In this document: positions 1-64,000 of the stretch, piece after piece | How positions within the stretch are numbered: position 1 is the stretch's first letter | Layout: every line of letters starts with the position of its first letter | Source: Gemmatimonas sp. | GTDB taxonomy: Bacteria; Gemmatimonadota; Gemmatimonadetes; Gemmatimonadales; Gemmatimonadaceae | Length of the DNA: 64,000 nucleotides | Reading direction: 5' to 3' (one strand) | Assembly (NCBI RefSeq): GCF_051059595.1 | Contig: NZ_CP050872.1 | Made by a program: the position numbers and the translations under genes | Notes under the pieces: model-generated | Seen by the model: only the letters and a program-made list of their open reading frames with translations | Told to the model about the DNA's origin: nothing | Databases searched by the model: none

Positions 1-3000
1 CGCTGGCCGTGATTCCCGCTGCGGGACTCTCGGCCCAACAAAACGCGACCGTGACCGGTCGGGTCGCCACAAACGGGGCTCCCCTTGGCGGTGCGCAGGT
101 TGGCATCGTGGAGTTGGGCGTCGGAAGCGTGACGGATGCGCAGGGTCGTTTCACCTTCACAGTGGACCCGGCGCGCGCCGGAGGCAAGCAGGTCACAGTG
201 CTCGCCCGCACGATCGGGTATCGCCCCGTCAAGCACATCATCACGCTGACGGCCGGCCGGATCGAGCAGAATTTCAACCTCGAGAAGGATGTGCTGAATC
301 TCGAGGCCGTGGTGACCACCGGCGTGTCGGATGCGACGTCGCAGAAAAAGACCACCTTTTCGGTGGCTGCCGTCGATAACGCCCAGATCAAGGAAGCACC
401 GGCGTCGTCGCCGCTCGGGGCCCTCAGCGGCCGCGTGGCCGGCGCCAGCGTCACGGCCGTGAATGGTGAGCCGGGTTCGGCCCCCCGCATCCGGCTGCGT
501 GGCCCCACGTCACTGACCGGGTCGCAGGACCCGCTCATCATCGTGGACGGCACCATCTCCCGTATCTCGCTCGCCGACATCAATGCGCAGGACATCGAGC
601 GCATCGAAGTCATCAAGGGCGCGGCGGCCAGCTCGCTGTACGGCTCTGACGCCGCCAACGGCGTGGTGCAGATCTTCACCAAGCGTGGCGCTAACCTTGC
701 GACCGGATCCACGCAGATCACCGTGCGCAATGAGTTCGGCTCCAACGACCTGCGCAAGTCGATTCCGAACAACTTCTCGCACCCCTACAAGGTGGGCGCG
801 AACGGCGACTTCCTGCGTGATGCCAACGGTAATCGCATTCAGGAAGACGACCGCATTTCGGACAATTCCTACAAGCAGACGTTCGACCAGCTCGGAGACG
901 TGTTCCGCTCCGGGCAGTTCATGACCAACTACCTCTCGGTGGGTCAGCGCAACGCCAACTCGAACTTCAACGCCTCGTTCGAGAACTCCCGTGACCAGGG
1001 TATCGCGAACATTCTGAGCGGCTACAACCGCCAGAACTTCCGCCTGAACCTGGACATGGAACTGCACCCCAAGCTCGACTTCCAGACGGGCGCCTTCTAC
1101 GGCCAGTCCAAGGCCGACCAGGCTGACGACAGCTCGGGCGATGCCTGGTTTGGTCTTCGGTTCCTTGAGCCGAACATCGACCTCAACGGCATCAACCCGG
1201 ACAGCACGCCGTACACCGCCGCCATTCGTCAGTCGCCGGCGTCGGGCAACGTGAGCAACCCGTTGTACCGCTGGAATACCATCAAGAACTCGGCCGATCG
1301 TGCCCGCTTCACGGGGCTGATCAAGGTCCGGTACCGTCCCACCAATTGGCTGACGGCTGAGGCGAACAGCAACTTCGACCGTGGCTCGCGGACGTTCCGT
1401 TCGTTTGTGCCGCTGGGCTACATTGGCTCCACTGGTACGGTCGGCAAGGGGAGCATCTCCAACAATGAGACGCTTACCCGGGCCTACAACCTCGGCGGAA
1501 CGCTGACGGCCGTGAAGAGCACGTCGTGGTTTACCAACACCACGAAGCTGGCCTGGGTGTACGAAGACCAGCAGAACTCGCAGACCTCGGTCGCGGCCAC
1601 GGCCCTCACGGTGCCGCGCGTGACGGAGTTCTCGGCGGCCTCGCGTGATCCCGAGAACCCGGTGATTCCGGGCTCGTTCTCGCAGCCTATTCGCAATCAG
1701 AACTTCTTTGCCATTACGACGTTCGATATCAAGGACCGCTACATCGTTGACGGTCTGATCCGTCAGGACCAGTCGTCGCTCTTTGGCAACGACCAGCGCT
1801 CCAGGACGTTCAAGCGTCTGTCCGGCGCGTGGCGCGTGAGCGAAGACATCACGCTTCCGGGCGTAGATGAATTCAAGCTGCGGGCGTCGTACGGTGAAGC
1901 GGGGCTCCGTCCGGTGTTTGACGCGCAGTACGAGCAGTTCGCCATTCAGGGCGGCAGCCCGGTCAAGATCACCTTGGGCAATCCGAACCTTCGCCCGGCG
2001 TTCTCCCGCGAAATTGAAGGCGGTTTCAACCTCAATTTCCTGAAGAACTTCAGCTTTGAGTACAGCTATTCCAGCAAGATCACCGACGACCAGATTCTGA
2101 ACGTGCCGGTGTCGTCGGCGACTGGTTTCCGCAACCAGTGGATCAATGCCGGTTCGCTGGAAGGGAAGACGCATGAAGTGCTGCTGGGTGCCGTCCTGGC
2201 CTCCAAGAAGGACTTCCTGTGGCGTGTCAACGTGGCCGGTGACCGCACGCGCCAGAAGGTGCGCAGTCTGGCAGTGCCCCCGTTCCTCGTCGGGCCCGTA
2301 GGCAACACCACGATCTTCCGTCTCGCGCCGGGCCAGCCGTTCGGTATTGTGTACGGCAGCTCGTGGGTGCAGTCGGCATCGCAGGTCGAGTCGATGGTTG
2401 CCGCCAATCGTCTGAGCGGCACCGCCGCCGACTACGTGCTGAACGAAGAAGGCTACTACGTGTCCAAGTCGGCGTGGCGCACCATCAACGAGCGCCCCAT
2501 CAAGTTCCTTGATGCTGACGGCAACTCGCTGCGTCAGATTGCCGACGTGAACCCCGACTTCAACCTGAACTTCAATACCCAGCTCAACTGGAAGAAGTTT
2601 GCGGTTACGGCCGTGGTGAACTGGGTGCAGGGTGGCCAGATCTACAACTACACGCGTCAGTGGCCGTTCTTCGACCAGCGTGACCCGGCGTTCGACCAGC
2701 GTAGCAAGCCGGAAGTGGAGAGGAAGCCCACCACGTACTACGCCACGTTCTACAACAACTTCGACGCCAACTCGTACTTCGTGGAAGACGGTTCCTACGT
2801 GCGTTTGCGCGAACTGGCCGTGAACTACGAAATCCCGTCGGCGATCACCAAGCGCTTCGGTATGAGCGATGGCCGTACGGCACGCCTCGGCGTGGTTGGC
2901 CGCAACCTCTTTACCAGCACCAAGTACAGCGGCTACGATCCCGATGTGTCCGGCGGCGGCAGTAACCCGTTTGCGTACCGCGTGGACTACTTCACGTACC

Positions 3001-3044
3001 CGATCTTCAAGACGTTCACGTTCATGCTGGAGCTCGGTCTGTGA
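1..3044 (+). CDS. SusC/RagA family TonB-dependent outer membrane transporter (5' end probably outside window)
   Basis: N-terminal carboxypeptidase-regulatory-like domain; plug motifs IRLRGPTSLTGSQDPLIIVDG and DIERIEVIKGAAASSLYGSDAANGVVQIFTK; C-terminal VEDGSYVRLRELAV and YSGYDPDV. The frame is open to the window edge. Confidence 0.93.
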   Translation, partial: LAVIPAAGLSAQQNATVTGRVATNGAPLGGAQVGIVELGVGSVTDAQGRFTFTVDPARAGGKQVTVLARTIGYRPVKHIITLTAGRIEQNFNLEKDVLNLEAVVTTGVSDATSQKKTTFSVAAVDNAQIKEAPASSPLGALSGRVAGASVTAVNGEPGSAPRIRLRGPTSLTGSQDPLIIVDGTISRISLADINAQDIERIEVIKGAAASSLYGSDAANGVVQIFTKRGANLATGSTQITVRNEFGSNDLRKSIPNNFSHPYKVGANGDFLRDANGNRIQEDDRISDNSYKQTFDQLGDVFRSGQFMTNYLSVGQRNANSNFNASFENSRDQGIANILSGYNRQNFRLNLDMELHPKLDFQTGAFYGQSKADQADDSSGDAWFGLRFLEPNIDLNGINPDSTPYTAAIRQSPASGNVSNPLYRWNTIKNSADRARFTGLIKVRYRPTNWLTAEANSNFDRGSRTFRSFVPLGYIGSTGTVGKGSISNNETLTRAYNLGGTLTAVKSTSWFTNTTKLAWVYEDQQNSQTSVAATALTVPRVTEFSAASRDPENPVIPGSFSQPIRNQNFFAITTFDIKDRYIVDGLIRQDQSSLFGNDQRSRTFKRLSGAWRVSEDITLPGVDEFKLRASYGEAGLRPVFDAQYEQFAIQGGSPVKITLGNPNLRPAFSREIEGGFNLNFLKNFSFEYSYSSKITDDQILNVPVSSATGFRNQWINAGSLEGKTHEVLLGAVLASKKDFLWRVNVAGDRTRQKVRSLAVPPFLVGPVGNTTIFRLAPGQPFGIVYGSSWVQSASQVESMVAANRLSGTAADYVLNEEGYYVSKSAWRTINERPIKFLDADGNSLRQIADVNPDFNLNFNTQLNWKKFAVTAVVNWVQGGQIYNYTRQWPFFDQRDPAFDQRSKPEVERKPTTYYATFYNNFDANSYFVEDGSYVRLRELAVNYEIPSAITKRFGMSDGRTARLGVVGRNLFTSTKYSGYDPDVSGGGSNPFAYRVDYFTYPIFKTFTFMLELGL

Positions 3045-4653
3045 GCCCCCTCACTCCGATGTTTTCATTCAAGTGCCGCGGGGCCGTTGGCCTCGCGATG
3101 GGCGCCATTCTGCTCGCCGGGTGCAATTCGCTCGACGTGGCGAATCCGAACGCGCCGGACGCCAAGCGCGCCCTCTCCGATCCTGCGGCCATCGAAGCGG
3201 TGGCGGGCGGTACCCTGCGGTCCTGGTTCAATACCTGGGACGGCATGGAAGGCGGCGGGCCGCTCAACACCATGGCGCAGGCGTACTCGGCGTCATGGAA
3301 CAACTTACAACATGAACTTCTACAGTTCGATAGACTGGTGACGGCACGCGAAACTACGCGGGCCTACCAGAACGACCTGGCCTCGGCGGGTCGTTCCACC
3401 ATGATCGGCTACTGGGAAGGGTATTACTCCACGCTGTCGTCGGCCGTGGACGTCCTCACGGCGATCCGCAAGAACAATCTGGCTCATCAACAACGCCGCC
3501 AATACCAAACGTGCGGAAGCGGTGGCGCAATTGATGCACGGTGCCTGCGCTCATGGGCATCGCGCTCAACTATGACAAGGGGTACGTGATCGACGAAACG
3601 TCGGACCTGTCGTCGCTCGCGTACAAGACGCGCAAGGACGTACGGGACGCGGCTGTCGCGTCGCTTGAAAAGGCCGCCACTCTGGCCGCGGCCAATTACG
3701 TTCAACACGCCTTCAGGATGGACGAACGGCAGCAGCTATACCAACGTGCAAATCGCGCAGTTGGCCCGCACGATGGCGGCCATGACCCTCGCCTATTATC
3801 CGCGAACCGCAGCCGAAAACGACGCGGTGGATTGGGCCAAGGTCTCCGCATTTGCCGCCGGCGGTATCTCGTCGTCCGGCGCCGGTTTTGACTTCAACTT
3901 CACCGGCGACGGCTGCAACTCGTGGTGCCACTGAGATCCTGCTACTGGTTCAATGGGTTCGACGGCGGGCGCGTCAGCACCCGCGTTGCGGCCATCTTGG
4001 ACCCGGCCACGCAGCGGACACCTTATCCGAGCGGTGGCAATCCCCAGCCGAACTCGCCGGACAAACGGTTGGGCGACGGTTCCTTCGGTCCGGATGACGA
4101 GGACTTTGCCGGATACTTTGGCACCAATCCCAAGACGGCACGCGCCGGGACGGACTTCGTGTACTCGCGTGAAGAGATCTTCCGTCCGGATCGCGGCATG
4201 TATCACCAGTCCAACATCGGACACATTCGCTATGATCGGTCGGGCGAGCAGTCGCCCCAAGGGATCTATGGTGGATTCGGGTTGGCGCCGGTGATCACTC
4301 GCCACCAGAACGACCTGCTCTGGGCGGAGGCCGAGCTGCGGCGTTCGGGGGGCAACCTCGCGACGGCCGCGTCGCTCATCAACAAGACCCGCGTGGATCG
4401 TGGTGGCCTCTCGGCCGCTACGGCTGGCGAGGGCGCTCCGTCACTCATCACCAAGCTGATCTACGAGCAGGAAGTGGAGTTGCTCGGCTTGGGTCCGGCA
4501 CCGTACTACCAGCGCCGTCGCGTGGCCGGTGGCCTGTTGGCGGGAACGCCGCGGGAAATGCCGGTGCCGGCCAAGGAGCTTGGCGTGAAGGGCGACGCGT
4601 TCTACACCTTCGGTGGCTCGGGTAACCCGGCCAACAGCCCGACCCCGCCGTGA
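3041..4653 (+). CDS. RagB/SusD family lipoprotein, broken by about 8 apparent single-base insertions (sequencing error or recent pseudogene)
   Basis: Lipobox LAGC then NSLDVANPNAP; overlaps the susC stop codon; SusD-like C-terminal motif LLWAEAELR...YEQEVEL. The ORF-track pieces 3041-3589, 3087-3341, 3541-3891, 3665-3934 and 3922-4653 join into one protein if single bases are removed. Confidence 0.8.
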
Positions 4654-4696
4654 TCCTGTGGGGGCCGGCTGGAAACAGCTGCTGAACGCAAAACCG

Positions 4697-4728
4697 GAGG
4701 CCGGGCAATCGCCCGGCCTCTGTGTTTT
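4697..4728 (+). terminator. Rho-independent terminator after the susCD pair
   Basis: Perfect 10-bp stem GAGGCCGGGC-AATC-GCCCGGCCTC followed by TGTGTTTT. Confidence 0.75.
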
Positions 4729-4785
4729 CAGAGTCGGGAATGGCAGCTACTGACAATTGTGCCCGTCTGCATTTTCTTTGTGTGC

Positions 4786-5775
4786 ATGAGACGTTCTTGT
4801 GCATCGTGGGCCCTGTTCTTCTCGGGGGTGGCCTTACTGGGCTGTTCCCCCGACTCCAGACCGTCGGCCCGTGCCCCGCTGGTCGGTTCGCTGCGCTTGG
4901 GCGGCGCGCCAGCGGCGCTCGCGGTGATGCTCGATAGCAGTGGTCCGGTGCAATACGGGCGAGTAGCCGGTGACACGACCACGCGCATGGTGATCCGTCC
5001 CCTTGCAGACGCCGTGGCCGACTATCGCCTGTGCGGGGTCGTCGCGGGAGCCGCCCGAATTCCCCCCGCGCTGTTGGCGCGGTGGGCCGTGGATACCAAC
5101 GCGCCGGTCCTGGCCTGGCGCGCGCTGACCGCGCCTGATGTGCAAGGGGTCCGGTTCCTCCAGCCGGGACGCAACGCGTTCTACTACTTCGAAGGCATTA
5201 CGCGCGATGGTGGGCGTCGCGTGAGTGTCCGTTGGCCGGTCGCTGCGGATCCCAGCCGTCCCGTACCGGTTGGCGCCCCGGACTCACTCATTGACGCGCT
5301 GTTGCGTCCGTCGCCACGCGCGTTGGATTCTCTGGTCGGGGCATTGACGATCGGTGATTCGGCAGGGGTGTCGTTGCCCGACGCGGTGTCCGACAGCAGT
5401 GTGCGCCGTGAGCGCGCTGTTCTGCTGGTGCGTGACCTGCCGATATATGAGGTCACGCTGTCCCCAGCATGCCCCAGGGCAACGGTGGCCGTACCGGTCT
5501 TGGCACGCACCGACGTACTGCTGCGAGTCCCCACCAGTCCAGGGGATCTCATTACCGCACACGCGGACGTCACCGCGGGGACTGTACGCATTGGCTTTGA
5601 CGAAGCACTCCCGCCGGAAGAGTTACGGCAGCGCGCCTCCGTTCGCTCGGCGGTCATTGAAGCGGGCGCGGCGCCGCGGGTGACGTTGCGTGTCCGTGTG
5701 CAGGTGGTGCCGCGCGCGCAGGAGACACAGCAAATGGTCTACCTCACACTCCACAAGACGCGCCCGGCTCGCTGA
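4786..5775 (+). CDS. Uncharacterised lipoprotein, paralogue A
   Basis: Lipobox LLGC. Shares RLCGV, FEG.T.DGG.RVS.RWPV and LDSLV motifs with 5835-6400 and 7742-8738. Confidence 0.7.
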   Translation: MRRSCASWALFFSGVALLGCSPDSRPSARAPLVGSLRLGGAPAALAVMLDSSGPVQYGRVAGDTTTRMVIRPLADAVADYRLCGVVAGAARIPPALLARWAVDTNAPVLAWRALTAPDVQGVRFLQPGRNAFYYFEGITRDGGRRVSVRWPVAADPSRPVPVGAPDSLIDALLRPSPRALDSLVGALTIGDSAGVSLPDAVSDSSVRRERAVLLVRDLPIYEVTLSPACPRATVAVPVLARTDVLLRVPTSPGDLITAHADVTAGTVRIGFDEALPPEELRQRASVRSAVIEAGAAPRVTLRVRVQVVPRAQETQQMVYLTLHKTRPAR

Positions 5776-5834
5776 GCACCAGCATCGCGGTCGTCTTGGC
5801 GCGATTTCGTTGATCCTGACGTTCCGCAAACGTC

Positions 5835-6400
5835 TTGATGCACGACACGCAATTTCAGTGTCGTTTCTTCCGTCCAGTCGTGTGCGGCGCCCTCGGGCAG
5901 ATCCTGAACGCAGGGGGGCTCGCCTGTCGTGACGCGAAACCGGTCGCATCCGGTGTGGACATCCTGCAGCTGCAGGACGCGCCGTCCGCATTGCCACTTT
6001 CCCTTCAAACAGACCGTGGTATCCAGAGGGGTCGCGACGCCACCAATACGCTTCGGCGACAACGTACGGCCAAGCGCCTCCATGATGATGCAACATCTCG
6101 GCTCTGCGGTGTCCTGGTGGGGCGCAACCGCCAGAGTGAAGCACGGCCCTTCGCGTGGCCCGTCGATTCGCTGCTGCCGCAGCTGGCGCCAAGAATCATC
6201 GTGGGAACGGACGTGTATGGGCTGCGGGTCCTGATTCCCGGGACAGAGGCATCCTACCGGTTTGAAGGATTCACCATCGACGGCGGGACGCGGGTCAGTC
6301 TGCGTTGGCCCGTTCGCTCGGATCGCAGCGTCCCGGCCACGGCGTCCGATCCGGAAATCGAAGCCGTCATCCAGCCGTCGACGCCGTCGCTTTGGCTTCC
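5835..6400 (+). pseudogene. Truncated paralogue B of the same lipoprotein family
   Basis: High similarity to paralogue C (DDATSRLCGVLVGR...FAWPVDSLLP...RWPVRSDRSVPATASDPEIEA). Similarity ends near 6380 and the C-terminal domain present in A and C is missing. Confidence 0.55.
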
Positions 6401-6603
6401 TGACCTACGTGCAGGCAACACAATCCTTGCAGACGTGGCACGTGTGGACCGCGATCGTCATGGGTCACGCGACGCGGTGTGTGCTGAGCGTGTGGCGCTT
6501 CGAGCAAGGGAAGTGGCGCACGATCGATCTGGGCGTGAAGGGGAAATAGCCGGATCGCGCCGTGGAAGGAACGCGTTGCGTTGTGGCGCGTATCACCGCC
6601 AAC

Positions 6604-6909
6604 ATGCGCTCTGTCCCCTTCCTGCTGCTGCACCTGCGCCACGCCATCATGCTCTATGCCGCGGGTCGCCTGCTCTGCACGATGGCGATGGCATTCGCCA
6701 AAGGGCCGACGTGGGGGATCGAATATCTCGCGCTCATGCCCCTGCTTACGGCACTGCTGCTATACCTCGACCGGCGACGCACAGGAGCCCCTGATCTGTA
6801 TGCCAATCTGGGATACGGGTCGCGCGAGCTCCTGGGCATAGGCGCGGCAATCGCGCTGGTGGGCGAGCTGCTGGTTGTCGCCATCGTCATGACGGTGGCG
6901 GGACGTTGA
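6604..6909 (+). CDS. Small integral membrane protein (about 3 TM helices), probable partner of the adjacent ABC ATPase
   Basis: Hydrophobic segments around a D-RRR...LYANLG loop; 5 bp upstream of the ABC ATPase start. Confidence 0.6.
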   Translation: MRSVPFLLLHLRHAIMLYAAGRLLCTMAMAFAKGPTWGIEYLALMPLLTALLLYLDRRRTGAPDLYANLGYGSRELLGIGAAIALVGELLVVAIVMTVAGR

Positions 6910-6914
6910 GCGCA

Positions 6915-7614
6915 ATGGCGCTGTTGGAAGCGGATTGCGTCAGCAAGCACTATGGCGACCGCACCGTGCTCAATACGGCGTCGCTACGGGCACGCGCCGG
7001 GATGATCACGGCGCTCCTCGGCCGCAACGGGGCGGGGAAGAGCACGCTGTTGCGCTGTACCGTCGGCGAGATCGTCGCCGACCAAGGCAATATTCGTCTC
7101 GATGGGGCGACCGTCAGTACGGCCGCGGCTCGCGTGGCTTGCACGGCGCGGCGTCTGCTTCGTCCCCGACCGCGATCTCCTGCACCCCGCCGTGCCCATA
7201 GGGTCGCAATGCGCATGGGTCGCACGCGACTGCGGCACGGCAGCAGTCGTCGATACGCTGCTCAAGCAGTTCGGCATTTCGCGCTTGCGTGACGCGCGGC
7301 CGCGTTCTCTGTCCGGCGGCGAGCGTCGGCGCGCCGAGGTGGCGCTCGCGCTGCTCCTGGCCCCTCGCGTCTTGGTGCTCGACGAGCCGCTGCGTGGCAT
7401 AGCCCCGCTCGATGCCGAGGTCATTCTGGCCGCACTACGTCGGTTTGCCGAACAGGGTGGCGCCGTCCTTCTCACGGGACACGAACTACCGCTCTTCATG
7501 GCGTCGGTCGACGCGGTGACGTGGTGCCACGCCGGTCGTACGCGGGAGTTCGCCTCCGCGAGCGCGGCCATGCACGATTTCGCCTTCCGACGGGATTTCC
7601 TACCCGCCGGCTGA
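6915..7614 (+). CDS. ABC transporter ATP-binding protein (one frameshift near 7110)
   Basis: Walker A GRNGAGKST in 6906-7292; signature LSGGE, Walker B VLVLDEP and H-loop TGHE in the +1 frame 7102-7614. Confidence 0.85.
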
Positions 7615-7741
7615 CTGTCTGGTCGCGTGACATCCAGTGGGGCCACCGTCGCAATTGTGGACGGAGCGCAGCAGTTTTCCGTGATGTTGTCGTCGGTCCC
7701 GACGGCCTGGTTCACGGAAAGTCAGCATGGGTGGAGATCGT

Positions 7742-8738
7742 ATGCAGGGGCATGTGCCAGAGTCGCGACGACACCGCACGCCGAGGATTCGTCGTGCGGG
7801 TCTGTTGACCGCTGCTGCGGGGCTCGCTGCGGCGACGGCGTGTGCCGAGCCGTCGTCGACCTCCGGGGCGACGCCATTGACGCTCGTGGCAACGCCCGCG
7901 TCGACATCACTCACCCTGCGTGATGCCGCCAACGGTCAGGAGGGCGTAGCCTCGACGGACGGCGAGGTCCGCCTCCGCACAGCGCTTCGCGTTGATGACG
8001 ACGCGACTGCACGGCTGTGCGGCGTCCTGGTGGGACGCAGTCGACTCACCGAGCGACTGCCCTTTGCGTGGCCCGTCGACAGCATGCTGCCGCATCTCGC
8101 GCCCAAGATCCTTGCCGGTGGTGACGTGTATGGCGTGCGCTTGCTCGTACCCGGCGTGAATGCGGCATATCACTTCGAAGGCTTCACGACCGATGGCGGA
8201 ACACGGGTGAGCGTACGCTGGCCCGTCCGGTCGAGTGGTCCGGTGCCGGCCACGGCATCCGACCCGGAAATCGAAGCGGGACTCACGCCGGCACCGGCTA
8301 CCCTCGATTCGCTCGTCACGTCGTTGCGTTATCGCGATGCCGGGGAGCGCACCGCCTGGGCGTCGACCCGTGGCGCGAGCGACCGCATGCAGGCGAGCCG
8401 CGCGGTACGCCTCGTGCGCGACGTGCCGTTCTTTCCCATTGGCTTCTCGACGGCGTGTCGCGACGCCACCTTCCGTACCGACGTCAATGCCGGGACGGAA
8501 AAAGCCATCCGCGCTGCTGGTCGACAAGGGTGACCGCATCGCCGCGTCGGTGTCGCTGCCCGGCAGCGAAGCGTCCGTGAGGCTCGTCATGGCTGGTGAC
8601 GAGTCGAAGGTCGGCACGACGACGTCGCTGACCGCGCCTGACAGCGGCTTCGTGACACTCCTCGTTGGCTACACCGCGACCAGCGGTGCCCCGCCGCGCC
8701 AGAGTGTCCTGCTCCGCGTTACGTCGTCGGCGCATTGA
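7742..8738 (+). CDS. Uncharacterised lipoprotein, paralogue C (one frameshift near 8500 at an A5 run)
   Basis: Signal peptide ending AATAC; GGAG RBS. ORF 7727-8533 continues in frame 8235-8738 (LLVDKGDRIAASV...), which resembles the C-terminal domain of paralogue A. Confidence 0.65.
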
Positions 8739-8751
8739 TCGCGCGTCTCGT

Positions 8752-11076
8752 ATGCGACCACGTATTCTCACGGTACTTCGCCCCGAGCTCAGCATGCCCT
8801 CGATCGTTTTCCGCAGCGGAGTTGCCTGCGCACTGCTGGCCATCGTCGGCATCACGAGCCTTCCGCGAGTGGCGCTCGGACAGGCTGAACGCACGGTCCC
8901 CAGCATTGCCCCGTGGATGTCGCCCGCGTCGCCGCTGTCGCTCGTATCGGCACGACGCGCCGACCGGCTGGCGTTCATCGTGTACGATCGCGGCATGCGT
9001 AACGTGTACAGCGCGGCGGCACCGGACTTTCGCGCTCGGCGGCTTACCAACTTCACGACCGACGACGGAATCGACCTCACCGACGTGCAGCTGTCTGATG
9101 ACGGCAGCACAATCGTTTTCGTGCGCGGGTCGGCGCCCAACCGCTGGGGATGGGTGGCCAACCCCAATCACGATCCCCACGGCGCTGAGCGTGCCATCTG
9201 GGCGGTGCGCACCGCTGGCGGTCCAGCGTGGCGCGTGGCGGCGGGAGCGGCGCCCGTGCTGTCGCCCGACGGACAGTGGGTGCTGTTCACCAAGGACGGA
9301 CAGATCTACCGCGCACGAGTTGCGCGGTCGGCCGCGCTCTCGCCGATGGACACCGGCGGCGTGCCATTCATTCGGCTCTGGGGGCGGAACGGATCGCCCA
9401 GCTGGTCGCCCGACGGCAAGCGCATCGCCTTCGTGAGCGAGCGCGAACATCACGCGTTCATCGTGGTGTACGATGTGCGCTCGCGCACCGTGCAGTACGT
9501 GGCGCCGAGTGTGGATTGTGATGGGACGCCGGCGTGGTCGCCCGACGGCCGCTATCTCGCCTTCTCGCGGCGCCCAGGAACGCCGTTCGGCAGGCAGCAA
9601 CGCACGCCGCCGGGTGTGCAGAACCCCGCCGGTGGCTGTGGCAACGGACCAGGGGCAGCGGGGGCCGCTCCCGCAGTGACCCTGCAGGCAACCACGGTGC
9701 GTGCCCCAGGCTTCCTCACGTCGCAGCTGCCGGGCGGCTATCGACTGGCGCTCATGGTCGCCGACATTGGGGGAGCGAAGAACATCACGTCGCCCATGGT
9801 GACGGCGCAGATCCCCGCGCGCGAAGTGTGGCACAACGCGGTCGGTGACAGCGTGTTCACGTCGCTGACGGCTATGACGTGGGCCGGCGAGCAGATCGCG
9901 TTTCCGGTGAATGTGCCGAAGGATGAGTTCGATCGGTGGTATGCGGTGAAGCTCACGGGCGGCGACCCGATGCGCCTGACGACCACCGACGGGCTGATCG
10001 AAGACGAAACGTCGGTGGCGTGGTCGCGTGATGGCGGCCGTACGATGTTCTACACGACCAACGCGGGTGACATCGAGCGCCGGCATATCTGGTCGGTGCC
10101 AAGCAACGGGGGCGAGCCGGTGCGGCTCAGCAGCGGCATTGGGGTGGAGACGTCACCGCAGCCGCTCGCGAGCGGGCGGTCGGTGGCCGTGCTCGCGTTT
10201 GGTGCGCGTACGCCGGCGTCAGTGGCGCTGGTGCCGACGAGCGGCGGCGCCCCGCGCATCATTTTCCCTGTACTGCCGTCCAGCTTCCCGACGGCCGCGC
10301 ACGTGGAACCGCAGATCGTGAAGACCAAGGCCGACGATGGGCTGGAGATCAGCAACCAGCTGTTCCTGCCGCGCGATCTCAAACCGGGCGAGCAGCGTCC
10401 CGCCATGGTGTTCGTGCACGGCGGACCGCGTCGGCAGATGCTCCCGGCCTATCACTACATGCAGTTCTATCACTGGTCGTACGCCGCGAATCAGTGGCTC
10501 GCCGATCAGGGCTACATCGTGCTCTCCGTCAACTACCGACGCGGTGTTGGCTACGGCAAGAGTTTTCGCGACGCGCCGAACGCACGTGACAAGGGCAACA
10601 GCGAGTATCTCGATGTGTTGGCCGGCGCCAAGTACCTGCAGCAACGCGCAGACGTCGATGCCAAGCGCGTGGGGATCTGGGGGCTCTCGTACGGTGGCCT
10701 GCTCGCGTCACAGGCACTGGCGCGGAACAGTGACATTTTCGTGGCTGGTGTCGATATGGCCGGTGTACACCAGTACGATTACGTGTTCGACTCCACGAGC
10801 AGCGCGTTCACGTCGGCGGCGGTGGGTGCGATCGAAGGCTGGAAGAGCCCGGTGTTTCTGGTGCACGGCGATGATGATCGCAACGTCGACTTCGCACAAA
10901 CCGTGGGGTTGGTACAGCTGCTGCGCGCGCGCAACGTGTATCACGAACTCATCGTGGTGCCCGATGATCTGCACGAGTCCATGTTGCACGCCAACTGGAT
11001 CGACACCTTCGACCGCATGGGTGTCTTTCTCAAGCGCTTCGTGTGGAATCGTGAGCCGGTGCCGGCAGTGCGCTGA
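8752..11076 (+). CDS. S9 family peptidase (prolyl oligopeptidase/DPP-like) with PD40/TolB-type propeller
   Basis: WSPDG repeats, VHGGP, nucleophile GLSYGG, HGDDDRNV (Asp), DDLH (His). Confidence 0.9.
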   Translation: MRPRILTVLRPELSMPSIVFRSGVACALLAIVGITSLPRVALGQAERTVPSIAPWMSPASPLSLVSARRADRLAFIVYDRGMRNVYSAAAPDFRARRLTNFTTDDGIDLTDVQLSDDGSTIVFVRGSAPNRWGWVANPNHDPHGAERAIWAVRTAGGPAWRVAAGAAPVLSPDGQWVLFTKDGQIYRARVARSAALSPMDTGGVPFIRLWGRNGSPSWSPDGKRIAFVSEREHHAFIVVYDVRSRTVQYVAPSVDCDGTPAWSPDGRYLAFSRRPGTPFGRQQRTPPGVQNPAGGCGNGPGAAGAAPAVTLQATTVRAPGFLTSQLPGGYRLALMVADIGGAKNITSPMVTAQIPAREVWHNAVGDSVFTSLTAMTWAGEQIAFPVNVPKDEFDRWYAVKLTGGDPMRLTTTDGLIEDETSVAWSRDGGRTMFYTTNAGDIERRHIWSVPSNGGEPVRLSSGIGVETSPQPLASGRSVAVLAFGARTPASVALVPTSGGAPRIIFPVLPSSFPTAAHVEPQIVKTKADDGLEISNQLFLPRDLKPGEQRPAMVFVHGGPRRQMLPAYHYMQFYHWSYAANQWLADQGYIVLSVNYRRGVGYGKSFRDAPNARDKGNSEYLDVLAGAKYLQQRADVDAKRVGIWGLSYGGLLASQALARNSDIFVAGVDMAGVHQYDYVFDSTSSAFTSAAVGAIEGWKSPVFLVHGDDDRNVDFAQTVGLVQLLRARNVYHELIVVPDDLHESMLHANWIDTFDRMGVFLKRFVWNREPVPAVR

Positions 11077-11109
11077 CCGGCTCACGAGCTGTCGGCACGG
11101 TGCAACGTG

Positions 11110-14028
11110 TCAGCGAATGGCGCCGGCCGCTCCGGCGCGTCGTGGGTCCGCACCGGCCGTCACCGTGCGGCGTCCAATGCGAATGGCGCCGCCGTACCCC
11201 TCGCGAACTTCGCCGCGCGCGGTCACGAAGGTGAGCTCGTAGCCCAGCGTTCGTAGGCGCTCGGTGACCTGCGGCGCGAAACCGTCTTCGAGCTGAATGT
11301 TGAAGGGCGCCGAGCCTGGTGCGGCGCCAGCTGGCGTGACACCGGTGCCGCTGGGGAGGAACCTTGGCAACTCCAGCGCCGCCTGTGCCCCAAGACCGAA
11401 GTCGAGCGCGCCCACGAGCGACTGGTACACCGCGCTCGTAATCCACGCGTTCCCCGCCGCGCCCACGGCGAACACCGGGCGCGTGCCCTCGAAGGCGATG
11501 GTCGGCGCGAGCGTGCTGCCGTGCCGCGCGAAGGGGAGCCGTGACCCGTACTGCGTGGCGTCGGTGCCGTACGAGGTGAGCTTGTCGTTGCTGAGAAAAC
11601 CCAACCCCGGCGTCACGTAGAAGTTGCCACCCCACGTGCCCAGCGTTTGCGTGACCGCCACCGCGTTGCCGTCGGCGTCGGCGACCGTATACGCGGTGGT
11701 GCCGGCGGCGTGGCACACGGCCATTTCACGCGCGTGTTCGTCGCCACACGGGCCACTAGTGTCGGGCGCGTCGGCGACGTCGCTCAACCCGTTTGCCGGT
11801 GGTACCGCCGGCGTCGCAGGCGCGGCCGGACGCGGCTTGAGACACTCGAGCGTATCGCCTCGGGTGAGGCGTGGGGTCAGCGCACGGTCGGCAGAATAAC
11901 ACTGCCAGCGAACGGCCGCCGTGTCCTTGTTGACGATGCTCGAGACATCCACGGGCCACATCGCGGGGTCGGCAATCCGGTTGCGTGAAGACGGCGTGAG
12001 GAACCATGCCGACAACATCGCGTGCATCGTGGCCGCATCGTCGGGATACGGCCGCGGCGTGGGGAACCGCTCCAGCAGATTGAGTCGCGCCACGAGGTCT
12101 GCCCCGCCGCTCACGGGTGGCGCACTCGAGCAGACACGATAGCGGCGATAGCTACCGCACACGGGCGCGCGTTCGTTGGCAAAGTAGCGTGCCAGATCGC
12201 TCACCTTCATGGCGTTCCCCTTCGCCCGCAAATCCCCCGCATACTTCGCCGCTACGTCACCCTTGTAAAAACCATCGGCACCACGCGCCGAAATCTGCTC
12301 GAGTACCCACGCGAGGTCCGCGTTGCGAACGGTGTCGCCGCGCTGCATGGGCGCGCCGTTGCGAAAGAAGAGCGCGCGGCTGCCTTCGTACTTGGCAAAG
12401 TGCTCGCGTTCGATCGCCAGTGTTGTTGCCAGCCCTTCGCTCACTTCGTAGCCGTTGCGCGCCGCCCGAATGGCCGGCGCCACCAGCTGTGCCCACGTGG
12501 CTTTCTTGCTGCCGTGCTGCTGCCAGGCCAGATACATCCCGGCCACGGTGCCCGGCACATTCACCAGGACGGGGCCATCGCTGGGATAGCGGCCATTCAC
12601 CAGCAGCGACGTATTGGTGAGTCCCCCCTCTTCGGGGACGCGGCTCATGAACTCGATGAGTGTCGGCTGCTTCCCCTTGAGCGCGATGACCATTTCGCCG
12701 TAGCCGCCAATGCCGCTCGCATCCGGCTCCACCACCCCGAGGGCAAAGCTCACGGCGACCGCCGCATCAACGACGTTGCCACCAAGGCGGAAAATCTCGA
12801 GCCCGGCTTCGGTGGCCACGGGATGCGCGCTCGACACGGCGGCTTTGCCCGTGGCGTCACGGCGCCGCGGCGGCGCCGCCTGCAGCAGCGCATGGATGGA
12901 GGCTTGCAAGGCACTGTCGCTTTCGGCCTTCATGGCCTGTGGGCGCACGCGGTCACGCGCAGCCGCCCATTGCGCGCGCGCCTCGGCGGGCGCGTTCGCG
13001 CCATAGTACAGACGCGCACTGCGCTCCCACACGCGGTCGAACGCCGCGGCGTTGATGAGCGACCGATCGCCAGGCATCGAGGCCGTCACCGCCACGCGCC
13101 GCGCGTCGGGAGCGACCGGCGCCGGGAGGCGATGCAGCGACAACGGCGTCGCGGACGAGGACAGCGCGGTCTTCTCGTGCGCGGCACGATCGACCCCGCG
13201 GTCCGGATCGCCGTTATAGCTCACACTGATTTCGCGAAATTCGGCGATGCTGATCGTCTGCCCATCGGCCGACCAATCAACGTCGCCGTGCGCGCGCGAG
13301 ACGAGATTCGTGTAGGACTCGCCGCTCACGGGCACCACGACCACACCCGCGCGCGTGGAGACGGCAATCCGATCGCCGGTCGGCGACAGCGCGATGTCTT
13401 CGATCCCAGTGTCGGTGTACACCGTGCGGTCGTTGGCGACGACCTTTCGACCCGTCTCTGTCTCCACGATGTAGGCGAGCACCTTGCCATCGGCCGACAG
13501 GCGCGGACGTCGTTCGGTTTGTTCTGACGCGAACGCTCGACGTTCGGCGCTGTTGCTATCGCGGACCCACACCCGCGAGGCATTGCCGAGGCCACGCTGA
13601 AAGGCGAACCGGGTGCCGCCCGCCGTGGGGGCCACCTCATGCACCGCGCCGTTCGTGACGCGGCGCGCGGCCTCCGTCCACGAGCCCGTCGCACTGTCGC
13701 GAGTACGCGCGTAAATGGCATAGTGCCCGCCGGAGTCGGCCGCCCAATAGAGCGTATTGCCAGCCCAGAACGGATCGCGATGGTACGCGCTCCCTGAGGA
13801 GAGCATCGTGGTCGTGCCGTTGGCGCCAACCAGATAGAGCAGCCCCTGACGCTCGAAGACGAGATCGCCTTGTGACGACAGCGTTGGTTTGCGTGTCGAC
13901 ACGACGGCGGTCTGTGCGTCGGATGACGCGAGCGGCACAGCGGACACCGCGAACAGGAGGGCGCTGGCGCGCGCGATCGTGAACGTGCGCATGACGTTGC
14001 GCATTCCGTTGCGCATGACGTTCTGCAT
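11110..14028 (-). CDS. Gamma-glutamyltransferase-family Ntn hydrolase fused to an N-terminal TolB-like propeller and a tricorn-C1-like helical domain
   Basis: AVSSAHPVATEAGLEIFRLGGNVVDAAVA, VEPDASGIGG, VPGTVAG, nucleophile region GTTAYTVADADGNAVAVTQT, C-terminal GADPRR. Confidence 0.85.
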   Translation of the reverse strand: MQNVMRNGMRNVMRTFTIARASALLFAVSAVPLASSDAQTAVVSTRKPTLSSQGDLVFERQGLLYLVGANGTTTMLSSGSAYHRDPFWAGNTLYWAADSGGHYAIYARTRDSATGSWTEAARRVTNGAVHEVAPTAGGTRFAFQRGLGNASRVWVRDSNSAERRAFASEQTERRPRLSADGKVLAYIVETETGRKVVANDRTVYTDTGIEDIALSPTGDRIAVSTRAGVVVVPVSGESYTNLVSRAHGDVDWSADGQTISIAEFREISVSYNGDPDRGVDRAAHEKTALSSSATPLSLHRLPAPVAPDARRVAVTASMPGDRSLINAAAFDRVWERSARLYYGANAPAEARAQWAAARDRVRPQAMKAESDSALQASIHALLQAAPPRRRDATGKAAVSSAHPVATEAGLEIFRLGGNVVDAAVAVSFALGVVEPDASGIGGYGEMVIALKGKQPTLIEFMSRVPEEGGLTNTSLLVNGRYPSDGPVLVNVPGTVAGMYLAWQQHGSKKATWAQLVAPAIRAARNGYEVSEGLATTLAIEREHFAKYEGSRALFFRNGAPMQRGDTVRNADLAWVLEQISARGADGFYKGDVAAKYAGDLRAKGNAMKVSDLARYFANERAPVCGSYRRYRVCSSAPPVSGGADLVARLNLLERFPTPRPYPDDAATMHAMLSAWFLTPSSRNRIADPAMWPVDVSSIVNKDTAAVRWQCYSADRALTPRLTRGDTLECLKPRPAAPATPAVPPANGLSDVADAPDTSGPCGDEHAREMAVCHAAGTTAYTVADADGNAVAVTQTLGTWGGNFYVTPGLGFLSNDKLTSYGTDATQYGSRLPFARHGSTLAPTIAFEGTRPVFAVGAAGNAWITSAVYQSLVGALDFGLGAQAALELPRFLPSGTGVTPAGAAPGSAPFNIQLEDGFAPQVTERLRTLGYELTFVTARGEVREGYGGAIRIGRRTVTAGADPRRAGAAGAIR

Positions 14029-15968
14029 CAGCGTGCGCCCCGTGCACCACGGCGACGGATCACGACCGATTCGATCACGTCGCCTTCCTGAATGGCGTCG
14101 AGGACGTCGAGCCCGCGTGTGGTGCTTGCGAAGACGGTGTAATCGTGATCGAGCCGCAGGTTGTTCACGAGGTTGATGTACAGCTGCCCATCGCCGGTAT
14201 CACGACCGCGCGTGGAAATGCCGAACGTGCCGCGCAGGTTGCGCGCGCCGACTTCGTCGCGCATGAAATACGGGGTGGCTGGATCGTACTCGTTTGCGCC
14301 GGGGCTGCCGCCTTGCACGACAAAGTTGGGAACGATGCGATGCCACGTCTTGCCGGTGTAGGCGCCACGTTCGGCGAGCTGCACAAACGTATGAACTGCG
14401 ACCGGTGCGACCTCGGGGAGAAGCGCCAACGCCATCCGCCCGCGCCCGCGAATGGTGACCAGGGCCGTTGCGCCCTCGAGGGCGCGGAGCTGCGCTTCCG
14501 TGGGGAACGGCGGGGGCTGCAAGGGTGGCACGAACAGTGTGGCACCGGTGGGCTGCTGCGACCGCAACGCCGGAATGGCCTCGAGCGCCATGCGCTGAAT
14601 AACCGGATCGCCGTCGCGCAGCCACTGGGTGAGCCACGCGCCACCGTACGCCATATGAGACTGGTCGGCGTCGATGATGAACGGAAACAGCACTTCGCGC
14701 GGATCGCGCCAGCGCAGCGGCTTGGTGCGGCTGATGCGCTCGAAGCTCGCGACCGCGGCATCCAACTCGCCACGGGTCGCCCCGGCACCCACACGCTTGA
14801 GTATGGTCGCGGCCTGCAGCAGCAGCCCCGCGTGGTCGGCGCGCAACGCGCTCACGGCTTCAGCGCGCGTGGTGATGGCATCGACGCGCACATTTGGCTC
14901 AGCGTCATTGGCGAGCCGCGCGAGCGTGGCACTGTCATTGAGGCGCCGCGCCGCACGGGCCGCCCAGGCGCGCGCTTGCCAAGGCGCACTGATCGCCAAA
15001 TCGCGCACGGCTCGGCGCGCTTTGAGGCTGTCGGCATACGTGAGCGCGAACACGGCATGCGCTCGTGAGCGCCACGGCGTGGATGCTTGTGCCAACGCAT
15101 AGAGCGGAGCGGGGGCACAGCGCAGCGTACCGAGTAGGTCGATGGCGAGCAGGCGCACATGTTCGCTACGATCGCGAAGATGCGCGAGCGCGCGGTCGCA
15201 GGTACCGGCGCTTCGCAACGCTTGCCAGCGCACCATCGCCGAGGTATCGGTGACCCACGTGCGTCCGAGCATGACGGCAACGCGCCGCACATCGGGGTCG
15301 GCGTCGGCAAGGCCTGCGCGAATGGCGGCCGTATCACGATGCGCGGCGGTGTTGAGCGCCGTGATGAGGGCGAACCGCAAAGCCGGGTCACGGTCCGCGA
15401 CGATGGTACTCGCCATGGCCGTCAACGTCGCGGGTGAGGGGCGATATCCGCCGCGCGCGTTGCGCCGAAGGAACACTTCGACGCCACGCGCTGCGCCTCG
15501 CCGCACCACCAGCGACGTATCCGACAGGCCACCGCGCAGCGTCTCCTCGACCTGCGTCTCCGCCGCGCCGCCGCGCCCCAGTGTTTCGTACAGCTCGGCG
15601 CGAACTGCCGGATGCGTTTCCTTCGCAAAGGGGAAGCTGCGGGTGTGCAGCACCATCGCGGCCGATTTCAACTGCGCCGCGGCGCGCACCGCCTCGAGGC
15701 GCACCGAGGCCGCCGGGCTGTCCATGAGCCGGTCGAGCATGAGCGCCCAGCGCGCGTCATCCGTGCGACCAAGGGCCCGCGCTGCAAGCCGTTGCAGCAC
15801 GGTATCGCCCGATGCGATGGCGCGCTCGATGGTGCGCATATCGGTGAGGCGGGCATGTTCCGCCACCATGACCTGGTACGGCGTCGCCACCGGCGGTTGG
15901 AGCACGGGCGCCGAGAGGGACGTGGAGACGACGGCGCTACGGAGCAGCAGGGAGGCCAACGACCACAT
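14028..15968 (-). CDS. HEAT-repeat protein with C-terminal cyclophilin-type peptidyl-prolyl isomerase
   Basis: Multiple D....VR..A HEAT repeats; cyclophilin motifs WHRIVPNFVVQGG, RGTFG, TGDGQLYINL, LDHDYTVF. Confidence 0.85.
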   Translation of the reverse strand: MWSLASLLLRSAVVSTSLSAPVLQPPVATPYQVMVAEHARLTDMRTIERAIASGDTVLQRLAARALGRTDDARWALMLDRLMDSPAASVRLEAVRAAAQLKSAAMVLHTRSFPFAKETHPAVRAELYETLGRGGAAETQVEETLRGGLSDTSLVVRRGAARGVEVFLRRNARGGYRPSPATLTAMASTIVADRDPALRFALITALNTAAHRDTAAIRAGLADADPDVRRVAVMLGRTWVTDTSAMVRWQALRSAGTCDRALAHLRDRSEHVRLLAIDLLGTLRCAPAPLYALAQASTPWRSRAHAVFALTYADSLKARRAVRDLAISAPWQARAWAARAARRLNDSATLARLANDAEPNVRVDAITTRAEAVSALRADHAGLLLQAATILKRVGAGATRGELDAAVASFERISRTKPLRWRDPREVLFPFIIDADQSHMAYGGAWLTQWLRDGDPVIQRMALEAIPALRSQQPTGATLFVPPLQPPPFPTEAQLRALEGATALVTIRGRGRMALALLPEVAPVAVHTFVQLAERGAYTGKTWHRIVPNFVVQGGSPGANEYDPATPYFMRDEVGARNLRGTFGISTRGRDTGDGQLYINLVNNLRLDHDYTVFASTTRGLDVLDAIQEGDVIESVVIRRRGARGAR

Positions 15969-16069
15969 GGGCGATCCTCGACAAGAGGGTGATAGTGCTC
16001 CGCAAATATGCCCTTCGGCGCGCGTTCCGCGTAACTTTCGTGCTTCGCCCCGAAACACGGAGAACGTTC

Positions 16070-17866
16070 ATGCGGTCATCCCTGCGTCGTGGTGCCATCG
16101 CCGGCGCCATGCTGCTCCCGACTCTTGCTCCCTCGCTCGCTGCGCAGAGGACCCCCAAGGTCAATCGCTTCGGCAATCCTGAGACGCTCAAGCCGGCACC
16201 CACTGCGGCGGCCATCACGCCGCGCGACCTGCAGATTCGCCTCTATCAGTTTGCCGACGATTCCATGATGGGGCGGCAGGTGGGACGGGCTGGCAACAAG
16301 AAAGGCACCGATTTCATTGCGGCCGAGCTCAAGCGCCTGGGAGTCGTTCCGGGGGGCGTGAACGGCACGTACTTCCAGAACCTGCCGTTCCATCTGCGCA
16401 AGTTTACCGAACACTCGCGCGTGACCGTCGACGGTAACCCGATGGCGTGGAACACGGACATCGTGGCGGTTCCGGGGCTGCGGGCGCCGCGCACTGTCAA
16501 TGACGCCGAAGTGGTGTTTGGTGGGACGCAGGGCGATACCACCCTGCAGATCCCGGCGAAGGACGCCGTTGGCAAGTTCGTCGTGCTACTGTCGGCCGCT
16601 GGTCCCCGGGGCGGGCAGGGGCAGGGCTTTGCCGTGCGCCAGGGGTTCACGCAGGCTCCCTCGCGCTTTGCCGATGCGGCGGCGATTGCGGTCATTGACC
16701 TCGACAATCTCACGCCGGCTCAGCGTGCGGCGATCAACGACCCCACGGTAGCGCAGCAGAACGCCCCCGCACGGGCGGGCGGTGCTGCAGCCGCTCCCGT
16801 CGATTCGCTCGCGCTGCTCAAGCGTGAATTGGCATCGTTGCAGCCGCAGCCAAGCTTCCGCCTCACCCGTGCCGGCGCCGCGCAGCTGTTCAAGGGACAG
16901 TCCGTCGACGCGCTTTCCCCGGGGGCCAAGGGCGGCGTGGTGAACTCGGCGCTCGACTACGTGGAGCTGCCCACCGACTTCGCGCGCAACGTGATCGGCA
17001 TCATTCCCGGGAGTGACCCCAAGCTCAAGTCGCAGTTCGTCGCCATCGGCGCGCACAACGATCACGTGGGCATGACCACGCCGGTCGACAAGGACTCGCT
17101 GAAGGCGTTCAACGACGCACGCAACAAGTTGCTGCTCGCCAACAGGATGAAGCCGCTGGGGCCGGAGCTGACATCGAAGATTACGGTGAACATGGACAGC
17201 ATCCGCAAGCGGTATCCGTCGCCGCGGCTCGACTCGATCAACAACGGCGCCGACGACGACGGTTCGGGCTCCATGGGGGTGCTCGAAATTGCCGAAGCGA
17301 TCATGGCCATGCCGGTCAAACCCAAGCGTTCGATTTTGCTCGTGTGGCACACCGGCGAAGAAGCCGGACTCCTGGGCGCCGCGCACTTCACGCGCCATCC
17401 GACGGTGCCGATTGATTCCGTCGTGGCACAGCTCAACATCGACATGATCGGGCGTGGTCGCGCCGAGGATCTGCCGGGCGGCAGCGATGATTACGTGGCC
17501 GTCGTCGGATCGCTCTTCGACTCGAAGGACCTGGGCGAAACCGTCGCGCGCATCAACACCAAGCAGCCGAAGCCACTCGCGCTCGACTACAAGTTCGACG
17601 AGCCGATCGACTGGTCGGGGTACAACAACATCTACGCGCGCAGCGACCATTTCCGCTATGCGCAGCAGGGGGTGCCGATTGCGTTCTTCTTTACCGGGTT
17701 GCACGGCGACTATCACCAGCGCACGGATGAGCCCGAGCATATCGACTACCCCCACTACGCGCGGATTACGAACTACATTCGCGATATCACCGTCGATGTG
17801 GCCAATGGGCCGCGTCCGCGGTTGAACGGCACGAAGCCGGCCAAACCCAAGGTCATCGTTCCGTAA
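16070..17866 (+). CDS. M28 family metallopeptidase with PA-like insert, secreted
   Basis: GAHNDH, NGADDDGSG, TGEEAGLLG, LNIDMIGR, RSDH, YHQRTDE; signal peptide. Confidence 0.9.
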   Translation: MRSSLRRGAIAGAMLLPTLAPSLAAQRTPKVNRFGNPETLKPAPTAAAITPRDLQIRLYQFADDSMMGRQVGRAGNKKGTDFIAAELKRLGVVPGGVNGTYFQNLPFHLRKFTEHSRVTVDGNPMAWNTDIVAVPGLRAPRTVNDAEVVFGGTQGDTTLQIPAKDAVGKFVVLLSAAGPRGGQGQGFAVRQGFTQAPSRFADAAAIAVIDLDNLTPAQRAAINDPTVAQQNAPARAGGAAAAPVDSLALLKRELASLQPQPSFRLTRAGAAQLFKGQSVDALSPGAKGGVVNSALDYVELPTDFARNVIGIIPGSDPKLKSQFVAIGAHNDHVGMTTPVDKDSLKAFNDARNKLLLANRMKPLGPELTSKITVNMDSIRKRYPSPRLDSINNGADDDGSGSMGVLEIAEAIMAMPVKPKRSILLVWHTGEEAGLLGAAHFTRHPTVPIDSVVAQLNIDMIGRGRAEDLPGGSDDYVAVVGSLFDSKDLGETVARINTKQPKPLALDYKFDEPIDWSGYNNIYARSDHFRYAQQGVPIAFFFTGLHGDYHQRTDEPEHIDYPHYARITNYIRDITVDVANGPRPRLNGTKPAKPKVIVP

Positions 17867-17932
17867 GGCTCAGCGTGTTCACGTGCGCGGGGAACGTCAA
17901 CGGCGATGTCCCCCGCGTATGAAGCGCAAGGC

Positions 17933-20599
17933 TTACATCGCCGACGGCTTCTTGGGCGCGTTGGCGTTCTTCACATATTTGTCGAGCCACGCCACCCACC
18001 GGCCCCACTGGTCGAGCACTGTCTCTTTGGCGATTGGGCCGTGGTCCTCGTACGGGTACATGTACAGCGACGTGGTCTTGCCGAGCCCCATGAGCGCGTG
18101 GTACATGCGCGTGGAGTTGATCGGGTCGGTCCCCACGTTCTGGTCTTCGGTGCTGTGGTACATGAGCAGCGCGCCGTTGAGCTGATCGGCGTACAGGAAC
18201 GGTGACATATCCAGATACGTCTGACGGCCGGCCCAGATGTCGCGGCGTTCCGACTGGAAACCATTGGGGGTGAGCGTGCGGTTGTACGCGCCGTCACCCG
18301 CGATGCCCGCCTTGAAGAACGGCGTGTGCACCATGGCGTTCACGGTGCTGAATGCGCCGTAGCTGTGGCCGCCGAGTCCGAGGCGATGACGGTCCACGAT
18401 GGCGAGTGTGTCGAGTGCATCGATGACCGCCGACAGGTTGTTGCGCAAATCGGCCACGTAGTTGTCGTTGGGCAGCTGCCCTTCGCTGGCAAAGATCGGC
18501 GCGTCGGGTTCGACGACGGCATAGCCCTGCGTCACGAGGAACGCGAGCGAGCGCGGGCCGTACGTGGCGTACCGGCGGTCGCGCTGCGCGTTCTGCGTGG
18601 CCGCACGATCGTAGGCGGCCTGGTTGTCGTACTCGTACGGATAGAACCAGAACATGGCGGGGAGACGCGTGCCGTCCTTGTAGCCAGCGGGGAGCGTCAC
18701 CTTCACGTTGAACGTGTAGCCGTCGGCGCGACGCGCCACGATGTTCTTCTTGACCGCGGCCGACAGCTCCGGCATGAGGTCCACATTCTGCGTGAGCTGC
18801 TTGGCGTCTTTCGTGGCCAGCGTGAGGACGTACGACTGTGGCAGGAGCGTCGCCGACTCGCGCTGCACGACGGCCTTGGAGAAATCATCGTCGAGCGGGG
18901 CCGAGATGGTTTCGACGATGGAGCCGTCGCTCTCGTACATGCGCGACAGGCTGCCCGTCTTGATTTCGATTTTCTCGACCCACGTGTTCTGCACCTTGGC
19001 GGTGTCGGGCGCCGTCCCCGTGCGGAAGACGAACTTGCCATCGGTGGAGACCATCACCACCGGCACGCCCTTCCTTCCGGGACGCGTGATCAAGCCATCG
19101 GGCTGACGACCCCCAAAGCCGCCGCGCACTTGCGTGGTATCGGCGCCGCGCCGCGGCGTGACCACGGTGTACTTGGCGTTGTTCTCGGTGAGGAACACTG
19201 CCTGTTCGAAGGTGCCCGCCGTGCCGCTCTCGGTGACGAAGAGAATGGTGCCGGCATCGTTGAAGCGTGTGGCGGTAATGCGATTGGCCGTTTCGTAGAG
19301 CACGGTGGCGCTGCCGGAATCGAACGGCGCCTTCCAATGCATGAGGCGGTCGTTGCGACGCGCGGCGGCGGCACTGTCGGCGCGCGCTGGGGCCGCGGCC
19401 GGAGCCGCAGGGGCCGCCGCCGCAGGGGCGGCGCCGTTGCCCGCACCCGCGCGTCCGCGTGCGGCCACCGGGGCGACCTGCGTGTACAGCAGCCCCGGCG
19501 CAAACGGATGGAAGCGAATGTCGCGCTTGCTCGTATCGACCGATGCGCGGCCGCGAGCGGCCATGGGGTCTGATGGGTCGTCACTCTCACGCAACGGGCG
19601 CTTCGCCACTTCCTTCACGACGGCGCCGCTCGCATCGAGCACCACGTCGCGGGCGCCATACGAGACCACCGGCAGCGCGTACGAGAACGGCTTCTCCACG
19701 TACGTCACCTTGAAGTACTGCGCATCGGGCGACGCATCGATGCTGCGAATGAGACCGGGCGCACCGATTTTGCGCACCGCCTTCGTCTTCGTGTTCACGA
19801 CGGCGAGCTGGCCGTTCATGTGATACGTCAGCAGCTCCTTTTCGAACGGCGTCATGACGAGATCGGCGTACGTCCGCGTCTTGAGCTTGTTGCTCTCGTT
19901 GAGGCGCACCATGGGGCCGCTGGCCAAGACCGGCTCCTTCGGTTCGGGGCCGCGTCCATCGGGCACGAGCACCGTCACGATCGACACGCCGTCGGCGGTC
20001 CACTCGGGCTGCGTGATGGTCGTGGCCAGCACCGTGCGCGGCGACACGGGGCGCGACTTGCCGGTCGCGGCGTCGGCGACGTACAGCTGCGTGGCGTCGT
20101 CATACAGCGCAAAGAAGGCGATCTGCGTGCCATCGGGCGACCAGACCGGTGCCCCCACGCGCGCGCCAACCGGGATGGTGACCGGGATCCGCTTCCCCGT
20201 GGCCCACTCGGTCACGTCAATGCCGGCGGTGCTGCGCATGGTCAACGCGCGTTCGCGATTGCCCTGCTGATCGATCTGGAGGCCGCCAAGATTGTGGTGC
20301 GCCTTGCCCACGTACTTGAGCGACGGTAGGCCGTCGCTCAGCGTGCGCATGAAATACTGGCGGGCGCCCGGGCTTGGCGACGTGAAGCTGGCGTTCTTGT
20401 CGCGCGGTGCGGTGACGAGCTTGGCGATGGCTTCGGGGGGCGTGACATAGCCTTCTTCGGCCAGCAGGTCCCCCTTGGCCGCGGCGCCATTCGTACTGAC
20501 CTGGTTCTGCGCGCGAGCCGTCGCCGGGAAGGCGGCTGGGAGTGCCAGCAGGCCGAGCAGCGCCAGTGATCTGAGGGACTCGGAGGTTGGGCGGGGCAT
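17933..20599 (-). CDS. S9 family peptidase (prolyl oligopeptidase family), secreted
   Basis: WSPDG propeller, GHSYGA nucleophile, HSTEDQNVG, YEDH. Confidence 0.9.
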   Translation of the reverse strand: MPRPTSESLRSLALLGLLALPAAFPATARAQNQVSTNGAAAKGDLLAEEGYVTPPEAIAKLVTAPRDKNASFTSPSPGARQYFMRTLSDGLPSLKYVGKAHHNLGGLQIDQQGNRERALTMRSTAGIDVTEWATGKRIPVTIPVGARVGAPVWSPDGTQIAFFALYDDATQLYVADAATGKSRPVSPRTVLATTITQPEWTADGVSIVTVLVPDGRGPEPKEPVLASGPMVRLNESNKLKTRTYADLVMTPFEKELLTYHMNGQLAVVNTKTKAVRKIGAPGLIRSIDASPDAQYFKVTYVEKPFSYALPVVSYGARDVVLDASGAVVKEVAKRPLRESDDPSDPMAARGRASVDTSKRDIRFHPFAPGLLYTQVAPVAARGRAGAGNGAAPAAAAPAAPAAAPARADSAAAARRNDRLMHWKAPFDSGSATVLYETANRITATRFNDAGTILFVTESGTAGTFEQAVFLTENNAKYTVVTPRRGADTTQVRGGFGGRQPDGLITRPGRKGVPVVMVSTDGKFVFRTGTAPDTAKVQNTWVEKIEIKTGSLSRMYESDGSIVETISAPLDDDFSKAVVQRESATLLPQSYVLTLATKDAKQLTQNVDLMPELSAAVKKNIVARRADGYTFNVKVTLPAGYKDGTRLPAMFWFYPYEYDNQAAYDRAATQNAQRDRRYATYGPRSLAFLVTQGYAVVEPDAPIFASEGQLPNDNYVADLRNNLSAVIDALDTLAIVDRHRLGLGGHSYGAFSTVNAMVHTPFFKAGIAGDGAYNRTLTPNGFQSERRDIWAGRQTYLDMSPFLYADQLNGALLMYHSTEDQNVGTDPINSTRMYHALMGLGKTTSLYMYPYEDHGPIAKETVLDQWGRWVAWLDKYVKNANAPKKPSAM

Positions 20600-20767
20600 C
20601 TGCACGTTCGGGTGCCTCGGAAGCGGTGGGGGACGCAAGGGGCCAGGCGCCCCTGCGATTCAACAACGCGGCGGGGCAGGAAAACGCTTGCCAGCACCGA
20701 TACGTTACATCCGAAACCATCTCGGCGTTATTCGAAACCAGCGGGTGCTGGACAGGAGTCAGGGACG

Positions 20768-21265
20768 ATGTTCGACGCGGCAGCAGGGGGGGGCAGCGCC
20801 CCCGACGACAATCACGGTGCCCCAGTCGGGGACCCGGCAGCAGACGGCGTTATGCCCGTGGAGCTGCCCAGGGCGTCGGCGGCCGAGCTCCAGCGGCTGG
20901 ATGTCGCGCGGACGTTGCTGCTCAAGGTGCACCGAGCGCTGCTCGAGGCCGAACGGGTGCGCTACGAGAAGGCCCGGGGGCGCATTGAGAACAACAGCGC
21001 GTTTCTGCAGCTCGTCATCAACGACCCGTGGTTCGACTGGCTGCGGCCTATGGCGCAGATGGTCTTGCTCATCGACGAGCGCACCTCGGACAAGAAGTCG
21101 CCGTTGGGGAGCGACGAGGCGTGCGCCCTGCTGGATCGGGCGAAGACCCTCCTCAAGGCCGATCCCGAAGGGGACGCGTTCCAGCGGCTCTTTGCCGACG
21201 CGTTGCAGCATTCGCCGGCGCTGGCAGCGATCGCCCGGCAGGTATCGGCCGTCCTGCACGGCTGA
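20768..21265 (+). CDS. Conserved hypothetical helical protein
   Basis: Protein-like sequence LLKVHRALLEAER...FLQLVINDPWFDWLRP and host codon usage. Confidence 0.65.
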   Translation: MFDAAAGGGSAPDDNHGAPVGDPAADGVMPVELPRASAAELQRLDVARTLLLKVHRALLEAERVRYEKARGRIENNSAFLQLVINDPWFDWLRPMAQMVLLIDERTSDKKSPLGSDEACALLDRAKTLLKADPEGDAFQRLFADALQHSPALAAIARQVSAVLHG

Positions 21266-21380
21266 ACGGGCGGGCTCAGCGGGCGTGAGCACGCCCCGTG
21301 GGACGAAAGGGGCAGGATAATCGTCTTCCGTTCGTCCCTCGGCTCTGGACCGGGGGCCGTCCGCCCCCCATCGTTCACCT

Positions 21381-22520
21381 ATGCATCGCGCAGGGCACTC
21401 CCTGGCAGCGCTCGCCATTGTTGCGGCGGCGCTCGCATCCTCCTGCGTGCGCACACCGGCTCCACTCTCTCCCGGCGCCGCACCGCACGCCACGTCGTAC
21501 GTTGCGCAATTCGATTCGCTTTGGACGCGCTTTCAGGACGTCTATCCGTCCTTTGCGTATAAGCAGATCGACTGGCGCGATCAACGTGCGCGCTATCGTC
21601 CGCGTGCCGAACGGGCGCGTAGCCAGGACCAGCTGGTGGCGGTCATGCTCGAAATGCTCGCGCCGTTGCGCGACCTGCACGTGTGGCTCGTCGATCCGCG
21701 TGGGCAGGTGGTGCCCACCTACCGGCCGGCCGCGGTGCAGAACTTCGATCAGGCACGCTGGGAATCGGCGCTACGCGATGCGAGTTACGTCACCCGCAGT
21801 CCTGATGTCGGCGACGGCGTCATTGGCGGCTATGCGTACTTCCACATCGGCACGTGGAAGGCGCCGCTGACTGAGGCGGTGCTCGAAGGCATGCTCGCGC
21901 GCGCGCGCGACGTGCAGGGGCTCATCATCGATGTGCGCGTGAACGCCGGCGGCAGTGACGCGCTGGCGCTCAACTTCGCGAGCCGGTTTACGCGCAGGGC
22001 GTTTGCGGCCTCGTACGTGCGCATCAATACCGATCCGCGTGTGACGGGAGTCGAGATGCCGCTGGCCCGGACCATTACACCCAAGGGGAGCTGGCAATAC
22101 ACGCGCCCCGTGGTCGTGCTCAGCGGACGTGGGGGCTTCAGTGCCACCGAGAGTTTTGTCGCCGCCATGCGCACGTTGCCGCAGGTGACTGTGATTGGCG
22201 ACACGACGGGCGGCGCGTCGGGGAATCCGGCGACGTACGCGCTTGGCAATGGCTGGCAGTTCACCGTGCCGCGGTGGATGGAATATGGCCCCGACAAACA
22301 ACCGATCGAGTGGCGTGGCATTGCGCCGCACATCGCGGTGAGTTGGGGAGCCGTGCATTACGATCGTGAACGCGACCCGCTTATTGATGCGGCCGTGGGA
22401 TATTTGGGCGAGCGCACCGGCGTATACCGCATGACGACGGTGGGTGATGGTCCCGTGCGTCAGCATGACGATCGCGACGAGCCGCAGTCTGCACCGCGGC
22501 CACAGCCGCCGCGACGGTGA
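21381..22520 (+). CDS. S41 family peptidase lipoprotein
   Basis: Lipobox ASSC; tricorn-C1-like helix FDSLW...YRPR; IIDVRVNAGG, GFSATESF, IGDTTGG. Confidence 0.88.
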   Translation: MHRAGHSLAALAIVAAALASSCVRTPAPLSPGAAPHATSYVAQFDSLWTRFQDVYPSFAYKQIDWRDQRARYRPRAERARSQDQLVAVMLEMLAPLRDLHVWLVDPRGQVVPTYRPAAVQNFDQARWESALRDASYVTRSPDVGDGVIGGYAYFHIGTWKAPLTEAVLEGMLARARDVQGLIIDVRVNAGGSDALALNFASRFTRRAFAASYVRINTDPRVTGVEMPLARTITPKGSWQYTRPVVVLSGRGGFSATESFVAAMRTLPQVTVIGDTTGGASGNPATYALGNGWQFTVPRWMEYGPDKQPIEWRGIAPHIAVSWGAVHYDRERDPLIDAAVGYLGERTGVYRMTTVGDGPVRQHDDRDEPQSAPRPQPPRR

Positions 22521-23713
22521 GTCGCGAGTATCCGGAGGAGATGGCGAGCGGCACGCAGAGCCTCCCCGTGTGGGACGACGGCAGCTGGATGCCACTCCCG
22601 CCGTTACTCGGCGATCACAGCGCTGACTCGTGCGTGATCGGACTTGGTGGGAGCGGGCTCACCCTCATTGAGGAACTGCTGCGGCGCTCGGAACGCGTGA
22701 TCGGCCTCGATGCGCACGACGTGGGCGGCGGTGCCGCAGGGCGCAACGGCGGCTTCCTGCTGGCGGGGACGTACGACTTTTATCACGACGCCATTCGTCG
22801 TCACGGGCATGAGCGTGCGCGCGCGATTTACGCGGCGACGCTCGAGGAGATGCCGCGCATTGCCGAAGCGGCGCCGGGGACGGTGCGCTTCGTGGGCTCG
22901 AAGCGCATTGCCGCGACGGACGCGGAGCTCGAAGACTGCCGTGTGCAGTTCGACGCCATGCGCGCCGACGGCTGGCCGTGCGAGTGGTACGAGGGCGCCG
23001 ACGGGCAGGGGCTGTTCCTTCCCACCGACGGCGCCTTTGATCCGTTGCGCCGCTGCCGGTTGCTCGCGCAGCGCGCGCGCGACGCGGGGGCCACGTTGCA
23101 CGGGCAGTCGCCGGTGCTCGAGATCACGGGAACGCGCGTGGTGACGGCGCACGGCACCGTGCACGCGGGACGCGTGTTCGTGGCGGTGGATGGACGTTTG
23201 GAGCGCTTGCTGCCGGAGATCGCGCCACGGGTGCGCACCGCGCGATTGCAGATGCTGGCCACGGCGCCTACCACCGAGATCACGGTGCCGTGCCCTGTGT
23301 ATTACCGCGAGGGCTTCGAGTATTGGCAGCAGACCCCCGATGGGCGCATTGCGCTGGGGGGCTTTCGTGATCACGGCGGTGATGGCGAGTGGACGCCCGA
23401 CACGAGGCCGTCACAGGTGGTGCAGGCGCAACTCGAGCGCTTCCTGCGCGAGCATCTCGGTGTGAAGGCGCCGATTTCGCACCGCTGGGCGGCGTCGGCG
23501 GGGTACACGACTACGGGGCTGCCCGTGATCGAGCAGGTGCGCGACCACGTGTGGGCGCTGGGAGGCTACAGCGGCACTGGCAATGTGATTGGGGCGCTCA
23601 GTGCGCGCGCGGTGGTGGCGGCGGCGGTGGATGGGGATCTGTGGGGGGTGCGCCGACTTTTGGGGGACCATTGGGCACCGGCACTCACCCCCGGAGCGGC
23701 GCCCGCCCGCTAG
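22517..23713 (+). CDS. FAD-dependent oxidoreductase (DAO/PuuB-like)
   Basis: VIGLGGSG, GAAGRNGGF, GYSGTGN. Confidence 0.85.
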   Translation: MSREYPEEMASGTQSLPVWDDGSWMPLPPLLGDHSADSCVIGLGGSGLTLIEELLRRSERVIGLDAHDVGGGAAGRNGGFLLAGTYDFYHDAIRRHGHERARAIYAATLEEMPRIAEAAPGTVRFVGSKRIAATDAELEDCRVQFDAMRADGWPCEWYEGADGQGLFLPTDGAFDPLRRCRLLAQRARDAGATLHGQSPVLEITGTRVVTAHGTVHAGRVFVAVDGRLERLLPEIAPRVRTARLQMLATAPTTEITVPCPVYYREGFEYWQQTPDGRIALGGFRDHGGDGEWTPDTRPSQVVQAQLERFLREHLGVKAPISHRWAASAGYTTTGLPVIEQVRDHVWALGGYSGTGNVIGALSARAVVAAAVDGDLWGVRRLLGDHWAPALTPGAAPAR

Positions 23714-23750
23714 ATTGCGACGTCCTGCCTGTACTCCGTCGCTCACGAGT

Positions 23751-24662
23751 GTGCCTGTGCGTCTGTTCCCCCCCCGTCGTGCCACGTCCAACCTGCTGAT
23801 CGCGCTTTCGCTGGTCGCCGGAGCCAGTCCGGCGTCGGCCCAAGTCCGTCCCGGCGGTCCGCCGCCTGGTGCGGTGCGGGTGCCGGCCAAAATCCCCGAC
23901 AGCCTTGCCGCGCGGCTCCCCAAGACGCCCAAGATGCCGTCGTCGGACCAGGAAGTGTTCACGCAGCGCGATCTGCGCGCGCGTAACGTGCTGGGCTACT
24001 TCGATTGTCTCGCACGCACCGTAAAGGCGTCGCGCGAGGGTGGCCTCGGGGCCGTGCCGCCCACCGCGCTCCTGGTGTGTGTGCAGGAAAAAGACGAATG
24101 GCGCGGGGTCGTGGCCGAACCCGTCAACAAGTTCCCGGGCGTCGCGGTACGCACCCAGCTCGCCATGCGTGGTACCGGCGCCGTAGTCAAGGAGCCCATC
24201 GACACCTTCAACGTCCTCGTCATCGCCCGTGGCGTACGCCGCGCCGTGCAGGCCAAGGCTACCACGGTCGGCGCGATCACGGTGTCACCGGTCGTGCTCC
24301 CCTACGATTCATATCTCGAGATTCTGTACGTGCCGGTCCCCACTGAGAACGGCACACTGTACGTAGGCGGCGACTCGATTATCCAGATGGCCCCCGACGG
24401 CAGTCGCGAGCTTGGACATTCCCGCTCGGCGCCGCCCATGACACCGCTTACGGTAAACGCGGGGAAGAAGGACGACGCGGTCATTCAGAGCACGCAGCCG
24501 CAGGTGCCGCTGGTGAGTGAGCTCGTCGCGGCACGTGCGCTGCTGCCGCGCTTTCGCGTCGTGACGCTGCAGTCGGCCGACTACACCTTCACGCTTACGC
24601 GCACAGCGGCCGCCAAGTCGACCGGCCCCATGGGTGGCACGTGGAAGACCGCCTCGCGATGA
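23751..24662 (+). CDS. Hypothetical secreted protein
   Basis: Signal peptide ending ASAQ; stop codon overlaps the GNAT start. Confidence 0.6.
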   Translation: MPVRLFPPRRATSNLLIALSLVAGASPASAQVRPGGPPPGAVRVPAKIPDSLAARLPKTPKMPSSDQEVFTQRDLRARNVLGYFDCLARTVKASREGGLGAVPPTALLVCVQEKDEWRGVVAEPVNKFPGVAVRTQLAMRGTGAVVKEPIDTFNVLVIARGVRRAVQAKATTVGAITVSPVVLPYDSYLEILYVPVPTENGTLYVGGDSIIQMAPDGSRELGHSRSAPPMTPLTVNAGKKDDAVIQSTQPQVPLVSELVAARALLPRFRVVTLQSADYTFTLTRTAAAKSTGPMGGTWKTASR

Positions 24663-25159
24663 GTACGACCAACACCCCGCTGGCGCTCCGCGCGGCCACC
24701 CCCGCCGACGTCTCCGCCATTCGTGAGTTGATCGAAGGGCTGGCCGAATATGAACAGCTGCGGCACGAGTGCATTGCGACCGATGCGCTGCTGCACGAGG
24801 CGCTCTTCGGGGCGCGTCCGCTCGCCGAGGTCATTCTCGCCGAGTGGAACGGGGAGGTCGCCGGGTTCGCGCTGTTCTTTCACAACTTCTCGACCTTCCT
24901 TGCGCGACCGGGGATCTATCTCGAAGATCTGTTCGTGCAGCCGTCGTTTCGCGGCCACGGCATTGGGAAGGCGCTGCTGACGCAGCTGGCACAGCTCGCG
25001 GTGGCGCGCGGGTGTGGGCGTCTCGAGTGGTCGGTGTTGGATTGGAACGTGGATGCGATCGGGTTTTATGAAAAGCTGGGTGCGCGCGCCCAGGATGCAT
25101 GGACCGTCTACCGCGTCACGGGTGATGCCCTGACGCACTTAGCCTCTGGAGATGCCTGA
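24659..25159 (+). CDS. GNAT family N-acetyltransferase (diamine/SSAT-like)
   Basis: FFHNFSTF...IYLEDLFV, FRGHGIGKAL, VLDWNVDAIGFY. Confidence 0.9.
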   Translation: MSTTNTPLALRAATPADVSAIRELIEGLAEYEQLRHECIATDALLHEALFGARPLAEVILAEWNGEVAGFALFFHNFSTFLARPGIYLEDLFVQPSFRGHGIGKALLTQLAQLAVARGCGRLEWSVLDWNVDAIGFYEKLGARAQDAWTVYRVTGDALTHLASGDA

Positions 25160-26045
25160 GATGATGGGACACGATGACAAGGAACCGCGAATCACGAGCC
25201 GTCGCGACGCGCTGCGGTTGATGGCCGCCGGTGTCGCCGGCAGTGTGCTGCTGCCGCAGCTGGCGCAGGCGTCGCGCTTCGCCGACGTGGGCGCGGTACC
25301 GCGCATCGATCGCATTGGCTTGCAGATGTACACCGTGCGCGCGGCGCTGTCGAAGGACATCGAAGGGACCGTGGCGGCGATCGCCAAGGCGGGCATTACT
25401 GAGCTCGAGTTCTTCAATCCGTTCGGCAAGGATGTCGCGTGGTGGCAGGCGTTGCTCAAACAGCACGGGCTGACGGCGCCGTCGGCGCACGAAGCGTTGC
25501 CCAAGACCGACGACGGATGGAAGCCGATCTTCGAGCGCGCGCAGGGCATGGGACACAAGCTTGTCGTCGTGCCGTACGTGGGCGATGAATTCCGCGGCAG
25601 CAAGGCCAACTGGCAGCGGCTTGCCGATCGTCTCAACGCCGGTGCGACGATGGCGAAGGCGGCGGGATTGCAGTTCGGCTACCACAACCACGACTTCGAA
25701 TTCGCGCCGGTGGACGGCACCACCGGCTACGAGATTCTCACCACGCAGACGGACAAGGATTTGGTGAAGCTCGAGCTCGACTTGTATTGGGCGGTGAAGG
25801 CCGGTCAGGATCCGCTGGCGATCATGAAGCGCTGGCCTGGTCGCATTGTGGCGGTGCACGTGAAGGATGCCGGCCCGGCGCCCGAGCGGAAGATGATGGA
25901 CGTCGGCACCGGCACGATCGACTTCAAGAGTATTCTGGCGACGGGGCGCAAGCAGGGGCTGCGCCACTGGTTCATCGAGCATGACAACCCCACGGATGCG
26001 ATTGCCTCGATCACGGCCAGTGCGGCCGCGATGAAGACGCTCTGA
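25152..26045 (+). CDS. Sugar-phosphate isomerase/epimerase-family TIM barrel (candidate 3-keto-glycoside lyase), Tat-exported
   Basis: Tat motif SRRDAL; GLQMYTVR, YHNHDFEF, ELDLYW, HVKD, EHD. Confidence 0.88.
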   Translation: MPEMMGHDDKEPRITSRRDALRLMAAGVAGSVLLPQLAQASRFADVGAVPRIDRIGLQMYTVRAALSKDIEGTVAAIAKAGITELEFFNPFGKDVAWWQALLKQHGLTAPSAHEALPKTDDGWKPIFERAQGMGHKLVVVPYVGDEFRGSKANWQRLADRLNAGATMAKAAGLQFGYHNHDFEFAPVDGTTGYEILTTQTDKDLVKLELDLYWAVKAGQDPLAIMKRWPGRIVAVHVKDAGPAPERKMMDVGTGTIDFKSILATGRKQGLRHWFIEHDNPTDAIASITASAAAMKTL

Positions 26046-26067
26046 TTTCACACTGAGGAGTAACCGC

Positions 26068-27858
26068 GTGTCTTCTCGTCGTTCGAAAGTCGCTCCGCAG
26101 TACGATGTCATCGTGGTCGGTTCCGGCGCTGGCGGTGGCATGGCCGCCTACCAGCTGTCGGTGCAGGGGCTCAAGGTGTGTTTGCTCGAAGCGGGACGTG
26201 ATTACGATCCCGTGACCGAGACGCCCATGTTTCAGACGCCCAAGGACGCGCCGTTGCGCGGCGCCGGCGGCGCGGACAAACCGTTCGGCTTCTACGACGC
26301 GACCATCGACGGCGGCTGGCGCGTACCGGGCGAACCGTTCACCACCGCGCCCGGCACGCAGTTCAGCTGGTGGCGCGCGCGCATGCTCGGCGGTCGTACC
26401 AATCACTGGGGACGCATTTCGCTGCGCATGGGGCCGTACGACTTCAAGCCCAAGAGCCGCGACGGACTCGGCGAAGACTGGCCGATGACGTACGAAACCA
26501 TGGCGCCGTACTACGACAAGACGGAGCTGCTCATTGGGGTGTACGGCGGCGACGACGATCTCGAGAATACGCCGCGCTCGTCGCCCGGTGTGCTGCAGCC
26601 GCCGCCAGCGGCGCGCTCGTACGAACTGCTCACCAAGCAGGCGTGCGAACCGCTCAAGATTCCCGTCATTCCTGCGCATCGCGCCGTGCTCACCAAGCGG
26701 CAGGATTCTGCGCGGTTGCCGGCGAAGTTGCATCCCGGCAATGCGCTCGCGCAGCGTGTGCTACGCCAGAGTATGAACGAACGCATGGCGTGCTTCTACG
26801 CCACCGATTGCGGTCGCGGCTGCTCCATCAAGGCGAACTTCCAGAGCACGACGGTGCTGCTGCCGCCCGCGATGGCCACGGGGAACGTCACGCTCATCAC
26901 CGATGCCATGGTGCGCGAAGTGAGCGTCGATGCGCAGGGCAAGGCGAGTGGTGTGCACTACATCGACAAGCTCACGCGTGTCGATCATCACGTGACCGCC
27001 AAGGTGGTGGTGCTCGCCGCGAGTGCGTGCGAAACGTCGCGCATCATGCTCAACTCCAAGAGCGCGCTCTTCCCCAACGGCATTGCCAACGGCAGTGGCG
27101 TGGTGGGCAAGTATCTCATGGATACCGTGGGCGCGGGCCTGTCGGCGCAGATTCCAAAGCTCGAGGGACTGCCGCCGGTGAATGAGGACGGCACCGCCGG
27201 CATTCACATGTACATGCCGTGGTGGCTGTACGGTGATCAGAAAGCGGGCACGATGGATTTTGCGCGCGGCTATCACATCGAATTCGGCGGCGGTCGTGGC
27301 ATGCCGGGCCCGGGGATCTTCGGCGGGCTCGAGTCGTTCACGGGCGGCGCGTACGGCAAGAAGTTCAAGGAGGAAGCGCGTCGCTACTACGGCTCGTTCA
27401 TGTACTTCGACGGCCGTGGTGAGATGATCCCCAACGAAGAGTCCTACTGCGAGATCGATCCGGTCGCGGTGGATCAGTGGGGCATTCCGGTGCTGCGTTT
27501 CCACTGGAAGTGGTCGTCGCACGAGATCAATCAGGCGGCGCACATGCACAAGACGTTCGCCGAGATCATCGAGAAGATGGGCGGCAAGGTGCAGGGGACG
27601 GTGCAGACCGACGGCAACAAGGCGATTGCCGCGGGTGGATCGATCATCCACGAAGTCGGCACGGTGCGTATGGGGAGCGATCCCAAGCGGTCGGTGCTCA
27701 ACGAGTTCGGTCAGGCGTGGGAAGTGAAGAACCTGTTCGTGACCGACGGCGCGACATTCGTGTCCAACGCCGACAAGAACCCGACGCTGTCCATTCTCGC
27801 GCTCGCGTGGCGCAGCTGCGATTACCTCGTGGACGAACTCAAGAAGGGGAATCTCTGA
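26068..27858 (+). CDS. GMC family oxidoreductase (glycoside 3-dehydrogenase flavoprotein-like)
   Basis: VVGSGAGGG, LGGRTNHWG, C...CGRGC, IHEVGTVRMG, NLFVTDG, NPTLSILALA. Confidence 0.9.
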   Translation: MSSRRSKVAPQYDVIVVGSGAGGGMAAYQLSVQGLKVCLLEAGRDYDPVTETPMFQTPKDAPLRGAGGADKPFGFYDATIDGGWRVPGEPFTTAPGTQFSWWRARMLGGRTNHWGRISLRMGPYDFKPKSRDGLGEDWPMTYETMAPYYDKTELLIGVYGGDDDLENTPRSSPGVLQPPPAARSYELLTKQACEPLKIPVIPAHRAVLTKRQDSARLPAKLHPGNALAQRVLRQSMNERMACFYATDCGRGCSIKANFQSTTVLLPPAMATGNVTLITDAMVREVSVDAQGKASGVHYIDKLTRVDHHVTAKVVVLAASACETSRIMLNSKSALFPNGIANGSGVVGKYLMDTVGAGLSAQIPKLEGLPPVNEDGTAGIHMYMPWWLYGDQKAGTMDFARGYHIEFGGGRGMPGPGIFGGLESFTGGAYGKKFKEEARRYYGSFMYFDGRGEMIPNEESYCEIDPVAVDQWGIPVLRFHWKWSSHEINQAAHMHKTFAEIIEKMGGKVQGTVQTDGNKAIAAGGSIIHEVGTVRMGSDPKRSVLNEFGQAWEVKNLFVTDGATFVSNADKNPTLSILALAWRSCDYLVDELKKGNL

Positions 27859-28547
27859 TGAGCGACGAGAACACGACGCCGAGCACCGGCATCGCGCGCC
27901 GCGACGCGCTGAAGGTGATGGCGGCCGCGGCGGTGGTGCCAATGCTGCCAGACACCGCAGCCGCCGCACCGGCGCCAGCGGTGTCGCGCGAACCGCTGCC
28001 ACTGCTCGACGAGCAGCAGCGTCCCATCAAGCGCAAAGGCCCGCGCGGCACGCCGAGTGATCCGGTGTTGCAGGTGGCCAAGGCCGACTGGCCGATGAAG
28101 TTGTCGCTGCGTGAGCTCACGACGTTGAGCGCGCTTTGCGACATGATCATCCCGGCTGACGCCAAGAGCCCAGCCGCGTCCACGGTGGGCGCGCCCGGCT
28201 ACATCAACGAGTGGGCAAGCCGTCCCGGCGGCGACGCGTCGCTGGTGCGCGTGCGCGGCGGACTGGCGTGGCTCGATCGCGAGAGTCAGACGCGCTTCGG
28301 CACGCGGTTTCATTTGGCGACGAACGCGCAACGCACGCAGATCTGCGACGACATTTGCTACCTGCCGAAAGCCAAGCCGGAACATCAGTTCGCGGCGCAG
28401 TTCTTCGACACGATTCGCGATCAGACGGCGACCGCGTTCTATACCACACCGGCCGGCTGGAAGGACCTCGGCTACATCGGCAACGTGGCGATGCCGACGT
28501 TTGAAGGACCGAACTTGGCTATTCGCCGTCGGCTTGGGCTTGCCTGA
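27858..28547 (+). CDS. Gluconate 2-dehydrogenase subunit 3 family protein (Tat-signal partner of the GMC enzyme)
   Basis: Tat motif ARRDAL; LCDMIIP; FYTT..GWKDLGYIGN; ATG overlaps the GMC stop codon. Confidence 0.85.
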   Translation: MSDENTTPSTGIARRDALKVMAAAAVVPMLPDTAAAAPAPAVSREPLPLLDEQQRPIKRKGPRGTPSDPVLQVAKADWPMKLSLRELTTLSALCDMIIPADAKSPAASTVGAPGYINEWASRPGGDASLVRVRGGLAWLDRESQTRFGTRFHLATNAQRTQICDDICYLPKAKPEHQFAAQFFDTIRDQTATAFYTTPAGWKDLGYIGNVAMPTFEGPNLAIRRRLGLA

Positions 28548-28832
<285 letters not shown>

Positions 28833-28873
28833 GCGAGAGACATGTCCGCAATGCGCACAGGGCAATAGTTCAC

Positions 28874-29599
28874 ATGCATTCACCAGACGAACGCATTCTG
28901 CGGACCTGGCACGCGAACGTGGCCCCGTGGACGGACGCCGTCCGTCGCGGGGAAATTGCCAGCCGGGTGGCGGTGACGAACGCCGCGATCCTGGGGGCCA
29001 TCCGCTCGCACGCCCCGCGTCGCATCCTTGACCTGGGCTGTGGCGAGGGGTGGATCTGTCACGAGGTCGCGCGCGATGGGATCGCAGCGGTCGGCGTAGA
29101 TGCCATCCCCGGCCTCATCGACGCCGCTCGTGCCGGTCATTCGGTGGACGGGGTACCGGGCACCTACGCCGTGCATACCTACGAGGCGATTGCCGCCGGG
29201 GCATTGATCGCCGAGGGCTATGGTACCTTCGATCTGATCGTCTGCAATTTCGCGCTGTTCGGGAACGAGTCCGTGGGCGCTTTGCTGAAGGCGCTTCCCG
29301 CGTCATTGGGACACGGGGGGCGGCTGATCATCCAGACATTGCACCCGGTCAGCGCGCGTGGCGATCTGCCCTACGAAGACGGGTGGCGCGAGGGCAGTTG
29401 GGCGGGGTTCAGTGACGCGTTCACCGACCCGGCGCCGTGGTATTTCCGCACCATCGGGAGCTGGGTCGCTCTGTTGCGCGCCAGCGGCTTCGCACTCGAG
29501 GCGCTTCACGAACCGTGTCATCCTGACACCGGCGCACCAAGTTCGCTGTTGCTGACGTTGCGCGCTGACCCGGTTGCCGGCGTGGTTCGCACGGTTTAA
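28874..29599 (+). CDS. Class I SAM-dependent methyltransferase
   Basis: ILDLGCGEG, GVDA, FDLIVCNF. Confidence 0.88.
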   Translation: MHSPDERILRTWHANVAPWTDAVRRGEIASRVAVTNAAILGAIRSHAPRRILDLGCGEGWICHEVARDGIAAVGVDAIPGLIDAARAGHSVDGVPGTYAVHTYEAIAAGALIAEGYGTFDLIVCNFALFGNESVGALLKALPASLGHGGRLIIQTLHPVSARGDLPYEDGWREGSWAGFSDAFTDPAPWYFRTIGSWVALLRASGFALEALHEPCHPDTGAPSSLLLTLRADPVAGVVRTV

Positions 29600-29703
29600 T
29601 GCTGCGGCATATTGCCGAGGCGATTGTGCCTCGCTACCGTGCCATATTGACTCGTTCAGCAGTTCCCTCCCAACGAGTGACTCCCTCCTATCAGAGCGCA
29701 GGC

Positions 29704-32700
29704 ATGTTCATCCGATCGATGCTGAGCAGTATGCTGATACGCGGTTCAGCAACTGCTCTTTCCCTCACAGTCGCGGGTAGCGCGGTGTCGGCGCAGGCCG
29801 TCGCGTCTACCGGTACCGTGCGCGGCAAGGTGACCGACGCGGGCACCGGCCAGCCGCTCGCCGACGCGCAGATCTTGGTGGCCAACACGCGTGTCGGGGC
29901 GCTGACCAATGCCCGGGGTGAATACGTGCTGACGGCCGCGCCAGCAGGGGCCCGCACGATCACCGTGCGGCGTCTCGGGTACCTGCCCTTGTCGCGCTCC
30001 ATCACGATCACCGAGGGCGGCACGGCCACCCTCGATGTGTCGTTGACCATCAGCGCGATGAACCTTGGCGAAATCGTGGTGACGGGTTCTGCCGCACCGA
30101 CGGAGAAGCGAAAGGTCGGCACGAGCATCGCGTCGCTCGACAGCACGGTCATCAGCCGCGCACAATCGGTGACGGTCGATCAGGCGCTGCAGGGCAAGAT
30201 TGCCGGCGCGCAGATCTCGCAGAACTCCGGCGGCCCGGGCGGTGGTGGCATCTCCGTCCGCCTGCGCGGCACCAACTCGTTCATCTCCGGCTCCGACCCG
30301 CTGTACATCATTGACGGCGTGATCGTCGACAACGGCTCCGGGCAGCTGGCCGACCTCGGCGGTCGCTCCAACCCGCAGAATCGTCTGGCCGACATCAATC
30401 CCCAGGACATCGATCGCATCGAAATCATTCGTGGTGCGGCCGCCGCGGCGCTGTACGGCTCGCGCGCCAACAACGGCGTGGTGCAGATCTTCACGAAGCG
30501 CGGCAGCATTGGCAAGCCGCGCTTCGCGCTCACGACCCGCTACGGCACGAATGAGCTGCGCGAGAAGCAGCCGTTCAACCTGTATCCGTTCGACGTGAAT
30601 GGGTTGCCGACGCCTCGCTTCGACTATCAGGACGACATTTTCCGGCGCTCGCCGAGCACGGAGCAGAATCTGACGGTTGAAGGTGGCAACGATCAGACCC
30701 GCTACTTCATCAGCGGCAACTTCGCGGACGATCAGGGGATCATGCGCTCGACGAGCTCGCAGCGCACCGGGGCCCGCATCAATCTGCAGCAGCAGCTCGC
30801 GAGTAACCTGGTGGCCAACGTCACCTCGAACTTCGTGACGACGAACAATCAGTTTCAGGCGTTCGGCGAGCAGAACGATTACGGCATCATGGGGTCGCTC
30901 TTCTTCTCGCCCACCAACGTCGACTTCCGTCCGGTCAACGGCGTCTATCCGCTGCCGCCATCGCTGGGCACCAATCCGTTGCTCGCGATCGATCGCATTC
31001 GCAATCCGCAAACGATCAACCGGTTCATCGGCAGCACCAAGTTCACCTGGACGCCGCGCGCCAACCTGTTGCTCGACTACACGCTGGGCATCGACAACTC
31101 GGCCTTCGAGCAGCGCCAGTTCGTGCCGCGTAGTGCCGTCCTCGGCACGGCGCCCTTGGCCACCGGCCGCTCGCAGTCGGTGTTTCAGGATTCGCGCGTC
31201 ATCAATCAGGACGGCGTCGGCTCGTACTCGTGGCGCCTGAACGATGCGTTCGGAATGCGCACGACGGCGGGCTTCAATTACACGTCGCAGCGCCTTCGTA
31301 CCACGAGTGCCACCGCCAACGGCCTTGCGCCGGTGGGTGAACTGGTGAGCGCGGGCTCCATCTTCGCCGCTGGTCAGTCGGATGTGGAGCTGCGCACGCT
31401 GGGCTTCTACGCGCAGCAGGAAATCGACTGGTCGAATAAGCTCTTCTTCACGGGCGCCGTGCGCTACGACGCGTCGAGCACGTTCGCGCCCACCGAGCGC
31501 TGGCAGGCGTTCCCCAAGCTGTCGCTGTCGTACGTGGCGTTGGAGAACCGGACGGGGCTCATCAACAACCTGCGGTTGCGCACCGCGTTGGGCTGGGCGG
31601 GTTCGCAGCCGGGTATCGTGAATGCGTATTCGCAGTACATCACGTATTCGCAGCTGCCGTTTGCCGGCCGCCCGGGCTTCGTGAACGACGTGACGTTCGG
31701 TAACCCGTCGTTGCGCAATGAGCGCGCCCGGGAAGCCGAAGTGGGCGCCGAGGCTGGGTTCCTGAACGGCAAGGTGGCGGTCGAGGCGACGTATTACGAT
31801 CGGCAGGTCAACGACCTCCTGTTCTTCCGGCCGCTGGCGACGAGCACAGGCTTCTCGCGACAGTTCGCGCCGATCGGTTCGATGAGCAACAAGGGAGTCG
31901 AACTGTTGGTGCGCACCACGAACGTGAACCGGCGGAACCTCAAGTGGGAGTCCACGGTCACGTACACGCGGAACCGTAACCTCGTCGAGAGCCTGAATAT
32001 TCAGGACTTCCAGTCGGCGGGTGGCTACCCCAACCGCATCCGCGTCGGCGAACCGGCCGGCGTGTTCTACGGATCGTATGCCGCGCGTGATTGCCGCACG
32101 GGGGCGTTGCTGGTGGACTCGTTGGGGCGCTATCGCCGCAGCAATCAGGCGGCCGATATGGGCACGGCAGCGCAGCGTCAGGCGATTAGCGGCGGCAGCT
32201 GCAACGATTCGCTCAACGCGGTCATCGGTGATCCGAATCCGGATTGGATGGGATCGTTGCTCAACGAGTTCACCATCGGGCGCAACTTGCGTGTGCGAGT
32301 GCTGCTCGATGGCGTGTTCGGCAACGACGTGATGAACCTGTCGACGCGTGCGCAGAATGCCGGTATTGCGAGCAACTCGCGCTCGTTCGAACGGGAGCTG
32401 TTGCCCTATGGTGATCCGCGCAAGACGGCCCCCGGCTTCAACGCCCGCACGCAAGGCATTTTCGAGTATTGGGTGGAGGACGGCAGTTTCGTGAAGCTCC
32501 GCGAACTGTCAGCGACCTACTCGGTCGATTGGAAGCCGCTGCGTAGGGTGTTCAAGGAAGGCGTCGATCTGACGCTGTCGGGACGCAATCTCGCAGTGTG
32601 GACCAAGTACAGCGGCTACGACCCCGAGATCAACCTGTTCGGCACGAACGCCGGTGGTGTGGGCAGCGGCCAGACGACGGCCGCCGATCGCGGCTTCGAC

Positions 32701-32757
32701 TTCGGTGGCTATCCCATTCCGCGTACGTTCTCGCTCAGCGCCCGCTTCACTTACTGA
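29704..32757 (+). CDS. SusC/RagA family TonB-dependent outer membrane transporter
   Basis: LRGTNS...DPLYIIDG; DIDRIEIIRGAAAAALYGSRANNGVVQIFTK; VEDGSFVKLRE; YSGYDPE; terminal aromatic residues (RFTY). Confidence 0.95.
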   Translation: MFIRSMLSSMLIRGSATALSLTVAGSAVSAQAVASTGTVRGKVTDAGTGQPLADAQILVANTRVGALTNARGEYVLTAAPAGARTITVRRLGYLPLSRSITITEGGTATLDVSLTISAMNLGEIVVTGSAAPTEKRKVGTSIASLDSTVISRAQSVTVDQALQGKIAGAQISQNSGGPGGGGISVRLRGTNSFISGSDPLYIIDGVIVDNGSGQLADLGGRSNPQNRLADINPQDIDRIEIIRGAAAAALYGSRANNGVVQIFTKRGSIGKPRFALTTRYGTNELREKQPFNLYPFDVNGLPTPRFDYQDDIFRRSPSTEQNLTVEGGNDQTRYFISGNFADDQGIMRSTSSQRTGARINLQQQLASNLVANVTSNFVTTNNQFQAFGEQNDYGIMGSLFFSPTNVDFRPVNGVYPLPPSLGTNPLLAIDRIRNPQTINRFIGSTKFTWTPRANLLLDYTLGIDNSAFEQRQFVPRSAVLGTAPLATGRSQSVFQDSRVINQDGVGSYSWRLNDAFGMRTTAGFNYTSQRLRTTSATANGLAPVGELVSAGSIFAAGQSDVELRTLGFYAQQEIDWSNKLFFTGAVRYDASSTFAPTERWQAFPKLSLSYVALENRTGLINNLRLRTALGWAGSQPGIVNAYSQYITYSQLPFAGRPGFVNDVTFGNPSLRNERAREAEVGAEAGFLNGKVAVEATYYDRQVNDLLFFRPLATSTGFSRQFAPIGSMSNKGVELLVRTTNVNRRNLKWESTVTYTRNRNLVESLNIQDFQSAGGYPNRIRVGEPAGVFYGSYAARDCRTGALLVDSLGRYRRSNQAADMGTAAQRQAISGGSCNDSLNAVIGDPNPDWMGSLLNEFTIGRNLRVRVLLDGVFGNDVMNLSTRAQNAGIASNSRSFERELLPYGDPRKTAPGFNARTQGIFEYWVEDGSFVKLRELSATYSVDWKPLRRVFKEGVDLTLSGRNLAVWTKYSGYDPEINLFGTNAGGVGSGQTTAADRGFDFGGYPIPRTFSLSARFTY

Positions 32758-32776
32758 CTTCCGGAGACTTCACCAC

Positions 32777-34135
32777 ATGCGCATGAACCACACGCGCGCG
32801 GTGCTCTCCACCGCGTTTGCGACCTTGGCACTCGGGGCGTGCAGCCTCGACTTGCAGAACCCCAATTCCCCGACGGAAGCGCAGGTCACCACCAGCGCCG
32901 ACGGCGTCATTGCCCTGGCCACCGGCCTGCAGGGGCGTTTCGCCACCTCGTACGGGAACTTCGCGTACATGGGCGGGCTCGTGACCGACGAGTTTGCCGC
33001 CACGAGTGCCGCGTTGATTTCCATCAGCGACGCGGAGCAGGGGGCGATCGCGCCCGGCACCGGTATCGCGGACAACGTGTTCAACGCGGTGTACCGCACG
33101 GTGCGTACGGCGGACGATCTGCTGGCGGGGGCGAGCGCGCTCTCGGCGCAGTTCGACCCGGGGACCCGCAGCGGACTCGTTGCGCTGGCGCAGACGCTCA
33201 AGGCCGAAGCCCTGGGCGAAGCGCTGCAGAGCTACCAGCGTTTGCCGATCAATACGTACGGCATCACGACGCCGACGTATGTGACGCGTGCCGAGGCGCT
33301 GCCGTATGTCCGGGCGCTGCTGGATTCGGCCAACGCACAGATCACCGCGACGCCGCCGAGTGCGTTTTTCACCAACAGCATCCTGACGCCGGGTGTGAAC
33401 CTGAACGCCATGATTCAGCTGTTCCGCGCGCGGTATGCGCGCTTGGCCAACGACAACGCGAACGCGGTGACGTACGCCAATCTGGTGCCGCGCACGGGCC
33501 CGGCCGCCGTGTCGTTGCTGCAGTTTCCGGCACCGACGGTGAACTTCTACGCCAACGTCACGGGCGGCACCAACGGCATCGCGCCGCGTCGCCAGTGGCG
33601 TACGAGCATGGCGGCCGGCGACCAGCGCTTCACGTGGTTCGTGGCGCCCTCGGCCACGCTCTCGGGTCGTGTTGGGGCGCTGCTGGACAACTGGAACCGC
33701 TATGCAGGTGCGCAGGCGCCGTTGCCGGTGTACTTCCCCGACGAGGCGCTGCTCATCAAGGCGGAAGGGCTCGCGCAGCAGAACCAGTTGGCCGCGGCGC
33801 AGGCGGCGCTGGATTCGGTGCGCACCGACTGCACCGGCGGGCGTGGCCTCGACGATCCGAAGGCGTGTCTGACAGCGTTGACGGATGTGCTCACCCAGGC
33901 GCAGCTGCTCGACGAGGTGTACGTGCAGCGTCGTTATGAATTGTTCGGCACGGGACTCCGCTGGGAAGACGCGCGCCGGCGCGTCGGCGTACGCGGGCCG
34001 GTGGCGGCGCCGGCGGTGCCGGTGGGCGGTCAGCGCTGCTGGCTGCCCTACGCCATCGGTGATCGCAACGCCAATCCGAACGTGCCGGCCGATCCCGCCG
34101 AGCCCGCGACCTTCCCCGCAGTCTGCCAACAGTGA
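32777..34135 (+). CDS. RagB/SusD family lipoprotein
   Basis: Lipobox LGAC; EALLIKAE and RRYELFGTGLRWED motifs; directly follows susC. Confidence 0.9.
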   Translation: MRMNHTRAVLSTAFATLALGACSLDLQNPNSPTEAQVTTSADGVIALATGLQGRFATSYGNFAYMGGLVTDEFAATSAALISISDAEQGAIAPGTGIADNVFNAVYRTVRTADDLLAGASALSAQFDPGTRSGLVALAQTLKAEALGEALQSYQRLPINTYGITTPTYVTRAEALPYVRALLDSANAQITATPPSAFFTNSILTPGVNLNAMIQLFRARYARLANDNANAVTYANLVPRTGPAAVSLLQFPAPTVNFYANVTGGTNGIAPRRQWRTSMAAGDQRFTWFVAPSATLSGRVGALLDNWNRYAGAQAPLPVYFPDEALLIKAEGLAQQNQLAAAQAALDSVRTDCTGGRGLDDPKACLTALTDVLTQAQLLDEVYVQRRYELFGTGLRWEDARRRVGVRGPVAAPAVPVGGQRCWLPYAIGDRNANPNVPADPAEPATFPAVCQQ

Positions 34136-34146
34136 GGCTGCCCACC

Positions 34147-34932
34147 ATGACTACGCTTCCCATGATGAAGTCCCGCCGTGCCGTGGCTGTCGTCGCCGTG
34201 TCGCTTGCCAGTGTCCTGCTCGCGGCGTGCGGTACGACCGATGCTGCCGATCCGTTCGCACCCACCGGACCGACGGGCCGTGTCCGCTTCGTGAATGTCA
34301 TTACCGACACCACGCGCGGTCGCGTCAACGCCATCCTCGAAGGGCTGCCGTTCGGGGTCAACCTCACGTACACCCAGAGCACGCCCATCACGCTGGCGGC
34401 GCCCAACACCGCGAATTATTCGCCGGTGTACGCGGGCAGCCGCACGCTGGTGCTCAAGCGCACGGCCGACACCAACACGGTGGTGTCGACGATTCCGTTC
34501 ACCGTGGCGGCGAGTCAGGATCAGACGATCTACGCCACCGGTGGCACCGGGGCGTCGGCGGTTACCAACTTCGTCACCACCGATGACAACACGTTGGCCC
34601 CGACGCAGGCGCGGGTGCGGGTGGTGCACTTGAGCCCCACCGCGGGCGCGGTGGACATCTTCGTGACGGCGGTCGGTGCGGACCTCGCTGCGGCGACGCC
34701 AACGCTCGCGAACGTGAGCGAGCGCACGGCGTCGGCGTACTTGGCCGTGGCGCCGGGAACGTACCAGGTGCGTGTCGTGCCGGCGGGGACAGCGGCGGCG
34801 GCACGGGCAGGGGCCGTGGCGATCAACGTGGCGTCGCTGGCGTTGGTGGCCAATACGGTGCGCACGATTGTCGCCGCGGACAACAACGTGGGCGGAGGAC
34901 CGCTGCGCGCCTTCGTGTTGCTGGACCGCTAA
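34147..34932 (+). CDS. DUF4397 domain-containing lipoprotein
   Basis: Lipobox LAAC; two repeats (RVRFVNV, RVRVVHLSPTAGAVDIFVT). Confidence 0.82.
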   Translation: MTTLPMMKSRRAVAVVAVSLASVLLAACGTTDAADPFAPTGPTGRVRFVNVITDTTRGRVNAILEGLPFGVNLTYTQSTPITLAAPNTANYSPVYAGSRTLVLKRTADTNTVVSTIPFTVAASQDQTIYATGGTGASAVTNFVTTDDNTLAPTQARVRVVHLSPTAGAVDIFVTAVGADLAAATPTLANVSERTASAYLAVAPGTYQVRVVPAGTAAAARAGAVAINVASLALVANTVRTIVAADNNVGGGPLRAFVLLDR

Positions 34933-34940
34933 CGCGCATC

Positions 34941-35406
<466 letters not shown>

Positions 35407-36987
35407 ATGCGCGTGATCGCGAGCCCGTATCCCGACGTCGACATTTCCGACACGGCGCTCGTGCCGTTCGTGTTGCGTCGCGCCGCGCAGCACCCCGACA
35501 AGCCGGCCATCGTTTGCGCGGCATCCGGCCGATCGCTCACCTACGCTGAACTCGAACGCAGCGTCCGTGCGGTCGCTGCCGGCTTGCACGCCAAAGGTAT
35601 TCGCAAAGGCGATGTCGTCGGCCTCGTCAGCCCGAACATTCCCGACTTCGCGGTCGTCTTCTACGCCGTCACGCTCATCGGCGCCGTCTGCAGCACGGTC
35701 AACCCTATCGCGACGGCCGAAGAAATCGGGGCGCAGTTCGCCGACAGCAAAGCGGTCATGCTCGTCTCCATCCCCGATCTCTACGAGAAGTGCAGCACGG
35801 CCGCAAAAATCGCCGGCACCGTGCGCGACATCGTGGTCTTCGGTGAAGCCGCTGGCGCCACGCCCTACGCCGCGCTCTTTGCGCACGGCGACACACCACC
35901 GCGTGTCGACATCGACCCCGCCATCGACGTGTGTGCGCTGCCCTACTCCAGCGGCACGTCGGGCGTGCCCAAAGGTGTCATGCTCACGCACCGCAACCTC
36001 GTCGCCAACCTCGTGCAATGCGACGCGGCCGGAATGGGCATGACCGCCAACGACACCGTCATTGGGGTGCTGCCGTTCTTTCACATCTACGGCATGGTCG
36101 TCGTGCTCGGCGCTGCGCTTTCACAGGGCGCGACGATCGTCAGCATGCCGCGCTTCGATCTCGAACAGTTTCTTGGCACCATTGCGAAGCATCGCATCAG
36201 CTACATGAATCTGGTGCCGCCCATCATTCTCGCGCTGGCCAAGCACCCCGTCGTGGCGAGCTTCGACGTGAGCAGCCTGCGCGTCATCATGAGTGGCGCC
36301 GCCCCACTCAGTGCCGATCTCGCCGACGCCTGCGCCGCGCGACTCGGATGCCTGGTGCGTCAGGGGTATGGGCTCACCGAAACCAGCCCTGTGACGCACT
36401 TCCATCCCTTCACCACCACGTCGGCCGATACCGGGTCGGTGGGACCGAGTATCCCGGGCACGGACTGCCGTCTCGTCGATCCCGACACTGGGGCGGACGT
36501 CGCGTCGGGCGAGCGCGGCGAGCTCTGGATTCGCGGGCCGCAGGTGATGAAGGGGTACTTCAACAAGCCCGAGGCCACCGCCGCGTGCCTTACGCCCGAC
36601 GGCTGGTTCAAAACCGGTGATGTCGCCGTGGAGAAAGACGGCTGGTACCACGTGGTCGATCGCGTGAAGGAACTCATCAAATACAAGGGGATGCAGGTGG
36701 CGCCCGCCGAGCTCGAAGCCTTGCTCCTCTCCAATCCGCTCATCGCCGACGCCGCCGTCATCCCCGACGCCGACGCCGGCGAAATTCCCAAGGCGTTCAT
36801 CGTACGTCGTGGTGACATCGACGACGCACACGTCATGGCCTACGTGGCGGAACGCGTGTCGCCGTACAAGAAGGTGCGACAGGTGGAGTTCGTCGAAAGC
36901 ATCCCCAAATCCCCCTCGGGAAAAATCCTGCGACGCCTCCTGGTGGAGCGTGAGCGGGCCAACGCCGCACGCTCCCCGTCCCACTAG
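35407..36987 (+). CDS. 4-coumarate--CoA ligase-like acyl-CoA synthetase (ANL superfamily)
   Basis: YSSGTSGVPKG, GYGLTE, GELWIRGPQVMKGY, WFKTGD, QVAPAELE, PKSPSGKILRR. Confidence 0.92.
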   Translation: MRVIASPYPDVDISDTALVPFVLRRAAQHPDKPAIVCAASGRSLTYAELERSVRAVAAGLHAKGIRKGDVVGLVSPNIPDFAVVFYAVTLIGAVCSTVNPIATAEEIGAQFADSKAVMLVSIPDLYEKCSTAAKIAGTVRDIVVFGEAAGATPYAALFAHGDTPPRVDIDPAIDVCALPYSSGTSGVPKGVMLTHRNLVANLVQCDAAGMGMTANDTVIGVLPFFHIYGMVVVLGAALSQGATIVSMPRFDLEQFLGTIAKHRISYMNLVPPIILALAKHPVVASFDVSSLRVIMSGAAPLSADLADACAARLGCLVRQGYGLTETSPVTHFHPFTTTSADTGSVGPSIPGTDCRLVDPDTGADVASGERGELWIRGPQVMKGYFNKPEATAACLTPDGWFKTGDVAVEKDGWYHVVDRVKELIKYKGMQVAPAELEALLLSNPLIADAAVIPDADAGEIPKAFIVRRGDIDDAHVMAYVAERVSPYKKVRQVEFVESIPKSPSGKILRRLLVERERANAARSPSH

Positions 36988-37083
36988 CCCCGAGAGCCTG
37001 TACGCCGTTCCATCCGGCGTGGTAATTTCGTGCAGCGCCTCCGTGTTTGCAGTAACGCACTCCCCCCGAACCACCATCGACGA

Positions 37084-38322
37084 ATGTCTGGTCAGCGCCT
37101 CGGTATCGGATTCATCGGATCCGGCTTCAACGCCCGCTTTCACATGCAGGGCTTCCGCTACGTTCGCGACGCCGACGTGCTCGGCGTGTGGAGCCCCAAC
37201 GCCAAGAACGCCGCATCAGCGGCCAAGTACGCGCGTGATCTCGACGTAGGCGACGCCAAGGCGTACAAGACCATTACCGACATGGTCGCCGATCCACGCA
37301 TCGACGCCATCTGGCTCAACGGCCCCAATCACGCGCGCATCGAAAACGTCGAAGAAATCGTCGACGCGGTGACGAGCGGCAAGGGCACGCTCAAGGGCAT
37401 CGCGTGCGAGAAGCCGCTCGGGCGCACCGTGGCCGAAGCGAAGCATATTCTCAAGCTCGTCGAGAAGGCCGGCATCATGCACGGCTATCTCGAGAATCAG
37501 TTCTTCTCGCCGCAGGTCGCCGTTGGCCACAACCTCATCTGGAAGCGCGGCGCCGCCAACACGGGCCGTCCGTATCTCGCGCGTGCCGCCGAAGAGCACA
37601 GCGGTCCCCACGGCCCGTGGTTCTGGAACGGCATTCAGCAGGGCGGCGGTGTTCTCAACGACATGATGTGCCACTCGGCGCTCGTCGTGCGCCAGCTGCT
37701 CTCCGAGCCCGGCAAGCCGCTTTCCGACCTCAAGGTCAAGCGCGTCACCGGTCACATCGCGTCGCTCAAGTGGACGCAGAAACACTACGCGGCGCAACTC
37801 AAGCGCGACATGAAGGTCGATTTCCTCAAGGCGCCGTCGGAAGACTTCGCCAGTGTGAACATCGAATTCGAAACGCCCGAAGGCCGCATGGCCATTGGTG
37901 AAGCCACCACGTCGTGGAGCTTCGTCGGACCTGGCCTCCGGCTCAGCGCCGAGTTGCTCGGCCCCGAATACTCGATGAAGTGGAACACGCTCGAGTCGGG
38001 ACTCGATCTCTTCTTCTCACGCGCGGTGAAGGGCAAGACCGGCGAAGATATCGTCGAGAAGCAGATGGCCGAGCAGGGGCAGATGCCGGTGGTGGTGAAC
38101 GAAGCGATTGCCTATGGCTACGAAGCCGAAGACAACCACTTCGTGCGCGCCTTCCTGAGCAAGGAGAAGCCGCTGCTCACGTGGCACGACGGTCTCGATG
38201 TCGTGCGCATTCTCATGCACGCGTACAAGAGCGCCGAGTTGGGCAAGACGCTCGAGTACAAGGAGAATGGCGTCGACAAGTTCGTGCCGCAGGTCGGGCA
38301 GGGGACTTGGAAGCCACGGTAG
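37084..38322 (+). CDS. Gfo/Idh/MocA family oxidoreductase
   Basis: IGFIGSGF, CEKPLG, GGGVLNDMMCH. Confidence 0.9.
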   Translation: MSGQRLGIGFIGSGFNARFHMQGFRYVRDADVLGVWSPNAKNAASAAKYARDLDVGDAKAYKTITDMVADPRIDAIWLNGPNHARIENVEEIVDAVTSGKGTLKGIACEKPLGRTVAEAKHILKLVEKAGIMHGYLENQFFSPQVAVGHNLIWKRGAANTGRPYLARAAEEHSGPHGPWFWNGIQQGGGVLNDMMCHSALVVRQLLSEPGKPLSDLKVKRVTGHIASLKWTQKHYAAQLKRDMKVDFLKAPSEDFASVNIEFETPEGRMAIGEATTSWSFVGPGLRLSAELLGPEYSMKWNTLESGLDLFFSRAVKGKTGEDIVEKQMAEQGQMPVVVNEAIAYGYEAEDNHFVRAFLSKEKPLLTWHDGLDVVRILMHAYKSAELGKTLEYKENGVDKFVPQVGQGTWKPR

Positions 38323-38326
38323 AGTC

Positions 38327-39703
38327 ATGCTGAGTCGCATCGAGATCCGAAACTTTCGGAGTATCCGGCGGGCATCCGTTTCGATACCCGCTAGTGGCAT
38401 TTGCGCCGTTGTTGGAGCAAATGGCTCGGGTAAAAGCAATCTCGTTCGAGCTCTCAGATTTTTGGCGTCCATCACGCATAATGGGCTAGATGGTGCCGTA
38501 ATCGAGGCGGGGGGTGCTGAAGGACTGTTCCCCAAAGCAATTCCTTCGGAGCGTTGGCATGTGGAGAATACCTCGATTGTTTCGAGATTCTCTCCGTCCG
38601 GGCTTTCACCGCTGCTAAAGACGCCTCGGATTAAGTGCGATAGTCTTGTCCATTCCATCGAGCTTGGGATTCGATCTCGAGCAACGCAAGAGCAAGGGCA
38701 GTTCGACTTGCTTGAAGAGACTTTAGAATTTTCTGGTGGAGTGTCTACGGATGCTCAACTTGACATTCAAGACGTCGCGCTCGTCGGACGACCAAGATTG
38801 CAGATCAAGAAGGGGCAGAAGGGTGGCTTGGTCGCTCAGACGGAGAGGTTCCCGGAGGGATCCCGCAGGGTGGCCCTCGAATGGCTGGGCCTCGCCGATA
38901 TCTTTGTCCGACCCGACGCAGAGGGGAATTTTGCGGACGAGGAGGTTGCCCAGTGGCTAGATCGACTAGGGCGTCCAGAACAGCAAGGGGGCTCTGCTGA
39001 CTCCTTCTTGAGTAGGCAACCTGGGAATCCACTTCTGTTCTCGCCACTAGTAGACGAACTCGCTGACTACTTTCGGCGACTGCTGTGGTTTGACCTTCAG
39101 TTAGACGTTCTGCGGCGAGAGCAGCCCAGATCCAGACCCGGTGTGCTCGGAAGTAATGGATCTGGATTGCCGGCCGCCGTCAATCTGTTGGCTAAGGATT
39201 TCGACGCGCACAGGCGAGTTCGGGGTGCACTTCGGGAGATCGCTCCATTAATCCAAGGCTTCCAAGTGAAGGTTCTTGGTTCCACCAAGGAGTACATAGC
39301 CTTTGCTGAAACCGCAGCCCTGCGGGAAGTAGAATCATGGGAAGCATCTGATGGAACGCTACGGACGCTTGCATTGCTCGTCGCAGTCGCCACCGCACGG
39401 AGCGATTCGATTCTTCTCTTGGAAGAGCCGGAGATTGGTCTTCATCCTTGGGCGGTCAGAAGCATGATGTCGTTCATTCGAGAGGAGGTCGAAAGGAGGC
39501 ACTTGCAGGTTCTAATAACGACTCATTCAGAGCATGTAATTCGAGAACTCGGTGCTGCCGAGCTGCTTGTCGCTGATAGAGTCGCAGACCAAGGTACGGA
39601 ATTCGTTGCCGCATATGACCTAGTCGGAGAGCTAAGTGGCGACGAGCTCGCGGACCTGTGGATTCGCGGTCTTCTTCGAGGGGTTCCTGAGGGGGCAGAC
39701 TGA
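38327..39703 (+). CDS. AAA_21/AAA_15-type ABC ATPase (putative conflict/defence ATPase)
   Basis: IRNFRSI, Walker A GANGSGKSN, signature-like ASDGTLR, Walker B LLEEPEIGLHP, H-loop TTHS; low GC. Confidence 0.88.
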   Translation: MLSRIEIRNFRSIRRASVSIPASGICAVVGANGSGKSNLVRALRFLASITHNGLDGAVIEAGGAEGLFPKAIPSERWHVENTSIVSRFSPSGLSPLLKTPRIKCDSLVHSIELGIRSRATQEQGQFDLLEETLEFSGGVSTDAQLDIQDVALVGRPRLQIKKGQKGGLVAQTERFPEGSRRVALEWLGLADIFVRPDAEGNFADEEVAQWLDRLGRPEQQGGSADSFLSRQPGNPLLFSPLVDELADYFRRLLWFDLQLDVLRREQPRSRPGVLGSNGSGLPAAVNLLAKDFDAHRRVRGALREIAPLIQGFQVKVLGSTKEYIAFAETAALREVESWEASDGTLRTLALLVAVATARSDSILLLEEPEIGLHPWAVRSMMSFIREEVERRHLQVLITTHSEHVIRELGAAELLVADRVADQGTEFVAAYDLVGELSGDELADLWIRGLLRGVPEGAD

Positions 39704-40339
39704 ATGTCGCCAAGGAAGGTTCGATTGGCATTTGTCGTTGAAGGACGAGGGGAGCGACATGCCATTCGTACGTTAGCTGCTAGGATCGCTGGTCATGACT
39801 GTTCTCATCTTGTGGTGTCATGCGCGAACGGTGCCGGAAAGATCTATTCCGATCTCGAGGGGGAGCTCGATAAGGTCGTAACCGCATGTCTTCCTCTGCA
39901 CATTATTGTACTCGCCGACTCAAGAGATCTAGTTCGGACAAAAAAACGTAGCTGTGTGGCACTTCGCGAAGAGCTCTCGCAGAGAGCAAACAACTGGATT
40001 CTGAAGGCCCAACAGCTTGGCTCTCCGGTCGAATCGGTAAAGATTGTTCTTGTCGTCCAGCAGTTTGAAACGTGGCTGCTCGCAGACTTCGGCGTTTTCA
40101 GAGAAAACGTACGGCTTAAGGGAAGTCAAAGTTCTTATCTGGGATGGGGTCGGATTGATGATGACCTCCCTAACCCGCTTGACTGGCTTAAGGCCAATCT
40201 CCACCCTCGCGAGAGAGCTAAAGACGTGAATAGAGGGAAGACGATTCTGTCTCAGGCAGATCTAGAGCTGCTCCAGCAGAGATCACACTCATTCTCAGTT
40301 TTCGTTCGTGCAGTTAAAGCAGTATCACCTCTCTACTAA
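39704..40339 (+). CDS. DUF4276/RloB-like TOPRIM-fold protein
   Basis: FVVEGRGE, VLADSRD, FETWLLAD, RSHSF; the start directly abuts the ATPase stop codon (TGA-ATG). Confidence 0.72.
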   Translation: MSPRKVRLAFVVEGRGERHAIRTLAARIAGHDCSHLVVSCANGAGKIYSDLEGELDKVVTACLPLHIIVLADSRDLVRTKKRSCVALREELSQRANNWILKAQQLGSPVESVKIVLVVQQFETWLLADFGVFRENVRLKGSQSSYLGWGRIDDDLPNPLDWLKANLHPRERAKDVNRGKTILSQADLELLQQRSHSFSVFVRAVKAVSPLY

Positions 40340-40502
40340 GGTGAGTTCCCATGCGATGGTGAAAGCCGCTTGCTCATGTCTGAAAGCGGACTTGGCAGCC
40401 TTTAGGTGTGAGGCCACGGGTAAACCCTGAACTCGCAGCCTGGATACAAGACCCGGAAACGATCCGTTTCGAGTTCTGGGTTCTGGCTCTAACTTCAGAC
40501 TG

Positions 40503-42152
40503 TTACGGCGTAACCTTCGCGCGATCAAGCTTTCTATAATTCACGTCCAGTGCATCCAACCGCTTGAGGTGCACTGGCAGGCGGGTCATGAAGTCGCCGA
40601 AGTCGCGCCGGTCTTTGCGGCTCCACAACGCTTCGCACAGCGCCACCAGACGCGGGTACGCCATGTACTCGAGCTGACGGGGGTCGGGGATATACTCCGT
40701 CCACAACTGGGCCTGCGCCCCCAGAATGTGCTTCGCTTCTTCTGGCGTGAGCGACGGCGGCACCGGCTCGAAGCCGTACACCTTCTCGATGTTGGTAAAG
40801 CCGCCAATCGCCAGCGGCTCGCTCTTCTTGTCCTGCGACTGGTAATGATCGAAGTACGTATGGCTCCCCGGCGCCATCACGACATCGTGTCCTTCTTTCG
40901 CGGCGGCAATGCCACCGTCCATACCACGCCAGCTCATCACGGTGGCGTTGGGGGCGAGCCCGCCTTCGAGAATCTCATCCCATCCAATGAGACGGCGTCC
41001 CTTCTTGGTAAGGAACGTGTCCATCTGCCGGATGAACCAGCTCTGCATCTCGTGCTCGTCTTTCAATCCGAGTGACTTGATGCGCGCCTGAATTTGTGGG
41101 CTGGCCTTCCATTGGTCCTTCACGGCTTCGTCGCCGCCAATGTGAATCCACGGCGACGGAAACAGCATGAGCACTTCGCTGAGCACGTCCTGCATGAACG
41201 CGACGCTGCTGTCCGATGGATTGAGGATGTACTTGCTCACGCCCCAGATGGTGCGCAGTCCCGGAACGGAATCGGTGGTGCTGGCCAGAAACGGATACGC
41301 GTACACCGCGGCCTGTACGTGCCCCGGCATCTCGATTTCCGGCACGACCGTGATCATGCGCTCGGCGGCATACGCCACCACTTCGCGCACATCATCCTGC
41401 GTGTAGAAACCGCAGTGGGGCTTGCCGTCGAACACCTGCTTGGCCGGATCGTCGGTGTGCGAGCCCACGAGTGTCTGCGGGCGGCACGAACTCACTTCGG
41501 TGAGGCGCGGGTACTTCTTGATTTCAATGCGCCAGCCCTGATCTTCGGTGAGGTGCCAGTGAAAGCGATTGAGTTTGTGTCGCGCCAGCAGGTCGATGTA
41601 TTTCTTGACGAACGCCTTCGGCATGAAGTGCCGCGATACATCGAGGTGCGACCCGCGCCAGGTGAAGCGCGGCGCGTCTTCGATGTGCACCGCGGGGACC
41701 GACCACACGGTGCCCGGAATAGGCGCGTCGCGATAGATGGCAGGGGGCAGCAGCTGCTTGACCGTCTCGAGTGCGTAGAACGCGCCGGCCGGCGTGCTGG
41801 CCTCGGCGACGATGCCGTTGCTCGTCACGTCCAGCCGGTACGCTTCGTCGCCCAATCCTTTCACCTGCCGCAGTACGATGCCCTGCGCGGCGGCTGTGGC
41901 GGGACGCACCACAAGATCGAAACCCGTGGGGTTCGCCACATCGCGCACGAAGCGGCGGGCTACGGACGCAAACGCCGGACTGGCAGCAATGGGCGTGTTG
42001 CGCGTGATGGTGTAGGCGCCGGTCTGGGGCGTGAGCACACCTGGGCGCGGAATGACGGCGTACCGATCGCCGAGGGCGCCTTGCGCGGAGAGTTCACGGG
42101 CAGCGACAGAGAGCGTAAGCGCCGCCAGGAGGCGTACAGCAACGGTCGTCAT
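40503..42152 (-). CDS. Beta-N-acetylhexosaminidase (GH20)
   Basis: HLDVSRHF, HWHLTEDQGWR, EIEMPGH, HIGGDE, LWTEY. Confidence 0.95.
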   Translation of the reverse strand: MTTVAVRLLAALTLSVAARELSAQGALGDRYAVIPRPGVLTPQTGAYTITRNTPIAASPAFASVARRFVRDVANPTGFDLVVRPATAAAQGIVLRQVKGLGDEAYRLDVTSNGIVAEASTPAGAFYALETVKQLLPPAIYRDAPIPGTVWSVPAVHIEDAPRFTWRGSHLDVSRHFMPKAFVKKYIDLLARHKLNRFHWHLTEDQGWRIEIKKYPRLTEVSSCRPQTLVGSHTDDPAKQVFDGKPHCGFYTQDDVREVVAYAAERMITVVPEIEMPGHVQAAVYAYPFLASTTDSVPGLRTIWGVSKYILNPSDSSVAFMQDVLSEVLMLFPSPWIHIGGDEAVKDQWKASPQIQARIKSLGLKDEHEMQSWFIRQMDTFLTKKGRRLIGWDEILEGGLAPNATVMSWRGMDGGIAAAKEGHDVVMAPGSHTYFDHYQSQDKKSEPLAIGGFTNIEKVYGFEPVPPSLTPEEAKHILGAQAQLWTEYIPDPRQLEYMAYPRLVALCEALWSRKDRRDFGDFMTRLPVHLKRLDALDVNYRKLDRAKVTP

Positions 42153-42160
42153 CGGAACGG

Positions 42161-42865
42161 TTACGTGAGTTGCAGCGCGCGAACGACATCGCGCACAATG
42201 GTCGGATCGGTGGCCCGTGCGTGCACCTGACGCAGCTCGGTGCGTTGTACCAGCTCCCGCACCGTCGCGCCACGCACATTGCCGCCCGCGAGAATCGTAA
42301 GCCGGTCACCGGCGCGCTGACGCAGGGCGTTGAGCGTGGCGGCACCGTCGAGCGCAGTGGGCGCCTGCCCGCTGGTCAGAATCATGTCGACGCCCGCATG
42401 CATGAGCGCATGCAGCGAGGCAAATGGGTCGGGCGTGCGGTCGAAGGCGCGGTGGAATACCACCTTCATGGGGCGCGCCAGTGCTGCGAGTTGCGTGAGC
42501 TGCTGTTCGTGCACCGTGTCGTCCTGCTGCAGCGGCCCCAGCACAATGCCGTCCACGCCCAGCGTGCGCGCGGTCACGATGTCATTGGCCATCACGTCGA
42601 GATCGTCGTCGCAATAGCGGAAGTCCCGCGTCTGCGGGCGGATCATGATGTGCAGCGGAATGGTGATCAGGTCACGACATCGCGCAATGAGGCCGAGCGA
42701 TGGCGTGGTGCCACCATCGCCCGGGCCGCACAACTCGATCCGGCCGACCCCCGCGTCCTGCGCCGCGAGTGCCGTGTACACCGAATCGCAACACGCCTCG
42801 ACCAGCACGCCACCCGCCAGCGGGGCGACGGGTACAGGCGCGTCCAAGGCGCGTAAGGGTGTCAC
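42161..42865 (-). CDS. cutC: Copper homeostasis protein CutC family TIM barrel
   Basis: VEAC, RIELC, GGTTPS, HIMIRP, FHRAFD, ILTSG, AGG; GTG start 2 bp after the MFS stop codon. Confidence 0.9.
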   Translation of the reverse strand: MTPLRALDAPVPVAPLAGGVLVEACCDSVYTALAAQDAGVGRIELCGPGDGGTTPSLGLIARCRDLITIPLHIMIRPQTRDFRYCDDDLDVMANDIVTARTLGVDGIVLGPLQQDDTVHEQQLTQLAALARPMKVVFHRAFDRTPDPFASLHALMHAGVDMILTSGQAPTALDGAATLNALRQRAGDRLTILAGGNVRGATVRELVQRTELRQVHARATDPTIVRDVVRALQLT

Positions 42866-42866
42866 C

Positions 42867-44090
42867 TCAGTGCGCCGCGGCGGCGCGATTGACCGTCGCC
42901 GATGGACGGAAGAGGACCAGGAACACGACAAACACGACGAGCGCGCCGATACCTGCCATCTGCCACACCTGCAACCAGTCGTGCGCCGGGGCGCCAGTGG
43001 CTGAGGTGGTCGCATAACGGTTCACGACACTGCCGGACACGGACGCGCCAACGAAATAGCCGACGCCGTTCGTGACGAGATTGAGGAAGCCCTGTGCGGC
43101 CGCGCGAATCTTCGGGCCAGCCACTTCGTCGGTGTAGATCTGGCCAGCGACGAAGAAGAAGTCGTAGCAGATGCCGTGCAACAGAATGCCGGCATAAATG
43201 AGCGCCATGCCACCACCCGCATCACCACGGCTGAACGCAAAGTAGCGGAGCCCCCACGCCAGCATGCCAACCAGCATGATCCACTTGATCCCGAGGCGGC
43301 GGAGCGCGAAGGGCAGCATCAGCATGAAGCCGACTTCCGACGCCTGGCCGAAGGACATGATGCCCGCGGCGTTCGGCACGCCGATTTCATTCATGAACGG
43401 ATTCGCGAAGGCGTAGTAGAACTGCAGTGGAATACACAGCAGGAACGACCCCAGCACGAAGATGACGAAGTCGGGGCGCTTGAGGAGCTGCAAGGCATCG
43501 AGCCCCAACGCGTCACGCGCGCTGAAGGGAGCGCCGGCCGCACGCGGTGGCGTGTGTGGCAGCAGCAACGCAAAGAGGCCGAGCGCCACCGATCCCGCGG
43601 CCGAGATCTGCATGGGAATGGCGAGCTTGTCGGCCTTCAGCACGAAGCCCACGAGGACGCCGGAGGCCACGATCCACCCGATCGTGCCGAAGACCCGGAT
43701 GATCGGGAAATCGCGCGTCGAGTCGGTCACGTTGTGCAACGAAATGGAATTCGTGAGCGACAGCGTGGGCATGTAGCAGAACGCGTACGCGAGCAGCAAC
43801 GGATAGAACGCACTCCACTCCGTCTGCTGCGACATGAGAAACATCAGCGCTGCACCAACCAGATGCAGAACGGCCAACAGTTTTTCCGAGGCAAAGAAGC
43901 GGTCGGCCACGATGCCCATGAAAAACGGCGAAACGATCGCCGCAATGGCCGTCGCGCCATACGCGCTACCGATCTGGGTGTCGGTGAACCCGCGCGTCGC
44001 GCCCAGATACGTGCCCATCGTCACGAACCACGATCCCCACACGAAGTACTGCAGGAACATCATGATCGACATTCTGGTCTTCGTGCTCAT
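42867..44090 (-). CDS. MFS transporter, nucleoside:H+ symporter (NupG-like) family
   Basis: [34 protein letters not shown]; 12-TM pattern. Confidence 0.9.
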
Positions 44091-44818
44091 TACGGCAACT
44101 CCCTGATGCGAACGTTACGGAAATACACCCGATCTCCATGATCCTGCAGCGCGATGTGCCCACGCGTCGCGCGTCCGTACTTCTCGGCGGTGGCGAACTT
44201 GCTCGCCTTGCGCCGCGTTTCCCAATGGGCAGAGCCGAGTTCGTACTCGGCCATTTTGGTGTTGTTGAGCCAGTGCTCGACGTGGGTGCCGTTTACCACG
44301 AGCCTCGCGCTGTTCCACTCGCCCGCAGCCTTGACCACTCCACGTGGCGCGGGATGCAGGGCGTAGTTGGCACCCGCAGATGTGAGCGGATTCTTGCCGT
44401 CACGGTGCACGGCATCGTCGAGAATCTGCATTTCGGGACCGCTGAGGTAGCTCTTCTCGCCGGCGTGATCGATGCGATAGATCACACCACTGTTGCCACC
44501 CTTCTCCACCTTCCATTCGAGGTCGAGCTCGAAATCGCCGTATTGCTTGTCGGTCGTGAGGTCGCCGCCGTCACCGGTACGAATGAGTACGCCGTTCTCC
44601 ATCGTCCAGCCGGTCACCGGCTTGCCGGGCGTGTCGTAGTTGTGCCACCCCACGACGGTCTTGCCGTCGAAAAGCGGTGACCATTTCGCCGACTTGGCCT
44701 GCGCCGCGAGATCGCGGGCCGGGAAGCTCATCGCGACGGTGGCGACCAGGAGCGTGGCGAGCGCGCGTCGGTACGACCGGGTGCGGGGGAGAGGACGCCC
44801 GGGGAAGAGCGACAGCAT
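44090..44818 (-). CDS. DUF1080 domain protein (3-keto-disaccharide hydrolase family), secreted; start uncertain
   Basis: LFDGK...[36 protein letters not shown]. Confidence 0.9.
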
Positions 44819-45036
44819 GGTGCGGAGCTCCAGCATCGGAGTGAGCAAGGCAGGATAGACAGGGCAATGCTATGCCCGGTCACGGCTGCACGGAAGGCGT
44901 TACCGCAACATGGAGCGGCATGGAGCGACATCGTGAGGTGGGTGACGGGGCGCGTGGCACCGTACCTGCTTCCATGGGGGTAGTGGCGTGCGCCCGAACG
45001 TGACGTATGCCTCGTTCCCACCAACGGAGTTTGACC

Positions 45037-45294
45037 ATGTCACTGCTGTGGACAGCCCTTATCGGTCTCATCGCCGGCGCGCTCGCCAAGGCGATCATGC
45101 CCGGCCGTGATCCGGGCGGCATCATCATCACCATGTTGCTGGGTGTGGCCGGCGCCATGCTGGGCACCTTCCTGGGGCGCGCGGTGGGCTGGTATCAGCC
45201 CGGCGAAGCCGCCGGCCTCATCGCGGCCATCGTCGGCGCGGTCGTGTTGCTCTTCATCTACCGGTCTTTCCGTGGGCGCAGCCCGGTAGCCTGA
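45037..45294 (+). CDS. GlsB/YeaQ/YmgE family stress-response membrane protein
   Basis: IGLIAGALAKAIMPG...LLGVAGA...AIVGAVVLLFIY. Confidence 0.9.
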   Translation: MSLLWTALIGLIAGALAKAIMPGRDPGGIIITMLLGVAGAMLGTFLGRAVGWYQPGEAAGLIAAIVGAVVLLFIYRSFRGRSPVA

Positions 45295-45390
45295 GCCATT
45301 CGTCGGAGTCGCCATCGTGCGACCGGCACTCCGCCGGTCGCGCGGTGGCGCGCCGCGTCGTGCCCCACCCCGAGCGCGTATTTTCCGGGT

Positions 45391-45921
45391 ATGACTGCCG
45401 ACCAAATCGATCCCAGCTACCCCATTGGCCGCTTCGCCCGCCGTGATGCCTATTCGGCCGCCGAACGCGCCGCACACATTGCCCGTATCGGCGCCCAGCC
45501 CAGCCGCCTCACCGCCGTGCTCGACGGTCTGGAGGAGCACGACTTCGACGCGCCCTACCGCGCCGGCGGATGGACTGTGCGCCAGCTCGTGCACCACATG
45601 GCCGACAGCCATATGAACGCGTTCCTCCGCGTCAAACTGGGGCTCACCGAAGACCACCCCACGATCAAGCCCTACGATCAGGACGCTTGGGCAACGCTGG
45701 CGGACACGACCCTTTCGCCCCACGTCTCGGTCGCCCTCTTCGCTGCCACGCACATCCGGCTGCACAGCGTACTGCAGTCGATGACGGCCGAGCAGTTCTC
45801 GCGCACCATCATGCACCCCGAGAACGGCGCCATGTCACTCGACCAAGTCGCCGCCATGTACGCGTGGCATGGGGACCACCATCTCGCGCAGCTGGAGCGC
45901 TTCCTCTTGGTCTATCGCTAG
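45391..45921 (+). CDS. yfiT: YfiT/DinB family putative metal-dependent thiol transferase
   Basis: YPIGRF, YRAGGWTVRQLVHHMADSH, YAWHGDHH. Confidence 0.88.
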   Translation: MTADQIDPSYPIGRFARRDAYSAAERAAHIARIGAQPSRLTAVLDGLEEHDFDAPYRAGGWTVRQLVHHMADSHMNAFLRVKLGLTEDHPTIKPYDQDAWATLADTTLSPHVSVALFAATHIRLHSVLQSMTAEQFSRTIMHPENGAMSLDQVAAMYAWHGDHHLAQLERFLLVYR

Positions 45922-45935
45922 GGCTCTGCGCTCTT

Positions 45936-46325
<390 letters not shown>

Positions 46326-46328
46326 GCG

Positions 46329-48366
46329 TTACCGCCCCACCGGCTCCGATTCGAAAATCCGCCCCGCGTCGCCCACCGCCGCCACCCCAGTGCTCCCCGG
46401 CACCCCAAACAGCGCGTAGATAATGCTGCGCCAGGTCGACGGCACCGGACGCCACGCCACGCCGTCGTAGCGCACCACCGTGCCGCTGTCGCCCACCGCG
46501 TACACCTCGGTGGGCCCGCGCCCCCAAAGCGCCCGCAGATCACGCGGTGTGGGCGTGGGGAGCGCCTGCCACGACACCCCGTCAAAGCGCAGCGCCGTGC
46601 CGCTGTCGCCCACCGCGAAGACATCGTTGCCCGCGCTCCCCCAGATGGCGCGCAGGCGGCTCTGCGTCGGCGCCGGCATGGCCTGCCAGCGACCGCCGTC
46701 GAAGCGCAGCACCGTCCCGGAGTCGCCAACCACAAACAGGTTGGACGGGTCGGTTCCCCACGCCGCGCGCAGGAACCGAAGGGTGCCGCTCTGCTGCGGC
46801 GTCCACCCCGTGCCGCTGTTCCGCAGAATGGTCCCGCGCTCACCCACGATGACATGTTGGCCGCCGCCGCTCCACACGCTGCGAAGCACCGCGCGGGTGG
46901 GGGAGTTGTCGACGCGCCATGTGCTGCCGTTGAAGCGCAGAATACTCCCCGTATCGCCCACCGCCACGATGTCGGTGGCCCCATTGCCGCTGATGCCGTA
47001 GAGGTCGTTCGACGACGGCACACGCTCCGGCACCCACGCGCTGCCCGTTCGACGCAACACCGTCCCGCCGAACCCCACCGCGAACATCGGTCCCGGTGAC
47101 GCGCCATACACCGACAGCAGCGGCGGATCGTTGTTGTCCACCGTCACCTCGGCCGCGCTGCCACTGCCGCGCAGCGTGAGCACGGTCCCGTACCAGCCGG
47201 CCAGCCGTAGCGACCCATCCTGCCGCTGAGCGATGGCGCGCAAATTCGACCCGATGCCAATGGACAACGCGCGCCACGAACTGCCGTCGAAATGGTAGGT
47301 CGCGCCGCTGTTGCCGACGGCGTAGACATCGTTGAAGGCGCGGCCGCGGAGCGCAAAGAGATTGGCCGTGCCCGGCGACTCCATGCGGCGCCACTCGACG
47401 CCGTCAAAACGCACAATGCCACCTTCGACGCCCACGGCGAACACGTTGCCGGCGCTGGTGCCCCAAATGTCGAAAAACGGGACGGCGTTGGGGATGGTTT
47501 GCCGCGTCCATGTGCTGCCGTTCCAGCGCACGATGGTGCCGTTGTTTCCCGCCGCGAAGACCGTCGTACTGTTGGCCCCCCACAGCCCCCAGAGTTCATC
47601 CGTCACGCCGCTCGTCATGGACTGCATGGCGACGCCGTCCCAGCGCAGGATCGTACCCCGCTCCCCCGAGATGAACACATCGGTGGCCGACAGCCCCCAC
47701 ACCTCGAGCAGCGTGGCGGTCGTGCCGCTGTTCACACGGGTAAAGCTGCTGCCCGCGCCGCGGAGAATGAGTCCGCCCGAACCCACCAGCCAGACATCGG
47801 CGGGAGAACTTCCCCAGATGCCGACGATGGTTTCGGTGGTGCCGAGCGGCACGATTTCCCATGGGCCGTCATTGCGCGAACGGAGCAGCCCACCGTTCTG
47901 GCCGCCGGCGTACGTGGTGCCGGCGCCGTCGTCCCACACCGCGAGAAAGGTGACGTCGGACACCCCACTGCGGGCCGTGCGCCACTGCGTAATGCCAGGG
48001 GAGGTGGCGGTCACCGAAACGGTAACCAGTGCCGAGAGCGGGCCGGCGTTACCCGTGGCATTGGCGGTAATGCGTGCCACACCGGGCGCGACGCCGAAGC
48101 ACGAGGCCCTTGGCGTCTACCGTTGCCACGGCGGGCGCATCACTTCGCCACGTCAACGCGGGCGATGTGACCAGCGCACCGGTCGCGTCACGCCCTTCGG
48201 CGCGCAACGGCGCTCGTTCACCGGCGGGCAAGTTCACGGAGGCCGGCGACACGGTCAGCGAGGTCAACCGCACATCCGGCGTGACTTCCACCGGCCGCTC
48301 GCTGCAGCCGGCGGCGAACAGCAACGAGACCCAGAGCAGCGATGCTCGATACACACGCGAAGGCAT
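46329..48366 (-). CDS. Lipoprotein with Ig-like (Big_2) domain and 14 WG-type beta-propeller blades (one frameshift near 48095)
   Basis: Lipobox AAGC; Big_2-like LTVSPASV...WRSDAPAVATVD; ORFs 48049-48366 and 46329-48080 join after removing one base; about 39-aa L.A.WG...DV.AVG..G..L.FDG..W repeats. Confidence 0.8.
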
Positions 48367-48417
48367 GTGGGGAGCCTAGCGATATTGGCCCTCTCCTCGC
48401 AACTGACCACAAACGGA

Positions 48418-48452
48418 AAACGCGCCGTGCTCCTACAGAGCACGGCGCGTTT
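48418..48452 (-). terminator. Rho-independent terminator after DUF1501
   Basis: 15-bp stem AAACGCGCCGTGCTC / GAGCACGGCGCGTTT; reads into TTTTCCGTTT on the minus strand, about 15 bp after the stop codon. Confidence 0.8.
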
Positions 48453-48466
48453 CTCCACGTGAACGG

Positions 48467-49780
48467 CTACGCCTTGGTGACGTTTCGGAATCGCGGCGTG
48501 TAATCCGGGAAGATGACACCCAGATTCGGGTTGCCGAGCCGGTTCTGCACGATCTCCGACAGAATGTCGCGGTGATCGAGCGTCACGCGCAGGTCCTGGC
48601 CAGACTCGAGCACTTCGCGCGCGAGGCCGGGCCAGCCGTTGGTGAGGACGCGGCCGCCGTTGATCTTGCGGCCCATGGCGAACGCCACGTTGCCACGGCC
48701 ATGATCGGTGCCACGGTCGCCGTTTTCACGCGCGTTGCGGCCGAACTCCGAGATCACCACGACGGTGACGCCGTAGGCGGTGGTGCCCTGAATGACGTCG
48801 GCGTGGAACGCCGCGAGTGAGTTGGCCAGGTCGAGCATGTTGTTGTGCATGCCCTGACCGTCCATACCCGGGACGTTACCCTGATTGGAGTGCGTGTCCC
48901 AGCCGCCCCGGAACGTATGAATGGCTTCGACGCCCACGTTGGCCTTGATGAGCGCCGCCGTCGAGCGCAGCACGTTGCCAAAGCCCGAGGTCGGATACAC
49001 CGCACCGTTTTCGGTGCGATAGCCGGCAAAATTGATGCTCTGGAGCAACGCTATCGTATTGGTGGAGTCGAGCGCGTTCGCGGCGACCGGATGGCTGGAG
49101 CCCTGATAGTTCTGCGCCAGCCACTGGGTACGGGCACTGGCCGTTGCGGCGGCCCCGCCAATGGTGAACGAGTTCGGATTGGGAATGGGGAGCGCCTTGG
49201 GACCCAGCTCGAGCGTCTTGGGCAAGCCGCCGGTGAAGCTGAGCGCCCGCAGCGGAGCGTCGGAACGCAGCGGCGTGCTCGTCGCCAAATGGCGCCCCAG
49301 CCATCCGCCCGCCACGTTCAAGTCACGCGGCTTCCCCACCTCCATGTATCGTTGCGCATCGAAGTGCGAACGCGAGTTGTCGACCGAGCCGGTGGCATGC
49401 GCCACCAGCAGATCGCCGGTCTGATACGCCGGATACAACGGCGACATGCCCGGGGAGAACCCGAAGAAACCGTCGAGATTCGTGGCACGGTTGGCCGTGC
49501 CCACCGCCGCGTCGGGACGCGGAATATTGATGTTCGGGCGTCCCGTGTAGTAGTCGGGATCACCGAACGGCACCACCATCGACATGCCGTCGGTCCCGCC
49601 GCTCAGAAACACCGACACGACGATGTCGCGCGTCGAGTTCGATGATTGCGCCAGTACCACCTGCGGCAACCACGTGGGTACGAGTGCCGCGATACCGATC
49701 CCGCTGGCCATCGAGAGAAAATCACGACGCGCCAGCGTCTGGTATTCCTGACATCCGGTGTCGAGTGTTTCGTCGCTCAT
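48467..49780 (-). CDS. DUF1501 domain-containing protein, Tat signal
   Basis: ARRDFL; FLSGGTDG, RSHF, GWDTH, SEFGR, GTDHG. Confidence 0.9.
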   Translation of the reverse strand: MSDETLDTGCQEYQTLARRDFLSMASGIGIAALVPTWLPQVVLAQSSNSTRDIVVSVFLSGGTDGMSMVVPFGDPDYYTGRPNINIPRPDAAVGTANRATNLDGFFGFSPGMSPLYPAYQTGDLLVAHATGSVDNSRSHFDAQRYMEVGKPRDLNVAGGWLGRHLATSTPLRSDAPLRALSFTGGLPKTLELGPKALPIPNPNSFTIGGAAATASARTQWLAQNYQGSSHPVAANALDSTNTIALLQSINFAGYRTENGAVYPTSGFGNVLRSTAALIKANVGVEAIHTFRGGWDTHSNQGNVPGMDGQGMHNNMLDLANSLAAFHADVIQGTTAYGVTVVVISEFGRNARENGDRGTDHGRGNVAFAMGRKINGGRVLTNGWPGLAREVLESGQDLRVTLDHRDILSEIVQNRLGNPNLGVIFPDYTPRFRNVTKA

Positions 49781-49841
49781 GCGGGCAGTTGCCGGTGAAG
49801 TGAGCCTGTCAGCCGTGTCACAGACGGAAGCATCGGGACCA

Positions 49842-51407
49842 TCAGTACCACTGGAACTCGTTGGCGCTCATCGCGAGCGACAACGTTTCACGCACGCGCG
49901 CATCGCTGTAGGCGGCACCGCGGAGGTAGCTCAGCAACGACGCACGGAGCTGAGCCGGCATTTCGCCCGCGAACAGCCGCGTGTTGATCTGCTGCATGAC
50001 CCCTTCGGCGTTATCGGCCGCGCGGAACAGCATCGAGTCCGTGCGATAGGTCGTGGTCGACGTCTGCCCGCTCAGATACTGCGCGTAGGTCCACCGCGAC
50101 AGCACCAGTCCACTCCACCACGCCACACTGTCAGGGTACCCATCGGGCTGGTCCCACTTGAAGAGCGGCTGCCCCATCCCGTCGTGCGTGCGGCGCGCAT
50201 TGCGGATGTTCGGCGCCGTGAGCGGCGTCGTGCCGAGCGCGCGCATGGCCGACACCGCCAAATGGAACGGACGCTTGTACTTGGCCGGCGCCGCCGCGAG
50301 GTTCTTGCTCGTGAGAATGGTGCGGATCATCTCGCGGATGTCGCCGCGCGTGCGGGTGTACGTGGCCGCCGTCGCGTCGATGACGGCGGCCGGTGGGGTA
50401 TACGCCAGCAGCCACGCCGCCATTTTCGCGCTGATGTACCGCGCCGTGCTCGGATGATCGAGCAACATCTGGATGGCCAAGTCGCCTTCGCCCTTCATCG
50501 CCGCGTCCGTCGCGGTGGTGGTCATGGCGGGGAACGCACGCCCCATAAAGGTCTTGGCGCGAATATCGTGGTTGCCACGACGCCACAGGAACGAGCCGTC
50601 GCCAATCGTGCTCCATCCCGTCAAAATCCGCGAGAGTTCCGCCACGTCCGTTTGCGTGTAGCCGCCGTCCACCCCGAGGGTGTGCAGCTCCATGATCTCG
50701 CGGGCGTAGTTCTGGTTGGGTGTCGGGGTACGGCTGGTGTTCTGGTTCAGATAGTTCAGCATCGCCGCGCTTTGCGCCGACGCCATGAGCAGATCGCGGA
50801 AGTTCCCCATGGCATGACGACGGATGACGTCGCGGTCGTCGAGGATCTTGTTGAAACCGACGCCAAACACCTCAATGTCGACGCTGAAGTGGTCCGTCCA
50901 GAACTCCACCATGCGCTCATGCAACTGACGGCGCGAGAACAGCGCGCGATACCACGTGGCGTCGGCCAGCTGCTCCCTGACTTCGTCCGTGCCCTGCGTC
51001 TGCAGGACGGCGCCCGTCATGGCCAGCATGGGCAGACGAGTAGCGACGAGTTGATCGACCTCGCTGTCGTCGATCGCCGACCAGTTGAGCTGGTACTCGA
51101 GGTAGCCGCTATAGCCAAGTTGGCGCGCGCGCGTGACTTCTTCCGGGGAGAGCCCCATGGTCGTGCGGCGCACGAGGCGCAGCACCGGATCACGCCATGT
51201 CAGCGAGACATCGGCGCCAGCGACAGTACCGGCCGGAAGCGGAGCGGTGCGTCCGCCTCCCGTTCGGGGCGGTTGTGCAGACAGGGCCTTCCCGGCGGCA
51301 AGTGCTGCTACCGCTCCAGTGCCTATGGCAAAGAACCGACGGCGACTTGGCGCCGCCTCGGACACGGTGGCCGTGCCCTCCTGCTCCCGCTCGCTCGAGA
51401 TCGTCAT
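49842..51407 (-). CDS. DUF1800 domain-containing protein, Tat signal
   Basis: SRRRFF; LHERMVEFWTDHF, MLNYLN, NQNYAREIMELHTLG, YTQTDV, QPDGY. Confidence 0.9.
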   Translation of the reverse strand: MTISSEREQEGTATVSEAAPSRRRFFAIGTGAVAALAAGKALSAQPPRTGGGRTAPLPAGTVAGADVSLTWRDPVLRLVRRTTMGLSPEEVTRARQLGYSGYLEYQLNWSAIDDSEVDQLVATRLPMLAMTGAVLQTQGTDEVREQLADATWYRALFSRRQLHERMVEFWTDHFSVDIEVFGVGFNKILDDRDVIRRHAMGNFRDLLMASAQSAAMLNYLNQNTSRTPTPNQNYAREIMELHTLGVDGGYTQTDVAELSRILTGWSTIGDGSFLWRRGNHDIRAKTFMGRAFPAMTTTATDAAMKGEGDLAIQMLLDHPSTARYISAKMAAWLLAYTPPAAVIDATAATYTRTRGDIREMIRTILTSKNLAAAPAKYKRPFHLAVSAMRALGTTPLTAPNIRNARRTHDGMGQPLFKWDQPDGYPDSVAWWSGLVLSRWTYAQYLSGQTSTTTYRTDSMLFRAADNAEGVMQQINTRLFAGEMPAQLRASLLSYLRGAAYSDARVRETLSLAMSANEFQWY

Positions 51408-51414
51408 GGAATAA

Positions 51415-51443
51415 ATGTTTTGCGGGATAAACCGTTCTGTCAA
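51415..51443 (-). promoter_or_regulatory. Putative sigma70 promoter for the DUF1800-DUF1501 operon, possibly leaderless
   Basis: Perfect TTGACA (51443-51438), 17-bp spacer, weak -10 AAACAT (51420-51415), ATG 7 nt further on. Confidence 0.45.
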
Positions 51444-51600
51444 TGAAGAAGGCGCAATCGTTATGTTCCAGGAGGTGCGCCACGTCACACGGTGTGAGGC
51501 GGTGTTCCCTCCATGAAACGCTGCTCCGGAGCTCCCCCTCGGGACACGTCTCGGGGGAGACGCCGCAGCGGGCCGCCGGCAACGCCACTCTATAGAGCGT

Positions 51601-52890
51601 CTACAAGGCCCCGGCGTTAAGTCCATAAATCGCCTGCAGCAGCGCAATGGCCACCAGGGCGACAACGCCACCGAAACCGAGGATCATGGCCGGCTCGATC
51701 AGCGCCACCAGGCGCCCGAGCTGGCGTTCGGCCGCCTCGTCCGCCGCCTCGGCAGCCCGGGTGGCCAATGGCGCCAGCGCCCCGCCCGATTCGCCGGCCT
51801 GCAGGAGCTGCTGCGCCAACGGCGGGAGCTCCCCGGTCAGCGCCTCGGAGAGCGCCGCCCCATCGCGGACGCGCGCCTCAGCCGGGGACAGCCGCGCCGC
51901 GTACGCGCGGTTGTGTACCGTCCCCCGCGCCAGCGACATGGCGCGCAGGAGCGAGACCCCCGCATCCAGCGCCAGCGCCAGCGTGCCCAGATATCGCGCG
52001 GCATCCCGCTGCCGTTCGAAGGCGCCCAGCACCGGCCACGTCAGGCGCCGTGCATCCCACGCCAGGCGACGCTCAGGGTCCCGCAGCCGGCGCTGGAAGG
52101 CCGCCAGTCCAATAAGAAGGGCAGGGAAGACCAACCAGCCGCCCCGGGTGAGAAACACGCTCAGCGCCAGCAGCGCGCGCGTGGAGAGCGGGAGCGCCTG
52201 ACCCGTGTCGCTCAGCAGCGTCGCGAAACGGGGAACCACCACCAACAGCATCACCAGCGTCCCCACGGTAGACGACAGCGCGAGCACCAGCGGGTACACC
52301 AACGCCCCACGCACCCGGGCGGCGACCTGTGCGCGGCGCTCGAGTACCTCGGCCAGCCGCTGAAACGTTTGCGACAACGTGCCGCTGGCCTCGGCGGCCG
52401 CGACCGACGGCGCGAACACCGGCGGCAGCCCCGACTCCTGCGCCATCGCCTCCGACATGGGGACGCCGTTTCGCACCCGCTGCTGCACCGCGGCCAATGA
52501 CGCGCGCCACTTCCGCGACGCCGCGCCCGCGGCGCCGTCGTCGTTCCTATCTCCGCTCTCGCGCGAGGCAAAGTCGAGCGCCCGCTCCACCGGTACGCCC
52601 GCCGCCAGCAGCGTCGCCACGACGCGCGTGAGGACCGCGAGCGCCTCCATATCCTGCCCGGACCATTGCGCCCACCGAGTGCCGACGGCGGCGGTGATGC
52701 GCGCCTGCCACCCTGTTCCGGCTGTGCTGGAGTCGCGTGGCGATGTCGTTGCGGCGCCCACCGGCAGCAGCTCGATGACCCACAGCGATTGCTCGCGCAG
52801 CTGAGACAGTGCGTCGGCCGCCGTCGCGGCCCGCACGTCCCCTTCGACTTCGCGGCCCGCGGCATCCGCCGCGCGATAGCGCCACGTCAC
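51601..52890 (-). CDS. gspF: Type II secretion system inner membrane platform protein F
   Basis: W.YRA.DA.G; LATLLAAGVP; EASGTL; GALVYP; GESGG.L; LIEPAMIL. Confidence 0.92.
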   Translation of the reverse strand: MTWRYRAADAAGREVEGDVRAATAADALSQLREQSLWVIELLPVGAATTSPRDSSTAGTGWQARITAAVGTRWAQWSGQDMEALAVLTRVVATLLAAGVPVERALDFASRESGDRNDDGAAGAASRKWRASLAAVQQRVRNGVPMSEAMAQESGLPPVFAPSVAAAEASGTLSQTFQRLAEVLERRAQVAARVRGALVYPLVLALSSTVGTLVMLLVVVPRFATLLSDTGQALPLSTRALLALSVFLTRGGWLVFPALLIGLAAFQRRLRDPERRLAWDARRLTWPVLGAFERQRDAARYLGTLALALDAGVSLLRAMSLARGTVHNRAYAARLSPAEARVRDGAALSEALTGELPPLAQQLLQAGESGGALAPLATRAAEAADEAAERQLGRLVALIEPAMILGFGGVVALVAIALLQAIYGLNAGAL

Positions 52891-54377
52891 CCGTCTTCTC
52901 CCGCACTCAGCACCCGCGCCAGCTCGGCCACCGTCGTACCGCCCGCGCGCACGAGGCGCAGGCCATCATCGCGCAGCGACGCCACGCCTTGGGCCCGGGC
53001 CATCGCGCGCAGCGCGCCGGCACTCTCCCCACGCGCGAACGCCTCGCGCAGCGTATCGGTCATGATCACAAGTTCCGTGATCGCCTGACGGCCCTGATAG
53101 CCGGTGCCCGAACAATCGTCGCAGCCATGCCCCGCGCGCACGGTGGTCAGCACGTCACCGCCCAGCAAGGCACGCTCGCCCTCCGTGACGGGGCGCCACT
53201 CGCCGCAGCGGTCACAGATACGCCGCACCAGGCGCTGCGCGAGCACGCCCTGCAACGTGGCCGTGAGCAGATACGCCGGCACGCCCATGTCGCGCAGCCG
53301 CGCCAACGCACCAATGGCATCGGTGGTGTGCACCGTGCTCAGCACGAGGTGTCCCGTGAGCGCTGCGCGCACCGCAATCTCGGCGGTCTCGGCGTCGCGC
53401 ATTTCGCCGACGAGAATCACATCCGGGTCGTGGCGCAGAATGGCGCGCAAGGCCTCGGCAAAGCCGAATCCGGCGCGCGCATTCACCGGCAGCTGTACCA
53501 CACCATCGAGCCGGTACTCCACCGGATCTTCCACCGTCACCACCTTCACGCCCGGAGCACTACGTTCGCGCAGCGCAGCGTACAGCGTGGTGGTCTTTCC
53601 TGAGCCGGTGGGACCGGTGACGAGCACGAGCCCGCTGCTGCGCTGCAACAGCCCGCGCAGTGCCGCGGCAACCGGGGCATCGAGGCCGAGGGCATCGAGC
53701 GCCTGCGGTTGCGCCTCGTTGCCACCGTCGAGCAGGCGCAGCACGATGCTCTCACCGTGCAACGCGGGAAGCGTGGACACACGCACATCCAGCTCACGTT
53801 GACCAACACGAACCCGCGCACGACCATCCTGCGGCAAGCGGCGTTCGGCAATGTCGAGCCCGGCCAACACCTTGATGCGCGACACCACCGCTGCACGAAA
53901 CTCGACCCCGAGTTGCTGTGCGTCACGGAGCACCCCGTCGAGCCGCATGCGGATCCGCACGCCGTCGGTGGTCGACTCTACGTGCACATCGCTGGCCTTC
54001 GCGCGCATCGCCTCCGCGAGCATGGCGTTCACGACCTGCACGACCGGTTCACGGCTCGCGAGGGCTCGCAAGTCGTCGAGCGATTCGACGCTGTCGCCAT
54101 CGAGCGATCGCGTGACCTCGTGGTCGGTGCCGCGTGGAGCTGCCACGAGGGCGGCACGAATGTCCCCGGCGCCCGCTGCCACCAGCTGCACCGGAGCGCC
54201 GAGTGTGCGCTCGAGCGCATCGAGGACGTGCGGGGCGGGCGTGCCATCGGCTGCGACGCGCGCCGCATTATCCGTGATGCCGAGCGGCAGCACGGCGTGC
54301 TCTTCGAGCCAGCGGGCCGGAAAACGGCGGGCCAGCGGCTCGCTCGCCGCCGCACGGAGTTCGCGCGCGTCGCTCAT
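52887..54377 (-). CDS. gspE: Type II secretion system ATPase E
   Basis: ASDVHVE, ERRLPQDGR, TGPTGSGKTTTLY, EDPVEY, RHDPDVILVGEMRD, tetracysteine motif, GYQGR. Confidence 0.96.
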   Translation of the reverse strand: MSDARELRAAASEPLARRFPARWLEEHAVLPLGITDNAARVAADGTPAPHVLDALERTLGAPVQLVAAGAGDIRAALVAAPRGTDHEVTRSLDGDSVESLDDLRALASREPVVQVVNAMLAEAMRAKASDVHVESTTDGVRIRMRLDGVLRDAQQLGVEFRAAVVSRIKVLAGLDIAERRLPQDGRARVRVGQRELDVRVSTLPALHGESIVLRLLDGGNEAQPQALDALGLDAPVAAALRGLLQRSSGLVLVTGPTGSGKTTTLYAALRERSAPGVKVVTVEDPVEYRLDGVVQLPVNARAGFGFAEALRAILRHDPDVILVGEMRDAETAEIAVRAALTGHLVLSTVHTTDAIGALARLRDMGVPAYLLTATLQGVLAQRLVRRICDRCGEWRPVTEGERALLGGDVLTTVRAGHGCDDCSGTGYQGRQAITELVIMTDTLREAFARGESAGALRAMARAQGVASLRDDGLRLVRAGGTTVAELARVLSAGEDG

Positions 54378-54384
54378 GACGGAC

Positions 54385-56178
54385 TCAGCGCGACGGCGGT
54401 CGCTTGACCGGCGTGTCGTTCAATGCACCGGGCGACTTCTCTTCCATGCGTTTGCGGATGCGCTCGCGAATGGTGTCGGCGTCCGCATCGGAGCGGACGA
54501 TGTACGGTGTCACGAAAATCGCCAGTTCCGTACGCTGCTGCGTGGTGGATTGCCGGCGGAACAACGCCCCTGCGAAGGGAATGTCCTTGAGCAGCGGAAT
54601 GCCCTGTTCCTGCACCTGTCGCGTGTCGCCAATGAGACCCGCAATCACGACCGTCTGCCCGTCGCGCAGAATGGCGCGCGTGCTGGCCTCGCGGGTAGAG
54701 ATCACCGGGGCACTCAGCGCGGCCGACACCGTCTGCGGTGTGAGCGAACTCACTTCCTGCAGCAGCTGCACCGACACGTAGCCGTCGTCGTTGATCGTGG
54801 GCAGAATGGACAGCTTCGTGCCTACGTCTTGATACTGGACGGCGCGGTCGATCGACACGTCGTTGCCGAGCCGCGTGCTCGCAATGAACGGCACTTTGTT
54901 GCCCACCAGAATCGTCGCTTCCCGGTTGTTCACCGCGACGATCTCCGGCGTGGAGAGCACCTGCACCTTGCTGGTCGACGCGATGGTCCGCAGCAAGGCT
55001 CGCACGCCCGTCCCGTCGAGACGCACCAGCCGCAACAGTGCGGACGTCGAGCCGGTATCGGGGATCTCGGGATTACCGAACTGTCCTTGGACATCGCCGC
55101 CGCGGTTGACCGCTCCCCAGTCCACGCCGAATTCGAACCCGCGACCCAGCGCGATCTCGGCAATGGTGACTTCGAAGAGCACCTGTGCCGGCCGCACGTC
55201 GAGCGCGTCGATCGTCTCGCGGAGCATGGGGAAGTTGGGCGGCGCCGTCCGGATCAAGAGCGAGTTGGTCGGCGCATTCGCGACGACGGTGGTGCGCCCC
55301 ACCAGCAGGCCGGCGGCGGAGTCGCGCGGCGTAATGGCAGCGGGCGTGCTGTTGGCACTGGTGCTCGCCGCGCCGGTGTTGGGCATGCCGCTGTTGCGCG
55401 TGCGGAAGGTGTCCGCCTCGCGGGTGCGGAAGCTGTCGAGTGCGCGCGTGAGCGAGCGGTCCGAAAGCGAGCCGATGTTCGCGTTCGCCACCTGCACGCC
55501 GAACAGCTGGCCGATCGCCCCGGCGAGGTCATCGGCCGACGCGTACTTGAGATTCACCACATACGTGCGGAGCCCCGACTCGCCCGCCGGTGAACTGTCG
55601 AGCGTGCGCAGCAGCTCGAGGTAGCGCGCCATGTTGCTGCCACGATCGGTGATCAACAGCGCATTCGATCGTGTGACCGTTTCGATGCGCGCGCCCTTCG
55701 CGGCAACGGCCTTCAACGCTTCAGCGCCTTCGTCCGCGCGGATGCTTTGCAGCGGCACGAGCTGCGTGACCAATCCGAGCGGTGCCGGATCGGGGAAGGC
55801 GAACCCGGTACGCAGTGTGCCCGACGACGGCGACTTCTCCGTGGGTAGCACCTGCGCGACGGTGCCGCTCGGAATGAGCATCAGGCCGTGCGCTTCGAGC
55901 AACGATTCGAGGACACGTTCCACATCGGCGTTGGTGACCGCAGCCGGCGTGGCGAACGTCACCCGCACATCGGGAATGTCGGAGAGAATGACGGTGCGCC
56001 CGAGCGTCTGCGCCAGCGCGCGAATCACGTCGGCGAGCCGGGCGTTCGAAAAGTCGAGTGAGGCGGCGCGTGCGGATTCGGCCGGTCGCGTCTGCGCCGA
56101 CAACAGCGCAGGCATGCTCAGCAGACCGAACGCCAACAGGTGACGGGCACGCAGCCCGCTGACGGAGGGGAATTTCAT
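54385..56178 (-). CDS. gspD: Type II secretion system secretin D
   Basis: N0/N domains; LDVRPAQVLFEVTIAE, VLSTPEI, DVG.KL.ILP, GIPLLKDIP, RTELAIFVTPYIV. Confidence 0.93.
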   Translation of the reverse strand: MKFPSVSGLRARHLLAFGLLSMPALLSAQTRPAESARAASLDFSNARLADVIRALAQTLGRTVILSDIPDVRVTFATPAAVTNADVERVLESLLEAHGLMLIPSGTVAQVLPTEKSPSSGTLRTGFAFPDPAPLGLVTQLVPLQSIRADEGAEALKAVAAKGARIETVTRSNALLITDRGSNMARYLELLRTLDSSPAGESGLRTYVVNLKYASADDLAGAIGQLFGVQVANANIGSLSDRSLTRALDSFRTREADTFRTRNSGMPNTGAASTSANSTPAAITPRDSAAGLLVGRTTVVANAPTNSLLIRTAPPNFPMLRETIDALDVRPAQVLFEVTIAEIALGRGFEFGVDWGAVNRGGDVQGQFGNPEIPDTGSTSALLRLVRLDGTGVRALLRTIASTSKVQVLSTPEIVAVNNREATILVGNKVPFIASTRLGNDVSIDRAVQYQDVGTKLSILPTINDDGYVSVQLLQEVSSLTPQTVSAALSAPVISTREASTRAILRDGQTVVIAGLIGDTRQVQEQGIPLLKDIPFAGALFRRQSTTQQRTELAIFVTPYIVRSDADADTIRERIRKRMEEKSPGALNDTPVKRPPSR

Positions 56179-56726
56179 CGCAGCTCGGGTTCACCGGAGT
56201 CTGACGGGACTCGGCGGAGGAGGCGCACCGTACGCGTCCCCGCCGATGAAGAAAGCTCTACGCGATCGGCGCCAATGCGGCGCACGCGGTAGCCGGACAC
56301 ACGATCACCAACTTGCACGAGCTTCGGCACGCTATCGGCACCGGGAAAGCGCATCAGCGCCCGCGACACGCCATCGAGCATCACGACGCCCTGCAGGACC
56401 ACGTCGTCGCTCATGACGGGCGCTGTGGGCACTACAGCCGTGAGATCAGGGGTGAGCTCCTGTCCCGGTAGCACGAACCGACTGCGCGGTGCCTGCCGCG
56501 TGGCGCTGAAGAGATTGGCGCGCACCATGCGCACCGCGTTGCTGTCGGCGCGGCGGTTGGCCGGAAATGGGGTACTGTCAGCGGGGAGCACCGTCAGCGA
56601 TGACGGTGCGGTTTCCCCCACGGGAAGGAGCAACATGACGGCGCCGCTCACGACGAGCATGGCCGCCAGCAGATACAGCAGGCGTGGCGTTACGCCGGTC
56701 TTGGCCGGAGGCGTCGACGCGCTCAT
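56175..56726 (-). CDS. GspC-like (XpsN-type) T2SS protein, HR domain without PDZ
   Basis: One N-terminal TM; LQGVV...ALM...VQVGDRV.GY.V..I.ADRVEL; lies between gspM and gspD. Confidence 0.65.
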   Translation of the reverse strand: MSASTPPAKTGVTPRLLYLLAAMLVVSGAVMLLLPVGETAPSSLTVLPADSTPFPANRRADSNAVRMVRANLFSATRQAPRSRFVLPGQELTPDLTAVVPTAPVMSDDVVLQGVVMLDGVSRALMRFPGADSVPKLVQVGDRVSGYRVRRIGADRVELSSSAGTRTVRLLRRVPSDSGEPELR

Positions 56727-57316
56727 CGAAGTGCCCCGTCAATCAACACGGGCGCCCGTACGCCGATCGTCACTTGCAGCACATCGGGCGCGCCGCGCAA
56801 GGCGCTGTTCTGTTGCACGCTGAAGCGTTCCACCATCACGACGCGCGGTCCCGCTTCGAGCGTGCGCAGCAACGCGGAGACGCCGTGAATGTCACCGTAG
56901 GCCGAAATCGAACCGCGCAGCTGCGCGACGGTACCGCCAGTCGACGCGCTGTCGGTGTCCGGGTTGACTTCCACACGATTCACCGCCATCCCCGCGCCTT
57001 CGGCGGCGTCCTGCAACAGCGATTGCAGGGCACTCGCGGCGATCGGTTCGGACGTCGCATGCAGCACGCGGCGTGCGGTGGTGGCCAGCCAGGCTTCATC
57101 GTGTGCGGCGGCCTGCTCGAGTCGTGGTGCGGCGGCGGCGTAGCCCGCGAGCAGTGCCGCGCGCGAACGCGCGGCATCAATCTGCATCTCGCGCGCGCTC
57201 ACCTGACGCACGAGCGGCAACACGCCGTACACCAGAAGCAACGAGAGCACCAGCACGGCGAGCGCGCCGATGATGACGCGTTGCTCCCGTTGCTTTTCGG
57301 CGGAGCGCGCGCTCAT
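56723..57316 (-). CDS. gspM: Type II secretion system protein M
   Basis: REQRVII + TM, coiled coil, ALQSLLQ, LLRTLE..PR.VMVERF; position after gspL. Confidence 0.75.
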   Translation of the reverse strand: MSARSAEKQREQRVIIGALAVLVLSLLLVYGVLPLVRQVSAREMQIDAARSRAALLAGYAAAAPRLEQAAAHDEAWLATTARRVLHATSEPIAASALQSLLQDAAEGAGMAVNRVEVNPDTDSASTGGTVAQLRGSISAYGDIHGVSALLRTLEAGPRVVMVERFSVQQNSALRGAPDVLQVTIGVRAPVLIDGALR

Positions 57317-58446
57317 GGTGCCACCGGCGTTGCGGACGCCATGCGAAAGCCGATGGAAAACGAACTGCGCTGTTGGCCGCCGTCGAGGAACCGGGTGGAG
57401 GGGGCGAGCGCCCGCACATTGCTGATCCCGGCAATGGACGACAGCAGCGGCACCAGCGTGGCGGCGTTGCGCGCACTGCCGTCGATGCGCCACTCGGTGC
57501 CATCCCACTCGGCGCGCTGTACGAATACGTCGGCGGGGAGTCGATCGCCGAGCGCGGCGAGGACATCGCTGGTGCGCACGCCCGTGTCGGCGCTCACGAG
57601 TTGCCGTTCGGCGAGCGCCTGCTGCCGACGCGCTTCGGCGTCGAGCGCCGGGCGTGCGGACGCTTCGCGCGTGCTCCGCTCCTGCTGCGCACGCACGAGC
57701 GCACGCTCGCGCCACTGATCGACTCCCCAAAGACAGAAGGCGAGCGCCGCGATGCACACGGCTCCCGCGCGCCACCACTCGGCGCGGCGGCGGTTCCGGA
57801 ACTGCCGTTCCAGCGTGGTGTCGAGCAGCTGCACGTCGAGCGGTACGGTGTCACCACGCAACACCGCGTTGGCGCAGGTCGCCAGATCGAGCGGCGCAAG
57901 CTTGCCGGCGGGCGCGGCCCGCATGCGCCGCACGCTGCGCACGCCGTCGGGGCCAAGCTCCACCACTCCGGTTTCTCCGTCAGTGGCTGACGCGGCATAG
58001 CTGCCCGTGAGCCCCGCCAAGGCGGCCGCTTGCGGAAGCGCGACCACGCCATCGACTGGAGCCAAGGCGCCGAAGTCGCGCACCCAGGCAGCAAGCTGCG
58101 CCGCGGGCATGGCCAATGCGATGCGCGCCGCGATGGCCACGGCGACGGTGTTCGCGCCGGCTGGCTGCTCGGAGACGATCGGAAACCAGCGGTCCGCATC
58201 GAGTTGCACCATGCGCCGCTGCAGCGAGACTGCGACGGGCGGCAGAGCAATCGGCGCCGCCTCCAGCCACGCGAGCCCCGCAATCAGGACGATGCGCGAC
58301 GGCGGCGAAGGTAGCGCGGCCAACGCGTTGACCACCGTACTCGCTGTGTCGGCGTGCCACGGCAGCTCCGCCACCGGCGTCGTACTTCCCGCGGCGAAGA
58401 CGCGCACATGATGCTGCTCGAGCACAACGGCCCACGCGCGACTCAT
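57313..58446 (-). CDS. gspL: Type II secretion system protein L (PilN-like C-terminus)
   Basis: Actin-like N-terminus, single TM, VLAALGDRLP.DV...WRIDG.A; position after gspK. Confidence 0.72.
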   Translation of the reverse strand: MSRAWAVVLEQHHVRVFAAGSTTPVAELPWHADTASTVVNALAALPSPPSRIVLIAGLAWLEAAPIALPPVAVSLQRRMVQLDADRWFPIVSEQPAGANTVAVAIAARIALAMPAAQLAAWVRDFGALAPVDGVVALPQAAALAGLTGSYAASATDGETGVVELGPDGVRSVRRMRAAPAGKLAPLDLATCANAVLRGDTVPLDVQLLDTTLERQFRNRRRAEWWRAGAVCIAALAFCLWGVDQWRERALVRAQQERSTREASARPALDAEARRQQALAERQLVSADTGVRTSDVLAALGDRLPADVFVQRAEWDGTEWRIDGSARNAATLVPLLSSIAGISNVRALAPSTRFLDGGQQRSSFSIGFRMASATPVAP

Positions 58447-59324
58447 CGCGACTGCTCCCGCCACCGGACGAGTCGCAACTCACGATCCTGAATGGCATAG
58501 ACCGCCTGAATTTCCTGCGTGACCGCCGAGCCAACTTGCCACCCGCGGGCGACAATGAGCACGCGCGTCGGTCGGTCCACCAAGGAACCGGTCGCGGCGG
58601 CGCGCACCGCGGGCGATGCACGACGGCGATCGATGCGGCCGTCGCCGTCGACCGTAAGTGCTTCGGCCACAGCGCCCAGCCAAGGCGCGTCGGCGCCGAC
58701 CAGGGCTTCGACCTCATCGAGCGAATCGAAGGGGCGCATGGCCCGCGGCGTGGCGGACTGGCCAAGCAGGGCGGCAAAGAGCGAGTCCCGACGCACGAGG
58801 GAGTCGCGAACGCGTGCCGGAGTGTCCGTGCCGCGCACGTAGGCATCCAGACGTGCCGCAATGCGCGCCGCTTCTTCGCGCGGCGCCACGGTGCGGAACA
58901 GTGACGTCAACCCTTCCACGCCGGCGCTGTTCACGTCGAGTCGCGCACTCACGTTGACGAGCGCGGCGGCAAACGCACCATCGCCCACGCTGTCGGCGAC
59001 GAACGGCGTGCGGATCGTCGGATCGAATAAGGCGTCGTACACGGAGTCGAGCGCACTCGTGTCGGCCGGCGCCGCGCCCGGTTGCGGCGCGCCCAGTTGT
59101 GTCTCGATGGCCACGCGTGCGGCGAGCACCGCGCTCTCGGCCATGGCCCGGGCAACCATCGTGGCGCGGCTGTTCGCGGTAAGGCTCGCCGAGTTACGCG
59201 CGGCCCGGCCGACCACCGCCGTGAGGCTCACCAAGACCGCGATCGTCATGAGCGCGGTGAGCAGCGCCACGCCTCGCCGGGCCCGCGGAAGGCGCCGACT
59301 GGCGCGCGACATGGGCGTCGTCAT
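58443..59324 (-). CDS. gspK: Type II secretion system minor pseudopilin K
   Basis: RG|VALLTAL; ARLDVN; PFDSLDE. Confidence 0.8.
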   Translation of the reverse strand: MTTPMSRASRRLPRARRGVALLTALMTIAVLVSLTAVVGRAARNSASLTANSRATMVARAMAESAVLAARVAIETQLGAPQPGAAPADTSALDSVYDALFDPTIRTPFVADSVGDGAFAAALVNVSARLDVNSAGVEGLTSLFRTVAPREEAARIAARLDAYVRGTDTPARVRDSLVRRDSLFAALLGQSATPRAMRPFDSLDEVEALVGADAPWLGAVAEALTVDGDGRIDRRRASPAVRAAATGSLVDRPTRVLIVARGWQVGSAVTQEIQAVYAIQDRELRLVRWREQSR

Positions 59325-59935
59325 GGCACGACCTGACCCGCGCCAAGCGGATCGAGGACCGTCACGAGGGGCGTCGCGGTTTCGGTGGCACGCTGCCAGC
59401 GAAGCGCGATGGCGGCCGGCCGGGTCTGCGCCAACGGCCAATCCGATCGCCACTGCGCCAGGTCGCCGGCACGCGCGACCTCGAGCACGTCCACGTCGAG
59501 CGTGCGAACGCCGGGGAGCTGCATGGTGATGGGGATGCCGCGGGCGCCGCCAGCAACCGGTGCCGCGTCGAGTCGCAGTCCGTTGCTGTCGATCATGAGC
59601 GTGGCGCGCCACACAGGGCCCGTACCAAGCGGGAGCTGCACGCCGGTGGTGAGGAACGTGAGGATGCTGCCCGTCTCGTTGCGCTGCAATTGCAGCAGGG
59701 GCTCACTGGTTCGGTCGGCGGCCGGTGCATGGCGCAGCATGTCGGTCAACACCGCGCGCAGGCGGGCCTCGGCTTCCCCGTCGGCTCTGTGGGCATCGAC
59801 CCGTTCGCCGGTACGGCGCGCCGCCACGATGCTCGCCCCCGCGACGCTGGCAGCGATGGCTGTCAGCGTCAGGGCGAGCATGAGCTCGAGCAGCGTGAAC
59901 CCGCGACGAACGCGCACCAGTTGAGCGGCGGTCAT
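59321..59935 (-). CDS. gspJ: Type II secretion system minor pseudopilin J
   Basis: RRG|FTLLELMLAL prepilin motif. Confidence 0.82.
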   Translation of the reverse strand: MTAAQLVRVRRGFTLLELMLALTLTAIAASVAGASIVAARRTGERVDAHRADGEAEARLRAVLTDMLRHAPAADRTSEPLLQLQRNETGSILTFLTTGVQLPLGTGPVWRATLMIDSNGLRLDAAPVAGGARGIPITMQLPGVRTLDVDVLEVARAGDLAQWRSDWPLAQTRPAAIALRWQRATETATPLVTVLDPLGAGQVVP

Positions 59936-60246
59936 CAGCGCACGCGCAGCGGCGCGCGTTCCACGAGACGCGCGAGTTGCACGCGTTCGCCGGCGGTTCC
60001 TGTCACGGTGATCTGCACCATGTCGAGACGATTGCCGGCGCCATAAGGAACGCGCTGCATCGATACGCCGTCACCGACAGGAAGTCCGAGCACGGCGCGG
60101 GACATTTCACTTTCGGCGCGCATGGTGGTCGCGCTGATCTCTTCGGCGCGACGCTGCAACCGCGCGGCGCCCCGCGTACCCTCGAGGCACCCGATCGCGA
60201 CGACGGAGAGGATGACGGTGGCGAGGAGCGCTTCAAGAAGGCTCAT
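59935..60246 (-). CDS. gspI: Type II secretion system minor pseudopilin I (no leader peptide)
   Basis: MSLLEALLA (Glu at position 5) hydrophobic helix; size and position between H and J. Confidence 0.72.
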   Translation of the reverse strand: MSLLEALLATVILSVVAIGCLEGTRGAARLQRRAEEISATTMRAESEMSRAVLGLPVGDGVSMQRVPYGAGNRLDMVQITVTGTAGERVQLARLVERAPLRVR

Positions 60247-60698
60247 GAGCGCGGGCCCGGTTCAGTCACCCAACGACACTTCCCGGCATCAAAGGCCGCC
60301 CGAAGCTCCTCCCGGGGAATCCATCCGGCCGATGGACGGCAAATGCCGCGGGCATCGACGGACAGATCCAGAGGCGCCGGAGGAGCGGTCATCGTGCCCG
60401 CCGCGATCGGCTCCGGGAGATCGGGGGCGGAGACACTCCACAACCCGTCGTCGTACACCCGCAACCGCATCGTCTGCTGGCGCTGGACCGCCAGCCGGCG
60501 TGCACTATCCACGACGGCGGTCATGTCGCCGGCGGATTGCGCACGCTGGGTACCGGAACGGCTCACCTGTCGCGAAAGCAGCAAGGCGCCCGCGATGGCG
60601 ATGATCGCGAGGACGACCACCACTTCCATCAGCGTGAGACCGGCCCGCGGGCGACGCGGTGAGTGCGAGGGAGTCAATGGGCAAGACACATGGGACAA
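60243..60698 (-). CDS. gspH: Type II secretion system minor pseudopilin H
   Basis: RAG|LTLMEVVVVLAI; ARRLAV. Confidence 0.75.
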   Translation of the reverse strand: MSHVSCPLTPSHSPRRPRAGLTLMEVVVVLAIIAIAGALLLSRQVSRSGTQRAQSAGDMTAVVDSARRLAVQRQQTMRLRVYDDGLWSVSAPDLPEPIAAGTMTAPPAPLDLSVDARGICRPSAGWIPREELRAAFDAGKCRWVTEPGPRS

Positions 60699-60761
60699 TC
60701 TCGGTCCATGGCCGGGGATGTCAACAAAGGCGCATCACATCCCCGGCAACCCGCTCGCCGG

Positions 60762-61520
60762 TTACTTCTTGATCAGCGGGGCGATCGCGGCCGGCACCGT
60801 TACCGTCACCGCGGCGTTCGGCTCCACGCTCTTGATCGTCATGATCATGGTCTGCGGGCCCATGGTGGACTGCGCCTTGGTGGCGAACTTCACGCCGCCG
60901 AACTCCTTGTAATCCGAGAGCAGGGTCGTGGACTCGATCGTGCCCATTTCCGTGGTGGTACTGCTCTCTGTCCCGATTTCGAGCCCCGAGGCGATCGAGA
61001 AATAGCGGGTCGTGATCGTGCCCGACCCCTTGCGCACGAACTTCAGCTTCCACGTCTTCTCGCCACCGAAATCCGCAGCGCCTTCATTCGTGATTGAGGA
61101 AAAGCTCTCGGCGGGGAAGAGCATACCGGCGTAGAAGTCGGCCTGCTCGATCGCCTGCTCCTTCTCCTTGCCGTCGAGCACGCGCGGGCCCTGCATGGGG
61201 TTCATCGACCACGCGTTCTGGCCGTCGGTCCCGGAGATCATGTCACCGATACCGGGCAACGTGGCCTTCGTGGTCATCTTGTTGGGCGCCTGCACCTGCA
61301 CTTCGACTTCGGCGGTGAGGCCAGCCGACGGCAGCTCCATATTCGCGATCTGCTTATATGACGTCACCTTGCGGACGGCGTCCTTGCCTCCGATGGCGGC
61401 GACGTGCTTGGCAATGACGTCGGCTGCCGACGGAACCGCCTGCGCGACTGCGGACTGGGCCGACAGCAACAAGGCAGCGGACGCCATGAGGGCAGTGCGT
61501 ACAGACTTCGATACGAACAT
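60762..61520 (-). CDS. Secreted hypothetical protein (outer-membrane lipoprotein-sorting/LolA-like fold suspected)
   Basis: Signal peptide AVAQ; ADVIAKHVAAIGG; beta-rich; DYKEFGGVKF. Confidence 0.75.
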   Translation of the reverse strand: MFVSKSVRTALMASAALLLSAQSAVAQAVPSAADVIAKHVAAIGGKDAVRKVTSYKQIANMELPSAGLTAEVEVQVQAPNKMTTKATLPGIGDMISGTDGQNAWSMNPMQGPRVLDGKEKEQAIEQADFYAGMLFPAESFSSITNEGAADFGGEKTWKLKFVRKGSGTITTRYFSIASGLEIGTESSTTTEMGTIESTTLLSDYKEFGGVKFATKAQSTMGPQTMIMTIKSVEPNAAVTVTVPAAIAPLIKK

Positions 61521-61548
61521 GTGAAGCATCTCCCGGTGTGAGGACACG

Positions 61549-63003
61549 TCAGGGGGTGATTGGGCGCACGGCGCGACGGGCGGCCCAGCGAATCGCCGCG
61601 TCGAGCGCGGGATCCTGTCCGTCCAGTAACGCGCGACGGAGCAGTGGGGTCACGACATCGGGGATGACCCCGTCCCCTTCAACCGGCTTGCCGGTGGGGC
61701 CGAGGAAGTCCGCGATGGCGTGGTAGAGGATGTCGCCGTTCGGGAGCCGCTCGGGGACCGAGGGGAGCGCCTGTCCGGCTGATTGGGTACCAAACACCGT
61801 GGCCCGCTGTATGGTCTGCAGTCCGCCGGCAAAGATTTCGGTGGTGCTGGCCGACAGCGGGTCGACGACGAGCGCGAGCGGGCCGGCAAACGGCTGGACC
61901 GGGCGATTCTGGGTATCGCCGCGGCGGGGGTTCGCGAGAAACTTCATGGTGCCGCTGCGCTGGTGCATGGCCCCGAGCGCATACGTGCTGTCGAGGAAAT
62001 GACCGGCGAAGCCCATGGACATACCGCCCACGCCGCCGAGGTTGCCACGGACGTCCAGAATGATGGCGTCGGCGCTGCGCAGCGAATCCACGGCGGCGTC
62101 GAAGCGCGCGGCGAGCACCGGCATCCAGATGTTGAAGCGGATGATGCCAATGGTGCGCCCGTCACGCCGGACGCGCTCCCAGGTGAGATGGGCTTCGGTG
62201 GGCGGGAGGTTGCCGAACTTGACCACCGTCCCCTGAACAGGGCCGTAAACCAGCGACAAGGCCCGGTCGCGATTGCCCGCGTCGCGGAAGCCGACCAGCA
62301 CGGTATCCCGTTCGCGTCCGCCAAGGGCGCGGGAGGCGATCTGATACGCCATGAACGCGCGTCGGCGTGGTTCGAGCGACTCCGGCAGGCGCGCCACCCT
62401 GGCGTCGATGGGGCACCCGCGCACTGCCGATACGATCCACCCCGTGCGGACTCCCGCCTGCCACGCCGGCCCGCCGGTGTCGACCGCAGACACGACGATC
62501 TGCCCTTCGACCAGCCGGACGTCGAAGCCGAGCGCTCCCGAGGCGGCGCCTGACGACTCGCGCCGATCGGGGCTTTCGGCCGCGTCCGAGACCTCCTGCG
62601 GAATGATCGAGAAATGCGATTGCCGCAGGCGGCTTACCATATCGGAGAGCACCTCCCGCAGTTCGCCCCGGGTCTTGGCGGCGGCGGCCCGCGGACGGAG
62701 TTCGTCGCGTACCGCGCCCCAGTTCACGCCGTTGTACGTCGTGTCCCAGTGCGTGCGCGCAATGATGCTCCAGGCGGTATCGAAGGTGACGAGCGGGTCG
62801 GTGGCCGGCGCCGACGCCAGCGAGGCGGTGGGGGCGGCTGGGGCGCCGCACGAGGCCGGGACCGCCGCCGTGACCACCCCTCCAGATATTTGGGCCGGGC
62901 CGCGGGACGCACAGGCCGTCACGCTGAACATCATGAACAGCGCCGCCACGGGGCGGGCCGCCGGCAGAGATCGGGCGGTCGGAAAAGCCATCGGGAAAGG
63001 CAT
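61549..63003 (-). CDS. S41 family peptidase lipoprotein (PDZ + C-terminal-processing type)
   Basis: Lipobox VTAC; FDTAW...C1-like helix; ILDVRGNLGG, SASTTEIF, VEGDGVIPD. Confidence 0.88.
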   Translation of the reverse strand: MPFPMAFPTARSLPAARPVAALFMMFSVTACASRGPAQISGGVVTAAVPASCGAPAAPTASLASAPATDPLVTFDTAWSIIARTHWDTTYNGVNWGAVRDELRPRAAAAKTRGELREVLSDMVSRLRQSHFSIIPQEVSDAAESPDRRESSGAASGALGFDVRLVEGQIVVSAVDTGGPAWQAGVRTGWIVSAVRGCPIDARVARLPESLEPRRRAFMAYQIASRALGGRERDTVLVGFRDAGNRDRALSLVYGPVQGTVVKFGNLPPTEAHLTWERVRRDGRTIGIIRFNIWMPVLAARFDAAVDSLRSADAIILDVRGNLGGVGGMSMGFAGHFLDSTYALGAMHQRSGTMKFLANPRRGDTQNRPVQPFAGPLALVVDPLSASTTEIFAGGLQTIQRATVFGTQSAGQALPSVPERLPNGDILYHAIADFLGPTGKPVEGDGVIPDVVTPLLRRALLDGQDPALDAAIRWAARRAVRPITP

Positions 63004-63167
63004 AGAGGCGAGGGGGCCGTGCGACGAAGGATAGATTAATGGGGACTAACGTTGTCGGGAACGCCCGACGTTTTCAGAAACAAATTGCCACTGCTCTCCC
63101 CGCGGTCGTGTGCAGCACATTACCATGCACTGCTATACCACACTTCCACGTGTTTTCTCCGGATCCC

Positions 63168-64000
63168 ATGTCCGCTCGTCTGCACGCGCTTCACGCTGCC
63201 GGTCAGTCCCTCTGGCTGGACTATATCGATCGCACCATGCTCTCCAATGGAGACCTGGCGCGCCGCATCGCCGAGGATGCCCTCACGGGCATGACCTCGA
63301 ATCCGACCATTTTCGAAAAGGCGCTGGCAGAAGGAGCGGCCTACGACGCACAGCTGGCCACGATCGATCCGGCGCTGTCCGATCGCGAGGCCTTTTTCAC
63401 GGTGGCGGCGACCGACGTGCGCAACGCGTGCGACGCGTTCCGCGGCGTCTACGACCGCACACAGGGAGTAGACGGCTACGTCTCGCTCGAAGTTTCGCCT
63501 GACCTCGCGAAGGACGCCGCTGGTACGGTAGCGGAAGCGCGTCGCCTCTGGGCGATCGTCGACCGCCCGAATCTCATGATCAAGGTGCCGGGCACCGTCG
63601 AGGGCGCTGCGGCCATTCGCGAGCTCATCGCCGACGGCATCAACATCAACGTCACGTTGCTCTTTGCCGTCGACGCGCACGCTCGGGTCATCGAAGCGTA
63701 TATCGCCGGCCTCGAACAGCGCGCCGCCGCCGGCCTGCCCATCGATCGCATCAGCTCGGTGGCGAGCTTCTTCGTCAGCCGCGTCGATTCCGCCATCGAC
63801 AAGCAGCTCGCCGGGCTCGCCGCCGCGACGCCAGCGCACGCCGACCTGTTGCTCGGATTGCAGGGCAAGGCGGCCATCGCCAACGCCAAGCTCGCATATC
63901 GCCTGTTCACGGCGTCGTTCTCCGGTCCGCGCTGGGCTGCGCTCGCCGCGCACGGTGCGCGCGTCCAGCGTCCGCTCTGGGCGTCCACGAGCACCAAGAA
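63168..64000 (+). CDS. tal: Transaldolase (runs off the 3' end of the window)
   Basis: My translation from ATG 63168: GQSLWLDYIDR, GMTSNPTIFEKA, GYVSLEVSP, NLMIKVPGT, NVTLLF, SVASFFVSRVD, RPLWASTSTK. Confidence 0.95.
   Translation, partial: MSARLHALHAAGQSLWLDYIDRTMLSNGDLARRIAEDALTGMTSNPTIFEKALAEGAAYDAQLATIDPALSDREAFFTVAATDVRNACDAFRGVYDRTQGVDGYVSLEVSPDLAKDAAGTVAEARRLWAIVDRPNLMIKVPGTVEGAAAIRELIADGININVTLLFAVDAHARVIEAYIAGLEQRAAAGLPIDRISSVASFFVSRVDSAIDKQLAGLAAATPAHADLLLGLQGKAAIANAKLAYRLFTASFSGPRWAALAAHGARVQRPLWASTSTK

Follow-up and report, generated by a model that had tools for sequence, protein, structure and literature searches.

A divergent HEC-01-type ABC ATPase–DUF4276 gene pair, a candidate anti-phage module, on a horizontally acquired cassette of a freshwater Gemmatimonas-like strain

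The closest described counterpart of the gene pair considered here is HEC-01 (Hma-embedded candidate 01), which was found through its embedding in Hma and defined as an ABC ATPase accompanied by a TOPRIM protein whose metal site resembles that of OLD (Payne et al., bioRxiv 10.1101/2024.01.29.577857). The experimental record of HEC-01 is conflicting. The pair tested in the original study failed to defend E. coli MG1655 dRM from the BASEL phages, and most HEC candidates showed no enrichment near defence systems (Payne et al., bioRxiv 10.1101/2024.01.29.577857). On the other hand, a HEC-01 pair from a cold seep conferred protection on E. coli B against one or more of the phages T4, T5, and T7; this was a spot assay with one representative, and the text available to us describes no mutants.

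DUF4276, the domain of the second HEC-01 protein, has already been published as a member of the Toprim superfamily. It is also found in MADS from Pseudomonas aeruginosa, where Mad3 and Mad4, an AAA_15/21 ABC ATPase and a DUF4276 protein, are genetically required for defence; the PARIS paper lists Mad3/Mad4 among the ABC-ATPase/TOPRIM systems. The complete MADS operon has eight genes, among them a methyltransferase gene and the mandatory MAD6–8. In PARIS (AriA/AriB), the ABC ATPase and the TOPRIM nuclease are likewise split, and the ATPase senses a phage protein and frees the nuclease, with the result that tRNA is cleaved. The same two activities are fused in OLD and in GajA of Gabija, and AbiL (AbiLi/AbiLii) and RloA/RloB are two-gene combinations of an ATPase and a TOPRIM-like (RloB) protein, often located within type I restriction-modification (R-M) loci.

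The locus analyzed here lies in a stretch of 64 kb of Gemmatimonas sp. DNA, hereafter the window, and comprises the following features:

38327..39703, plus strand: gene A, ABC ATPase (AAA_21/AAA_15; PADLOC HEC-01A, PDLC04179), 458 aa, assigned by profile matches, invariant motifs, and the structural model
39690..39696, plus strand: Shine-Dalgarno-like run GAGGGGG within the end of gene A, 8–14 nt upstream of the gene B ATG
39704..40339, plus strand: gene B, DUF4276 protein (PADLOC HEC-01B, PDLC04198), TOPRIM-like putative metal-dependent nuclease, 211 aa, assigned by profiles, conservation, and the structural model

Given their Pfam matches and numerous homologues (338 for gene A at E<=1e-10, 106 for gene B at E<=1e-3), the two genes are real rather than chance open reading frames, and both are intact, with each family-invariant residue present. 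The reading frame of gene A extends from the ATG at 38327 to the TGA at 39701–39703; a longer frame, 38198–39703, was rejected, as the additional part only overlaps the end of the upstream gene (TAG at 38320–38322). The gene A stop codon abuts the ATG of gene B at 39704 on the same strand, which, together with the GAGGGGG run, indicates coupled translation of A and B. The spacing is tight in all homologous loci examined, the two genes overlapping by at most 8 nt or being separated by at most 11 nt. The GC content is 0.551 for gene A and 0.505 for gene B vs 0.62–0.68 in neighbouring genes, and the GC3 values are 0.534 and 0.481, respectively, vs 0.78–0.84 in the flanking genes. Thus, the description given by the first-pass annotation, that is, a 458-aa ATPase with complete motifs and a long variable insert, a 211-aa partner directly after it (TGA-ATG) with TOPRIM-like acidic motifs and E.WLLAD, and a low GC content relative to the neighbours, agrees in each of these respects with our data, including those detailed below.

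Gene A encodes a member of the ABC ATPase superfamily, with all catalytic motifs and the ABC-type head fold. The protein matches Pfam families AAA_21 (6e-30) and AAA_15, and its motifs GANGSGKSN (residues 30–38), SDGT (341–344), EEPEIGLHP (366–374), and TTHS (398–401) all fall on invariant columns of the subfamily alignment of 27 sequences. According to the same alignment, the full ordered ABC set is invariant, namely, Walker A G30–N38, Q-loop Q266, signature S341-D-G343, Walker B E366-E367, D-loop L372-H373-P374, and H-loop H400. The insert, approximately residues 95–250, is poorly conserved, partly beta-rich, and modelled with lower confidence. The best fold matches of the predicted structure (pLDDT 85.5) are PtuA and the heads of SMC, Rad50, and RecN, with the fold-match probability of 1.00. 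The nearest relative is 36% identical; the exact-sequence look-up of the protein yielded a 2.5-kb metagenome contig as the sole match, and the coding DNA had no exact match in the DNA reference look-up.

Gene B matches the Pfam family DUF4276 over the full length (1.7e-10, profile positions 1–191 out of 192), and its nearest relative is 42% identical. The motifs VEGRGE (E13, E17), ADSRD (D72, D75), and ETWLLAD (E122, W124, D128) are invariant or conserved in at least 90% of 78 homologues, and K173 is conserved as well. With high confidence, the protein is predicted to adopt a four-stranded alpha/beta fold, the closest counterpart of which is the C-terminal region of the OLD nuclease (TOPRIM plus helical). 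In the model (pLDDT 94.4), strands are formed by residues 4–12, 37–40, 62–72, and 111–117, with helices between them; invariant E13 is positioned directly past strand 1, followed by E17, also invariant, and past strand 3 lies D72-S-R-D75, which is DxxD vs the canonical DxD, D72 being invariant and D75 conserved in at least 90% of the homologues. Among the PDB folds, 6njx, the C-terminal region of OLD, ranks first (E 1.8e-4, TM 0.48/0.50 over the full length); the model also matches 6nk8, and TM across the two structures is 0.44–0.50. These TM values are modest, and hence the TOPRIM likeness holds at the superfamily level. Since the sequence searches of solved structures gave no significant match for either the single sequence or the 78-sequence profile, the tie to OLD comes from the fold comparison. 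OLD-like_TOPRIM is the second-best Pfam match in 14 of the 78 homologues, always below the threshold. In the viral structure library, the only full-length match is an RloB-like protein (TM 0.44, 230 columns), ranked fourth by E-value (1.7e-2). Matches to the RadA/Rad51 fold were discarded, being partial (about 125 columns, TM <0.34) and judged to be generic alpha/beta similarity.

By comparison with the PADLOC models, the pair is a divergent copy of the named candidate anti-phage pair HEC-01. Gene A matches HEC-01A PDLC04179 nearly end to end (4.9e-75, residues 1–455 on profile positions 1–456 out of 459), and eight other HEC-01A sub-models match it at 1e-30 to 1e-39; gene B matches HEC-01B PDLC04198 (2.2e-28, residues 6–206 on profile positions 3–204 out of 211), and its PADLOC matches are confined to HEC-01B models and mad4. 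The locus thus shows three features of HEC-01, a HEC-01A match, a HEC-01B match, and two adjacent and co-oriented genes. As in HEC-01, an ABC ATPase (AAA_21/AAA_15) is followed on the same strand by a TOPRIM-like DUF4276 protein of about 200 aa, and homologues of the window pair are embedded in modification-based systems. The differences are that the window copy is stand-alone, has a metabolic neighbourhood, and comes from a freshwater Gemmatimonadota strain, that it is strongly diverged from all database sequences (36% identity for A and 42% for B to the nearest relatives), and that the experimentally tested representatives, with their conflicting results, are other sequences.

This assignment changes what can be said about novelty. 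The ATPase–DUF4276 pairing, initially taken to be untested, is not new: it already has a name, a detection model, a published structural interpretation, two functional tests (one negative and one positive), and a genetically validated relative, Mad3/Mad4. At the level of sequence, the first-pass statement that no such pair is reported from this phylum does not hold either: the window itself belongs to Gemmatimonadota, and HEC-01 pairs from different clades are present in MAGs of Gemmatimonadales and Longimicrobiales, in one Gemmatimonadales MAG followed by a type I REase.

The pair shares features with several other systems and belongs to none of PARIS, MADS, OLD/Gabija, and AbiL as these are defined. 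The likeness to MADS is weak by the PADLOC models (mad3, 2.2e-24 for gene A; mad4, 0.0099 for gene B), the NCBIfam MAD3 score of gene A is 96 bits vs the 420-bit cutoff, and neither a methyltransferase nor MAD6–8 is present near the window pair. AriB of PARIS is a DUF4435/OLD-type TOPRIM protein of about 35 kDa, and gene B has no match to AriB/DUF4435 at E<=0.1 (PADLOC) or E<=1 (Pfam); gene A matches AriA only via generic AAA_21/AAA_15-type models, and AriA structures are absent from its top 50 structural matches. For OLD and Gabija GajA, where the C-terminal region of OLD best fits gene B, the sequence likeness is confined to the P-loop head (6p74; GajA/Old models at about 1e-19) and the sub-threshold OLD-like_TOPRIM match; moreover, the ATPase and the TOPRIM protein are separate ORFs in the window, and no GajB helicase is found near the pair. 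AbiLi matches gene A at 1.2e-25, much more weakly than HEC-01A, and gene B is DUF4276 rather than RloB, with an RloB match in only one of the 78 homologues (0.033) and no PADLOC match of gene B to AbiLii. Finally, PtuA of Septu and of retrons Eco7 and Ec78 provides the closest solved structures to gene A (E about 5e-12, TM 0.4–0.48), but the partner of PtuA is the HNH nuclease PtuB, not a TOPRIM protein, and the NCBIfam PtuA score of gene A is 25 bits vs the cutoff of 500.

The pair is carried by a cassette inserted between two convergent genes:

38316..40503, no strand: inserted cassette, 2188 bp, consisting of 11 nt, gene A, gene B, and 164 nt of 3' DNA; GC 0.54
40340..40502, no strand: non-coding DNA at the 3' end of the cassette, separating the stop codons of gene B and the convergent GH20 gene
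37084..38322, plus strand: left flank, Gfo/Idh/MocA oxidoreductase, conserved Gemmatimonadota backbone; context, outside the system
40503..42152, minus strand: right flank, GH20 beta-hexosaminidase, convergent with the oxidoreductase; context, outside the system

The cassette is foreign and was acquired by horizontal transfer: one freshwater Gemmatimonas-like strain carries it, and close relatives do not. In the lake metagenome run X3, a contig at 37.6x fuses position 38315 to position 40504, and the coverage of the cassette is 0–4x; in four related contigs, the gene order is kept and the A–B pair is absent. Together, the empty-site contig at about 38x, the 0–4x coverage of the cassette, and the four contigs lacking the pair identify a strain-specific insertion of 2188 bp. 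In the empty-site genomes, the GH20 gene is 1–144 bp from the oxidoreductase gene, and blastn homology to the empty-site contigs ends at 38310–38322 and restarts at 40523–40530. The first 11 nt of the cassette comprise the last codon and the stop of the upstream gene, followed by a 4-nt spacer; the true start of this gene is likely near 37084, as its homologues are 411–412 aa long. The cassette stretch (2.18 kb) has the lowest GC content at that size across the 64-kb window (0.536 vs the mean of 0.659, sd 0.032). The locus is a clear natural example of a presence/absence polymorphism, in which a defence-type cassette differs between co-occurring freshwater Gemmatimonadota strains; the insertion point is known to within a few bases, and the same lake yielded the allele without the cassette.

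There is no tRNA in the 64-kb window, no integrase or transposase adjoins the pair, no convincing direct or inverted repeats flank it, and no recognisable mobile-element end was found in the 3' tail, whose folding relative to shuffles is not significant (z -1.8). The promoter and terminator scan gave counts at or below the shuffle expectation, and none were identified. Within the window, no defence genes are located beside the pair, the neighbours being carbohydrate and oxidoreductase genes. The sole repeat is the tetranucleotide ACGG at both cassette edges (38316–19 and 40505–08), possibly a chance occurrence.

Taking this into account, we consider it probable that the pair is a stand-alone HEC-01-type module, in which an ABC ATPase is translationally coupled to a nuclease with the DUF4276/TOPRIM fold, acquired horizontally as a 2.2-kb cassette where two convergent housekeeping genes meet and present in a part of the population. 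As judged from sequence, an anti-phage function of the pair is likely. By analogy, PARIS is the best mechanistic template. As in PARIS, OLD, Gabija, and MADS, A and B may form a complex in which the nuclease is kept inactive by A; a signal of infection (a phage protein or a state of the DNA) would be sensed by the variable insert of A, and ATP binding and hydrolysis would release or activate B. The latter would then cut nucleic acid using the putative E13/E17–D72/D75 metal site, and phage replication would be stopped directly or via growth arrest (abortive infection). The substrate may be tRNA, following the example of PARIS and OLD, or DNA, which is the target in Gabija and is suggested by the genetics of MADS. 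The first-pass annotation had likewise proposed a defence module with an ATPase sensor and a nuclease effector; the defence part of this proposal is favoured by the HEC-01 matches, the OLD-like fold, the R-M embedding of homologues, and the empty site, and the mechanistic part draws on analogy. Any HEC-01 member proving active would merit dissection of its trigger, substrate, and stoichiometry.

The subfamily of the window pair is divergent and mostly comprises Bacteroidota, and a B-type partner is located directly downstream of A in eight out of eight subfamily loci. In two out of five related genomes with annotated neighbours, the pair resides in or beside a type I R-M locus: in Rufibacter, the gene order is HsdM-A-B-HsdS-HsdR, and in Saprospiraceae the pair adjoins type I R-M and TerY-P-like genes. 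In contrast, four out of eight subfamily loci (the window, L001, L084, and L085) are stand-alone, with no modification gene nearby. The constant partner and the occasional location within type I R-M provide independent support by association for HEC-01. In L001, too, the gene upstream of the pair is of the Gfo/Idh/MocA family; a conserved linkage was considered and rejected, because the identity between the two upstream proteins is only 20% over 124 residues, making this a coincidence.

A rather unlikely alternative, though the best among the rivals, is that the pair is an accessory restriction/effector module that needs a DNA-modification system, as Mad3/Mad4 do in MADS and as pairs embedded in Hma or type I R-M may, and that reads methylation rather than a phage protein; the orphan copy in the window would then be inert or dependent on a methyltransferase encoded elsewhere. 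This would fit the same-subfamily pairs lying between hsdM and hsdS/hsdR or adjoining type I R-M, the discovery of HEC-01 via Hma embedding, and the lack of defence by an isolated HEC-01 in E. coli (Payne et al., bioRxiv 10.1101/2024.01.29.577857). In MADS, deletion of the methyltransferase gene mad5 is tolerated only in combination with that of mad2 or mad3, which implicates the ATPase in methylation-dependent toxicity. However, half of the subfamily loci examined are the stand-alone ones listed above, neither window gene is damaged in spite of the foreign origin of the pair, protection of E. coli B was achieved by a stand-alone HEC-01, and the matches to the MADS models are weak (MAD3 and mad4 scores above).

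The R-M embedding also allows for a more specific reading, speculative and to our mind of low probability, in which HEC-01 pairs, the stand-alone window copy among them, would be a second line of defence guarding R-M: the insert of A would read anti-restriction proteins or a by-product of R-M evasion, similarly to PARIS, and B would be a tRNA-cleaving abortive effector, not a DNase. This would explain both the frequent embedding in Hma and type I R-M and the failure of one representative when faced with phages that lack the proper trigger. If so, the insert of about 150 residues in this subfamily would recognise a trigger not yet described.

Returning to the stand-alone module, we find it improbable that the pair is instead a selfish, toxin–antitoxin-like addiction module, with B as a toxic nuclease, A as its neutraliser, and cassette maintenance rather than defence as the role. 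The compact two-gene cassette with coupled translation and its sporadic, horizontally transferred distribution would suit such a role; the Pfam label of AAA_21 mentions "AbiEii toxin, Type IV TA system," and the OLD preprint places ABC+TOPRIM modules in multiple toxin–antitoxin and Abi systems. However, this label only names a family and carries no functional test, the R-M embedding points to defence, and toxin–antitoxin action and abortive-infection defence are compatible. No relatives of gene B were found on catalogued plasmids (PLSDB) or phages (INPHARED); for gene A, INPHARED phages also yielded none, plasmids yielded a single 28% match on one Shinella replicon, and IMG/VR contained only distant ATPases, one of them with a B-like partner. 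In two of the lake samples examined, X2 and X3, the cassette is a minority allele, covered at 0–4x vs about 8–9x (X2) and about 40x (X3), a pattern that is not indicative of strong addiction.

A housekeeping DNA-repair or chromosome-maintenance pair with no conflict role, an ATPase of the RecF/SMC type with a TOPRIM partner as in RecF/RecR, is highly improbable: the N-terminus of gene A does match the SMC_N and RecF models, and the heads of SMC, Rad50, and RecN are among its structural matches, but this likeness extends no further than the generic P-loop head. Sister strains whose neighbouring protein is 84–96% identical lack the pair, and its codon usage is of a foreign type. Its distribution across phyla is patchy among the matches listed in the genome-collection scan with the ATPase alignment, which were mostly distant AAA_21 ATPases, and the best matches of both proteins are to defence-specific models.

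Two adjacent genes, A and B, make up the pair, and the open reading frames, motifs, TGA–ATG abutment and low GC content reported for them by the first-pass annotation were accurate, all being found as described:

38327–39703, plus strand, gene A, ABC ATPase of 458 aa (ATG at 38327, TGA at 39701–39703)
39704–40339, plus strand, gene B, DUF4276 protein of 211 aa (ATG at 39704, abutting the TGA of gene A)

The TAG of the upstream gene occupies positions 38320–38322, with the gene A ATG four bases further on; the mechanical list gives an ORF of 501 aa here, a mere upstream extension of A that runs into this neighbouring gene. A ribosome-binding-like run, GAGGGGG, lies 8–14 nt upstream of the gene B ATG, and the sequence indicates that translation of the two genes would be coupled.

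Against PADLOC-DB, A matched the HEC-01A sub-model PDLC04179 (E-value 4.9e-75) over residues 1–455 of 458, and B matched the HEC-01B sub-model PDLC04198 (2.2e-28) over residues 6–206; the other matches of B in this database were to HEC-01B models, weakly to mad4, and to one 190-residue model labelled HEC-01A (E-value 1.8e-4), and to nothing else. Matches of A to the AriA, AbiLi, GajA, Old, NsnB, and PtuA models were far weaker than that to HEC-01A and came via the common ATPase head. With HEC-01A and HEC-01B models matched at near full length, the novelty proposed for the pair is lost and, judged by sequence similarity, A–B is a divergent copy of an already catalogued HEC-01 kind. We regard it as likely that A–B is a HEC-01-family defence cassette, and hold any particular substrate or trigger with much less confidence.

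In HEC-01 ("Hma-embedded candidate 01"), as originally described, an ABC ATPase is paired with a TOPRIM protein that is separate from it and shares the OLD metal-binding site; in E. coli MG1655 dRM the system gave no protection against the BASEL panel (Payne et al., bioRxiv 10.1101/2024.01.29.577857). A later study reports protection of E. coli B by a HEC-01 of cold-seep origin, effective against one or more of the phages T4, T5, and T7; the two published functional tests disagree. DUF4276 has already been described as a new member of the Toprim superfamily and a Mad4 homologue, and in MADS resistance drops upon deletion of mad3 or mad4, the mad5 methyltransferase being deletable only if mad2 or mad3 is also removed. 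Given the published HEC-01 tests and the DUF4276/MADS literature, the initial statement that the ATPase–DUF4276 pairing was untested is wrong: HEC-01 has been tested twice, and Mad3/Mad4 are genetically needed in MADS.

Judged from its motifs, A is an ABC ATPase that is intact and carries a variable insert. Pfam assigns AAA_21 (6e-30) and AAA_15 (5e-21), and the SMC_N, RecF, and ABC_tran matches are limited to the P-loop head. Among 338 database relatives (E-value at most 1e-10), its own subfamily comprises about 45 clusters of 450–490 aa with E-values from 1e-64 to 1e-44, followed by a gap to 1e-20; the closest non-self relative is 36% identical. In a 27-sequence alignment of the subfamily, Walker A (G30–N38), Q266, the SDG signature (341–343), Walker B E366/E367, the LHP D-loop, and H400 are invariant, and the stretch from about residue 95 to 250 varies. 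The AlphaFold model has pLDDT 85.5, lower in the insert, and its closest folds are PtuA (Septu, retron Eco7/Ec78) and the SMC, Rad50, and RecN heads (TM 0.4–0.48, probability 1.00).

B matches DUF4276 across the entire profile (1.7e-10). Searched exhaustively with phmmer, 1.84 billion representatives yielded 106 relatives (E-value at most 1e-3), the closest being 42% identical; in 78 homologues, E13, G14, E17, D72, W124, K173, and S196 are invariant, and D75, E122, D128, and D152 are conserved in at least 90%. Strands 4–12, 37–40, 62–72, and 111–117 of the model (pLDDT 94.4, pTM 0.91) alternate with helices and are followed by a helical C-terminal part. E13 directly follows strand 1 and D72/D75 directly follow strand 3, where the Glu and the acidic motif of TOPRIM lie; the spacing is DxxD, not DxD. 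The top PDB fold match, at full length, is the C-terminal TOPRIM-plus-helical region of Xanthomonas OLD (6njx, E-value 1.8e-4, TM 0.48/0.50), with Burkholderia OLD (6nk8) as a further match (TM 0.44/0.46); numerous RadA/Rad51 matches were partial, with TM below 0.34, and were rejected. The best full-length match in a viral structure library, fourth by E-value (1.7e-2), is a RloB-like protein (TM 0.44). At the sequence level, B had no significant match among solved structures; Pfam OLD-like_TOPRIM gave sub-threshold matches in 14 of the 78 homologues (best 7e-4) and to B itself (0.031, residues 9–46). B is TOPRIM-like and intact, its acidic cluster and lysine are conserved, and its predicted likeness to OLD is at the fold level.

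The proposed mechanism, an ATPase sensor controlling a nuclease effector, is a reasonable inference by analogy with PARIS, OLD, Gabija, and MADS. By this analogy, A would oligomerise, bind B and keep it inactive, its insert would detect an infection cue, an ATP-driven rearrangement would release or activate B, and B would cut tRNA or DNA using a metal site formed by E13/E17 and D72/D75.

Same-subfamily pairs occur in the following contexts:

L082, Rufibacter latericius, between hsdM and hsdS/hsdR
L083, Saprospiraceae MAG, adjoining type I R-M fragments, a Fic/RhuM gene, and a TerY-P-like cluster
L084, Chryseobacterium shandongense, stand-alone
L085, metagenome contig, stand-alone
L001, 7.3-Mb contig, stand-alone

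In L083 (positions 1–6307), the TerY-P-like cluster (VWA/TerY_C, protein kinase, Macro, and TerC genes) and the Fic/RhuM gene mark the locus as a dense defence island. Relatives of A–B recur inside R-M loci, and in the window no tRNA, integrase, or defence genes were found near the pair. An R-M/MADS-type accessory effector, orphaned in the window genome, is an unlikely reading of A–B; similarly doubtful is the idea that HEC-01 pairs protect R-M systems by detecting anti-restriction factors, the TOPRIM protein being a tRNase. A and B are strictly linked: a B-type gene directly follows the ATPase in all eight subfamily loci with available downstream DNA (the window, L001–L003, L082–L085), the two genes overlapping by up to 8 nt or standing up to 11 nt apart. 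That A–B is a purely selfish toxin–antitoxin module seems quite improbable.

The claim that no such pair is reported from this phylum fails, as a Gemmatimonadales MAG (HEC-01A 3e-171, HEC-01B 8e-64, then a type I restriction enzyme) and a Longimicrobiales MAG (1e-125 and 5e-61, respectively) carry HEC-01 pairs, of clades other than that of the window pair.

The HEC-01-type pair lies among ordinary metabolic genes. It is preceded by genes for a SusC-like TonB-dependent receptor, SusD, DUF4397, an AMP-binding enzyme, and a Gfo/Idh/MocA oxidoreductase, and followed, on the other strand, by GH20, CutC, a nucleoside:H+ symporter, and a 3-keto-disaccharide hydrolase. The oxidoreductase is 84–96% identical to Gemmatimonadota proteins, Gemmatimonas sp. 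among them, and thus the window belongs to Gemmatimonadota. GC content is 0.551 in gene A and 0.505 in gene B vs. 0.62–0.68 in neighbouring genes, and GC3 is 0.534 and 0.481 vs. 0.78–0.84; the GC content of the A–B stretch, 0.536, is the lowest of any 2.18-kb segment in the 64-kb window (mean 0.659, sd 0.032).

Four Gemmatimonadota contigs with oxidoreductase orthologues (L086–L089) have the same gene order without the ATPase and DUF4276 genes, the oxidoreductase and GH20 genes being directly convergent, 1–144 bp apart; DNA homology of the window to these contigs ends at 38310–38322 and restarts at 40523–40530. Freshwater and lake metagenomes of 2016–2024 contain cassette DNA. In run X1, depth is even, about 2–8x, over the insert and most of the flanks; in run X3, it is 38–56x in the flanks vs. 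0–4x in the insert, and a 37.6x contig joins 38315 straight to 40504 across 5 nt (...GAAGCC GTAAC TACGGCG...), the oxidoreductase and GH20 stops essentially abutting. Taken together, the junction contig, depths, and empty-site contigs show that the pair is a 2188-bp insertion (38316–40503), polymorphic between co-occurring strains. As the convergent stops abut in the cassette-free sister strain, the cassette inserted where next to no intergenic DNA separated the two genes, and it now provides the oxidoreductase with its final codon and stop (CGG TAG). In two of the examined lake samples (X2, X3), the empty allele greatly predominates. The cassette is foreign in origin and strain-variable; a housekeeping repair function is scarcely credible for it. 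No mobile-element ends were found at its edges; a 4-nt ACGG at both could be chance. Close relatives of A or B were not found on catalogued plasmids or phages, and IMG/VR contigs contained one distant pair only, at the end of IMGVR_UViG_3300019124_000089 (positions 1–1754; an ATPase, then a B-like protein, A2 profile 1e-12), so HEC-01-like pairs may occasionally be (pro)phage-borne.

Several minor observations concern the neighbourhood. One cluster is of polysaccharide-utilisation type, here in a Gemmatimonadota genome:

29599–34932, SusC-like TonB-dependent receptor (N-terminal CarboxypepD_reg), SusD-family, and DUF4397 proteins in a row

With the downstream GH20, CutC, symporter, and hydrolase genes, it looks like a glycan/amino-sugar utilisation neighbourhood. 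Mechanical ORFs are overlong for the oxidoreductase (37030–38322) and CutC (42161–43015): the former probably starts near 37084, because orthologues have 411–412 aa vs. 430 aa in the ORF, and the latter, of 284 aa vs. 219–234 aa in orthologues, shares about 150 nt with the symporter ORF. Short (12–19 nt) imperfect direct repeats with inconsistent spacing at 37945–38257, towards the 3' end of the oxidoreductase gene (e.g., AGCGCCGAGTTG at 37945 and 38230), probably reflect chance or codon-level repetition. The related contig L088 has an extra metallo-beta-lactamase-fold gene (6985–7941) between the AMP-binding and oxidoreductase genes, absent from the window, which makes it a second indel of this neighbourhood; its precomputed matches include PF23023 (Anti-Pycsar_Apyc1), a label that may reflect only the generic MBL fold. 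Elsewhere, on a Candidatus Parabeggiatoa contig (L027, 1276–5717), an ATPase–DUF4276 pair of HEC-01-like type occurs twice in tandem, with about 1.1 kb between the copies.
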